DNA from: Macrostomum lignano
Lineage: Eukaryota
Direction: 5' to 3'
Assembly: GCA_002269645.1 (NCBI GenBank)
Contig: NIVC01003636.1
Coordinates: forward strand, 22,500-86,499
Length of the DNA stretch: 64,000 bases
The position numbers and the translations under genes were made by a program. Shown in pieces: positions 1 to 64,000 of the stretch; within the stretch, counting starts at the first letter, position 1; every line of letters begins with the position of its first letter. The notes below the pieces were generated by a model. That model did no database searches. It saw only the letters and a program-made list of their open reading frames with translations, and had not been told where the DNA came from.

Positions 1-424
1 GAATTAATAAATAAAAGGGGAAGCCTCATAATTCTGATTAAACACGGGGCAGGTGTCTAACAATATGAGGATTGAGGCGATAAGTGGCGAAGCGTGCACT
101 CAGCCCGGGGAGAAAAAAAGGGATTTCAGTGAGAAGAGGGAGCATGGGAAGAGGAAGAAAAGGCAGATGGGATGAGAGAAAGCGCGTTGAGGAACAGAGG
201 CAAACATCAGGTGAATAGGCGGGAAAAGATAGGGACCCAGGCCGGAGCCACACCCAATCTCAAATTAAAGCAAGACAGCAGGATGCTTGCCTCTTTTTTC
301 TGCTATAAAACATCCCATACAGTTAAAATAGGATAAAAAAACTAATTTAATCTGTAATTTCCCATATTAATCAACGCGATTGAAGCGCTATCTTTCAGTA
401 TGAAAAACTAATAATAATAATAAC

Positions 425-1021
425 CTGAAAAGACTGCCGGTTCTTAGTGACGGCGCTAGAGTGTGCGCTGGGGCCGTTTAGCAGCTCCATCAATAGGGAG
501 CCTTGCGACTGGCGCTTCTGTTGTTGTTGCTGCTGCTGCTGTTGCTGCTGCTGCTGCATAGCTGACAACTGAGCCATAGGCTGCTTATTACTATACGGCT
601 TTATCTCATCACCAGGGGCTCCGCCGTCTCCTGTAGTGCTCTGCGGAATTTCTGGCGGGCTTCTGCCCGGCCCAGGCTCCGGCGAGCGAGCGTTCGCGTC
701 TGGACTGCGGGCTACAACAGCGGCCGAGGCGGCTGATGATGAGGCTACAGCCTGCTGATAATCTGGCGGATTAGGATACAGCACAGGGCTGGCCAGAGTA
801 CTAGTTGAAGCACCGGGGCCCGTCAGCATCCTGCGCTCGACATTGGCTTCGCTAAGTTGGCTCATAAATTTATCGTGGCCGCCGAAATGCGGCTTCCAGA
901 TGTCCATCATTTTGCTGCGTATTTCTGCCGCCTTCTCCGGATTTGGTTTGCTGAAATTGCGATAGAGAACGCCCAGCTTGATCAGCTCCTGGCGGTCCCG
1001 CTCGTCCAGGTTTGCCAGCAC
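425..1021 (-). CDS. NCOA: NCOA/SRC/Taiman-like coactivator, coding exon 9 (helical segment, poly-Q, LxxLL motif); gene probably continues beyond window start
   Basis: Acceptor ccgcag|GTG at 1021, donor CAG|gttatt at 425; 597 nt, phase 0-0; contains SLLMELL (LxxLL). If the donor is not used, the frame stops at 395-397. Confidence 0.75.
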
Positions 1022-1090
1022 CTGCGGTAGTTGGGATTAATTCTTAGGCATTGAAGGAACTTTCAGGTCGCAATTGGAATCACTCAGAGA

Positions 1091-1637
<547 letters not shown>

Positions 1638-1826
1638 TGTCTTTCTGACTGTCTATCGGTCTATTTATCTGTCTAACTGTCTTTTTGTCTATCTGTCTAC
1701 ATGTATATCTATCGATTCAATAATTACCATCCTCTGTTGTATATTATATTTCTCATCTATCCTATATACTAAATCTTATCTAAATGTTCTAGTCACAAAT
1801 CAAACAGATCATAAAAGTACGCATAC

Positions 1827-1929
1827 CTGTTGTTTAATATCGTTTCTCTGCGGCAGTGGCAGTTGCTGCTGCTGCTGCTGCTGCTGCTGTTGAGAGTTTG
1901 GACTGATCAGTACGTTAGACAGATAACTA

Positions 1930-1961
<32 letters not shown>

Positions 1962-2475
1962 ATGTTGCACAGCTGATCGATTGAACATACTAGGCGCTGT
2001 TCCAGGTAATCTGTAACTAGTGTGCTGTTGCTGTTGCTGTTGCGACGAAGGCGGTGGCGGCGGCGGCGGCGGCGGCTGCTGCTGCTGAACTGTTGAAGAA
2101 GCAGCTGTTGCAGAATTAGGTCCGGAATTGTATCGAATATTGCTACTAGGGGTGCCAGGACTAGGACTAGTGAAAGTGGGAGAACGCATCTGCTGCTGCT
2201 GCTGCTGCTGGGGCTGCCTTTGCGCCGACAGGCCTAAAAAATCTTCTAGGTCCTGCGGCAGAGGCTGATAGTTCGACTGGACGGCGCTATTCAGGGACGC
2301 AGTCGAGGTTGCGGTGGATGCCGCGCTAGCCTGAGGAGCACCAGTTGTTGATGCAGCTGAACTGGCCGAAGATGCGGCCGCCGCTGCAGCCGATGGCGCG
2401 GCGGTTGCGGCGTACATGCGTTTCAACAGGCTGGCTGAAGCGGTGCCCTTCAGATCGCTTTCGGCCTCGCAGTCC
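1827..2475 (-). CDS. NCOA: NCOA-like coding exon 8 (end of PAS-B/PAC, then Q/P/S-rich region)
   Basis: Acceptor ttcatccgcag|G, donor CAG|gtatgc; 649 nt, phase 2-0; reads ...[21 protein letters not shown]... into poly-Q/poly-H/poly-P. Confidence 0.8.
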
Positions 2476-2501
2476 CTGCGGATGAAATCGAGAATGGCCA
2501 T

Positions 2502-3060
2502 TGTCACTCCCATTGTAACTCTTAATTTGCCACTCCTCTCAGTCTCACTCTCCTACTGTCACTCTCAATTTGTCACTCCCCTCAGTCTCACTCTCCCACT
2601 GTCACTCTCAATTTGTCACTCCCCTCAGTCTCACTCTCCCATTGTAACTCTTAATTTGCCACTCCTCTCAGTCTCACTCTCCCACTGTCACTCTCAATTT
2701 GTCACTCCCCTCAGTCTCACTCTCCCATTGTAACTCTTAATTTGCCACTCCTCTCAGTCTCACTTTCGCACTGTCACTCTTAATTTGCCACTCCCCTCAG
2801 TCACTCTCCCACTGTCACTCAATTTGCCACTCCTCTCAGTCTCACTTTCGCACTGTCACTCTTAATTTGCCACTCCCCTCAGTCACTCTCCCACTGTCAC
2901 TCAATTTGTCACTCCCCTCAGTCTCACTCTCCCACTGTCACTCTAAATTTGTCACTCCCCTCAGTCTCTCTCCCACTGTCACTCTCAATTTGTCACTCCC
3001 CTCAGTCTCACTCTCCCATTGTCACTCTCCTATTGTAAATTACCCCCCATTGTCACTCTT
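2502..3060. repeat. Intronic C/T-rich composite minisatellite (gtcactctc / aatttgccactc modules)
   Basis: Modules ttgtcactccc, ctcagtctcactctccc and ttaatttgccactc recur in tandem. Confidence 0.9.
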
Positions 3061-3131
3061 TCATTTTTTAATTTCAATACCCCTAATTAGGATATTTTCA
3101 CTCGCCATCAAAGTGATGTATGACTACTCAC

Positions 3132-3264
3132 CTGACAATACAATGAGTCGATAAGAAAATCTTATTATCCGGCCACAACTTGCTGCGCGTCTTCACGAAG
3201 GCGTATTGGCCTGTCGCAACCTGGCAGCGATAGACTGCGCTAGATGGGTCCTCTCTGTTGGACC
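3132..3264 (-). CDS. NCOA: NCOA-like coding exon 7 (PAC motif of PAS-B)
   Basis: ctctgcag|GG...GTCAG|gtgagt; 133 nt, phase 1-2; SSAVYRCQVATGQYAFVKTRSKLWPDNKIFLSTHCIVR resembles the NCOA PAC segment PVYRFSL.DGT.V.AQTKSKL...F.STHFL.RE. Confidence 0.85.
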
Positions 3265-3661
3265 CTGCAGAGTGTGGAGAGAATAGCGGCATACGCTAAA
3301 TAACTTTATTGACACTAGATACTACCATTAGGACTTTTAGCTACTGAACATTATCACCTATATATGGTCTGTAAGACTACCTGGCTAATAAACTTTAGCA
3401 GAGAAAATTTCAATTTATAATTGTTTCCGGATGCGCAGAATGCCAATAGGAAATTCTAAGTTTCTAACTGCGCCAGGCTTGGAAAATCTGACATTTTTAA
3501 CTACTGCCAATATTAATAAATCTCTGTCTATCCCTGTAGCACTAGGCTTGAACCCGCCTCACATTTTGCTTGACTAAATGGTAACTTTCGGATTTGTTTG
3601 ATAATGTCATACATCTGGTGCCTAGTTCTCCGTCTCTCGCCTAGCCTCTTTTTTAACGTCT

Positions 3662-4600
3662 GTCTCCTCACGTCTCTCGCTTTCTAGAGTCTCTCTTCTC
3701 ACGTCTCACGTCTCTCTCCTTCTCGAGTCTCTCTTCTCACGTCTCACGTCTCTCTCCTTCTCGAGTCTCTCTTTTCACGTCCCACGTTTCTCTCCTTCTA
3801 GAGTCTCTCTTCTCACGTCTCTCTCCTTCTCGAGTCTCTCTTCTCACATCTCACGTCTCTCTCCTTCTAGAGTCTCTCTTCTCACGTCCCACGTCTCTCT
3901 CCTTCTCGAGTCTCTCTTCTCACGTCTCACGTCTCTCTCCTTCTAGAGTCTCTCTTCTCACGTCCCACGTCTCTCTCCTTCTCGAGTCTCTCTTCTCACG
4001 TCCTACGTCTCTCTCCTTCTCGAGTCTCTCTTCTCAAGTCTCACGTCTCTCTCCTTCTAGAGTCTCTCTTCTCACGTCCCACGTCTCTCTCCTTCTCGAG
4101 TCTCTCTTCTCACGTCTCTCTCCTTCTAGAGTCTCTCTTCTCACGTCTCTCTCCTTCTCGAGTCTCTCTTCTCACGTCTCACGTCTCTCTCCTTATAGAG
4201 TCTCTCTTCTCACGTCTCACGTCTCTCTCCTAGCGTCTGTCTCCTCATGTCTCTTCTTCTCGAGTCTCTTCTCAAGTTCTCACGTCTCACGTCTCTCTCC
4301 TTCTCACGTCTCTCTTCTCACGTTTCGCGTCTCCCTCCTAGCATCCGTCTCCTTACATATTTCTTCTTCTCGAGTCTCTCTTCTCACGTCTCTCGTAGCG
4401 TATGTCTTCTTCTCATGTCTCACGTAACACGCCTCTTTCCTTCTCGAGTCTCTCTTCTCACGTTTCATGTCTCAGGTCTCACGTCTCCCTCCTTCTCACA
4501 TCTCTCATTGCGTCTCTCTTCTCAAGTCTCACAACTTACCCTCGCCTTATTCTCACGTCTCTCTTTTTAAGTCCCTTATCTCATATCATTCTCAGGCATC
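3662..4600. repeat. Intronic minisatellite (ctcacgt)1-2 ctctctccttct(c/a)gagtctctctt, ~29-36 bp units
   Basis: Direct tandem copies, degenerating toward ~4600. Confidence 0.9.
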
Positions 4601-4793
4601 ACGTCTCTTCCGGTTCTCATAAATTACGTATCCGTCATTCTCATCTCACAGCTCTCATCGGTCTCTTCTCTCAGTTGCATCTAATCTTCGTCTAATATTG
4701 TCAAACGTATCCTTTAAAACCTGCAGACTCCCAGATGCGATACAAACAAATGAATAATAATTATTTATAACACCAAAAAAGGCAATAACTCAC

Positions 4794-4909
4794 CAATCTC
4801 GTCAACATGACTCAGCCAAATATGCCGATCAGTGGCAAGCACCAAATCCGACCAATTCTTATTGACAAAGAAACTCGATGTTATGCCTCGCTGACTGGAC
4901 AAATTCGCG
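4794..4909 (-). CDS. NCOA: NCOA-like coding exon 6 (PAS-B core)
   Basis: ttttccag|C...ATTG|gtgagt; 116 nt, phase 2-1; ANLSSQRGITSSFFVNKNWSDLVLATDRHIWLSHVDEI. Confidence 0.75.
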
Positions 4910-6334
4910 CTGGAAAATTATTATAAATATTGTTTTGTTTGTTTACATTTACTAATTTATAATTACTACTAATACTAATATTATTATTAATGATCCGAGC
5001 TTTTATAAGCTAACAAGAATAAATCTAAACTATAACAAACGCTGAAATATTTGATATGCACACAAACTAGCAAATACAACTCAGATATATATATATAATA
5101 TCTATCTTTTCTTTCTAGCTTTCAAGTTCTAAAAGCAAAAGATTGGCGCATAAAGCTCTCCCTCTCCGCCTCCCCCCACCCCCACCGTCACAACCCTTAC
5201 CCTCCGCCAACGGCAAAGACACGCTACGGGGTGAGGTGGTTGGGCGCAAAAGCAGAAAAGCAAATGGGCTGGCCTAGCCGGCTTGCATTGCATGCAATGC
5301 GTGCCTTGTGTGCGTGCATGCTAGGCCTGACTAGACTACTATGTAAGCTGCCTATTGCTAGCACTGGCTTTGGCCAAGCCGCAAACCCCAGGCCTCCCTC
5401 ATCCTGGCCTCCCCCACACCCCACATCGCGCCAACCCCCCGCCCCCGCCCAACCAAAAAACAGAGCCCCACGCCGCCTCTGGCTGTTGCAGACTTTTAGC
5501 ACAAGCGAAACACGACGTGCTGCAACAACCCAACAACCCAACCCCTTTTTTGGCTATTATACACTGCTGCTGCCGCTTCTGCGTTTAGACAGAGGCAGGC
5601 AGACAGACAGACAGACAGACAGACACAGACATATTTGCCTCTAAAAACTACTTAGGCAACTGAGAGGCAAGGCGAGGCCTAGGCGAGGAGGGTAGAGAGG
5701 GTAAGAGAGAGGGGTAAAGAGAGAGGTTGGCGACGCCAATTTTAAGGACACGACACGCGAGAGGGAGAGAAGAAGAGAGAGAGGAGGGGCGAGAGTCGTA
5801 CATATACAGTAAGTATTAGATAGAACTCTGCCATGGGGTAAGCGGGAAGGACAGAAGAAGCCCCCCCCCGTCCGCAAGACATACATTTCCCGCTACTGCC
5901 GCTGCACTGCACTAAGCCCCCCTCTCTCCCTCCCTCTCTACGAAATTGTAGTTTCCCTGTACGCCCATGCTGTGTAGCAAATAAGAAACCTGCGGAGATA
6001 TAGCTAGTCAGAGAGGAGAGTTGAGAACTTAGTGTCTAAAATGACAGGGACAGAATAGACTGGCAGAAATAGGAACACAAATATGAATTGAAAAAAGTGG
6101 CTAACACACAGGCTAATGGGTAAAGAAAACAGTAGTTTAATACTCAATGTACATTAAGGCTTGCCAGCAATAAAAAAGCAGATGTAGCAAATGAAAGGCA
6201 AATAGACACAGTAAGTAGAGAATATACTCCAGTCTCTAAATGAGATATCAAGGCTAATACGAGGCACACTAAGATTTAATTCCGATGTGGCTCAAAAGTT
6301 TAAAATACACTTAATTGAAAATGTGTTCATGTGT

Positions 6335-6991
6335 GAATTCATAAGTGAGTTTATGAGTGAGTTTATGAGTGAGTTGATGAGTGAGTTGATGACTGACTTT
6401 ATGAGTAAGCTTTAGAGTGAGTTCATGAGTGAGATCATGAGTGAGATCATGAGTGAGATCATGAGTGAGATTATGAGTGAGTTCATGAGTGAGTTCATGA
6501 GTGAGATCATGAGTGAGATCATGAGTGAGTTCATGAGTGAGATCATGGGTGAGATCATGAGTGAGTTCATGGGTGAGATCATGAGTGAGTTCATGGGTGA
6601 GATCATGAGTGAGTTCATGAGTGAGATCATGAGTGAGATCATGAGTGAGATCATGAGTGAGTTCATGAGTGAGATCATGAGTGAGTTCATGAGTGAGTTC
6701 ATGGGTGAGATCATGAGTGAGATCATGAGTGAGTTCATGAGTGAGTTCATGAGTGAGTTCATGGGTGAGATCATGAGTGAGATCATGAGTGAGTTCATGA
6801 GTGAGTTCATGAGTGAGTTCATGAGTGAGATCATGAGTGAGATCATGAGTGAGTTCATGAGTGAGATCATGAGTGAGTTCATGAGTGAGATCATGGGTGA
6901 GATCATGAGTGAGTTCATGGGTGAGATCATGAGTGAGATCTTGAGTGAGTTCATGAGTGAGTTCATGAGTGAGATCATGAGTGAGTTCATG
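6335..6991. repeat. 12-bp minisatellite ATG(A/G)GTGAG(A/T)TC
   Basis: About 50 tandem units; explains ORFs 6412-7026 and 6425-7036. Confidence 0.95.
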
Positions 6992-7596
6992 AGCATTGAG
7001 CGAGATACCGCTATGAACGCAGCCAACCTATCCTAGACGCACGTGACTTCAAAGTGGATGCTTAAATTTTCATTATTTTCTAGAAAAAAAACTTTACGAA
7101 GGGTTATTGAGAGCAGCCAGACCTTTTAAAAAACACTAGAGCATTTACTTCTCTAAATGAGCTGAGCACGCTAACTTGGTATATAAGTTGTCAAACAAGT
7201 TGCACACACTCCATTAGGCTCTAGCTCTGCCCAGTCCAGGTCACATACAATTTGGCGAACGGGCATAAAAATTGCAAATATTAATTTTGGTTTGCAGGGG
7301 GCACCGTCATTTTATAAACATAATTTCTGCTGGTCTAGCAAATAGACAGAACGCTACCCAACCTTACAGCCCTAATAGTCAATTCATTTTGACTATGAAC
7401 CATGAGATTAGTTATGGTCAGCACGGCGGTATATATACTCTAGTGGTATTCATTGTTGCATAATTCATTTCTGCATGCAACCAAAACAATAAAAAACTTT
7501 TATACATTGCATCGAGGATATTAGCAATACCAGTGTATGCATGCGTAGTAGTCTTGCAAAATACAATAAAGGCGGCCAAATCCACTGTCCATGTCT

Positions 7597-10227
7597 CCAT
7601 ATTCTACCCCTCTATCTACTGTCTATTTCTTACTATTCTACCCCTATATCTACTGTCTATTTCTCACTATTCTACCCCTCTATCTACTGTATATTTCTTA
7701 CTATTCTACCCCTATATCTACTGTATATTTCTCACTATTCTACCCCTCTATCTACTGTCTATTTCTTACTATTCTACCCCTCTATCTACTGTCTTTTTCT
7801 CACTATTCTACCCCTCTATCTACTGTCTATTTCTTACTATTCTACCCCTATATCTACTGTATATTTCTCACTATTCTACCCCTCTATCTACTGTCTATTT
7901 CTTACTATTCTACCCCTCTATCTACTGTCTGCAATTTTTCAATATTCTACCCCTCTATCTACTGTCTATTTCTTACTATTCTACCCCTCTATCTACTGTA
8001 TATTTCTTACTATTCTACCCCTCTATCTACTGTCTATTTCTTACTATTCTACCCCTCTATCTACTGTATATTTCTTACTATTCTACCCCTCTATCTACTG
8101 TCTATTTCTTACTATTCTACCCCTCTATCTACTGTCTATTTCTTACTATTCTACACCTCTATCTACTGTCTTTTTCTCACTATTCTACCCCTCTATCTAC
8201 TGTCTATTTCTTACTATTCTACCCCTCTATCTACTGTCTATTTCTTACTATTCTACCCCTCTATCTACTGTCTACTTCTTACTATTCTACCCCTCTATCT
8301 ACTGTATATTTCTTACTATTATACCACTCTATCTACTGTCTGCTATTTTTCACTATTCTACCCCTCTATCTACTGTCTATTTCTTACTATTCTACCCCTC
8401 TATCTACTGTCTATTTCTCACTATTCTACCCCTCTATCTACTGTCTATTTCTCACTATTCTACCCCTCTATCTACTGTCTATTTTTTACTATTCTACCCC
8501 TCTATCTACTGTCTGCTATGTCTCACTATTCTACCCCTCTATCTACTGTCTGCTATTTTTCACTATTCTACCCCTTTATCTACTGTCTACCATGTCTCAC
8601 TATTCTACCCCTCTATCTACTGTCTACCATGTCTCACTATTCTACCCCTCTATCTACTGTCTACCATGTCTCACTATTCTACTCCTCTATCTACTGTCTA
8701 CCATGTCTCACTATTCTACCCCTTTATCTACTGTCTACCATGTCTCACTATTCTACCCCTCTATCTACTGTCTACCATGTCTCACTATTCTACCCCTCTA
8801 TCTACTGTCTGCTATGTCTCACTATTCTACCCCTCTATCTACTGTCTTTTTCTCACTATTCTACCCCTCTATCTACTGTCTTTTTCTTACTATTCTACCC
8901 CTATATCTACTGTATATTTCTCACTATTCTACCCCTCTATCTACTGTCTATTTCTTACTATTCTACCCCTCTATCTACTGTCTATTTCTTACTATTCTAC
9001 CCCTCTATCTACTGTCTGCAATTTTTCAATATTCTACCCCTCTATCTACTGTCTATTTCTTACTATTCTACCCCTCTATCTACTGTATATTTCTTACTAT
9101 TCTACCCCTCTATCTACTGTCTATTTCTTACTATTCTACCCCTCTATCTACTGTATATTTCTTACTATTCTACCCCTCTATCTACTGTCTATTTCTTACT
9201 ATTCTACCCCTCTATCTACTGTCTATTTCTTACTATTCTACCCCTCTATCTACTGTCTTTTTCTCACTATTCTACCCCTCTATCTACTGTCTATTTCTTA
9301 CTATTCTACCCCTCTATCTACTGTCTGCTTCTTACTATTCTACCCCTCTATCTACTGTATATTTCTTACTATTATACCACTCTATCTACTGTCTGCTATT
9401 TTTCACTATTCTACCCCTCTATCTACTGTCTATTTCTTACTATTCTACCCCTCTATCTACTGTCTATTTCTTACTATTCTACCCCTCTATCTACTGTCTA
9501 TTTCTCACTATTCTACCCCTCTATCTACTGTCTATTTCTCACTATTCTACCCCTCTATCTACTGTCTATTTTTTACTATTCTACCCCTCTATCTACTGTC
9601 TGCTATGTCTCACTATTCTACCCCTCTATCTACTGTCTGCTATTTTTCACTATTCTACCCCTTTATCTACTGTCTACCATGTCTCACTATTCTACCCCTC
9701 TATCTACTGTCTACCATGTCTCACTATTCTACTCCTCTATCTACTGTCTACCATGTCTCACTATTCTACCCCTTTATCTACTGTCTACCATGTCTCACTA
9801 TTCTACCCCTCTATCTACTGTCTACCATGTCTCACTATTCTACCCCTCTATCTACTGTCTGCTATGTCTCACTATTCTACTCCTCTATCTACTGTCTACC
9901 ATGTCTCACTATTCTACCCCTCTATCTACTGTCTACCATGTCTCACTATTCTACCCCTCTATCTACTGTCTACCATGTCTCACTATTCTACCCCTCTATC
10001 TACTGTCTACCATGTCTCACTATTCTACCCCTCTATCTACTGTCTACCATGTCTCACTATTCTACCCCTCTATCTACTGTCTACCATGTCTCACTATTCT
10101 ACCCCTCTATCTACTGTCTACCATGTCTCACTATTCTACCCCTCTATCTACTGTCTACCATGTCTCACTATTCTACCCCTCTATCTACTGTCTACCATGT
10201 CTCACTATTCTACCCCTCTATCTACTG
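7597..10227. repeat. 29/32-bp minisatellite ctattctacccctctatctactgtct(atttctta / accatgtctca)
   Basis: About 2.6 kb tandem array; explains the three ~900-aa repetitive ORFs. Confidence 0.97.
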
Positions 10228-10325
10228 TTTATTTCTGACTGGATTATTCAGACTGGATGACTGCATTAGTTGATGCAGTGTCTAATTACAAAAAAAATAT
10301 TTCCAGTTAAATTTTAAGAACGCAC

Positions 10326-10923
10326 CTGCAAGAAGCGGACAGTACGCACTGCTCCGTTAACGAATAGGAATGCCTACAGGTGATATGGTCCATCACTGTC
10401 TCGTTCAATGCTCCGCTGCCGCCTCCTCTTTTAGTAGCAGTATTATTATTATTATTATTGTTTCTATTGATATGATTGCCGCAGACAGTTCCAGGAAATG
10501 GGTGCTCCAGTCCGGCCACACCAGACGAACTTCGAACGCTACTAACAGGAGATACGGATTGTGGAGCGGACTGGTGCAGCTGGTGTAAATCCTCGCTTTT
10601 AATGGAAGATTCGCCTATAGATAGGGGAGCATTGTGCGGCAACGATTGAGGCTGCTGCTGCTGCTGCTGCGGTGAAGCAGATGACGGACGGATCACCGCA
10701 GTCAGAACAGAGTCTGTCGGTTCACTTTTAACCGACATGGGATTAGGAACGGAAGGCGAATGAAGGCTAGCAGCCGGCGTTTCCGCTTGTGCCGTTGTGG
10801 CAGCAACAATGCTACACTGTTGCTGCTGCTGTTGCTGACTAGAAGACGCTAAAGAACTTGGCGTCGATACGGTAACCACCGTCTTTGGTTTCAGCAGGCA
10901 GACCAGAGACGACTGGGGAGCAC
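10326..10923 (-). CDS. NCOA: NCOA-like coding exon 5 (end of PAS-A, S/Q-rich linker, start of PAS-B)
   Basis: ctctatccag|GT...TGCAG|gtgcgt; 598 nt, phase 1-2; SSLVCLLKPK...DHITCRHSYSLTEQ. Confidence 0.75.
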
Positions 10924-10999
10924 CTGGATAGAGCGATTAATAAATAATTACAGCGATAATTTGAGATCTTTTATTATCTGCGACTCTGATGGGCGCTTT

Positions 11000-11262
11000 T
11001 AATATGATTCTGGGGCCGTAGACTATTGCGCGGCGCACCTGAAAGCTGCGTACGGCTGTTCAGTCCAAGGATTCTAGAGTCACCGCACACACCTTCAATT
11101 ACCCCAGCTAATGCTGGCAACCATTTTACAGCTGGGTGAACTGAAGCAATGCAGAGTTAAGTGTCTTGCTGAAGGACACAAATTGTTCCGATTGGTTCAG
11201 GAATCGAACCCCCGACCTTCAAGTCATGAGTCCGACGCTCTGACCACTAGGCCACAACCCCC
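11000..11262 (-). mobile_element. tRNA-derived CORE-type SINE
   Basis: Reverse strand: A-box TGGCCTAGTGG, B-box GGTTCGATTCC, then tgtgtccttcagcaagacacttaactctgcattgcttcagttcacccagctgtaaaatgg, which resembles the MIR/CORE domain; 3' end approximate. Confidence 0.75.
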
Positions 11263-12738
11263 ACTAGGTTACAACCCCTACTAGTCTACAACCCCCTACT
11301 AGGCCACAACCCCCTACTAGGCTACAACCCCCCACAAGGCTACAAACCCCACTAGGCTACAACCCCCCACAAGGCTAAAACCCCCCACTAGGCTACAACC
11401 CCCCACAAGGCTAAAACCCCCCATAAGGCTACAACCCCCACAAGGCTACAACCCCCCACAAGGCTACAACCCCCACAAGGCTACAAACCGCACTAGGCTA
11501 CAACCCCCCACAAGGCTACAAACCCCCACAAGGCTAAAACCCCCCACTAGGCTACAACCCCCCATAAGGCTACAACCCCCCACTAGGCTACAACCCCCCA
11601 CTAGGCTACAACCCCCCACTAGGCTACAACCCCCCACTAGGCTAAAACCTCCCACTAGGCTAAAACCCCCCACTAGGCTACAACCCCCCATAAGGCTACA
11701 ACCCCCCATAAGGCTACAACCCCCCACAAGGCTACAACCCCCCACAAGGCTAAACCCCCCACTAGGCTACAACCCCCCACAAGGCTACAACCCCCCACAA
11801 GGCTACAACCCCCACTAAGCTACAACCCCCACTAGGCTACAACCCCCTCACTAGGCTACAACCCCCACTAGGCTACAACCCCCCACTAGGCTACAACCCC
11901 CACTAGGCTACAACCCCCTCACTAGGCTACAACCCCCACTAGGCTACAACCCCCCACAAGGCTACAACCCCCACTAGGCTACAACCCCCACTAAGCTACA
12001 ACCCCCCACTAGGCTACAACCCCCCACTAGGCTACAACCCCATCACTAGGCTACAACCATTTACTAGGCTACAACCCCCCACTAGGCTACAACCCCCTAC
12101 TAGGCTACAACCCCCTACTAGGCTACAACCCCCTACTAGGCTACAACCCCTTACTAGGCTACAACCCCCTACTAGGCTACAACCCCCTACTAGGCTACAA
12201 CCCCTTACTAGGCTACAACGTCCTACTAGGCTACAACCCCCTACTAGGCTACAACCCCCTACTAGGCTACAACCCCCTACTAGGCTACAACCCCCTACTA
12301 GGCTACAACCCCTTACTAGGCTACAACCCCCTACTAGGCTACAACCCCTTACTAGGCTACAACGTCCTACTAGGCTACAACCCCCTACTAGGCTACAACC
12401 CCCTACTAGGCTACAACCCCCTACTAGGCTACAACCCCCTACTAGGCTACAACCCCTTACTAGGCTACAACCCCCTACTAGGCTACAACCCCCTACTAGG
12501 CTACAACCCCTTACTAGGCTACAACCCCCTACTAGGCTACAACCCCTTACTAGGCTACAACGTCCTACTAGGCTACAACCCCCTACTAGGCTACAACCCC
12601 TTACTAGGCTACAACCCCCTACTAGGCTACAACCCCCTACTAGGCTACAACCCCCTACTAGGCTACAACCCCCTACTAGGCTACAACCCCTTACTAGGCT
12701 ACAACCCTTTACTAGGCTACAACCCCCTACTAGGCTAC
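11245..12738. repeat. 17-19-bp minisatellite (c/t)actaggctacaaccccc derived from the SINE 5' end
   Basis: About 80 units; first unit is continuous with the SINE head (cactaggccacaacccc). Confidence 0.95.
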
Positions 12739-12781
12739 AGCCCGCTGACATCCAAGCAACATGCAACATACAAGCACATAC

Positions 12782-12913
12782 GCAGGCACGCAGTCGTACA
12801 CCGCTCACACAGAGTGTACATCGCATTACCCTGACCAGACCTAATCGCCAGGCATTTACACACTCTGTGATCTGTGGCGCTCACCGATGAACCGACGAAA
12901 CGAGTTTTTACCC
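12782..12913 (-). CDS. NCOA: NCOA-like coding exon 4 (PAS-A C-terminal strands)
   Basis: caacttag|GG...CTGC|gtatgt; 132 nt, phase 1-1; follows a 47-nt intron; phases close the reading frame between exons 3 and 5. Confidence 0.6.
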
Positions 12914-12960
12914 CTAAGTTGCTCTGCCCACCCACAAGCAAACCATTAATTAATACTCAC

Positions 12961-13095
12961 AAGAACTGCCTGAAGCTGGCAGTGGTTGCACTTTAATGGT
13001 GACATCTACTGGAATTGGACTGTCGCCCGGTTTCGGCGACAGCAGACGGAGTGTCAGCTGGCTGGCTAGCAGGGCTGAGCCTGCGCTAGGTTGGC
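12961..13095 (-). CDS. NCOA: NCOA-like coding exon 3 (PAS-A middle)
   Basis: cgcgcag|GC (alternative in-frame acceptor at 13080) ...TCTT|gtgagt; phase 1-1; SALLASQLTLRLLSPKPGDSPIPVDVTIKV. Confidence 0.7.
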
Positions 13096-13156
13096 CTGCG
13101 CGTGCGATTCGGGGAAATTTTTATTATATGGGATTTTTTTAGGTACAAAAAGGCTC

Positions 13157-14215
13157 GAAATGGAGACTCTATGGTTGGAAATGGGGACTCTATGGTTGGA
13201 AATGGGGACTCTATGGTTGGAAATGGAAACTCTATGGTTGGAAATGGGGACTCTATGCTTGGAAATGGAGACTCTATGGTTGGAAATGGGGACTCTATGC
13301 TTGGAAATGGAAACTCTATGGTTGGAAATGGGGACTCTATGCTTGGAAATGGGGACTCTATGCTTGGAAATGGAAACTCTATGGTTGGAAATGGGGACTC
13401 TATGCTTGGAAATGGAAACTCTATGGTTGGAAATGGGGACTCTATGCTTGGAAATGGGGACTCTATGCTTGGAAATGGGGACTCTATGCTTGGAAATGGG
13501 GACTCTATGGTTGGAAATGGGGACTCTATGGTTGGAAATGGGGACTCTATGCTTGGAAATGGAAACTCTATGGTTGGAAATGGGGACTCTATGGTTGGAA
13601 ATGGGGACTCTATGCTTGGAAATGGAGACTCTATGGTTGGAAATGGGGACTCTATGGTTGGAAATGGGGACTCTATGCTTGGAAATGGAAACTCTATGGT
13701 TGGAAATGGGGACTCTATGCTTGGAAATGGGGACTCTATGCTTGGAAATGGGGACTCTATGGTTGGAAATGGGGACTCTATGCTTGGAAATGGAAACTCT
13801 ATGGTTGAAAATGGGGACTCTATGCTTGGAAATGGAGACTCTATGGTTGGAAATGGGGACTCTATGGTTGGAAATGGGGACTCTATGGTTGGAAATGGGG
13901 ACTCTATGCTTGGAAATGGGGACTCTATGGTTGGAAATGGGGACTCTATGCTTGGAAATGGAAACTCTATGGTTGGAAATGGGGACTCTATGGTTGGAAA
14001 TGGGGACTCTATGCTTGGAAATGGGGACTCTATGGTTGGAAATGGGGACTCTATGGTTGGAAATGGGGACTCTATGCTTGGAAATGGAGACTCTATGGTT
14101 GGAAATGGGGACTCTATAGTTGGAAATTGGGACTCTATGGTTGGAAATGGAGACTCTATGGTTGGAAATGGGGACTCTATGGTTGGAAATGGGGATAGGG
14201 ATTCTATGGTTTGAA
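13157..14215. repeat. 21-bp minisatellite ggaaatgg(g/a)(g/a)actctatg(g/c)tt
   Basis: About 50 near-perfect units; explains ORFs 13066-14235, 13091-14119 and 13102-14214. Confidence 0.97.
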
Positions 14216-14250
14216 ATGGAAATGAAATTAAACAAATGAAACCAACAAAC

Positions 14251-14425
14251 CTTTCAAAGCTTCAATATAGGGCCTGATCAGCGGTATATCGTCTGGGTGA
14301 ACAATCGAACAAAATGAGGTTTTCATCAAATCCTCAACAGAATAGTCAACATAGTTGCAGATATTGGGCGACACGTAGTATATATCGGCTGATTGAGTCA
14401 CCACAATTAGAAATCCCTCGATTAC
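14251..14425 (-). CDS. NCOA: NCOA-like coding exon 2 (PAS-A core)
   Basis: ttatgcag|GTA...AAAG|gtttgt; 175 nt, phase 0-1; with exon 1 gives LGSLILDVIEGFLIVVTQSADIYYVSPNICNYVDYSVEDLMKTSFCSIVHPDD, closest by eye to the NCOA PAS-A pattern LGPLLL.ALDGFLFVVN..G.IVFVSENVT.YL.Y.QEDL.NTSVY.ILH..D. Confidence 0.85.
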
Positions 14426-14845
14426 CTGCATAAGTAACACGTTTTAAGACATATTAATATCGTCAGCTGCTGTTTTACCAGTATAAAATACATTTATAAC
14501 TAAAAAACACTTGATAACTTGTTAATCAGTAAAAACAGAATTGTTGTAGCATGGCTGCAAAAGGAATTAACTTGTAACAGTTTGAACAGATCAAAACGAC
14601 AGTAAAATAAATTATACTGACAATGTCCACACAAAAAAAAGTTGGCTTGCAGCAGTAGTAACTGACGCATAGCTAGAATATATGAATTTATGTGACCGGA
14701 TCTTACATTAGCAAAAAGTATTTGCTTAGTATGCTACTATCAGTACTAGAAAAAACACTAATTTTGGTTTACTATGAAACTAATTTGATCTATTTTTAGT
14801 GGCTAAACTTCGGATCCACTCTGAATACGAGTACCACTTTGTTAG

Positions 14846-15540
14846 TGTGCACCTCCACTTCCCTTCACTGTGCACCTCCACTTCCCTTCACTGTGCACCT
14901 CCACCTCCCTTCACTGCACATCTCCACCTCCCTTCACTGTGCACCTCCATCTCCCTTCACTGCACACCTCCACCTCCCTTCACTGTGCACCTCCATCTCC
15001 CTTCACTGTGCACCTCCATCTCCCTTCACTGTGCACCTCCACCTCCCTTCACTGTACACCTCCACCTCCCTTCACTGTACACCTCCATCTCCCTTCACTG
15101 TGCACCTCCATCTCCCTTCACTGCACACCTCCACCTCCCTTCACTGTGCACCTCCACCTCCCTTCACTGTGCACCTCCATCTCCCTTCACTGCACATCTC
15201 CACCTCCCTTCACTGCACACCTCCACCTCCCTTCACTGTACACATCCACCTCCCTTCACTGTACACCTCCACCTCCCTTCACTGTGCACCTCCATCTCCC
15301 TTCACTGTGCACCTCCATCTCCCTTCACTGCACACCTCCACCTCCCTTCACTGCACATCTCCACCTCCCTTCACTGCACACCTCCATCTCCCTTCACTGT
15401 ACACATCCACCTCCCTTCACTGTACACCTCCACCTCCCTTCACTGTGCACCTCCACCTCCCTTCACTGCACATCTCCACCTCCCTTCACTGCACACCTGA
15501 ACCTTCTTTCACTGCACACCTCTCTTCACTATACACCTTT
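14846..15540. repeat. 23-bp minisatellite cacctcca(c/t)ctcccttcactg(tg/ca/ta)
   Basis: About 29 tandem units. Confidence 0.95.
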
Positions 15541-15604
15541 ACTGTGCGCAACGTTCTATTCATTTAAACAATATTTAAAGGTTAAAACATCTTTCAAAGC
15601 TTAC

Positions 15605-15991
15605 ATCGAGAATGAGTGAGCCCAATAGTTGAGCATGATTTAGCTGTGCAGATGAAGATCTACCAGCTGATAGTAAATTAGTGGTTGATTGCGCAGCTGT
15701 TGAACTATGAGTAGCCAAATTTACTGATTCATTTAAAGCTGACACAGTTGCAGCAGCAGCACCAGCAGAAGCTTTATCACCAGGCTCTTCTTTGTTGCTA
15801 ATATCTTTACGAATTTGAACGTTATTAGGAACCTTTTCGGCTGTCTCGGCTTCAACAGATGCAATTTCACTACTATCAGTAGGATATTCGGACTTGGACA
15901 CAGTCAAAGCACTAGTTGCAGTACCGTCGCCGCAGTCGTCAGTTGAAGAAGCGACTGCAGCAGAATCCTCATCATCAGCTTCAAGGGACAT
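15605..15991 (-). CDS. NCOA: NCOA-like coding exon 1 (acidic S/A-rich N-terminus, start of PAS-A)
   Basis: ATG at 15991 preceded by an in-frame TAA two codons upstream; donor GAT|gtaagc; 387 nt, phase 0. Confidence 0.75.
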
Positions 15992-17026
15992 GGCTTACAG
16001 GCCAATTTGTGGAAGTTATAAAGAAGCCAAAAATGGCCTGATGATAAGTCTAAATTTCTCTCTGTTATCAATCAATCAATTAATTAATTTGTTTATTAGC
16101 CTGAGTCAAGCTTGTGTAGCAATAATTGTAAAAATCAAAGCCTGTATCACATTTCTGACAGGCACAGTAAGGATTCAGGTAGAGGGTGCTGGTAGTGGTC
16201 TTTTGAGTAGTATTTGACTGCGACAGAAATCATTTATTGGAGCCAATATACATTCATAATTTCAAGTGTATAATACTTAGATTTCAAAAGGATGATGATT
16301 ACAAAAAATGATTTATTACTTACAATTTATAAACTATTTTCACATTGTATAAGTTTGTGCCAATAGTTTTCTTAAACTTCAATAAGTAAATGATATTAAA
16401 TATATGTTAAATTTTACTGACATTCAATAGTGATATTCTCATAAAATAAAAGTATATTTTTAGGACAAAAAATATTTAACTAAAAGCTTTATTTAATACT
16501 AGAATTGTTTTAATTGTATCTTTATCAAATAAGGTTGATTAACTGTTCAAAAAGTATAAATAGCAATAGACAAAATAAAAACATTTAATTTTGTGTAAAT
16601 TTAGATTTGTTAAATTTTTTATATAAAAATTGGCCTTGATAATTTTATTTTTGTTTCAAATTTAAGAAAACCCTAATTAAAAACTCATATATACTACTAA
16701 AAAGACCATTATAATATGAGATGCTACATTTTTCTATATATCTAGGTATCTAATTAGGCTAAAACTTCTAGGTCTAGAAATCAACTATCAGCTATTTTTT
16801 ATTACATTAAATATTTTTATAACATTGGAATCTGTTTCTTTAAAGATATCAACAATTAAAAATTATTACACTATGGTAAATTAATATAATTTGATTTAAA
16901 GTTACTAGCTTCAAAGAATGCTATATTTTTGCAAATGAATTATCCTTCAAAATTGAAAGACAACTGTTATTTTATCTTGACCTATGCTTAATATAGGTGG
17001 GAAGTTAGAAACTAAAGTTTCTAATA

Positions 17027-17558
17027 CATACATGCCCAACTTCAAAATTTCACCCCTCTGATACAACTTAGTTTTGTCCAGATTTGCGGCTTAGTTCTTC
17101 CCTTTTGTGTTTGCAACCTAGTTCCTCTTGATTGCGAGTTAGTTTCCCTGATTGCAACTTAATTTTTACTTTGTATGACTTTTCTTGCCCTTTTCTCTTT
17201 TTTTCTCTGTCTCTTTCCTCTTTCCCCTCTCTTTTTTCTCTTTTTTTCGCTGTCTCTTTCCTCTTTCCCCTCTCTTTTTTCTCTTTTTTTCTCTGTCTCT
17301 TTCCTCTTTCCCCTCTCTTTTTTCTCTTTTTTTCGCTGTCTCTTTCCTCTTTCCCCTCTCTTTTTTCTCTTTTTTTCTCTGTCTCTTTCCTCTTTCCCCT
17401 CTCTTTTTTCTCTTTTTTTCTCTTCCTTTTCTCTTTCTCTCCTTTTTTTCTTTTCCCACTTTTTGTTTTTTGCATTTTTGATTTTGCGACTTACTTTGGC
17501 TAAGTAGCCATTTCACCCATCTGGTTTGGATGGGTTGGATAGGTGTTGGGCATGTATG
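17027..17558. mobile_element. hAT-like MITE containing a pyrimidine-only ~46-bp tandem repeat
   Basis: 14-bp TIR CATACATGCCCAAC / GTTGGGCATGTATG; 8-bp flanks ttctaata / ttctagta (7/8 match). Confidence 0.7.
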
Positions 17559-20500
17559 TTCTAGTATAATTTTTGAGTGTATGTAGTATATATCCTAGAT
17601 TATTATATAATTAAAATTATTTTGAAAAAGTTTTTATATAAGCTACTTTATTCATAGCAAAGACATGCATTTAGGTTGCAAAAAAGGAAGCATTTCCAAA
17701 ACTTTGTTTATCTGTAGTCTCACAAAAATTTGAAAGGCAAAAAGCCATACTCTGGATCATGTTGGATGCATGCCAGAATGAATACCAGGGAGTTTTTTTG
17801 TTTGCATGCATATTATACACCATGCTTGCCAACTACACACTGTGCATGCCATTGTCAATAATTAATAATAGGCATACAAGCAAAAGCAGAAAAATGTATA
17901 CAAACATTGTTTCAAAAAATGTACATGAAAAATACAAAGCTTTAAAAAAAATTATAACAATAGGCATAAACATTAAATTATATTACAAATAATTTTTGGC
18001 ACAACAATATGTTTCTTTTTTCTAGTAAAAATAAGCAAGATAAAGTTGATTTGCAGGTATTTTCAAAAATTCAAAAAGACTGCCCTACTACAATCATACC
18101 ATACTACATTTTATACTATCAAGCTATTCTATGGCATAGCATACCACTATGCCACAAACCCAAATGCACACTGATATACATGTGCAACAGTCAGCTGAGT
18201 CAGTTGATTGATTTGGCGGCCAATCAAGGAAGTTGCAAAAATTCCTACCTGAAAAATACCAAGGTAGTAGTACTAAGTATCTGATGAGGCATTTTGACTT
18301 AATAAGAAATTCATAGTTACTCCTGCCATTTACCCAAAGTTGCATTGATTTTGCTTTAGGGTTTTTTTACATGTAAGTCACATTTTTGGCCAAAAACTAC
18401 GTCACATTTTTGTTAAAACTAAGTTGCATGGCTGACCGAATGTTGGAGGTTGTGCATGTATGCACACTGATATATGTCAATTTTTAACTAAACTAAATAT
18501 ATGCCATTTTTTGCCAAACTAGATGCATGCCACATTTTTCTGGCATGATGTACATATGCTTTCCAAAGTAGACTATGGGCAAAAAGGTTCTTTAATTTTG
18601 TAATACCCCAACCCATGACCTTCCTCTTAGTCTATTGGAATACACTTGATGGATTTGATCCAACTTTCTTATATGCAATGTATAGAGTAAACAAATTCTC
18701 ATTTGCACAGTATATATTTGAGACTATGGGAAAAAAAGAAAACTATTTATAAATATTGGCATTCAATATTTATACAGAAATGTGTAAATAGTACTGCTGT
18801 TATTTATATAGTAACTAAAATAGACTAGTATATAAACTAGTTTTATATATTGTATAGTACTTATGGCTATGGTCCAATTATATTTGATCCATAGTCAGAA
18901 TCATGGCATGCCTGTGCCAGAACAAATCTTATCAAAAAAGTTTGTTTGTACCATGTATTACAACTTTTTGAAAAAAACATTAGTTATTTAACTTACTATT
19001 TGAAAAATATTAGTAAAACTTATAGTATTTAAATCTACTTTATAAAAAATCCAATATTATCAAAAATTAATTCTTTTAAAGCAATTAGGGCCTAATATAG
19101 GATAGGCCCTTACTACTGACAAACAAAAATTGCTAATAAAAAGAAGTTCTATGCTTATTTTTTATCAAAGAAATAGTGTCTTATCAAGTTTTTATTTTGT
19201 ACCAAATTGTGCCAATTTTTTATCTTGCACTATAGGTTATTACACTAGATTTTTTTCCTTTGCATAGTGTTGCATTAGAATGCATTGGCATAGTGCACAT
19301 ATAAACATTTATATACTAGAATTTTCTATGAAAAGGGCTATTTTCTTGACTATCTAGGCCTATGGTATTTGATTACAAATATATATCTTTTTGAAGGTAG
19401 GGCCTAAATAGAGTTGAATTCATATTTAATTCTTTTGAAGCACCCTTTGTATTTTGTATTATTAATAAGATGAATACTATATAGTATAGTATAAGCTAAT
19501 AAAACGTGAAAGCTATAAACACATAATCATGCCTAAACTTTATCTAATGACTTTAGTTAGTTAAAACTCATTATGAAACTAAAATATACAGAGTTAGAGA
19601 TGAATATTATCAAGTAGCTAGTCCTTGATAGAATAATTATTTGTAAGGTTTTTTCTCAGTTACCAACTTACTGTGTAAATAATACTAGCAATATCTATAT
19701 CCTACTGTACTATGCAAATAACAATTGCCATAAATATTAGATATCATATACTTAGGCCTAATTCATAATTCATAAAGGCCCAATCTATCAAAAATGAAGA
19801 TCTTAAAATTAAAAATCAAAAATGATTGTCAATAGGCCTATCATTGTCACCAAACTCTCTTTAGTAACTGGTTCTTTTTAGGTTAGGCCTTTACAAATTT
19901 GACTATATTATAACGAATATAAGGCCTAATATAATATAAATAACAAAACTTTAAACTTAAAAAAATTAAATTCAACTAAAAACAGTTTACTTTTAAATTA
20001 GAGTTAGAGCCTAGGCCTAATAAACATTTTCTGAGGAAATAAAAGTTATTTTTATTTTTTATTATGGCTAGGCCTAGGCCTATCTATAAAACATTATATC
20101 AGGCCCTAGCCTAGGCCTACACATTTTTTGTTAAGAAAAATGACATTTTATTCCTAGATTCTTATAGATCAATTTATAAAGTTTTACTTCTATCTCTTCT
20201 GGCCTGCCTTACTTAAACTTATCTTCTGGTAAGGATTATAGCATAGGCCTAAGGCCACAGCTACAGCTACAGGCTACTGTCACCATCGCTAGAGCGCCAG
20301 CGCTAGGGCGGCTAGGGCCTAGCTACTGGGGCTAGAAATAGAATTTTAACATGACGCTGACTTAGGGCTAGGCCTAGCTAGTACAGAACAGAAACAGATA
20401 TACAGAATTTCTTAAAAAAATCAATTACATGCCAATCTAAAGTAGTATGACAGTAGCACACTAGGTCGCAGTTGAATACACTGCAGCATGTCAATGGACG

Positions 20501-21382
20501 CAATCACTAGGATCTTCTGGAATTGTTTATTCCTTAATTAATTAATTTCCAGGAGACGCTCTGGTTTATTTGTTTTAAATCCAAATTTACATATAACAAA
20601 GCCTACCTTTTATAAACTGTATTGTAAATAACGAAATCATCTCGTTATATGGCTCTTAAGAAAAACTCGAAAAAATTTCAAGCCAATAACTATAAAAGTA
20701 CAAGTAGTATGTCAACAATTCCGACACTTCACCCCACCTCCTTATGATTATTTGTTATGGAAGTCACGGCATTGAGGGTCGTTCGACTCGCTTTCAAGGC
20801 AAGATCTTGATTTTTTGTTGCTAAAAAACTTTTTTAATAAATTTTCTTCTACAAAAATTAATAGCACAATTGTTAAATTAAAATTAAACCTCTTTTTTTA
20901 AACCACAGAGACAGCAAAAGTATGAGGAGGAAATCCACCAGTTACATGTAATTGCATGTTCAATTCTTCGTAACAGTAAAAAAGAAGTAAAATTATTCGA
21001 AAACATGCAACAAAGAATCTCTCCTATATTTTTATCTTAAATTTACTTGCATAATGACGACGATTAGTTAAAAAAAGTTTTAAGAGCAACAATTTTTGTT
21101 TATTTTATTTATACTAAATAACATGTAGTGCATGACATTTTACGTGTTTGGAGTTGGTCCGCTCCGAAATCGGCTGCTACGGCAGGGGCTACAAGTGGGT
21201 GAAAGCGGAGGGCGGTGACGTACCTAAGAATTTTAGAAGGCGCTGGTGGCTGGTCGAGAGAAGAGCAATTAACGAACTGAACTAAATTTTTGCGATTGAT
21301 AACTGCATGCATGAATTGTATTCATTTATGATTCTATTGAAGGGGCCGCAACAATGGCAATATTTGCACCTGACTAGGTGCA

Positions 21383-21640
21383 GGGCGCCCCTGTCTCTTA
21401 GTGGGAGCCCCTGGCCTACTGTAGCTTTCTTTTGGTGTGGGCATCGCTGTCTCTTGCTGGGCGCCCTATAAAGCTACACTACCTCGATCTCTTGGAATTG
21501 GCACCCCCTGTCTCTTGGCGCCCCATGCAAGTATCTCTTAGTATATAGACGCCCCTGTCTCTTGGTTGGCGCCCCTATCTCTTGGTGGGCGCCCCTGTCT
21601 CTTGGTTGGCGCCCCTGTCTCTGGGTGGGGTGCCTGTCTC
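21383..21640. repeat. ~21-bp minisatellite ggcgcccctgtctcttgg(t/a)(t/g)g, same family as 50718-51080
   Basis: Reverse complement of the 50.7-kb units. Confidence 0.85.
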
Positions 21641-23225
21641 TCTTAGACCCGTGCATGGTTGCCGCGTCCAAGGTTGCAAACGTTGGACTTTGTTTGCATC
21701 CAGTAATTATGACAGATTTGCACCTTTATACAAAATATTAGCGTACGACCTTTTGGCAACCTTACCAAGCTGTCTTGTGTAAACTCCGGCTCCACGCTCT
21801 CCCAGTCATCAGATTTGTAGGGAGCCGTCAAGTTGAACAGCCGACAAAACAGATCCCGCAGTCAGCTGAAGCCTCAGATTCGCTACTGTTAGTAGTTTTA
21901 GAAGCCTTAATTAAGCAAACTTATGCAAGACGCGTAAACAGGGTATGAAATGTCATCTAAATTAAACGGATGGAAGCATGTCACCTTAATAATCTGCCAT
22001 ATGTAGCTACATGTAGTCAGCAGATCCTCTCAAGGTCTCAAGGTGGTTAAGCAGAACGCTGCTATAGTCTCTGAACAGCGAGTTAGGAGGATTGAGGTTC
22101 TGTTTGAAATGAAGAAGCTTTGGAGCTTTAGCTACTTTGTGATGAGAGAGCAGCTCCATCCAGCCAGAGCAGAGACAAAACTTAAGTCAGTCGAGTGTGG
22201 AACAATCTTCACGCGAAACCGACATGCTAGAGTTGACACACCTGGTGTTTTTTGGATTCTTGAGCCAGAAGCAAGAAGTCGTGAGCTTGTTTCATTCTTA
22301 CCATAGAAACTGGCGTCAATTCAACTCGCGCTGAGTAACATGCTCTAGACAAAGAACCACTGAAGAAACGATACTTAGGTCCTTGGCACAGACATGTAAA
22401 TAATGCACACGACCGAGGAAGTGCTGTAAACATGTTTTATTGCACTTGCAAACAGGACAGGAGCTGGTCATGTGAGGGAAAAATACAAATGAATGTCGAG
22501 AGCAAGGAGCAGATGGAGCAACAAAAGGGGAGACGGAGACAGAAGGCACAGGCAACCAAAGGATGGGGAGCTCCCAGGTCAGAACTGGTTAGGGGAAGGC
22601 TGCTCATGACTAGGACCCAGTCTCGCCGAGCTAATAGCTCTAAAAGCAACTAAGTTGCTGTGGACTCAAACAAAAGCAGACCCAAAAAATCTCCCGTCTT
22701 AGGGGCTTATAGAAAATTCTGACATTTTGAGGCCGGGCCTCTGCAATATATTACTTCAATTCATTTTTTCTGCGCTTCATTGTGATTCTTTCCTCAAAAG
22801 TTAGGCTCTAGCAACAGGGACCCGACCAGGCAAGAGACGGAAATTTCCCGACTCGGGAAACTTTTTTTGTTGTCGTGAATAGATTTCCAATTTTTACTGG
22901 AAACTGGAGAGCCAGTTCTGGGTAGGAGTAGCCGTGGAGTCTTTGTGGCTCGGCGGTGGGTTTACAACACAGCATTAATTACTCAAAACTGATTGATTTG
23001 ATGCGGTTCAACAAGAAAGTTATTACCAGCTCGTTTATTTTTTCTGAGTCGCTAGCAATTTCTACTTAATTAGGAGTTTCTACAAGTCCAAAATTTCAAA
23101 TTTATCCTCAAAGAGTTGTTTAAGAGTGAAAATCTAATTTATGTCAGTTTTATAGTTGGATAAATAAGACTTTGCAGCTTCGGGATAAAGTAGATCCGTT
23201 ATTCATTTGACACGAGCTTGACGTC

Positions 23226-23617
23226 TCAGTAACCGTAGATCTCAACTTCGCAGATAACGAGATGATTGCTCAGCTGGTTGACAACTCGGACAGCGCTGCC
23301 GAAAGCATTGCAGGTGAAGTTGGCGATGGAGAACGACTCTGTCAGGTCCACTCGGTTGCACTCAATGCCATCAACCAGCAGGTTGAACTTGTTGAGCCAA
23401 TCGGAAAGCGTGAGCCGGTTGTAGATGGTGAGGTAGGCCACGAAAGCTGGAGCGGCCAGCCGCGCCTCCCACCATTCGCCGATGCCTTTTACAGTGGCGC
23501 TGTAGACGGTCTGGTCCCTGTTGCCGTCCATAGAGATTGTGCAGTAGTAGCTAGCGTAGGTATTGCTGTGCTGGCAGCTGGAAATGTTCAACTTTTTTAT
23601 GTTGGCGGGTGAAGCAC
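23226..23617 (-). CDS. Secreted PAN/Apple + F-type lectin protein, exon 2 (F5/8 type C / fucolectin-like domain)
   Basis: Acceptor ttcccgcag|GT; DGN...WWEARL...V..LTIYNR...L.KF.LLV...C...GSAVRV...HLVICEVEIYG matches the F-type lectin fold pattern. Confidence 0.8.
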
Positions 23618-23710
23618 CTGCGGGAACGAGTAGCCAGAGTTGTGAATGAGCTTCAAGGTTTACCAGAATAAAATGAAACAGAACGCCGCATGTGACGTTT
23701 CGTTCCTTAC

Positions 23711-24023
23711 TGGCAGCAGCTGCCGGCTCTTCTATCAGCTTGAACACCTCGCAGGGTGGCGAGCTCAGCCAGGTGCCAGAGAAGGCGCTCAAGTCGAACA
23801 GCTGGCACAGACTCTGCAGCCAGGAGAATCCGATGCAGCCGGCTGTTTGAACACACTTCACCGAGCAGTCCAAGGTGCTTCTGCCAGCCACACACTTCAT
23901 GCTGGCAGGGGCTGATGAGCTCTCGGATCCCACGATTTCGAAGGTGAAGCCAGCCGCTGGTGGACTGGCAGTCAGCAGCAGCAGCAGCAGGGGTAGAAAG
24001 TGCTCAACAGTTTGGCAATACAT
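23711..24023 (-). CDS. Secreted PAN/Apple + F-type lectin protein, exon 1 (signal peptide + PAN domain)
   Basis: MYCQTVEHFLPLLLLLLTASPPAAG signal peptide; CSVKCVQTAGCIGFSW...CQL PAN/Apple Cys pattern; donor GCCA|gtaagg. Confidence 0.75.
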
Positions 24024-24401
24024 GCTAGAGGCTGGATTTGTGCAACTGCTCTTGTCTCGGATAGCTGTGGAAATCCAGCCGACAAGCAATCTTCATTATT
24101 CATTGACTTATGAAAACTCTTTCTTGATAAAGCGATTGGCTGCGGGGTTAACCAACCAAAACTGCGTTGCCAGAAAGGATCAGGAAAAAGCTTCTGTAAG
24201 AGCCAAAAAGACGACGGGTCGACACTTGATTGGACGACTGCGTGAAACTGCAATGGCCCAATAAAGGTATTGGTTGATGCATTGGCTTGACTCTGATAAA
24301 TCAATCATTTTCCTGGGCAATCTTTGGGTCAAGTTATTGCTTTAGAAGTAGCTTTTTCTTACCTTCAGAGAAACAATGAAATGATAACGGCTCCAGTAGT
24401 T

Positions 24402-24448
24402 CCTCTCGCCGGTTGTGTGACAATGTCGCTTAAAGTGCTCCAGGGTGC
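24402..24448 (+). mobile_element. 5'-truncated 3' fragment of the SINE at 52517-52830
   Basis: 47-nt match with 1 mismatch to 52776-52822 (cctctcgccggttgtgtgacaatgtcgcttaaagtgc.ccagggtgc). Confidence 0.6.
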
Positions 24449-25994
24449 ACACAGCTCCTGCCTTTATTAAAAATCACGGGCATGATACGAGCACGAAGTG
24501 GCTTTGAACTCTCCTTGAATAACGGTGCCTAACAGCCAAGTGATGCCATGTGCCCAGACTACCTAGAAAATCCCCCAGGGTGATATTTTGCTTTTTAGGG
24601 ACCTGCCGCTCGGTTTGGGGTTTGGGCTTCTAGCTAAAGCAACCTACTACCGGCTGTGATGAAACAGTCTTCGGCCATATCATCTGCTACCACCGGGGAC
24701 GCCCCGGCGAGACCCGCGGAGCAAACTCTGAGCGATTGGGATTTACCGGTGATGTCAAAACTCTGTCAAAAATATTTTAATCCTACTGTTCCTGTCTGTT
24801 TTATTGTTCATGAATATGTAATTGATTTTCGAATTCTTCTTCGTCAAGAGGCAACTCATTCGTGAGGAAGAGTGAATGTGGTATAGTTGGTTTGCAGATA
24901 TGTACATCTCTATGGTGATATTGAACTGTCGCAGGTAAAGTATAAATATACCAGTCGGAAGGCCAAAGGCGTTTTAAGTTCGTGTGCACCCCAAAATCAG
25001 TCTGACTTTCTCAACACAGCAGAACCCTCCTCAGACTCAACCGCAGAGACCTCAGAGCAGTTAGCATGGCCCTCTCCGGGCATAGCTGCTTCTCTTGCCA
25101 CCGCTTCTTTCAGGGCCAAGTACCTGAGGAGCGGTGCCCCTTCTGTCGCTCAGGCAGTCGCTCAGGCAGTGAAAATTTTCACCAGGGCCGGCTCACTCAC
25201 CTCGGGCCAAACCTGGTTCTCTCCGACGTTTGCAGGCCCGAAAGCAAACCGTAGCTCGCAGCTCAAAAACATGGGACGACGAGCTGATTTTTTAACGGAT
25301 CTAAAATTAATTAAGCTTCGCGTGAATTATTTGCTGAATCCCACCGTTGCTATACCAATTGTAATGGATGTAAACTTTTCTTAACTTGGTTAGCTTTAAT
25401 CCTACACTCGATGCTGATGAGGACGCACTTTTTCCCAAATCCCGCGCTAGCACATGGGCTCTAAATTTATTTGCCTACTAACAGTGGGCAATGGGCATTT
25501 TTATCCTTTTTCTGCGAATTTTCATAGAATCTATACTAGATATAATGTTTGGTCATACTAGTAGTCATAATAACATAGGCGCAGCTTTTTGGGTCATAAA
25601 TCATCGCTTTCGAAGCTGATCTGACAGCCACCTGCGCCTCACTCAGTGTTGAGGCGGGCGCCAGATGGTCTGAGAGGATGCGGGCGGTAGCTTTTTTCTC
25701 ATCATTTTGACAGGCCATCAAGATTTATGAGGTCAGAGCCTATTGTTCGTGTTCACTCAAGCGTGTGACAGCTTTGACAGCTATGCGTTTTACCCCTAAA
25801 AGTACTTTGGGATTAGCGATTAGCGATTTCTCTTCATTATCTTCACTTTCTATTTAATAAGAGCTTTCTAATGTGTATTTTTTCATTAATTTCTGTCAAT
25901 CCTACGCGAAAGGTCATAAATCATTTTGTTGCGATTTTGATTGATTTATGGCCGCACCTGTCATCTTTTTACGACCCTGTGGGAACTGATAGGA

Positions 25995-26140
25995 TCTCCC
26001 GGTCACGTGATTCTGGGTAGCAACAAGCTTAGCCAATCAGAAAATTCGGCGCTCATTTTAACAAAACGGCTCAGCCAATCAGAATCGACGTGTTCCATTA
26101 TAACAAACTGCGGTCCAGTTGGCGGCTATTTAAACCGGAG
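25995..26140 (+). promoter_or_regulatory. Promoter-like motif cluster (E-box, 2x CCAAT, TATA-like), possibly a solo LTR/U3
   Basis: GTCACGTGA ~26001, AGCCAATCAG ~26030 and ~26072, CTATTTAAA ~26127, in typical order; no downstream gene identified. Confidence 0.3.
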
Positions 26141-26724
26141 TTTTTGGCCCACTCGGACCCATTCCTCCCCCGGTTCCTGTTCCGACTCTGGCCTGGTTCC
26201 TACTCCACCGGCCCGGAACTGACCGTCGTTTCTTGATCCCCGGATTGCGACCTTCCCCCATCATCATCAAGGACGAGTCCCCCGGTCATCAGCAGCGAAC
26301 ATCAAGTTAAGAGCATCACCTGCTAGCTAACAGCGAATATTGTGACAGCATCATCCCGAGTCTACAGCTGCAGAGCATCGAGCCGATTCGGTCACTGTGG
26401 ATTACCTGGTCTCCGGCTGTTGAGTTTCTGATTGGTTGGGTGAGAGGCTACCTAGACTTGCTTGATTGGGTGATCCCTTTTCTGTCCCCTGTTGCAGTAG
26501 CTGAATTAGGCGCACACTTTTGCTCATTTTGTTCAGTAGTGCTGTCGCTGAGGCAGGAATCATTCAATAATACTGCTAGTAGTCTAAGACTCCAATTCAA
26601 TCTGAAGTGTGAAGTGATCTAAGGAGAAGGTTAAATCTAACAGTTATTTTTATCGGTTTTATTTCTTTGTTCGCCGATGGCTCAGATGAGTAGCTAAGCT
26701 AGTAGGCGCCGGTCACAGTGGACC

Positions 26725-27090
26725 AATGGCAAGGCAGTTCTCAGTCGACCAATCTATCAAATCAGTGAGCAAAACTGCCAGAAGTGCAGAATCGGCGCCA
26801 GAGATGTACTTTGTGCACTCTAGGGTAGCCAAGCGGCTCGGGTAAATGAATCATGCGGTCTCTGAAGTTCGAGTTAGTCTATCATCAGCGCTATGAGAGG
26901 CTAGTTGGCGCGTTGAAGGCCAAAAGTACATATCTTCGTATTTAGCAATGTAATAGTACATGCAGCTACCCCATAGACTCGCCACCGCAAGAATCCCCTG
27001 CACAAGTCCCCTCTGTACCTGCATGGCCAATGCGATCTAGTCCCAGCAGTGTCCCTTATCATCGGCTATGACTTCGAGATTGACAGCAAA
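26725..27090 (-). pseudogene. Possible decayed non-LTR reverse transcriptase fragment
   Basis: Frame with stops: VQRGLVQG ...36 aa... SADD ... LLTDLIDWSTENCLAI, loosely matching RT motifs GVPQG / YADD / L..W...N.L. Confidence 0.25.
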
Positions 27091-27587
27091 AAGACACTAG
27101 TTGGCAGGTAAGTGCAAAGCCCCTTCTAGTCGGAAGCCCGATTTCGAGAGTCCCGGTGTGGTGAGCCAGGGCGCACAGGCTGGTGGCAGCAAGTTAGTTG
27201 ATCTGCGGATTAACTAATTTCTACCTTCTAAATTCTCCCTGCTTGTCTCTCGCTGTCCCTCTCTTAGCTATAGGACCTAGACTGCTCGCCACACGATCAA
27301 GCTACCATGGGGCTGACCATCTGACAGGAGTGGGGGGCCAGGTCTCTAATTGATTTATTTCTGAGCCTGAGGCCCGAAGGCTTCCCTAACAAGGAGCCCG
27401 AAGGTCGAAACCCATCAATGCTACCAAATGAAATAGGCCGTGTAAAATTAAATAACTTGACACTGTTAATGGTTAAATTATTTGTTAAGTCCGGCTCCAG
27501 TCTTATTACTAGTGAGTAATAAATCCTGGTCCCGCGATCTGGTACTATGCGGAATTGGGCTTATCATCCCGCCCGTCCCAGAATTCC

Positions 27588-27905
27588 CCTGGGCTATCTG
27601 TCTCTCTAGGATTCCAGATCTCCGCTGGGCTATCTGTCTCTCTAAGATTCCAGATCTCCGCTGGGCTATCTGTCTCTCTAGGATTCCAGATCTCCGCTGG
27701 GCTATCTGTCTCTCTAGGATTCCAGATCTCCGCTGGGCTATCTGTCTCTCTAGGATTCCAGATCTCCGCTGGGCTATCTGTCTCTCTAGGATTCCAGATC
27801 TCCACTGGGCTATCTGTCTCTCTAGGATTCCAGATCTCCGCTGGGCTATCTGTCTCTCTAGGATTCTAGATCTCCGCTGGGCTATCTGTCTCTCCAGGAT
27901 TCCAG
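27588..27905. repeat. 36-bp minisatellite ctgggctatctgtctctctaggattccagatctccg, ~9 copies
   Basis: Near-perfect tandem units. Confidence 0.95.
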
Positions 27906-28419
27906 ATTCCAGGCCTGGCTTACACAAGCCACTATTAACTAAGACCAGGCTGATACGGCAAAAGAGCTAATATCAAGCGGTGGGCAAGGCAGGGGGGGGA
28001 ACTTCAAATTGGTGCGCGCGGTATTTATACCGAAAGTTCAGTGCATTAAAACAAATAATTGGCATAACGTCGCGCAATTCCCGTACAATAATAATCTGCG
28101 CTTGTGCATGAACTTCAGTGAATAAATTTGCACGCATTAGTAATCCTAGCTCTCATTAGTACTTTTAACATTATTACGTATACTCGTAGTCCAAGGAGCC
28201 CTATCACAATTTATTTCCCCCCGCCGGTGAGGATCGGACCATCGCTGCAGAGCGACATCACTTAGACGGAAGGCATTGGTCGCCAGGGGCTAGCGAAATG
28301 GGCAGTCACGGCCTACTCGCTGTATTTGACGGACGATGTCCCCTGCAGCTAAGTCAAGTAATTTTCAAAGTCGTACGCGATGTCTTCGCACCGATCTTTT
28401 CTACACCAGAAGCTAGACC

Positions 28420-28530
28420 CTTGCCACCGTGATGACACCAGTCGTACTGTCCGACCTGTTCAACCCGACCTCGGGGATGCGACGCGACACGCACCTTTTC
28501 GTGTTGGTGCTCGATAGGGTGCTGCGGAGA
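28420..28530 (+). pseudogene. Decayed LINE (RTE-like) reverse transcriptase fragment
   Basis: TPVVLSDLFNPTSGMRRDTHLFVLVLDRVLR resembles TP.G.S..F....GV.QGD.LAP.LF.LVLD.VLR. Confidence 0.4.
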
Positions 28531-28715
28531 GGGGGGGGGGGCTGTGGGGCATGGCTGGGGATCAGCTTCTACTCTTTTAGGGAAGTCGAGATGTCAGTCT
28601 TGATATTCTTCTAATTCTGCATTGGCGCTTTGCTTGATAAGTGAATTAAAAAAAAGGACTTTTAAGAGAATGAAGGATTTACTTTTTTAGGGATAGCGAT
28701 GTATGCCTGTAGCGA

Positions 28716-29705
28716 TGGACGTTTGCCTGCGAGACGTTTGCCAGCCGATGTTTGCCAGCCGAAGTTTGCCAGCCGATGTTTGCCAGCCGATATTTGCCAG
28801 CCGACGTTTGTCTGCGAGACGTTTGCCAGCCGATGTTTGCCGGCCGATGTTTGCCAGCCGACGTTTGCAGCTTGCGGGACGTTTTGCCAGCCGACGTTTG
28901 CCAGCCGAAGTTTTCCAGCCGAGGTTTGCCAGCCGACGTTTGCCAGCCGACGTTGCCAGCCGACGTTTGCCAGCCGACGTTTGCCTGCGAGACGTTTGCC
29001 AGCCGATGTTTGCCAGCAGATGTTTGCCAGCAGATGTTTGCCAGCCGACGTTTGCAGCTTGCGGGACGTTTTGCCAGCCGACGTTTGCCAGCCGAAGTTT
29101 TCCAGCCGAGGTTTGCCAGCCGACGTTTGCCAGCCGACGTTGCCAGCCGACGTTTGCCAGCCGACGTTTGCCTGCGGGACGTTTGCTTGGCTTTTGAGTT
29201 AAGTATAGGCGAGACTAATTAAGCCAATACCATTATGGATGTCTCAGTCTTTTCCCATTTAGCTTGTAAATACTTAGCTTGTTTGGCCACACTGATGGAA
29301 ATGGCCATTCCATATGGCATACATAAACACCAACTGTGACGATGGAAACTCCTATTTTGTATTTTTACCTTTATATTTAGGCAGACAAGAGCAATAACTT
29401 CAATAAGGCTAAACATTAGTTTTTTAGTAACCTAGTATATTTACATGTAACAGTAGTAGTAGGGAGCGAGCTGGAATTAGATTAGTGCTATATCCACAGT
29501 TTTCAAACGCAAGTACATGTAAGCCTAGAGGGCAACTTCTTTAACCAAAATAGCCGCCTGCTGCAAATGTCCGGCTGGCCAACGTCCCGCAGGCAAACGT
29601 CGGCTGGCAAACGTCCAGCAGGCAAACGTCGGCTGGCAAACGTCCAGCAGGCAAACGTCGGCTGGCAAACGTTGGCAGGCAAACGGGCCGGCAGGCAAAC
29701 TTCGC
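28716..29705. mobile_element. Foldback-like structure with inverted arrays of gacgtttgccagcc modules
   Basis: Plus-orientation array 28716-29185 and reverse-orientation array 29566-29705; acgtttgccagccgacgtttgcctgcgggacgtt is an exact inverted match; ~380-bp unique spacer. Confidence 0.65.
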
Positions 29706-29890
29706 AGACCCGTCAGCTTCAAACGTAGGCGAGTCAGCACAGCTAGCTGGCAATGGTTTAGGCCAGACTTTAGGATAATGGGTTTTGTGGTGTAAATCGA
29801 GTTTTGAAGATGATGCATGTGCATACAGATTATAGTAGTTTCTATAGCAGGTGCAAGCTGCTGAAACGCCTAAGGGCCCAAAGTTGCTGG

Positions 29891-30141
29891 CCCGCATAGC
29901 AAAATTACGTATCCAAATAGAAAGTGGAACGTCTCCGATGCGTAACTTTTTTGGTTGCAGGAACGTCCTTGATACGTATCCAATTTTTATGATCCTCTTA
30001 AGAAGCTCGTTTCTACAAAAATGGTGAACAGATAATGCTTGTAATTTTATTTATTATTTATTCCACTTTCCAATATATTCCAATATTCCATATATTTTAA
30101 TATATTTATTTGGTATTGGATACGTAATTTTGCTATGCGGG
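29891..30141. mobile_element. MITE with 26-bp perfect TIR and 3-bp TSD (CMC/EnSpm-like, tentative)
   Basis: CCCGCATAGCAAAATTACGTATCCAA and its exact reverse complement; TGG on both flanks. Confidence 0.8.
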
Positions 30142-30499
30142 TGGCTATACGAGTAAAATAGTAAAAAGCTTTTTAGAACAATGTTAAAAATATGATGCAC
30201 AAGTTCCTCTAAAATATTTTCTGAATTTTCCGGTAATTTCAAAACTCGTTTCTTGATTGCAGAAACATTAAGTATTTGCCTTTAAATAATTAGCTATTTT
30301 TGGGAATAGCATTAAACCAATAAATGCGCGGGTATGACAATTACTGTCTGTAGCACAGCTGTTTCTTAAAATATGCCGTTTGTTTTACCAAGAGAGCTTC
30401 TGTGAAATTATCGCGCAAGTTTGACATAGATTCACCAAGATAAAAATTTTTTGTGGGCTGACATTAATTGCATGAAACGGTGGTAGAGGGTTCCCATTT

Positions 30500-30686
30500 C
30501 AGTAGCACAACCAGAAATTTTTTGAGGGGGAGGGCGGATTCTGGAGAGTAAAGTCCCGGGAGGGGGGATTCGGAGGATTGGCTCTGTTTTTGGCAAAAAT
30601 TTGCTTGGTCCCCCTTTTGATTTTTTGAGTCTCCGCCTAAAGCGACCTAAGGGGGGGCGACCGCCCCCCCCTTGGTTGCGCCACTG
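30500..30686. mobile_element. Short MITE with CAGT(A/G)GC(A/G)CAACC TIRs
   Basis: cagtagcacaacc ... ggttgcgccactg; TSD not resolved. Confidence 0.55.
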
Positions 30687-30987
30687 GGTGTTCCTGATTG
30701 AAAATCATATATGAAAAGAGCTTGTATATTGCATTTTAGCCCAGATAGGCCCTTAAAACAATTGGCTTTCAAAAAATAAAAATAGGTCCAGGATTTTTTG
30801 TTAAAAAAAGAATTACTAATTCTAGATTTATACTAGCTAGGCCTATTGCTGGCCATATATGATATATCAAATTTAAATTTAAATTAACTTTATATAAAAA
30901 TATGGATGTCCACATATTTATTCTAGGCCATTTTCTATTTCTATTTACAATACTAACTGACTTGCCAGAACCAAAACTAGATAGGCG

Positions 30988-31367
30988 CCATAGCTGGGAA
31001 GGTGGCAGTTTTTGGTGAATTTTCCAGCGCAAATTGGCCCTTTTTTGGTGCACACGGCGCACATGGCGTACAAGGAAAAATTAGAAATGCTCTGGCGACG
31101 CATACTACGATGATGCCTGTTCTGATGACAGCTCCGATGCCAGTGAAGAATCCAGCAATTTGGACATTGACTAATGAGTAGTACTCATCCATTGTGTATG
31201 ACTTATGTAATGCCACTTTTACCTTACCTTACTTTACCTTACCTTAGACTTACCTTATCATGGGGCGCTGCGGTGCACAAAATCTTTTCTTCACGGCGCA
31301 TGGCACACAGTGCTCAAAAGCCATCAAAATAGTTCCGGCGCACACTATGCCACCTTCCTAACTATGG
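30988..31367. mobile_element. hAT-like MITE
   Basis: TIR ccatagctgggaaggtggca / tgccaccttcctaactatgg; 8-bp flanks gataggcg / gataggtg. Confidence 0.7.
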
Positions 31368-32032
31368 GATAGGTGGCATAGGCATAGGGCCCAAGTAAGG
31401 GCCCAAGCTACCCAGATAACAAATAACTGTCCTAGGGAATTCATACTATGGTCTCTCCAAGCATCTTGCTTCAATGTCCCAGAATGTTCTGGTCAGATAT
31501 CAATATGGACATTCTTATCCAATGTTGCAGACTTGCAGGCACATTGAAACTGGACATTACTGTTAAGAAATGTTAAAGGGTCTCTGAAAGGGTTGTAAAA
31601 ATATTGTAGTTGAGCAGTCATTCTTCTATATGTGTTATAGTATAGTACTCATACTTTGCTAAAATATAACTTATGTGATTTGCTGAAATATTATTTTGCC
31701 AAAATGTTTTATAGTCATCTTAATCATTCATATAGGCCTTTATATATTATTTTTTGTATGCATTCAAGAATTGCTTCTATATATCATACTGGACTCTGGA
31801 AAGATCCTCACACATAAGTAAAACAGCAGCATTTTTAGCTAGTTTAACTTTAAAGCCACAAAACAAAAGCTTCTTGCAAAGAAAAAAAGTTTTTATAAAC
31901 AAAAGTATTTTAACTTCCATTTAGTAATCATAATTTATATCAGTTATAGGACTAGTTTTATTTGTTATAGCTAGGGGTGGCAAAGCCTAATATTTTAGAT
32001 CAGACAATAGCCAATAGACATAGGTCATAGAG

Positions 32033-32924
32033 CAGGGGTCAGCAAACTTTTTTCAGTGCGGGCCGGATTGGATGACTGGCTGAGGTGGCGGGCCAGAAAA
32101 AATGCGCAACAAATTGAGGCTATAAATGACAATTTGGTATCCTATAGAATCGTTCGTTTAATTATTTTTTGCTTATTTTCAATTCCTTTCTAATTTTAAA
32201 GTAAAAAATGAAACAAGTGAACGATCCAACAGTTGTCTGAATTGAATTTCCGCTAGTTTTTTTAGAACTGGACTTTGTTCAAAATTAGACGTGAAAAGGT
32301 GTATTGGCAGCTCGGCAGCTAATTTTTCAATCTCAAATGCATCTCCCTTTAAAAGTCCCCCAGCCCCGCCTTTTGACCATAGACATGCATATTAATGCTT
32401 TGTGCGCACACTGATACTATTTTAAGAATTCCTGACATCAGTGCACAAATTCAAATACAAGTGTATTGTGGAGAGATGTGTCCTGGATAAAATTACCCAG
32501 TGACACTCTTAACCAATGTTAAAGTAGTACCCTCGTATCGTGATGTGGCAATTGACTATAGCAAACAATTTAGCTGCCAGTACATGTAAACTGTTAGATT
32601 GTTAACTTGTTTCATATTTTTGGACTCTAAAAATAAACAGGAATCGAATTGAAACAAAAAATTATTTAACAAACAATTCTATAGGATAGCCGACAATTTT
32701 ATATGATAGAACAAATACAATCAACAACACCGCAATTGAAATTGACACAGGATTGTGACAGGAATGCCAAGGTGAAAGCTAATTTTGCTTGTAAGTTGAA
32801 TGTTTCAACACAAAATTGGTTCGCGGGCCACTTTTACACTGTTAGATAGTAAGAGTGCTGCAGGCCGGACTTGAAAATGTCGCGGGCCGGATCTGGCCCG
32901 CGGGCCGCAGTTTGCCAACCCCTG
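32033..32924. mobile_element. Non-autonomous hAT (Charlie/Buster-like) element
   Basis: TIR caggggtcagcaaac / gtttgccaacccctg; subterminal gcgggcc motifs; 8-bp flanks tcatagag / gcatagag. Confidence 0.85.
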
Positions 32925-33998
32925 GCATAGAGGCAACAGGCATGATGGTTCTTTTAAGCTATTAATTAGGATTAAAATTAGGCATATATGTGCAACCTCT
33001 AAAATTTGGTTGGCCATGCAACTTAGTTTTAACAAAAAATGTGACAGTTTTTGGCTAAAAATGCAACTTACATATAAAAGAAATCCTAAAGCAAAATTAA
33101 TGCAACTGAGTAAATAGCAAGAGTAACTATGACTGTCTTATGAAGGAAAAATGCCTCATTATCTACTTAGTACTACTTGGATATTTATTTGGGTAAGCAT
33201 TTTTGCAACTTACCTTGGTTGGCTACCAAATTGGTCAGCCGGATTGGCCGACTTGGTCAACTATTGCACATGTATGAAAAAAAGGCACAAAAATTTATTA
33301 ATGTAAATTTTAAGCAATACTTTTATATCTTATTGTGTCCTCATTATGTATCCTATTTTATTTATAGTAATATAATATCCCAAATGTAACGTATCCTAAA
33401 GGTTTTAATGATATTTATGTAATGAATAGTTATTATGTTTCATGTATATTTTGAAACAATATATTAGTAAGTAATAGAAATAAAAGCTTATTTTCATCTT
33501 ATAGTACTGTCTATTTTTTATTGCATTATGATTTTAACTAACTAAATACCAAGTAAGACAAAATGTTACTAATACATTTTATGGAATGGAATTCTTAAGC
33601 AATGTCTCCACTTATCTTTTTCTCTTAAAGACTAGAAAATAGTCTAGATTATAGAAACTTTTTTATTTTCATAACTTATTTACTTATTTTTTTATTCACT
33701 TTTTAAAAAATGGTAAATTTGTTAGCAGGGTTTTTTTTTGTGCGCAGAGTGTGCGTATGCACCCTAAATTTTAAAATCGCACCCTGAAATTAAAAAAGTA
33801 GGTGCGGTTTAGGTGCGGTCTTATAACCATTTTTCTTTAAAGGCTTAACCATGCTTAAGCTATTTTTTATGCACTGCCTTAAAATATGAAACAAAATAAC
33901 TCTTTAAATCCTATTAAGTCATATAGGCGATATAGCCTATAGCTATAGCCTTATGTAAGATATTAAAATATACATTCCCAGTTGTCTGAAATGTGAGC

Positions 33999-36681
33999 AA
34001 TGTGAGGGTTTCACGAGAGATATTCAGACAAAGGCTCCCTAAAACACGCCCCGCACCGGGCCCCGAACTGCTACACATTATAACATTTTTTGTCAATGCA
34101 GTATTTGATTGCAAGGAAAAGTTAAAATAGTAATGGAATAAATATCTTTATTTATTTTTTTAAATATTATTATTTTTTATATTCTCGTTTTCATTATTAA
34201 ATTATAATATTATTATTTTATTAATATTATTATTAATATCACTTATTGTTCACCGAATTTTATATTTCAAAGTAAAAAAAACTAAATTTAATAAAAACTT
34301 GAAGCTTAACAGAAAACGCATTCTGAAGTGTCTTTAGTTATAGTCCAATTTGTTTTAATGTGTAGCGCTGCAGGGCGGTGCGGGGTGTGTTTTAGGGAGA
34401 CCCATTCAGACAGACATTCAAAATGATTGTCTGTAACTTCAAACAAAATTGACCCGCTTCAACCATCTTTTTGGCAAATACTTACGCAAGTGTTGGGCGT
34501 CAAATAAGCTTTAATTTATTAACTGGAGTAAAAATCCTTTTGACATACATTGATTTAAAAATTGCTTAGCAACACTAGCTCTGATTAGAAATCGCTTTAT
34601 TGTTGACTAAAATTGTTTTGATCGTAGCAGCCTAAAAGCAGATACTGGATTTAAAAATGCTTCGATTTACTCTATACGCATGTCTCAGCTTTAAAATGAC
34701 ACCTCAGGCGTCGCAAAAGACAGCTTTGATGCTGAGATATTCGACACTAAACATGCATTGCTTTGCGCAATCTCACATTCAGAAATTTCACTGATTTTTT
34801 GTCGATATTTGTGCAGTTGCCATGTCCTTGTTTTTCATCAGAATCTTGTCAAATTCTAGTCATGTCTATACGCATGTCTCAGCTTTAAAATGACACCTCA
34901 GGCATTGCAAAAGACAGCTTTGATGCTGAGATATTCGACACTAAACATTGCTTTGCTCAAACTCACATTTGGAAACTTCACTGATTTTTATTCAATATTT
35001 GTTCAGATGCTTGTCTACTTCTCCATTTATTAACCATCGCATGGAGCCTTGCTAACATAGAAGTGTATGTAGTTACAGTAAATGGGTTTTTTGTGACTCA
35101 CTTAAACTTGTTTACGCATTCTACAGCTATTCGCCGCCTTTCATTGGAGTGATTCATGGAGTCCAGTTGATAAATTTCCACAAATTGGACTGCTTCTACG
35201 TCAGATCTCAACATTTGGAACCGTCCTTGAACTATTTCAGAGTTAAGTGAGCTAATGGCATCAAATGGAAGGCTAGTGCTCGTACTTGTAAGCGAAGCAG
35301 GTTCACAATTGAAATGGTTGTATTCATGGCCATGGGATCTAAACTGATCTGTTTTACTTTCACGATCGCTTTGGTCTCAGAAGGAGCAGCAGTTGATGGA
35401 CTGAGGTGAGAAGAAGATGTGTCACGACTTGAGCTGTTTTTAGAAAATATCTTTATCCAATTAAATATTTTCATGCGGCTCCTTAGGTTGTTCCGAATTC
35501 CGAGTCTAGAAGTCAAGACAGAAAAAAAGTTAAGAACTGCTACTGTAGTCCGTAGGGATTGGAAAGCTTAGCAGTACATTAGAAATCGCCTGTTCAATCT
35601 AAAAAGTTTGAAGTACATATAGCTATTGGGTTGCAACAACAGTAGAAAAAATTCTTCCTTTTTATTTTATTCCCACCGCTTACCTCATTCCGATTTGGAT
35701 AGCAGAATTGCCACGCAAAAAAAGTAAAAACATAACAATAAACTATTTGCTTCATATTAATTGCCACTGACTGTTAATAAACGCGACGTCAATTTCTCTC
35801 AATAACAGTTGGAACATGTTTCTTGTACACTCGTATATTTATTTGAACCGCAAAGCGGTGAAAAAGTCATGATTGGTTGCCAAATGTACAAATGTACACT
35901 CACAGACTCACTGACTCAGGTACAATCTATGCAATATAAAGGCAGGAATCATTAAAAATCAAATACTTAAGACAGTTTAAGAGAAGTCCAGGTTTAAACT
36001 GGACATGACTAGAATTTGACAAGTTTCTAATGAAAAACAAGGACACGGCAGCTGCACAAATATCGACAAAAAATCAGTGAAATTTCTGAATGTGAGATTG
36101 CGCAAAGCAATGCATGTTTAGTGTCGAATATCTCAGCATCAAAGCTGTCTTTTGCAATGCCTGAGGTGTCATTTTAAAGCTGAGACATGCGTATAGACAT
36201 GACTAGAATTTGACAAGATTCTGATGAAAAACAAGGACATGGCAACTGCACAAATATCGACAAAAAATCAGTGAAATTTCTGAATGTGAGATTGCGCAAA
36301 GCAATGCATGTTTAGTGTCGAATATCTCAGCATCAAAGCTGTCTTTTGCGACGCCTGAGGTGTCATTTTAAAGCTGAGACATGCGTATAGAGTAAATCGA
36401 AGCATTTTTAAATCCAGTATCTGCTTTTAGGCTGCTACGATCAAAACAATTTTAGTCAACAATAAAGCGATTTCTAATCAGAGCTAGTGTTGCTAAGCAA
36501 TTTTTAAATCAATGTATGTCAGAAGGATTTTTACTTCAGTTAATAAATTAAAGCTTATTTGACGCCCAACACTTGCGTAAGTATTTGCCAAAAAGATGGT
36601 TGAAGCGGGTCAATTTTGTTTAAAGTTACAGACGATGGTTTTGAATGTCTGTCTGAATATCTCTCGTGAAACCCTCACATT
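33999..36681. mobile_element. Foldback element with long near-identical inverted arms containing ~195-bp subrepeats
   Basis: Left arm 33999-34030 + 34404-~35000 is the reverse complement of right arm ~36000-36681 with few mismatches. Confidence 0.85.
34031..34403. mobile_element. MULE-like MITE inserted in the foldback left arm
   Basis: TIR aggctccctaaaacacgccccgcaccg / cggtgcggggtgtgttttagggagaccc; 9-bp TSD ATTCAGACA; the right arm shows the empty site. Confidence 0.85.
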
Positions 36682-39600
36682 CTAAACAAGACTCAAGAGA
36701 AATTGCACTCTGAGCCTTAAAATCGCACCTTGAAATTTGGCACAAGGTGCGATTTCGCACCTTATCTCTGGCGAAAAAAAAACCCAGTTTGTTAGCAGTT
36801 ATATAAAGCAAAAAGGGTGATAAGGTAGGCTTAAATCAAAAACAAATAAATCAATGACCATGAGTTTTTGTGTTAGCATGATAGAAGAAGTCAAGCAAGG
36901 TTAGAACAAAATGAACAAAGTAAAAGCAAATATTTGAGATAAAATAGGAAATGCAAATAGGAGTAACAGGTAGATAGAAGAGGGTAGGGAAAAATAAAAA
37001 GGCATATTATTCTTCCATGATATCTCTAACTAGTTTGTTGTCCTCCAAATGCCTTGCTTTTGTTTAAAATGAAAATAGGTAATTAATCATTACTAAATAT
37101 ACCAAAAACTATTTTATTAGTATATCAGATCAGGAAACATAGGCCTATTGTAATTGCTATCTAAATTAAAATACCTAGGAATGTCATCAGTTAAATAGTT
37201 ACTTTATGGTCAAGCTATCAGTTGATAAACTAATTTAATAAATTATCTGCAAAGCAAAGAAAATAAAAAAATATATTTATTTAATTCTAAAATAAGATTT
37301 TGAATATAGGTATATAATATAAGATCATTTTATAGTGTAACAGGGGTTATACTTCTGTCTTTACAAATGATTCCATCTCTGTCACTAAGTTGTTACAGGG
37401 CTTGACTTCTGTCTTTATAAATTGTTCTAATGTTGATAGCTGCCACCAAGACTATTCTATTAATAAATTATAAGTTTATTAATCTTAGAATTAGTCTGAG
37501 AAATGTTTCTTAGAATTAGTCTGAGTATATATCTGAGTAGTTGTCTGAGTATATATTTGAAAATTTGTCTGAGTATATTGTTCTGGTTGCATTCTACTAA
37601 TAATTTGGCCTGAGTGGTATATTGGTCTACTGGTATATGTACTGCATGTACTTCCAATCCTAGGCATTACCAAGATCAGAGGGTCACAGCCTCCAGTTAT
37701 TCTTATATGTATCAATTTAGGATCTACTTTGTATTCTCTTACTACTTCCACTTCTCAGTAGTATATACTGTATATGCTTCGGTCTACTTCACTCTTACTT
37801 TTACAAATGAATAATCTCAGAAAATAGCTTCACTTATATTTGCCTGGAACACTCCTTTCTTAGTATGCTCACTTATTACTTCTTTCTTAGGAACTGCTCT
37901 GGAGCCAGTTGCTCTCTCCTTGGCTCAGATCGCATCTATTTATACTAAAATTTGGAGTAGTTTTAAACAAAAATTAATCTAAGATCATCAAAACATTACT
38001 AGGCATATCATATTCATATGTATAAAAACAAAGGTTTTTTGAGAATCAAAGCTAAGTTCTTTAAGATTTTAAAGGCTATTATAACTTATAATATGACATT
38101 AGAAGATAAAAAGGATAAGATGCATTACTAATGTCTATCAATAATTATAGAAACAATCTTACATTACAAGATTTTCAATGACATTGAAAAAAGTTGACTT
38201 ATACTTATAGCATGTTAAAATTACAATTAATATTGACTCAAACCCCTAACCTAGGTCTCTTTTATTGAAAGCAAAAGCTATTTAAACTTCAAAAAGATAT
38301 TTAAGCCGATTAACTTTATATTTAAAAGCTTACACTAAGTCTAAGGTTTCAAACTGCATGACTGCATGAAAATGCATGACACTAGCAAGGGAGACAAACC
38401 AAGGTGGAGCATGCCCCTATGATAGGTTGAATATATTCCAATGAGCTTAGAACAAAAGCAATTTAAAGACAACTGTGGCTACTTTAAAAGGGGGAAAATA
38501 AAACTGAATAAAAATTGAGCTTGTAAATTTTAGGCAGAGTAGCTGGGCCACAGCAGTCCCACATGGCTTAAAAAAACCCCAAGGGCCAGGGTAGGGGGCT
38601 CAGGGGCTCTTTCCTCTATTGTTAAAATTGGTATAAACATATATTAAGCATAATTTTATTTCTTAGAGACCTTTACTCTTTTTAAAAGTAATAAAAAGAT
38701 ACAAAAGATGTTTTTTTGTGATAGCTATATAGACTATTAAAATTTTTTTTATTTGTTGCAAAATCATGGTTACATAGTGGTAATAATGTTAAAAAGATTG
38801 CCAATGTAACCAGGCAATTTCAAGTTTATTCTATACTTATGTAATAGACAGTGGGGGGGACAGCGCACAAATTCATGTTTATTTAATCTAGAATTTATCA
38901 TTAAATTTCACAATTTTAAGTTTTAAATGGTTTTTACTTTTTTATGGTACATTAAAATGATATACCCTGAAGACCACTGTGCTGAATAAAAATTCTGCTT
39001 GGGAATGTTAAGTATTACTAAACATTCAAATATCCAACTGAAAAATTCTAGGGGGGATTTTGGGAGGAAGCATGTGCCCCTCCCCCTAGTGCCACAAGCT
39101 CCTACTTAAGCAAAGGAAAGTAACAACTAAGCAAGATAAAAGTTAGGCAATGACTAAATGCCATAGCATATTCACATGCTAGTAAAGCTAAAATTGGTCT
39201 TTGTATCTGCTGGGCTGCTGTCTTTGCTTTGCTCCAATTCTTTAGTCAGAGCCTCTTTAGTATTGCTTTGGTCTTCTTTAGTTGTCAAATCATTTTGTAT
39301 TGTCTAAAGTACCTAAATCATCTCCTAGGTAGCCTCGCACACTTTTATTGACTTGCTTCTTGAGCAGCTTGCTTTCTAGCATGGTATCTGCAATAGTGAT
39401 ATAGCATTGACAATTTCATTGATAAGAATCAGGAAGGGAGCATAGTATAGTCTCATGCATTATAGTGATCCTACTTATGAAGGCCTTTGAAACATTTGAC
39501 TTCTTATGGCAAGTGGCTATAAATTTTGTCCAAACCTTAAGTGGTGCTAGCTTTATAAAAATTCTCTAACAGTATTCTATAGGCTTCTGCAAAATACAAA

Positions 39601-40019
39601 ATTATTTAATATTTGAATTTACAATAGTATGTTATAAACCAAATATCAAATATGAATCAATCAAGTAAAGTAGAAAAGGATGACTTTATAAGTTTTGGCA
39701 AGCTCATGTGACTATGTTATATATCATATTTCTTGATAATTTACCCTTTTTAAATGCTTTCTGCAATTAAAAAGGAATAAAAACCTCAATATTTTTTTGC
39801 AACCATGATTTTTTTGCAACCTACATTATAAATCAAATAGCCAAATAACTATGATAGCCATATAAGAATGAACTGAAAATGTAGGTACAATGCCTATTGC
39901 TAGGTTAAGTAGCAATAGGCAAGTAGCAAAGACAAAAACTCTCTTGATCTTTATGTAGCATATGTAAGGTTTTGACACTGCACAGAGCCAAGTACAAGGG
40001 CTATCATAATAGTAGTGCT

Positions 40020-40740
40020 ACTTTTTACTATATCTCTTGTTCTGCTAATCCAAATGACATCATTTTGCACAGATTTATAGTGGCAACTCTGTTCATATTA
40101 ACTTTAACATCATTAAAAGCAGACAATAGAAACAAAAGTTATCAACTAAAATATAGCAGGACTTAATTATAGACTTATAGTAAGTCAACGAGTTAACAAA
40201 ATTTCGAAGTGGTAGCTGATAAATTGGTAACTGTCTACAGTGAATGCTGCAAAATGACTGCAGTAAATGACTGCTAAGACCTATGAGCCAACAAAAGTTG
40301 AGCATGAATCTTGGCTTAACTGTGCCCTGTCCCCCAAAGGGTATATATAATACTCTTCTGAGCAACATTTGAATGCACATCCAAGAGTTTTAGTGGAGCA
40401 AAAAGAGGGAACAAAATCAATAAAGCTGAAGCCTAGTTTGAAATATTCTATTGCTTTAAAAGCTATATGCTTCTCCAAGTTTTTCCATTGATATCTTTTT
40501 GTCACAGCAGCCTAAAAATGTCTGAGTGCATTCAATCAAAAGTACTTTTGCTACTTTCTGCTAGCTTGTCAAATTACTATAAGTCTATGGTTGAGGTCCT
40601 GCTACATTTTAGTTTATAATCTTTGTTTCCATGGTCTGTTTTTAATGATGTTACAGATAATATAAAGGAGAGAGTTGCCACTATAAATCTGTGCAAAACC
40701 AATATTATTCAGATCAGCAGCAAAAGAGATAGTGAAAAGT
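40020..40740. mobile_element. Old inverted repeat (arms ~40020-40190 and ~40565-40740), probable degraded MITE/foldback
   Basis: Shared core ttttgcacagatttatagtggcaactct in opposite orientations, with scattered mismatches elsewhere. Confidence 0.6.
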
Positions 40741-41333
40741 ATAACTACTTTTGGGACAGCCCTTGTACAATGTGTTATACACAATTTGATTTACTGTCAT
40801 TTTCCCTAATGAATTTGACAAGCATAGTTAGGCACATAGGCAGTGCTAGGAAAAATGAGGCTTATCATGTGTATTGGATTATACATTATGACTAGCAAAC
40901 CCTAAAATTATAGAATAAAATAAACAATTGATCCAATATGAATAATACAGTATATATGATATATTATTAGGCCTATGACATTGAATAAAATGCAAACAAA
41001 AGCATAATAATTTCTTTAGTTCCTTATTATATTTTGTCAAAAGTAATAAAAAGTATTGTCATTAAAAATTTCTAACTTACTAAATCTGTCAAAATTTAAT
41101 AACCAATCATGTTGGCTAAATTGGCCAACATTTGCCCATGGATAATTAATCTATTGAGAATATTCTTCACATTTGAAACTATAGAAATTTATATAATGAG
41201 AAAAGTTTTGGATAATTATATTTGCATATCTTATAGCTATCATTACAGACTCAGATTTTCCTAATACCAGTTTCTTGTTTTATAAACTTCAGCAGAATAA
41301 TACTTCAAAAGTCTAACAGCCTTCAACAAAAAT

Positions 41334-41824
41334 ATGTCTACTACCATAGCAGATCCTGCAACTGAGTCTGAGGACTCTAGCAGCGTAGTCATAGTCTGGA
41401 AGTCAGAGTTGTACCAGCTTCAACAGGCTGCACCAAATCCTTTACCAGTGCTGGCAGTGCATCAGCCCCCAAATCCACCAGCTCAGTATGGCCCAGAGTA
41501 TCATGGACCAATTGACAGAGCCGAAACTGAACAGCTATTAGCTAAAGCTGGCCAAGGTGCATTTTTAATACGCGATTCTAGCCGGAATCCCGGACAGTAC
41601 ACCCTGTCAATCAGATTTGATGAAGAGAATAAACATTTTCATTTGTACTATGACTCTGATGTTGGCGAGCATTGGGTTGGAGAGAAACGATTTAACAATG
41701 TGTCAGATCTAGTAGCAGATGGACTGATTCATTTCTATGTTGAGACTAGGGGTGCTCACATATTGAAAGCGTTGGCTCAGGATGCGGCCACTGTGTATGA
41801 GGAGTCGCCCTATTATACTGCTAG
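41334..41824 (+). CDS. CHN: Chimaerin (SH2-C1-RhoGAP), exon 1: SH2 domain
   Basis: YHGPIDRAETEQLL..GQGAFLIRDSSRNPGQYTLSIRF SH2 signature; in-frame TAA at 41298 upstream; donor AG|gtgagc, phase 2. Confidence 0.92.
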
Positions 41825-41924
41825 GTGAGCACATGCTTTATTTATTATCATATCAGTTTCAGTGTTTATTTTTAGACTTCATCAAACCCTTCTGGGTGCC
41901 ACAATAGTACAGCTAGTATATCCA

Positions 41925-42250
41925 ATTCCCTAACAGTACAATCTGCTCTCCTTAATAGTACCATCTGACCCCTAATAGTGCAATCTGACCCCTAATAGTG
42001 CAATCTGACCCCTAAAAGTGCAATCTGACCCCTAATAGTGCAATCTGACCCCTAATAGTACAATCCACCCCAACTAATAGTACAATCCACCCCTCTAATG
42101 TACAAATCACCCCAACTAATAGTACAATCCACCCCAACTAATAGTACAATCCACCCCCTCTAATAGTACAATCCACCCCCTCTAATAGTACAATCCACCC
42201 CCTCTAATGGTGCAATCCACCCTCTAACACTACAATCCACTCCACTAATA
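41925..42250. repeat. ~20-22-bp minisatellite ctaatagt(a/g)caatc(t/c)(g/a)(a/c)ccc in chimaerin intron 1
   Basis: Tandem degenerate units. Confidence 0.85.
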
Positions 42251-42328
42251 CCAAAATCACTTTTCCAATCATAATATCTTAGCAAGGCAATGAATAAATT
42301 GCTCCATGAATACCGCCACGCCACTCAG

Positions 42329-42809
42329 GTACTACACTCTACAAAGTCGGGGCTGGCGCCGTAGGCTCGCGCCAAATTCAGCTGCCGGCGCCAGCGCTAG
42401 CGCGGCAAACTCTGGCGCTAATCTAATCAGACGAGACTCCCGTCTGCTGTACCTGCAACAGCAGGAGCAGCGCCACAGGCGAGCCAGCGAAGATGGCGCC
42501 GCATCCGCGACAAACAATTCCTCAGTGTCATCTCTGTCGCCTAGCATAGCGGCCCCCGTCGCTGTGGTCGTATCTTCCCTGTCTCCGGCTATTCCATCGA
42601 CTAATTCAACTCTGGCATCGGCCTCATCTGGACGAGTTGACGATCGAGATAGTAGCAGTGCAGATGGTGGCAGTAGTTTGAGTTTGAGCTCGGCTAGCTG
42701 TTGCGATACGGGCAAATATGAGAAGGCGCATTGTTTTCGTTTGACTACGTTTAAAGGGCCGCATTGGTGCGATTTCTGCCAGCACTTCATGTGGGGACTT
42801 ATTGCACAG
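42329..42809 (+). CDS. CHN: Chimaerin exon 2: Ser-rich linker + first half of C1 domain
   Basis: Acceptor ccactcag|G gives phase 2 into the ORF frame; [32 protein letters not shown]|gttagc. Confidence 0.85.
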
Positions 42810-42943
42810 GTTAGCGGGGTCTTTGTTTATTGCTGGTTTATTTATGTGCGGCTGGCTTCTTGGCATGCTTAAGCGCAACCTAGGGATTCACCCGGCCGTT
42901 TCTATTGGCAGCACACACATGTAAGTCGCTATTGGACGGAATA

Positions 42944-44249
42944 CGAGGGGCACTAGATAAGTTTCTAGCTGCGGTCGACATGTAACAGTTATAAAGATGA
43001 AACTTTCAGAGCTTTTCAAAGTACTCTCCATCAGCTTGGATGCACCGCCTCATCCGCTCAAACCAAGTTTCAAAGCAGTGGCGCCACTCTGAGTGGGATA
43101 CCCCCTCAACGGCCGATCTATAGGCATCAACAGCCTCTTCGGCGGAGGAAAATCGGCACCCTCGCATGGAATTCTTGATGAATGGAAATAAAAAAAAGTC
43201 ACACGGTGCCAGGTCAGGTGAATATGGTGGATGACTGAGCTGCTGGAAGCCCACCGTCTGTAGAAACTGTCGAGTTCGATTCGCCGTGTGCGCACTGGCG
43301 TTGTCCTGGTGCAGCCAGAGACCTCGAACGCCGCACTTTGGCCGCGCCTCTTTAAGGCTGCTGATGACACGCGGCAGGCAGACGGTGCAGTACCAATCTG
43401 CAGTCACTGTGCGCTGGCTCTCGAGTGCTACAGTCGCAATGTGGCCAGTCTTTCGGAAGAAAGTTGCCACCATTTGCTTGCCAGTGCTCCGACCCCTGAC
43501 AACCTTGGTCGGCGGGGCTTCATCTTCAAAAGCCCACACACGCGACTGGCATTTCCGCTCGGGTTCGTAGCAATACACCCACGTTTCGTCACATGTGACA
43601 ATGTCTGTGACAGACTTCGACGTCCCTCCGCCAAACCTGTCCAGCATTTCCTGGCACCAGCTCATGCGGGCCTGCTTCTGCTCGGTGGTGAGCAAATGCG
43701 GCACCCAGCGACTGGTCAGCTTGCGGACAGCGAGGTGATCACGAAGGATAGAAGCGACTGTCGGCGATGAGATTCCAAGACATGCCTCAATCGTTTGATA
43801 CGTCACTCGCCGATCAGCCTCTATCATGCGCCGCACGCGGTCGATAGTTTCAGGTGTCGTCACTGAAACAGGTCGGCCGGTTCGACCTTCGTCTTCCAAG
43901 CTGTCTCGGCCACGCTTGAACTCCCGGAACCAGGCGGTGACGGTGGCGATGGATGGCGCAAGGTTAGGAAAGGCAGCAGACAGCCGCTCGTGGCACTGGT
44001 GAAATGTCAAGCCGCTCTTAAAATCGTAGAAAATCATGGCACGAAAGTGTTCACGATTGAGCTCCATTACAGTGCTGAAAGAGTCACAAACCTTGTTGAG
44101 ATAAAATGCGACAGTGAGAGAATGGTGACAATTAGGTGCATGAAACTTTGGGGACCATGATAAAACTTCTAATTCAATATGCTCAGAAAATATGGCCTAA
44201 TTTGAATAAACGGTTTGACCGCAGCTAAAAACTTATCTAGTGACCCTCG
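42944..44249 (-). mobile_element. Full-length mariner transposon (1306 bp), irritans/Bytmar1-like termini
   Basis: TA TSD at 42942-42943 and 44250-44251; 33-bp TIRs 31/33 identical (cgaggg.cactagataagttt.tagctgcggtc). Confidence 0.95.
43006..44067 (-). CDS. Mariner transposase, DD34D, intact 353 aa
   Basis: HTH N-terminus, WVPHLL, IVTCDETW, LHQDNASAH, YSPDLAPCD; 34 residues between the 2nd and 3rd D. Confidence 0.97.
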   Translation of the reverse strand: MELNREHFRAMIFYDFKSGLTFHQCHERLSAAFPNLAPSIATVTAWFREFKRGRDSLEDEGRTGRPVSVTTPETIDRVRRMIEADRRVTYQTIEACLGISSPTVASILRDHLAVRKLTSRWVPHLLTTEQKQARMSWCQEMLDRFGGGTSKSVTDIVTCDETWVYCYEPERKCQSRVWAFEDEAPPTKVVRGRSTGKQMVATFFRKTGHIATVALESQRTVTADWYCTVCLPRVISSLKEARPKCGVRGLWLHQDNASAHTANRTRQFLQTVGFQQLSHPPYSPDLAPCDFFLFPFIKNSMRGCRFSSAEEAVDAYRSAVEGVSHSEWRHCFETWFERMRRCIQADGEYFEKL

Positions 44250-44370
44250 TAGTAGTCACGTGACTTGGCAACGTGTGTGTTGCCAATAGAGACGGCCGAG
44301 TGATTCCCAAGGTTGTGCATGTATGGTTCTTGGTGTTTGTAGGAAGAGTTCAAAGGTCAGGATATGTAGC

Positions 44371-45630
44371 TTCAGGGAGTGGTTTATGGGTTCAGTGACC
44401 GATGGTTGCTTCAGGGAGTGGTTGATGGGTTCAGTGACCGATGGTTGCTTCAGGGAGTGGTTGATGGGTTCAGTGACCGATGGTTGCTTCAGGGAGTGGT
44501 TGATGGGTTCAGTGACCGATGGTTGCTTCAGGGAGTGGTTGATGGATTCAGTGACTCATGGTTGCTTCAGGGACTGATGTTGCTTCAGTGACTGATGGTT
44601 AATGGGTTCAGTGACTGGGTGGTTGCTTCAGGGACTGATGGTGGCTTCAGGGACTGATGTTGGCTTCAGGGACTGATGTTGGCTTCAGGGACTGATGGTG
44701 GCTTCAGGGACTGATGGTGGCTTCAGGGACTGATGGTAGCTTCAGTGACTGATGGTTAATGGGTTCGGTGACTGATGGTTGCTTCAGGGACTGGTGGTTG
44801 CTTCAGGGACTGATGGTTGCTTCAGGGACTGATGTTGGCTTCAGGGACTGATGGTGGCTTCAGGGAGTGATGGTTGCTTCAGGGACTGATGGTTGCTTCA
44901 GGGACTGATGGTTGCTTCAGGGACTGATGTTGGCTTCAGGGACTGATGGTGGCTTCAGGGAGTGATGGTTGCTTCAGGGACTGATGGTGGCTTCAGGGAG
45001 TGATGGTTGCTTCAGGGACTGATGGTGGCTTCAGGGACTGATGGTGGCTTCAGAGAGTGATAGTGGCTTCAGGGACTGATGGTTGCTTCAGGGACTGATG
45101 GTGGCTTCAGGGACTGATAGTGGCTTCAGGGAGTGATAGTAGCTTCAGGGAGTGATGGTGGCTTCAGGGACTGATGGTGGCTTCAGGGAGTGATAGTAGC
45201 TTCAGAGAGTGGTGGTTGCTTCAGTGACTGATGGTTGCTTCAGGGAGTGGTTGATGGGTTCAGGGACTCATTGTTGCTTCAGGGACTGATGTTTGCTTCA
45301 GGGACTGATGGTAGCTTCAGGGACTGATGGTTGCTTCAGGGACTGATGGTGGCTTCAGGGACTGATGGTAGCTTCAGGGACTGATGGTGGCTTCAGGGAC
45401 TGATGGTGGCTTCAGGGACTGATGGTTGCTTCAGGGACTGATGGTGGCTTCAGGGACTGATGGTTGCTTCAGGGACTGATGGTGGCTTCAGGGACTGATG
45501 GTAGCTTCAGGGACTGATGGTGGCTTCAGGTACTGATGGTGGCTTCAGGGACTGATGTTGGCTTCAGGGACTGATGGTAGCTTCAGTGACTGATGGTTGC
45601 TTCAGGGACTGATGGTAGCTTCAGAGAGTG
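44371..45630. repeat. Composite minisatellite: 39-bp units then ~20-bp cttcagggactgatggt(g/t)g units
   Basis: Tandem units; the 20-mer looks like half of the 39-mer. Confidence 0.93.
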
Positions 45631-46094
45631 ATAGTACTGCGTTCAGTGTGTGATCTGATCAGTGTGTAAGGATGATGGGATATTGCAGTTTTTCAAAGCA
45701 AATTACATGCATAGTGCATATTGAAAGCAATTTATCCGATATGTTTAACCAGCATACTGCAGTGAATATGGTGTATGCAAATATTTCATCCCAACTATCA
45801 AAACGGACTCTTATTTTCAACATTTTAATGGTTCTATCAATTTTGGTTTCATTAAATTTGCCAAGCTGTAAAGTTACTCCTGTATGCTGCCCATGTGTAG
45901 CCTGCGGCATCTCTCACTCTCGCTGTGTCCCAATTTTCCTGATTCCCACCATCAGCTTGGGATGGTTCTTCCAAGCACCTAATTTTGATCTAAACCACAT
46001 ATTTATAAAATATAAGCACCCTGTCTGATCCTCCTGGTGCACTCTTGTTTAGAACGTTGAACGAAAAAATGGACTGAGGATTAAGACTTGTTAT

Positions 46095-46550
46095 AATAGA
46101 TCCCAAATACTCCCAGATCCCCAATTCTCCCAGATCCTCAATCTTTCCAGATCCTCAGTCTTTCCAGATCCTCAATTCTCCCAGATCCTTAATCCTCCCA
46201 GGCCCTCAATCTTCCCAGATCCTCAATCTTCTTAGATCCTCAATTATTCTCCCAGATCCTAAATTCTCTCAAATCCTCAATTCTTCCCAGATCCTCAATC
46301 TTCCCAGATCCTTAATCCTCCTAGATATTCAATTCTCTCAGATCCTCAAACTTCCCAAATCCCCAATTTTCCTAGATTCTCAATCCTCTCAGATATTCAA
46401 TCTTCCCAGATCCTCAATTCTCCCAGATCCTCAAACCTCACAGATCCACAATTCTTCCAGATCCTCAATCTTCCTAGATCCTCAATCTTCCCAGATCCTC
46501 AATCTTCCAGATCCTCAATCTTCCCAGATCCTCAAACTTCCCAGATCCTC
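46095..46550. repeat. ~17-18-bp minisatellite cccagatcctcaat(c/t)ct, ending just before the chimaerin exon 3 acceptor
   Basis: Tandem degenerate units. Confidence 0.88.
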
Positions 46551-46601
46551 AGTCAACCCAGTGTCGCCACCAACTACAGAGACCCCCAAAACCGTTCTCA
46601 G

Positions 46602-47321
46602 GGCTTCCGCTGCACCGACTGCGGCTTCCAAGCCCACCGTCGTTGCGCTGACCGAGTGCCGCCGCACTGCCTGCCAGATATGAAGTACGTGAAGCGCGTG
46701 TTCGGGTCCGATCTGACCACCCTGGTCAAGGCCACGCCGCCCACCGCGGTACCCGGCGTTCCGGCCGTGCTCGAACGCTGTGTAGACGAGATCGAATCCC
46801 GCGGCCTGGACTCCGAAGGCCTGTACCGGGTGGCCGGTTTTCACGACGATATCGAAGTAATTAAACTGGCATTCGATAAGGAGACACTAGATAATCCTGT
46901 GGATTTGTCACGGTTTGACGACGTTAACACCGTGGCCAGCGTTTTGAAGGCCTACCTGCGCTCGCTGCCCATCCCTGTGATCACCTACGATATGTACGAC
47001 AAGTTCCTGGCTGTTGTACGTCGGGAAGGCGACGATTCAACGGCGCAGTTGAACGCTAGCCTACGCCAGTGCGTGTCGGAGCTTCCGCCGGCGCATCGGC
47101 AGACTCTGAATTATCTGTGCCGACATCTGCACCGCGTGGCTGCTAGGCAACGGATCAACATGATGTCGCCAGAGAATCTGGCTATAGTGTTGGCCCCGAC
47201 TCTGCTAAGATCGCCAAGCGCCGAATACATTGCAGACCCGTTGCGCGTGTTGAATAATGCCAAGTATGAGAGATTGGTAGTTGAGATGCTGATATCGGAG
47301 TATGAGACTGTGTTTGCGTGA
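46602..47321 (+). CDS. CHN: Chimaerin exon 3: second half of C1 + RhoGAP domain
   Basis: ccgttctcag|GFRCTDCGFQAHRRC...C; VFGSDLTTLVK, EGLYRVAG (arginine finger), ENLAIVLAPTL; stop at 47321; 563 aa total. Confidence 0.95.
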   Translation, partial: GFRCTDCGFQAHRRCADRVPPHCLPDMKYVKRVFGSDLTTLVKATPPTAVPGVPAVLERCVDEIESRGLDSEGLYRVAGFHDDIEVIKLAFDKETLDNPVDLSRFDDVNTVASVLKAYLRSLPIPVITYDMYDKFLAVVRREGDDSTAQLNASLRQCVSELPPAHRQTLNYLCRHLHRVAARQRINMMSPENLAIVLAPTLLRSPSAEYIADPLRVLNNAKYERLVVEMLISEYETVFA

Positions 47322-47484
47322 CTGTTTTTAGTCTTTGTTTCAATGTACTTTTTAGCCTATTTTAATTTCCTGCTAGTCTTTTTAACTTTTCTTAATATTG
47401 AAGTTTGTCATGTACTTTGTCTGCCCATTTAGTTCTCTAACTAACCCCATTATATTTACCCATTGTATTCCGCATTATATTCCC

Positions 47485-48640
47485 CATTGAGTCTGATCCT
47501 CAGGGTCTAATTCCTATTGAGTCTGATCCCCAGGGTCTAATTCCTATTGAGTCTGATCCCCAGGGTCTAATTCCTATTGAGTCTGATCCCCAGGGTCTAA
47601 TCCCCATTGAGTCTGATCTCCAGGATCTAATCCCCATTGAGTCTGATCCCCACCATTGAGTCTAATCCCCATTGAGTCTGATCCCCACCATTGAGTCTGA
47701 TCCCCATTGAGTCTGATCCCCACCATTGAGTCTGATCCCCACCATTGAGTCTAATCCTTTGAGCCTGATCCCCACCATTGAGTCTAATCCCCATTGAGTC
47801 TGATCCCCAGGATCTAATCCCCATTGAGTCTGATCCCCACCATTGAGTCTAATCCCCATTGAGTCTGATCCCCACCATTGAGTCTGATCCCCATTGAGTC
47901 TGATCCCCACCTCCCCACCATTTAGTCGAATCCCCATTGAGTCTAATCCTCATTGAGTCTGATCCCCATTGAGTCTAATCCCCATTGAGTCTGATTCCCA
48001 CCATTGAGTCTGATCCCTACCATTGAGTCTGATCCCCACCATTGAGTCTAATCCTTATTGAGTCTAATCCTTATTGAGCCTGATCCCCACCATTGAGTCT
48101 AATCCCCATTGAGTCTGATCCCCATTGAGTCTGATCCCCACCATTGAGTCTGATCCCCATTGAGTCTGATCCCCACCATTGAGTCTGATCCCCATTGAGT
48201 CTAATCCTCATTGAGTCTGATCCCCATTGAGTCTAATCCCCATTGAGTCTGATCCCCACCATTGAGTCTGATCCCTACCATTGAGTCTGATCCCCATTGA
48301 GTCTGATCCCCACCATTGAGTCTGATCCCCATTGAGTCTGATCCCCACCTCCCCACCATTTAGTCGAATCCCCATTGAGTCTAATCCTCATTGAGTCTGA
48401 TCCCCATTGAGTCTAATCCCCATTGAGTCTGATCCCTACCATTGAGTCTGATCCCCACCATTGAGTCTAATCCTTATTGAGCCTGATCCCCACCATTGAG
48501 TCTAATCCCCATTGAGTCTGATCCCCATTGAGTCTGATCCCCACCATTGAGTCTAATCCCTACCATTGAGTCTGATCCCCATTGAGTCTAATCCCCATTG
48601 AGTCTAATCCCCATTGAGTCTGATCCCCATTGAATCTAAT
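47485..48640. repeat. 17/22-bp minisatellite ccattgagtct(g/a)atccc(cac), downstream of the chimaerin stop
   Basis: Tandem units. Confidence 0.93.
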
Positions 48641-49659
48641 CCCTATCCTAAGTCTGTTTCCCTAGCTCATTACAATCTGGCTTTTACTAATTGTTTAAGT
48701 CGCTTTTTGCTTCTTAGCTTTGCAATAATTTGTAGGATTAAGAAATAATTAATAACTTATTTAATTAGCATAACTTTTATTAATATCTCATCATTAGACA
48801 ACTTTGCTGGGCATAATAGTATTTATTGTATTTGTTATAGTTACCTGTTATTTGGTATTTTTGCCAACAGGTGTCTCTAAATCAATTATGTACTCTGACC
48901 GTTACTACTTAGTACATGCTAGTAGTATATATTTAAATGTGTCATATAGATACTCGTACATGTTTAAAGTCTGCATTACAACAGCTTTCAACTCATATTG
49001 CAGCCATTCGATATATGCTAAATGTTAATTCATTCCCATTGAGTATAACAATTTCAAATTGTTATAACGCACCGCTTTTGTCTCTGCGCTTTACCCACTC
49101 GGCATGGAATTTTAATATGCATATTTTATCATATATATATATATATATATATATACCCAAAAGTCTTTCATCTTCATCGAATAAAAATACCCTATTTGCT
49201 GGATAATCTCTGTTGCTTATTTTCAAAAAACGAATTAGCATGAATTCAGGGCATTTTTTGTTAAAGTTTATTTTCATTTTTACTCGTTAACATAGCAAGT
49301 AATTCTTTGTGGGACATTAATTTTCAATTAATAAATTGTTTGTTTTATATATAGTATTCGTGTATGTGTGCATGTATTAATATTGATTTTATCTTTGCTT
49401 TTATTGATATCTAAGAGGCCTATGCGAATCTTATTGTTATTAATTTCAATTTAAATATTGTTAGTGTTATTTCTAATATTTGCTGTTCCTTGTCTTGTTA
49501 ACAAACTAACTGCTTTTTTGCTGTCGGCTAAATGGCAATTTATCTACAAAAATAAATATAAAGATGCGTGTCTTATGCTTTAAATATTGATTGGTAACTG
49601 TCTTATTGTGTGTTATTTTGTAAATCGCTCTTTTGTCACTCTTTTGATGTCACTGTGAC

Positions 49660-50150
49660 ACTGTGGGTGTCACTGTGAGTCACTCCTCTGGTGTCATAGT
49701 GAGTCACTCTTCTGGTGTCACTGTTAGTCACTCTGGTGTCATAATGAGTCACTCTTCTGGTGTCACTGTGAGTCACTCCTCTGGTGTCATAATGAGTCAC
49801 TCTTCTGGTGTCACTGTGAGTCACTCCTCTGGTGTCATAATGAGTCACTCTTCTGGTGTCACTGTGAGTCACTCCTCTGGTGTCATAATGAGTCACTCTT
49901 CTGGTGTCACTGTGAGTCACTCCTCTGGTGTCATAATAAGTCACTCTTCTGGTGTCACTGTGAGTCACTCCTCTGGTGTCATAATGAGTCACTCTTCTGG
50001 TGTCACTGTTAGTCATTCCTCTGGTGTCATAATGAGTCACTCTTCTGGTGTCACTGTGAGTCACTCCTCTGGTGTCATAATGAGTCACTCTTCTGGTGTC
50101 ACTGTGAGTCACTCCTCTGGTGTCATAATGAGTCACTCTTCTGGTGTCGC
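49660..50150. repeat. 48-bp higher-order repeat made of two alternating 24-mers, each containing TGAGTCA
   Basis: gagtcactcctctggtgtcataat / gagtcactcttctggtgtcactgt alternate. Confidence 0.95.
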
Positions 50151-50717
50151 AGTAAATCACTTATTGAGTATCGCGTGCTGTGAGTCACAAGTATTGGGCA
50201 CAGAATGCAAGAGTTCGAATACAAGTATTACCGGAAAATTGGAGTAGCGCTTAGCTAAGCCTAAAGCAATTATTCTTACATTATACATGTCAGTGGCACT
50301 ACATCTATAGCTTAGTCAAATATATTTATTGTTCACTTACATTTGCATATTTTGCATATGTAAATCTTTTGAACTAAATGATTTCAATTGCATAATATAC
50401 GTGTACAAGTTTGCCTGCAAAAACTAGTGGAAGCCTAGCTGCTATGGCAACAATTGCGAATATTTGCAAGTTTTCATGTAGCCTAGTAACGTGCGTCCCT
50501 TATCTAAATGAATACAACTTGCTGCACATTCTACAGTGTATGTTTAACTATAAAGTTCATTCACTGCATGTGTGCATATCAGCTCTGCATTTTATTAGTT
50601 CAATTTTGCGCTCTATCTGCTGGTTTATAGCCTCAATGTGGGCGGGTTATAAACACGATATAAATATATTAGTTTTGCTTTTCAGATCGTTAAAAATAAA
50701 AAAGCTTTCTGTTTTAA

Positions 50718-51080
50718 AACCAAGAGACAAGGGCGCCCCACCAAAAGACAGGGGCGCCCTCCAAGAGACAGGGGCACCCTCCAAGAGACAGGGGCGTCCA
50801 CCAAGAGACAGGGGCACCCTCCAAGAGACAGGGGCGCCCACCAAGAGACAGGGACACCCTCCAAGAGACAGGGACACCCTCCAAGAGACTGGGGCGCCCA
50901 CCAAGAGACAGGGGCGTCCACCAAGAGACAGGGGCACCCTCCAAGAGACAGAGGTGCCCACCAAGAGACAGGGACACCCTCCAAGAGACAGGGGCACCCT
51001 CCAAGAGACAGGGGGCGCCCACCAAGAGACAGGGACGCCATCCAAGAGACATGGGGCGCCAACCAAGAGACAGGGGCGCC
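50718..51080. repeat. 21-bp minisatellite ccaagagacaggggc(g/a)ccc(a/t)
   Basis: About 17 units; same family as 21383-21640, inverted. Confidence 0.93.
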
Positions 51081-51718
51081 CGCTAACACTGAGCTACGGC
51101 TCCCTTAGAGTTATAAACATTCATGGTTGCGTTACTGTATGTCAAGAATCACTAAGCAGTTGAAAATGCGCAGAAGATTCTAGGCAGTGAATAGACCGTA
51201 AAAAGCTTAATAAAGAAAACAACTTCACCGCACAGCGCCACTAAAGTCGTAACAAGAGAAACCTGGCAAAATGCTAAACAAAATTGAGAGAGAGAGAGAG
51301 CTCGATTTCTTTCGCCGAGCTGAAAAAATAGTGCCCGGGTGTATGCATAAACATATACGGTATATGTGGCAAGAAGTGTTTCTTCTTAAAAAGAAAGAAT
51401 CCACGTGTGCCGCTATTGCCAAAGGCGCGACTCGCCTCGCGTACTCATTCTGCTTCCAACTAGGCTAGGCTAGAAAATACAGTGAGAGAGAGAGAGGGTG
51501 AGAGAGATTTAGGTACAGAGTGAAGGCGTATTGCAAACATTCTAGGCTTGAGTATATATGCACACACTGTGTATGCCAAACAGCCATTTCCCTGCTTGTA
51601 GTTTTCCTGCAGCCTGGTAAATTACTTTTGCAACACTATTAAATAATGAAGAAGCAGCATTTGATTTATCGATAGATTGATTGAATCCCAACATCAGTCA
51701 GGACGGCAACAATAGATC

Positions 51719-51814
51719 ATGCTGAAGTCTGATACTGACAGCTATAATTATTCCACTATTGATGAGTCGATTGCCAGCACCGAGTCCACTCTGCGCTACT
51801 GCCTGTGGAAGAAG
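51719..51814 (+). CDS. Candidate first coding exon of the galectin-domain gene
   Basis: ATG...YCLWKK|gtgagc strong donor, phase 0; linkage to downstream exons is inferred. Confidence 0.35.
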
Positions 51815-51879
51815 GTGAGCCGCGATTGGGCTGGCTGGAGCTGGGGAGAGGGAGCGGAAGAGGGAATAGAGAGAAAGGG

Positions 51880-52014
51880 GAAGGGAAGAAATGAGAGAGG
51901 GGGAGGGTAGAGAGAGAGGGGAGGGTAGAGAGAGAGGGGGAAGGTAGAGAGAGAGGGGAGGGTAGAGAGAGAGGGGGAGGCACAGAGAGAAAGGTGGGAG
52001 GGTAGAGAGGGAGG

Positions 52015-52088
<74 letters not shown>

Positions 52089-52311
52089 GCGAGGGTAGAG
52101 AGAGAGATGGGGAGGGAAGAGAGAGATGGGAGGGAAGAGAGAGATGGGAAGGGAAGAGAGAGGAGGGTAGAGAGAGACGCGAGGTAGAGAGAGAGGGGAG
52201 GGTAGAGAGAGAGGGGAGGGTAGAGAGAGAGGGGAGGTTAGAGAGAGAGGGGAGGGTAGAGAGAGAGGGGGGAGGGCACAGAGAGAAAGGTGGGAGGGTA
52301 GAGAGGGGAGG

Positions 52312-52357
<46 letters not shown>

Positions 52358-52516
52358 GCGAGGGTAGAGAGAAAGAGAGGGGAGGGAAGAGAGAGGAGGC
52401 TAGAGAGAGACGCGAGGGTAGAGAGAGAGAGAAAGAGAGGGGAGGGAAGAGAGAGGGGACAGAGAGAGAGGCGAGGGTAGAGAAAAAAGAGGGGAGGGTA
52501 GAGAGAGGGGGAGAGA
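51880..52516. repeat. Polypurine (GA)n / gagggtagagaga tract
   Basis: About 640 bp almost purely G/A on the plus strand. Confidence 0.95.
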
Positions 52517-52830
52517 GGCTGTCATCATTCAGTGGTCCAGCGCGGCGATCTGATGTACCAGCGGCCCAGGCTCGATTCCAAGTGCAGTCTCATTAATTTG
52601 GTGCTCAATTGGAATCTCGGCTTGGCTCTGCTCGTGCAATTAACGACCTTGAAGGCCAACCTCCAATTAGGAACAGTGAAGTTTACATGCCTGACGATAA
52701 ATAAAGTTAGGGTCGCTGTACACTCCTGTGTGAGTGAGTGCCTGCTCAGGGGAGTCGGCAGAATGGGCAGTAATGCCTCTCGCCGGTTGTGTGACAATGT
52801 CGCTTAAAGTGCGCCAGGGTGCTCAGAGCC
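52517..52830 (+). mobile_element. tRNA-derived SINE (second family)
   Basis: Degenerate A-box ...TCAGTGGT, B-box GGCTCGATTCC at 52569; 3' part recurs at 24402-24448. Confidence 0.55.
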
Positions 52831-53304
52831 CCCCCCCCCCTGTCTATAGAGGGAGAGAGTAGCAAAGCTAGAGAAAAAATTCAGAAACGATCGAGGTTGA
52901 GCAAAGAGCCAACAAGTTGCTCAAGGTGAAATTTATGGTTCAATAAGTCACATTCAGAGAATTTTACTGTCAGATGATCAACCAAAAATTAACGTGACCG
53001 TTTCTTTTTCGTTTAAAAAGTGCTACAATCTTCAGTGTAGCAGTTTGAGGTTCAATCACAAAGCAAAGTCAAGCAAAGATAATTCTAACAGCTGTTTCGC
53101 TAAAAAGTCGGAGGGAGCCCTCAACCCCTTCCTGTGCACAAACATAAAACTGTCTTGTATAATAAATTTTAATGGGATGCACAGCATGATTGACTCTGAT
53201 AGCGGGGAAAAGTTTTACATGTAGCTGGGATCTCTGCAGATGCATTGGCGAACTCTGATTCGTGTGGTTCACAGATACTAATTTTGCAGTACTGGTAATA
53301 TTCT

Positions 53305-55258
53305 GTCTAACAGTCCTGACACCCTCTGTCTAACAGTCCTGACGCCCTCTGTCTAAAAGTCCTGACACCCTCTGTCTAACAGTCCTGACGCCCTCTGTTT
53401 AACAGTCCTGACACCCTCTGTCTAACAGTCCTGACACCCCTGTCTAACAGTCCCGACACCCTCTGTCTAACAGTCCTGACACCCCCGTGTCTAACAGTCC
53501 CGACACCCTCTGTCTAACAGCCCTGACACCCCGTGTCTAACAGTCCCGACACCCTCTGTCTAACAGTCCTGACACCCCCGTGTCTAACAGTCCTGACACC
53601 CTCTGTCTAACAGTCCTGACGCCCTCTGTCTAAAAGTCCTGACACCCTCTGTCTAACAGTCCTGACGCCCTCTGTCTAACAGTCCTGACACCCTCTGTCT
53701 AACAGTCCCGACACCCTCTGTCTAACAGTCCTGACACCCCTGTCTAACAGTCCCGACACCCTCTGTCTAACAGTCCTGACACCCCCGTGTCTAACAGTCC
53801 CGACACCCTCTGTCTAACAGTCCTGACACCCCCGTGTCTAACAGACCTGACACCCTCTGTCTAACAGTCCTGACACCCTCTGTCTAACAGTCCTGACGCC
53901 CTCTGTCTAACAGTCCTGACGCCCTCTGTCTAAAAGTCCTGACACCCTCTGTCTAACAGTCCTGACGCCCTCTGTCTAACAGTCCTGACACCCTCTGTCT
54001 AACAGTCCTGACGCCCTCTGTCTAACAGTCCTGACACCCTCTGTCTAACAGTCCTGACACCCCTGTCTAACAGTCCTGACACCCTCTGTCTAACAGTCCC
54101 GACACCCTCTGTCTAACAGTCCCGACACCCTCTGTCTAACAGTCCCGACACCCTCTGTCTAACAGTCCTGACACCCCCGTGTCTAACAGTCCGACACCCT
54201 CTGTCTAACAGTCCTGACACCCCCGTGTCTAACAGTCCCGACACCCTCTGTCTAACAGTCCTGACACCCCCGTGTCTAACAGTCCCGACACCCTCTGTCT
54301 AACAGTCCTGACACCCCCGTGTCTAACAGTCCTGACACCCTCTGTCTAACAGTCCCGAAACCCTCTGTCTAACTGTCCTGACGCCCTCTGTCTAACAGTC
54401 CTGACGCCCTCTGTCTAACAGCCCTGACACCCTCTGTCTAACAGTCCTGACACCCCCGTGTCTAACAGTCCTGACACCCTCTGTCTAACAGTCCTGACAC
54501 CCCCGTGTCTAACAGTCCCGACACCCTCTGTCTAACAGTCCTGACACCCCCGTGTCTAACAGTCCTGACACCCTCTGTCTAACAGTCCCGACACCCTCTG
54601 TCTAACAGTCCTGACGCCCTCTGTCTAAAAGTCCTGACACCCTCTGTCTAACAGTCCTGACACCCTCTGTCTAACAGTCCTGACACCCTCTGTCTAACAG
54701 TCCCGACACCCTCTGTCTAACAGTCCCGACACCCTCTGTCTAACAGTCCCGACACCCTCTGTCTAACAGTCCTGACACCCCCGTGTCTAACAGTCCCGAC
54801 ACCATCTGTCTAACAGTCCTGACACCCTCTGTCTAACAGTCCTGACACCCCCGTGTCTAACAGTCCCGACACCCTCTGTCTAACAGTCCTGACACCCCGT
54901 GTCTAACAGTCCCGACACCCTCTGTCTAACAGTCCTGACACCCCCGTGTCTAACAGTCCTGACACCCTCTGTCTAACAGTCCCGACACCCTCTGTCTAAC
55001 AGTCCTGACGCCCTCTGTCTAACAGCCCTGACACCCTCTGTCTAACAGTCCTGACACCCCCGTGTCTAACAGTCCTGACACCCTCTGTCTAACAGTCCTG
55101 ACACCCCCGTGTCTAACAGTCCGACACCCTCTGTCTAACAGTCCTGACACCCCCGTGTCTAACAGTCCTGACACCCTCTGTCTAACAGTCCTGACACCCC
55201 CGTGTCTAACAGTCCTGACACCCTCTGTCTAACAGTCCTGACACCCTCTGTCTAACAG
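53305..55258. repeat. 22-23-bp minisatellite ctaacagtcc(t/c)gacaccc(tct/ccgt)gt
   Basis: About 1.95 kb tandem array ending at a polypyrimidine-AG acceptor. Confidence 0.97.
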
Positions 55259-55269
55259 TTCTTTTTCAG

Positions 55270-55365
55270 TTGAACAAAAAGTTTCTTCGTCCAGGTCAAA
55301 GAGTGCCACAAGCCAGAAATAATGAATCGAGGCACAAAAGAAGAGCTAAGGGCAGATTGCGCAGA
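55270..55365 (+). CDS. Candidate internal exon of the galectin-domain gene (basic, 32 aa)
   Basis: ctttttcag|TTG...AGA|gtgaat; phase 0-0; open: LNKKFLRPGQRVPQARNNESRHKRRAKGRLRR. Confidence 0.3.
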
Positions 55366-55883
55366 GTGAATTACCATCGCAAAAACAGTATTTACATGTA
55401 GTTCGCATAAAAAGTTCGTTTTTCAAGAAAAATAAGAAACTTAAAAGTTAGTATTTTCAGTTTGATACATGTAGTTAGGCTGTCAAACTTCTTCTATTAA
55501 CCAGTGAATGATGGCGCACAAACAATTGAGTATTGAAGCAAACTAATATACGCGTAGATCTGTGTGAGGAATGCCTGACACCCTAGCGCGTGCAACAGTT
55601 TTATACTTAGTTCTTTTCTTTCGCAAATCTTTTCATCAAATTAAATGATGCTTCCTAAGGTGAGAAGGTCTTGTACGTGAAAGTGTCCGTTTTGGATAGA
55701 AAAAGCAGATGAATTGCAAAGTTGACTGTGTTTTTCTTTTGCTCTGCGACGTATCTGAACTTATTTAGAGTTCAGTTTAATGGAAGATTTTGTGAGTTTG
55801 TTATATTGTACAAAACTGTTTAAGGTGATTTTTTAACTTTTTAAAAACTTTTCTATGCATCGTTTTTTCCGCTTTCTAAACAG

Positions 55884-55966
55884 GGCACCCAGTTCACGTA
55901 CGACATACCCGATGGACTGATTGAGGGCGACTGCGTTGAGGTGAAAGGTCGACTCACTGGGAAGCG
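55884..55966 (+). CDS. Galectin-like domain, exon A
   Basis: ttctaaacag|GTQFTYDIPDGLIEGDCVEVKGRLTGKR|gtaaga resembles the galectin N-terminal F..IP.GL..G..I.I.G; possible alternative first exon ATG-ATG-CTT-CCT-AAG|gt at 55645-55659. Confidence 0.7.
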
Positions 55967-56029
55967 GTAAGAACGTACTGTTTATTAATGTGAAGTAAGA
56001 AACGGGTAGGTATGATGTAGTCATGGACA

Positions 56030-56320
56030 GGTAGTCACAGACAGGTAGTTACGGACGGGTAAACACGGACAGGTAGTCACAGACAGGTAGTTACGGACGG
56101 GTAGTCACGGACATGTAGTTAGGGACAGGTAGTTACGGACAGGTAGTCACGGACATGTAGTTATGGACAGGTAGTCACGGACAGGTAGTCACGGACAGGT
56201 AGTTAGGGACAGGTAGTCACGGACATGTAGTTAGGGACAGGTAGTCACGGACAGGTAGTTACGGACGGGTAGTCACGGACAGGTAGTCACAGACACAGAC
56301 AGGTAGTTACGGACAGGGTA
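56030..56320. repeat. ~17-bp minisatellite gacaggtagt(c/t)acg in the galectin-gene intron
   Basis: Tandem units. Confidence 0.9.
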
Positions 56321-56873
56321 GTTGTACTGCTTAAGGGGCCCCAATATATGAGCAGATTTATTACATTTACCTTGCGCACTTTGATGGTGTGACTATCATT
56401 CATCGTTTGCAATTAAATACTAAGGTAAATATCAATCAGTTCACTTAGGAGGGTTTAACTTTCGTCTCAGCACCCTCGGGCCTCTTGCTTTAGTAATTAC
56501 AGTAGTCATGCAGAGGTAGTCAGTACAGTTAGGGATAGGCTGTATAGAACAGGACAGGTAGCATAGGCGATACCTTTATGACTGGACAGGTAGGCAAGAC
56601 AGGTAGATGTATGGCACAACAATAGGTAAGTGCATGTTTCGCTAGATTCTATAGAAAAAAGAAATTTAGTCAGTAAGAGAAAAAGGGTCAAAGAATATTT
56701 GTCGAACACTTCAAACCGACTTCTGTAGGCAAATAGTAAATTGTATTGAGAGTCAAACTTGACTGACATGCATGGCTGAAAGAGTCTTTTCGATGCGTTT
56801 TTTATTATTTGACTTCACGATGCTTTGGTATTGCCTAAGCCTGTTTTAAATCCAACAATATTAACAAAAATAG

Positions 56874-57120
56874 GGTATGCCTGGAGCTCTCGGGAGCGCT
56901 GACAAAAGTACCGAGTACAGCTGCAGCTGACGGCGATGCCGAGAAGGTCGAGGAGCACCGAGTTGTACCGCTGCGACTCAGATTCAGCCGGGGCGGCAGG
57001 TACAAGCTCCACTCGGACTATTTGGGTCGGGAGGCTTCCAGGCGTGGTCGGTTCCGATACGACTTTCAGGCTGACAGTCAGTTCATTGTGCAAATTCGCA
57101 TTCTTCACTTGTACTATGAT
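56874..57120 (+). CDS. Galectin-like domain, exon B
   Basis: aatag|G, phase 2 matches exon A; VCLEL...VVPLRLRF...YLGREASR...FQADSQFIVQIRI...YYD|gtaagt. Absent from the ORF track because it has no start codon. Confidence 0.7.
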
Positions 57121-57188
57121 GTAAGTTGGAACTGTAGTTTCACAACGTTTGGAGTTATAATTGGGGCCTTTATTTGCAATTAGTAAGA

Positions 57189-57350
57189 TTGTGTCAGTCC
57201 AGGGACAAGCTTGTGTCACATGCAGATCGGAGGTTGTGTCAGTCGAGAGACAAGCTTGTGTCACATGCAAATCGGAGGTTGCGTCAGTCCGGAGACAAGC
57301 TTGTGTCAAATACAGATCGGTGGTTGCGTCAGTCCATAGAAACGCTTGTG
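57189..57350. repeat. 45-bp tandem repeat, ~3.6 copies, in a 290-bp intron
   Basis: ttgtgtcagtccagggacaagcttgtgtcacatgcagatcggagg and variants. Confidence 0.85.
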
Positions 57351-57410
57351 TCGAATCTCTTATGTCTAAAAACTTTACTCACTTTGATCCTCTCCCATGA
57401 ACTAAACCAG

Positions 57411-57618
57411 ATCCGCATCAACGACATCGAGCTGATCAAACTCGAGCACGGCCAACTGCACAACGAAATTCAGATGCTGTCGCTAGACGGCGATGCCGAA
57501 TTCACCGCCGTTGACTTTATCGACTTGGAAGACCTGGCGGAAGCCACAGGAGGTGGATTAGCAATCAGCTTGCCAATGGGAGATCCTATAGACAACTCCA
57601 GTCCAGCTAGCGAGCCAG
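57411..57618 (+). CDS. Galectin-like domain, exon C
   Basis: aaaccag|IRINDIELIKLEHGQLHNEIQMLSLDGDAEFTAVDF matches the galectin C-terminal V.VN......F.HR...I..L.I.GD..L..V; donor CAG|gtaaga. Confidence 0.72.
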
Positions 57619-57787
57619 GTAAGACGTCTGTGACCTCCGTAGGGAAATCGCCAGACCTTTGACATTGCAACTTGAAGGCAGGAGTCTGACAATATGCACG
57701 GTCATATACTAGCTAATCTGTGGATAGTTCAAATAAATCAGCCTGCAGATTTTCGTGCTATTCCTGCCATGAAGGCCAACCCATATA

Positions 57788-57897
57788 AACCCCAACCCCC
57801 AACCCCCAACCCTCACCCCTAACCCTCAACCCCAACCCCAACTCCCAACCCGACTCTCACCCCAAACTCTCACCCTATCCCCTCACCCCAACCCCCA
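57788..57897. repeat. C-rich degenerate telomere-like repeat (aacccc / ccctaa / ccctca)
   Basis: Runs of C3-5 separated by aa/ta/ca. Confidence 0.6.
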
Positions 57898-58055
57898 GCA
57901 ATCTATAAAGTGACTACAACACGACTACTAAAATCGATTTATTCGGAAGTTTCGCTTCGTACCTGGTTTTGCACCGTTAAGCACGCATTTGATTTTTTGT
58001 ACTAATTAATCGCATGCAATTCAGTATAATACATGATTAGTATTCTCGCACCTAG

Positions 58056-60044
58056 ACGTCAAAGCCCCCGGTTATTGCAGAGCTAATAGTACCGAAGAAG
58101 TTCAGAAAGCAAAATGCTCAGCAACCAGTGCTTGACACCATCGACACTGCCGGCACGATGGATTATGCCGATGGGCGAGCGGCACACAGCAGCAGCGGAC
58201 GAAACGACGGACAGAAGAACCGACCTCCGAGATGCCAGCCGGCGTCAAGGCCAGGAAAACTAAGCTGCCGTCTAGCAGTTCAAAAGAAAACGATGCGCAT
58301 CCTGAGTTGACGGTCGATTCAGCAGAGCAACGACTGGAATTGAAAGACAGCTCGACAAGCGAGGCCAGACGGTCTCGCGACAGGAGACCGAAAGGACTGG
58401 CAAACAATGACAAGCTGATGGTAGCAGAGTTGCCTATTCAAAGCGACAAGCAGCCAAAGCAAAGTACTGGAGAGCCAAGACGGTCAAAGCGAACATCTGA
58501 CCAGCAGCAAACGCTTCAACAAGGCAACAAAGCTGAGCTAGGATTCGACATTAAAGACTCAGAATCTAAACAAGAAAGATCTCAAAGGAAAAAGACAACC
58601 AAGTCACCCAGGACATCCTCGAAGGCTTCGAATTATTCTACATCGGAAGTCGCAGATCTAGGAGTTATCGAAACTTCAGACTACAGTTCAACTAGGGATC
58701 CAACTCACAGGACAAAGACAGGAAAGTCCCCAAGAGAATTGTCAAAGGCATCAAATTCATCGAATTCTGAAGCTGCAGACTCTATAAACACCGATTCCAA
58801 GCAGCAGAGGAGACAGAGACGCACAGCTGGTTCAAAAGAGCGACAACACAGAGAGCAGCGCCAGCAATCAGACTCACCAGGACTCATGTCAAACCAGACG
58901 GAAGAAAGGCAGAAAAACCTGTCAGAGGAGGAGTATTGCAAAGTAGAGGCACAACAACCGCAATCGATGCTTCCAATATACCAGCAAACGGATGAGCAAC
59001 ACAAAGACGCGGAAACAACTAAAAGAAGAAAATTGGCTCAAGAAGATGAAACTAAAGAGTTGCATCAATCCAGATCTAAACAGCCGTCAAAACGGGAGAC
59101 TAGTTCAAATCAGTACTCAAAATCGAAACCCGATGCACGTCGGCCAAGGCAAGAGCAGGACTTTGCGCAAAATGGAAGTCAACCTCGTGCAGAAAGCGTC
59201 ACTACCAAGCGCCTATCTCAAGTGTTCTAGCAGAGCAGCAAGAACTGCAAAATGCAGAGTCTGTTAAAACGAAGGAAATGCAGCCAGCGGAAGCACAATC
59301 ACAGCAACCGCGTATTTGCAGCAGAAATTTAGAGAGAAATTTGCAGCAACCCGTAGACTCATTGACAGATCCATCCAAATCGGTATCAAGACCCAAAAGT
59401 CTTGATGTGGAACAAAACAGCAGCAAAGACGCAGCACAACCGGTGATAAAAAAACCAAATTCGTTGAAATCGCAGCCACAAAAACTCGATTCTCCAAAGA
59501 CTGGCAACGGATCCTCATCATCAGAAGGAGCATTCAGCACCACCTGGCTCTGATCATGTTGATACCAAGCCTAACAGACAAAAGTTGGACACTTCAAAAG
59601 CTCAAAAGCAGCAAATTCCAGCTGGGTCTTACAGTGTCCCAACTCCAACGTTGCAGCAGCAGCAACAGCGACGACCACAGGGTCAGAGCTCTCTCGGCCG
59701 ACCAAGGAGGGGCAGCGGCGCTGGAGAGGCAGAAGTTTACCCCCCTCGGCGCCCAGCCAACAGCAACAACAACAGAAGCAACCGCACAATGTTCAGAGTT
59801 TCCGCCAGTAAAATCCGCTCTTCCTAAAGCACCCAATAAACAAAGACTTGGCGAATCTAGGGCCGATACAGCAATTCAATCTCAAGACGCAGCCGGCACC
59901 GGGCTCTTATAGTTCTCCAAGGGCTCAGCACAAAAGCTGAAAAGAGCCGACGTTGAACCTCAGCACGAGTTGAAATCTCTGGCTCATACAACATCGAGGC
60001 GCAGCAGTCTGCAGTCAAGCAGAAGTCTCACCAACAAAGACTTG
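58056..60044 (+). pseudogene. Large low-complexity Q/S/R/K-rich coding-like exon broken into overlapping ORFs
   Basis: Acceptor ttctcgcacctag| at 58056, donor TTG|gtgagg at 60044; natural-looking peptide switches frame several times (ORFs 58128, 58232, 59278, 59585, 59556). Confidence 0.5.
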
Positions 60045-60815
60045 GTGAGGATTTAAGGCAGCAGGGAGCGAAATCCTCTAGCAGGCGACGCGTTCTGCTG
60101 GAGAAAAAAAAGCGTCTGCATGTAAGTTGCGGGATGGCCCGAACGAAATTTTTTTAATGCCCTTCAATAGTAAGAGATTTAGCGGCATCTAAATATACCA
60201 AAGACAAAAAGGTATTAATTTCATTGTTTTTCAACGAACTTCACTACAAACGTATAAAAGGCACAATGATTATAATCGTTGCAATACTAATAACAATCGC
60301 CCAGCACTGCACGAATAGTTACAGCTCCACCAGTTGAGCAATAATCTAAAATTAATTATATTATATAGTTACTAACCAAAAGTGCACTGTAGAGTCTAAT
60401 ATAGCTCTTACTACACTTGTTATTATACTACGGAAAAACTGAAAACGAAAAGCATAGGAGAGGTCAAATTAAACTCTCATCAATTGAGGCTTGCTCAATG
60501 AGCCAGTGGTTAGAGATTTTTTAATGTACTGAACGACAATAAAGGCTTGACTGGGTATGAAGAGTCTAGTCAGGTAAAAATTATTGTAGATAACAAGGCT
60601 GAAATGACAGGATTTTGTACATACGAGCGTACATGCTTATATTTGTACATAAATCTGCCTTGCTCTTGCTCTTAACCAATCAGAGAGCCCTCTGAGAGAC
60701 ATCTTGCTTACTGATATTGTCATTGCAGTTAGTTCTGAGCCAGAACGGCTTGTTAAAGACTTGTTAAAAATGTTGTAACGCCATTAAACTCTTAGATCAT
60801 TGAACCAATTTTCAG

Positions 60816-61546
60816 TGGACGGAGTTTATCGAGTTGTCCCAGTAACTCCAGTTGTCTCAGCGCTTCCAGTAGCCAATCAACAACAGCAACAGCAAATTCT
60901 GTTGAAGCAGAAGCAGCTCAAACAGCAGAGCCAACAGCGTCAGGAGAGCGCAGGCGAAATGTCTGACTCACTGTGGAAAAGCCAACACATAGACGAAGAC
61001 AATCTTGTCAGTCTCACCGATTCGCAACTCGATTCAGCTGACTGCCCGTCAGCCGCGGCAGACCAAGATGTTGCTCCTAAAGCAACAGAAGCAGCAGCAG
61101 AAGAGCAGCAGCGGTCTGTCCTCCGTGGCCGAGGCGAACGCCGACGCAGCAGGACCTTGCAGTGCCGCAGACCTCACCCAGCAGTACATGTACTACGCTG
61201 CGGATGAATCTTCAACATCACCCAGTGCTCCAGCTGCCGCTGCTGCTGCTGCTGCTGCAGTTTCATCGCCAATAGAAGTGGCCAGAGACGCCAGCGAATT
61301 CTTTGTTGAGCCTCAGCCCCAGCATCAGCTGATGCAGCAGCAGCCATCGTCGCTAGATGCTGTTAAACGACTCGACATAAGCGGCCCGTGGAGTATTCAA
61401 GAGCGTCGAAAGGTTCCGCCAGTAACGACACCTTTGACGAAGACGGTAGCAGTCAGACTGCAGCCGACCAGGCGTTCCGGCATTCCACCACGCCGTCGGA
61501 GCTGCTGTACGCGGAGAGCAAAGTGTACGACACCATCACTGTTGAG
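60816..61546 (+). pseudogene. Low-complexity Q/A-rich coding-like exon with two apparent frame switches
   Basis: aattttcag| ... GAG|gtgagg; ORFs 60800, 61005 and 61388 overlap in different frames. Confidence 0.5.
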
Positions 61547-62372
61547 GTGAGGAAGTGCTTCTTGAAAGCTTGCTGTAGTTTTTTAATTTAGCTAACATGC
61601 TTAAATGCTTAGCTTATATACTATATTATAGCAAAACTTAAAAACCATTTTTTTAATCTTTTCACTCACGGCTTTGGTATTGTTCAAGTGAGTTCTTCTC
61701 AAATCTAATCAAATCAAATCATACTACTTTACCATCATGTTGGCTAACAAACGGTACAGTGGCTTTTAGTTATAGTGCTGATTCGCTTCCTTGTAGTCAA
61801 TCGGATACTTGAAAAACTGGCCATGAAAGTATTTCTCCCAGTCGATGAATAGCTATCTACTGTGAAAAATTTTGGCTGCGGTCGATTTTCTTTTAAAAAG
61901 TCGCGTTTTAGGACCTACAGTATTCGTTGTGATTCTTGGGCTAGAGCCAAATGAGACATAAGCTTGGATAAGGTGGTGGGTGTAACGTGTTTACATTCTA
62001 ATGGCTTGAATTTGTACATGCAGATTAGGTAAATTCTAAAGTTAATCTGAGAATTGTCATAGAATTAATCTTTTTTACAATTAAACGTTTATTTTTCACG
62101 AATTTATTTTAAAAAACTTTAATAACAATTTAAAGTAAAAGTTTAACCAAATTTATAAAATAGCAGAGAGAAAAAATTAGCTTTGCTAAACAGAGTCTCA
62201 AAAATGAACTTGCCTACATGTGAGTCAATTGTTATTCTTGTTCTGATTTTTCTAGTTGTATTCTAAAATTAAAACGTATTAGAGAATACGACAGAAAAAG
62301 TGCAAAGAGATAAATAGAACTTGCTTAACATTGCATTTTTTATACAGTTCAGTTTCTAGCATATTTTACAGC

Positions 62373-62929
62373 TTAAGCATTGGCACCAGATACTTGAACT
62401 CGCCGTGAACCAAAAGCATGAATCAAATCCGGCGACTGCCAAGCGCTGTATCCTCGGCTAGTAAAAAATTCGATAATTGTTGCATTATCCAATCCCGACA
62501 TGTGCTGCGCTACCCATTCCATCTGCACTACGGTGAACTTGAACTTGGCGAATAAGTTACCAGATGTGCGCAGAAAGTCTGCCTCACCGCCTTCAACATC
62601 CAGCTTCATAACGATATTCTGCGTGCTGATGATGACTGAGCCCAGTTTCTCCGTTCTAACTGGCATAACGGGTATCGAGTCGCGCAAATCTTGGCCGAAT
62701 TTCGTCGCTCCACCGACGTTGCAGTCGCCGGGAAAGTTCAAGTAGGCCAGCTGATTGTCGAACGATATCCAGAATATTTTTGTCAAATGGGTGGAACAGC
62801 TTGCATAGCGGATAGCCGTCCAACGTTTTCTCGTAAGCTCTGACATTGCTGCATAGCGCGTCTCGATAGCTCGGGTGCAGAAATTTGATCTCACGCAACA
62901 CTTCGTAGAGTTTGCATCGCTTCTCTTCA
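62373..62929 (-). CDS. FkbM (Methyltransf_21)-like SAM-dependent methyltransferase, partial; antisense inside an intron
   Basis: NVGG...VMPVRTEKL...IVMKLDVEGGEADFL...VVQMEW...FFTSRGY matches the FkbM KiDVEG.E motif; N-terminal DxGANxG motif not recognisable. Confidence 0.6.
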
Positions 62930-63796
62930 GATTCAAAGCCGAAATAAATGTAGATTAGATATACAGCAAAGATTAAAACAGGCGGGGAAAAATGCCGCAA
63001 CTTGAAATTTTGCAGTAACTGTAGCGCATGATTACAGATTCTAACTAGTTGGACTTGCCGATCTCACTCAGAAAAGTTTAACTGAGTTCGCTCGTATTAA
63101 CCTCTTCATCTCCGTTCTAGTTGGGTGGTAAGCAGTGATTACCATAGACTATTTGACTTCTGACTGAGCCATAGATATTTTTTCTCTCCATTCCAATCAA
63201 TAGACTATTCAGCCAAGACTAGGGTAGAAAAATCAGCAAAACTACACATTTAAATACAGTTTAGACTGTTTTTAGACTGAAAGCACACTGGTCCCCGTAC
63301 CAGAGGGATGGATAGCGCGAACAGTATAACAAACGCGCTTTCTTCCTAGCCCCAGTCAGTTCAAACTTAGAAGCTGATCTGTCTCCTCATTCGTCTAGCT
63401 TTTTGTTAACAGCTTATCCAGTCTGGTTTGAGCCAACAACTAAACTAGTTCTCCGATAGCTTGAAATTATCTAAGCGGACGAAGTGTCTGAACTCATGAA
63501 ATTGGACGACGAAGACTACACCATCAGACTTTTAGAGGTTAATGAAACCTAAAAAAGACTCAATCATGGAGTGGGTGTGGCGTGCGTGAACTAATTAAAA
63601 ACGCTTAGGGCATTACTTCATCGGTATTTTTGCTTTTTAATGTAACTTTAAAAACATCGCCGGGCTAAATGTCGTAGCAATTTGGTAACTTCTGCTAAAT
63701 AACCACCACAACGCGCCTTTAAAACCCAATCTTAAGCTAACACCGGCAAAAGTGAGTGGGCTGCAGGCAACCAGTGTAACTACGAGTACAAATCAG

Positions 63797-64000
63797 CCTC
63801 AGACATCTACTCCGACAAACCAAGACGATTACAACCTCGAAGTCGCGACCGCAGCCGCAGCCGCAGCCTCTGCTTCATCTGCTGTTGAACGCAACAAAAG
63901 CCAACGATCAGCTTTATCTGACCAACCAACTTCTTTAGAGCTACGCGCAAAAAGTCCCAATCGGCCAGAGCAGCAACAGCAGCAACAGCATCATCATCAG
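63797..64000 (+). CDS. Next exon of the plus-strand low-complexity gene (runs off the window)
   Basis: caaatcag|CCT, phase 0 matches the 61546 donor; open PQTSTPTNQDDYNLEVATAAAAAAS...QQQQQQHHHQ. Confidence 0.55.

Follow-up and report, generated by a model that had tools for sequence, protein, structure and literature searches.

A minisatellite of 17-19-nt units with a probable origin in the 5' end of an adjoining tRNA-like SINE in Macrostomum lignano

Tandem repeats that derive from SINEs have already been described in squamates, from human Alu and from mouse B1. The squamate SINE-derived satellites (sSats) reported by Vassetzky et al. 2023 consist of an array and a longer terminal unit that reaches the SINE terminus (PMC10702118). 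Their units measure 67-215 nt and mostly represent the 3' part of the head, the body or the LINE-derived region, and they are found at tens to thousands of loci, with subtelomeres being favoured (PMC10702118). Among human minisatellites and satellites, 23% are TE-derived, many of them from Alu (PMC3389668). The Alu-derived minisatellites (Jurka and Gentles 2006; Ahmed and Liang 2012, PMC3389668) arise by in-place expansion of a SINE segment, and their initiation has been ascribed to short direct repeats or slippage, followed by slow local growth. In mouse, a VNTR family described in 1998 derives from SINE B1, as listed in PMC9659126; according to that listing, a 6-nt motif internal to B1 (GGCAGA) has expanded at multiple loci. 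Lastly, the amphibian families Xenopus satellite 1/OAX, Hy/PolIII and PolIII/TAN are presented in PMC10702118 and PMC9659126 as tandem tRNA-like Pol III promoter sequences with units of 200-750 nt, most of which carry both A and B boxes; in the accounts given there, Hy/PolIII reportedly has no box B, and in vitro transcription is reported for PolIII/TAN.

The locus described here was found in a 64-kb stretch of M. lignano DNA, referred to below as the window, and comprises a minisatellite of 83 units next to a SINE-like element, both read from the minus strand. As in the squamate sSats, a tandem array from part of a tRNA-derived SINE has a terminal unit that continues into the SINE, subvariants alternate in higher-order patterns, and the longer blocks are the more homogeneous ones (PMC10702118). 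Unlike the sSats, the array consists of units of only 17-19 nt that represent the outermost 5' part of the SINE, is probably intronic, is known from one locus and belongs to an invertebrate host. The in-place expansion is shared with the Alu-derived minisatellites, which differ in being 7SL-derived, in their mean size (~2.3-2.4 units versus 83) and in that any Alu region can act as the seed (PMC3389668). The mouse B1 family is similar in that a short G-rich motif within a SINE has grown into a long array, whereas that motif, as listed, is not the promoter-bearing 5' end (PMC9659126). Compared with the amphibian families, the units of the present array hold at most an A box. The features that distinguish this locus are thus the 17-19-nt unit from the extreme 5' end, the high copy number and the invertebrate host.

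TRF returned a single array at 11246..12743, with a period of 18, 83.8 copies, 91% matches and a score of 2262. Unit parsing was anchored on the TAGCCT core, with the SINE head counted as the 84th unit, and it resolved 83 units of 17-19 nt at 11263..12743 (minus strand) with the consensus GGGGGTTGTAGCCTAGT(G/A). Most units are 18 nt long (n=66), while 14 have 17 nt and three have 19 nt. A first-pass annotation of this DNA had described ~80 units over ~1.5 kb, with G and A alternating at the last unit base, and all three points agree with the parsing. When the 64-kb window was scanned with the consensus GGGGGTTGTAGCCTAGTG at up to three mismatches, 85 matches were obtained versus 0.03 expected from shuffled sequence, and 84 of these fall within 11245-12745 on the minus strand. 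The single outlier, at 3540-3557, was considered as a second unit-like site and rejected as a chance match that is not tRNA-like. The units run head-to-tail on the minus strand, in phase with the SINE head that starts at 11262.

The element downstream of the array begins at 11262 (minus strand) with GGGGGTTGTGGCCTAGTGGTCAGAGCG, exactly as first read. Its head is a degenerate tRNA of 64 nt that starts with GGGGGTTGTGGCCTAGTGG (11199..11262, minus strand) and contains an A box, TGGCCTAGTGG, at 11244-11254 and a B box, GGTTCGATTCC, at 11200-11210, with an A-B spacing of 44 nt; this B box is the only one on both strands of the window. The Rfam tRNA model aligns end to end with the head at 18.7 bits (E=0.33 in a 501-nt search), which falls below the gathering score of 29, and ARAGORN called no tRNA at this position. 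By sequence, the anticodon arm, the variable loop and the T arm look like those of elongator tRNA-Met. About 80 nt into the element follows a candidate CORE-like central domain of 60 nt with a MIR-type core (11121..11180, minus strand). It shares 45/61 identities, at the same relative position, with a mammalian MIR consensus, and this alignment scored 48, versus 17.7 +/- 2.1 (maximum 26) for shuffles; as the consensus did not come from a database, the apparent CORE-SINE resemblance is to be taken as a lead. The CpG-rich body and tail are placed, provisionally as to their 3' limit, at 10930..11120 (minus strand), and no T4 terminator occurs on the 3' side until 10297, i.e., for 965 nt.

A comparison of the 5' flank of the array with the region 3' of the element for a target-site duplication gave no direct repeat of at least 7 nt. 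The window holds one copy of the SINE, and no further copies were found in protein collections queried with the antisense ORF of the SINE or in metagenome, genome and viral collections scanned with DNA patterns, from all of which the species itself is absent. Scans of collections lacking the species for 18-mer arrays elsewhere, with the array peptide at the protein level and with DNA patterns, were empty as well, the mariner and array ORFs had no exact match in collections without the source species, and the literature held no match to the SINE or unit sequence strings. The best reading of the element is that of a tRNA-derived, CORE-like SINE, with one copy in the window and no target-site duplication found.

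Several local observations connect the array to this SINE. The array consensus and SINE nucleotides 1-18 are identical at 17/18 positions, the sole difference being tRNA position 9, which is A in the array and G in the SINE. Array and SINE share strand and phase and are joined with no spacer. The unit starts with the G5 run of the SINE and ends at the GG of the A box, and 17-mer units are present, two of which adjoin the SINE. No units occur 3' of the SINE, and elsewhere in the window there is only the chance match mentioned above. At the distal end, the first base of the array after the unique flank is position 1 of a unit (...GATGTCAGC followed by GGGCTGTAGCC), and this end resembles an ordinary flank-to-SINE junction. 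The earlier proposal that the first 18 nt of the SINE seeded the array is supported by the identity, the common strand and phase, the restriction of the array to the 5' side and the distal start at position 1, and these observations give good local support to a derivation of the array from the SINE head. The alternative that the SINE landed within an array already in place was also considered, and it is excluded because units are found neither 3' of the SINE nor elsewhere in the window.

The pentamer GTCAG is present just 5' of the array (GATGTCAGC; 12744-12752, minus strand) and again right after the unit inside the SINE (GTGGTCAGAGC; 11238-11245, minus strand). It was rejected as the cause of the duplication since the array units do not contain GTCAG, and its presence in both flank and SINE is probably a coincidence. 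As for hairpins or slipped structures, neither strand of the array folds better than shuffled sequence.

Internally, the array is organized in blocks. The distal block (12098..12745, minus strand) is the most homogeneous one and consists of 36 exact 18-mers ending in GTA, with A (n=22), B (n=9) and C (n=3) as the main variants. Their order, DAEBAAAABACBABAABAAAACBABAAAACBAABAA, contains higher-order repeats of 8 and 11 units, and self-identity within the block peaks at lags of 144 and 198 nt. The middle block (11813..12097, minus strand) has 16 units of 17, 18 or 19 nt ending in GTG, among which a 17+19+17+18 pattern occurs twice in succession. The proximal block (11333..11812, minus strand) is made up of 27 heterogeneous units, including CCTTGTG, CCTTATG and GTTTT variants, and carries five T4 runs (11377-11380, 11413-11416, 11536-11539, 11644-11647 and 11662-11665). 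Between this block and the SINE lie four units (11263..11332, minus strand) that all differ from one another (TAGCC, TGGCC, TAGAC and TAACC) and are the most varied of the array; one of the four retains the G of the SINE at tRNA position 9.

Over the whole array, higher-order repeats of 4, 8 and 11 units are seen. Such a pattern is the trace of unequal exchange and slippage in established arrays, and the repeats at this locus point to unequal exchange that was local. The first-pass annotation had seen a minisatellite in the course of being born; with three sub-blocks and higher-order repeats, the array is instead mature and not nascent.

The array probably lies within an intron, in sense orientation. 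A putative phase-0 intron at 10913..15604 (minus strand), with the donor GAT/GTAAGC and the acceptor ctccccAG/TCG, would join two polyQ/Ser-rich minus-strand ORFs, namely, 15575-15991 and 10307-10879, with phase 0 at both ends, and it is the fit of the splice sites together with this phase that makes the intronic placement probable. The G-rich strand of the array is the sense strand of these flanking ORFs, which agrees with the placement proposed at first. The putative intron measures 4.7 kb, 68% of which consists of three unrelated minisatellites (a 23-mer, a 21-mer and the 18-mer), and the end of the SINE lies ~20-80 nt from the putative acceptor. The NCOA label initially given to the host gene is unverified. 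Pfam recognized no family in four polyQ-rich minus-strand ORFs, nor in a submitted subset of the minus-strand ORF segments from 15.5-41.5 kb, each 45 aa or longer. The ORF at 395-1021 (minus strand; 208 aa) has one LXXLL motif and a polyQ tract; it gave no Pfam match and no homologue among 1.84 billion representative proteins.

The surroundings of the locus are rich in minisatellites. In total, there are 22 arrays (periods of 12-45 nt), which together span 16.2 kb, i.e., 25% of the 64-kb window. A G/C run of at least 4 nt is present in the unit of 9 of the 20 independent array families, versus 1.35 +/- 1.12 (maximum 7 in 5000 trials; P<2e-4) among random non-array segments of the same lengths. 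This region hence forms minisatellites readily, and preferentially from units with a G/C run. Because of this enrichment, the G5 run of the SINE head, and not the promoter box, is probably the feature that predisposed the head to array formation, with the A box as a passenger. The idea that a promoter element had been the cause of seeding is, by the same local statistic, not favoured. Human G-rich minisatellites, e.g., those of the Jeffreys core type and CEB1, have a G run in each unit and show strand asymmetry, and CEB1 forms canonical G4s. The G/C-run enrichment of the window arrays resembles this bias; unlike CEB1, the present array has loops of 12-13 nt between its G runs.

Other repeats and genes of the window are noted here in their own right. 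The 20-mer CGCCCCTGTCTCTTGGTTGG forms arrays at 21383-21641 and 50718-51081 in opposite orientation and thus represents a dispersed minisatellite family, which may be carried by a mobile element. Arrays of the 14-mer GACGTTTGCCAGCC at 28718-29186 and 29563-29700 are reverse complements of each other, ~380 bp apart and foldback-like. An inverted repeat of 611 bp with 96.7% identity (34404-35010 and 36048-36658) flanks ~1 kb and could be either a foldback element or the two termini of a DNA transposon. A mariner/Tc1-like element with ~100-bp terminal inverted repeats (42873-44318) lies between the exons of a chimaerin-like gene; its transposase ORF (43006-44067, minus strand) is intact, encodes 353 aa and contains HTH_48, DDE_3 and Transposase_1 domains. 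The chimaerin-like gene itself (41334-47321, plus strand) includes an SH2 exon (41334-41828), a probable C1-containing ORF (42306-42872) and a RhoGAP exon (46656-47321), and the best protein matches to the chimaerin exon come from the annelids Capitella and Helobdella, with 54-55% identity.

Taken as a whole, the locus is likely to have arisen by duplication of the SINE head in place, with growth by slippage and unequal exchange into a neutral intronic VNTR, and we hold this explanation with good confidence. A tRNA-derived CORE-like SINE would have landed in an intron of the minus-strand gene, close to the 3' end of that intron and in the sense orientation. The first 17-18 nt of the SINE, from the G5 run to the GG of the A box, would then have undergone a local duplication, with slipped-strand mispairing between two G stretches as the most likely mechanism; a slip between the G5 run and the A-box GG would give a duplication of 17 nt, on a GG microhomology of just 2 nt. 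Replication slippage and unequal exchange may subsequently have expanded the array to 83 units, leaving the sub-blocks and higher-order repeats behind. In this scheme the G run would have made the SINE head a good seed, as the local statistic suggests, and the A box would have been carried along by accident. Neutrality of this intronic VNTR is the most likely assumption, and no Pol III, insulator or small-RNA role would be expected. It is also conceivable, though rather unlikely, that the first head repeats were laid down during retrotransposition itself, with slippage and unequal exchange acting only in the later expansion. Once at the 5' end of the RNA, reverse transcriptase would in that case have switched back to the internal GG at positions 18-19, making several further copies of the first 17 nt. 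Such a route would fit the position of the unit, which matches the very 5' terminus of the SINE give or take one or two bases of the G run, as well as the likeness of the distal array end to a flank-to-SINE junction, and Ahmed and Liang link the initiation of many TE-derived tandem repeats, possibly, to retrotransposition (PMC3389668). However, the G5 run is terminal in any case, so slippage after insertion predicts the identical boundary, and a literature search for a precedent of an 18-nt array from a SINE 5' terminus found none. Slippage and a template jump yield the same product, and a single locus does not separate them. A broader version, in which SINE heads starting with a G run would be recurrent minisatellite seeds through template jumping at insertion, and the resulting arrays would bind TFIIIC or G-run splicing factors and affect the host gene, is regarded as quite unlikely; if true, it would tie retrotransposition directly to minisatellite birth and gene regulation.

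The remaining readings fare worse. That array and SINE-like end form a composite mobile element with an internal minisatellite and arrived together, in the way that bivalve satellites travel on MITEs or Helitrons, is considered very unlikely. Other minisatellites of the window are indeed dispersed or paired, i.e., the 20-mer and the inverted 14-mer arrays, but the 18-mer unit has no second locus there, the unit itself is SINE sequence, the higher-order repeats show local growth, and a Pol III transcript could not transport an array of 1.5 kb that contains T4 runs. Highly improbable, too, is the interpretation of the array as functional Pol III/TFIIIC DNA, with a ladder of A boxes that gives staggered starts or insulator activity, tRF-5-like RNAs or G-quadruplexes, as the first-pass annotation had envisaged. 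In type-2 Pol III promoters the B box is the main anchor of TFIIIC and usually lies ~30-60 nt from the A box, and ETC sites of the insulator type are B-box sites. Strict TRGCNNAGTGG boxes do occur in 21 units and in the SINE, versus two other matches in the remaining window, and the G-rich strand is, as stated above, the sense strand of the flanking ORFs. Even so, the supposed ~80 A-box copies shrink to 21/83 units by this strict definition, most of them in the middle block: the 36 distal units have lost G18, the CCTTGTG variants have lost A14, and the loss of the box from 62/83 units argues against selection for it. None of the four SINE-adjacent units has a strict box, the first and second upstream ones are 149 and 185 nt away from the single B box, and the five terminator-like T4 runs of the proximal block sit between the upstream strict boxes and the SINE. 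With the strict A boxes this far away, one B box and T4 runs in between, a working ladder of starts or an insulator made of A boxes only is unlikely. The array is not particularly G4-prone either: no motif has loops of up to 7 nt, eight are found at up to 12 nt and 14 long-loop G4-type motifs at up to 13 nt. G4Hunter scores average 1.03 and exceed 1.5 in 17% of the 25-nt windows, and hairpin propensity was likewise not found. A tRF-5-like output is unsupported: what the array would yield is intronic RNA, as opposed to processed tRNA. The chance that array and SINE adjoin by coincidence, or that the array is a coding repeat (GGCSLV)n, is close to negligible: the in-phase identity of 17/18 is too close for coincidence, and the coding repeat, although a 264-aa ORF traverses the distal block, was rejected because the frame is lost at units of 17 and 19 nt, its repeat peptide also having no homologue in a protein search.

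With duplication of the SINE head in place as the preferred explanation, the main interest of the locus is that the founder sequence, the 5' end of the SINE, is still present in phase at the edge of an 83-unit array, so that the seed can be read directly. The locus may serve as a teaching case and, if the species is studied further, as a marker for array length polymorphism. The wider context, in which minisatellites make up a quarter of the window and about two thirds of one intron, may matter more than the locus itself. If the G/C-run enrichment and the minisatellite density hold genome-wide, M. lignano would be a good system for studying what drives minisatellite formation.
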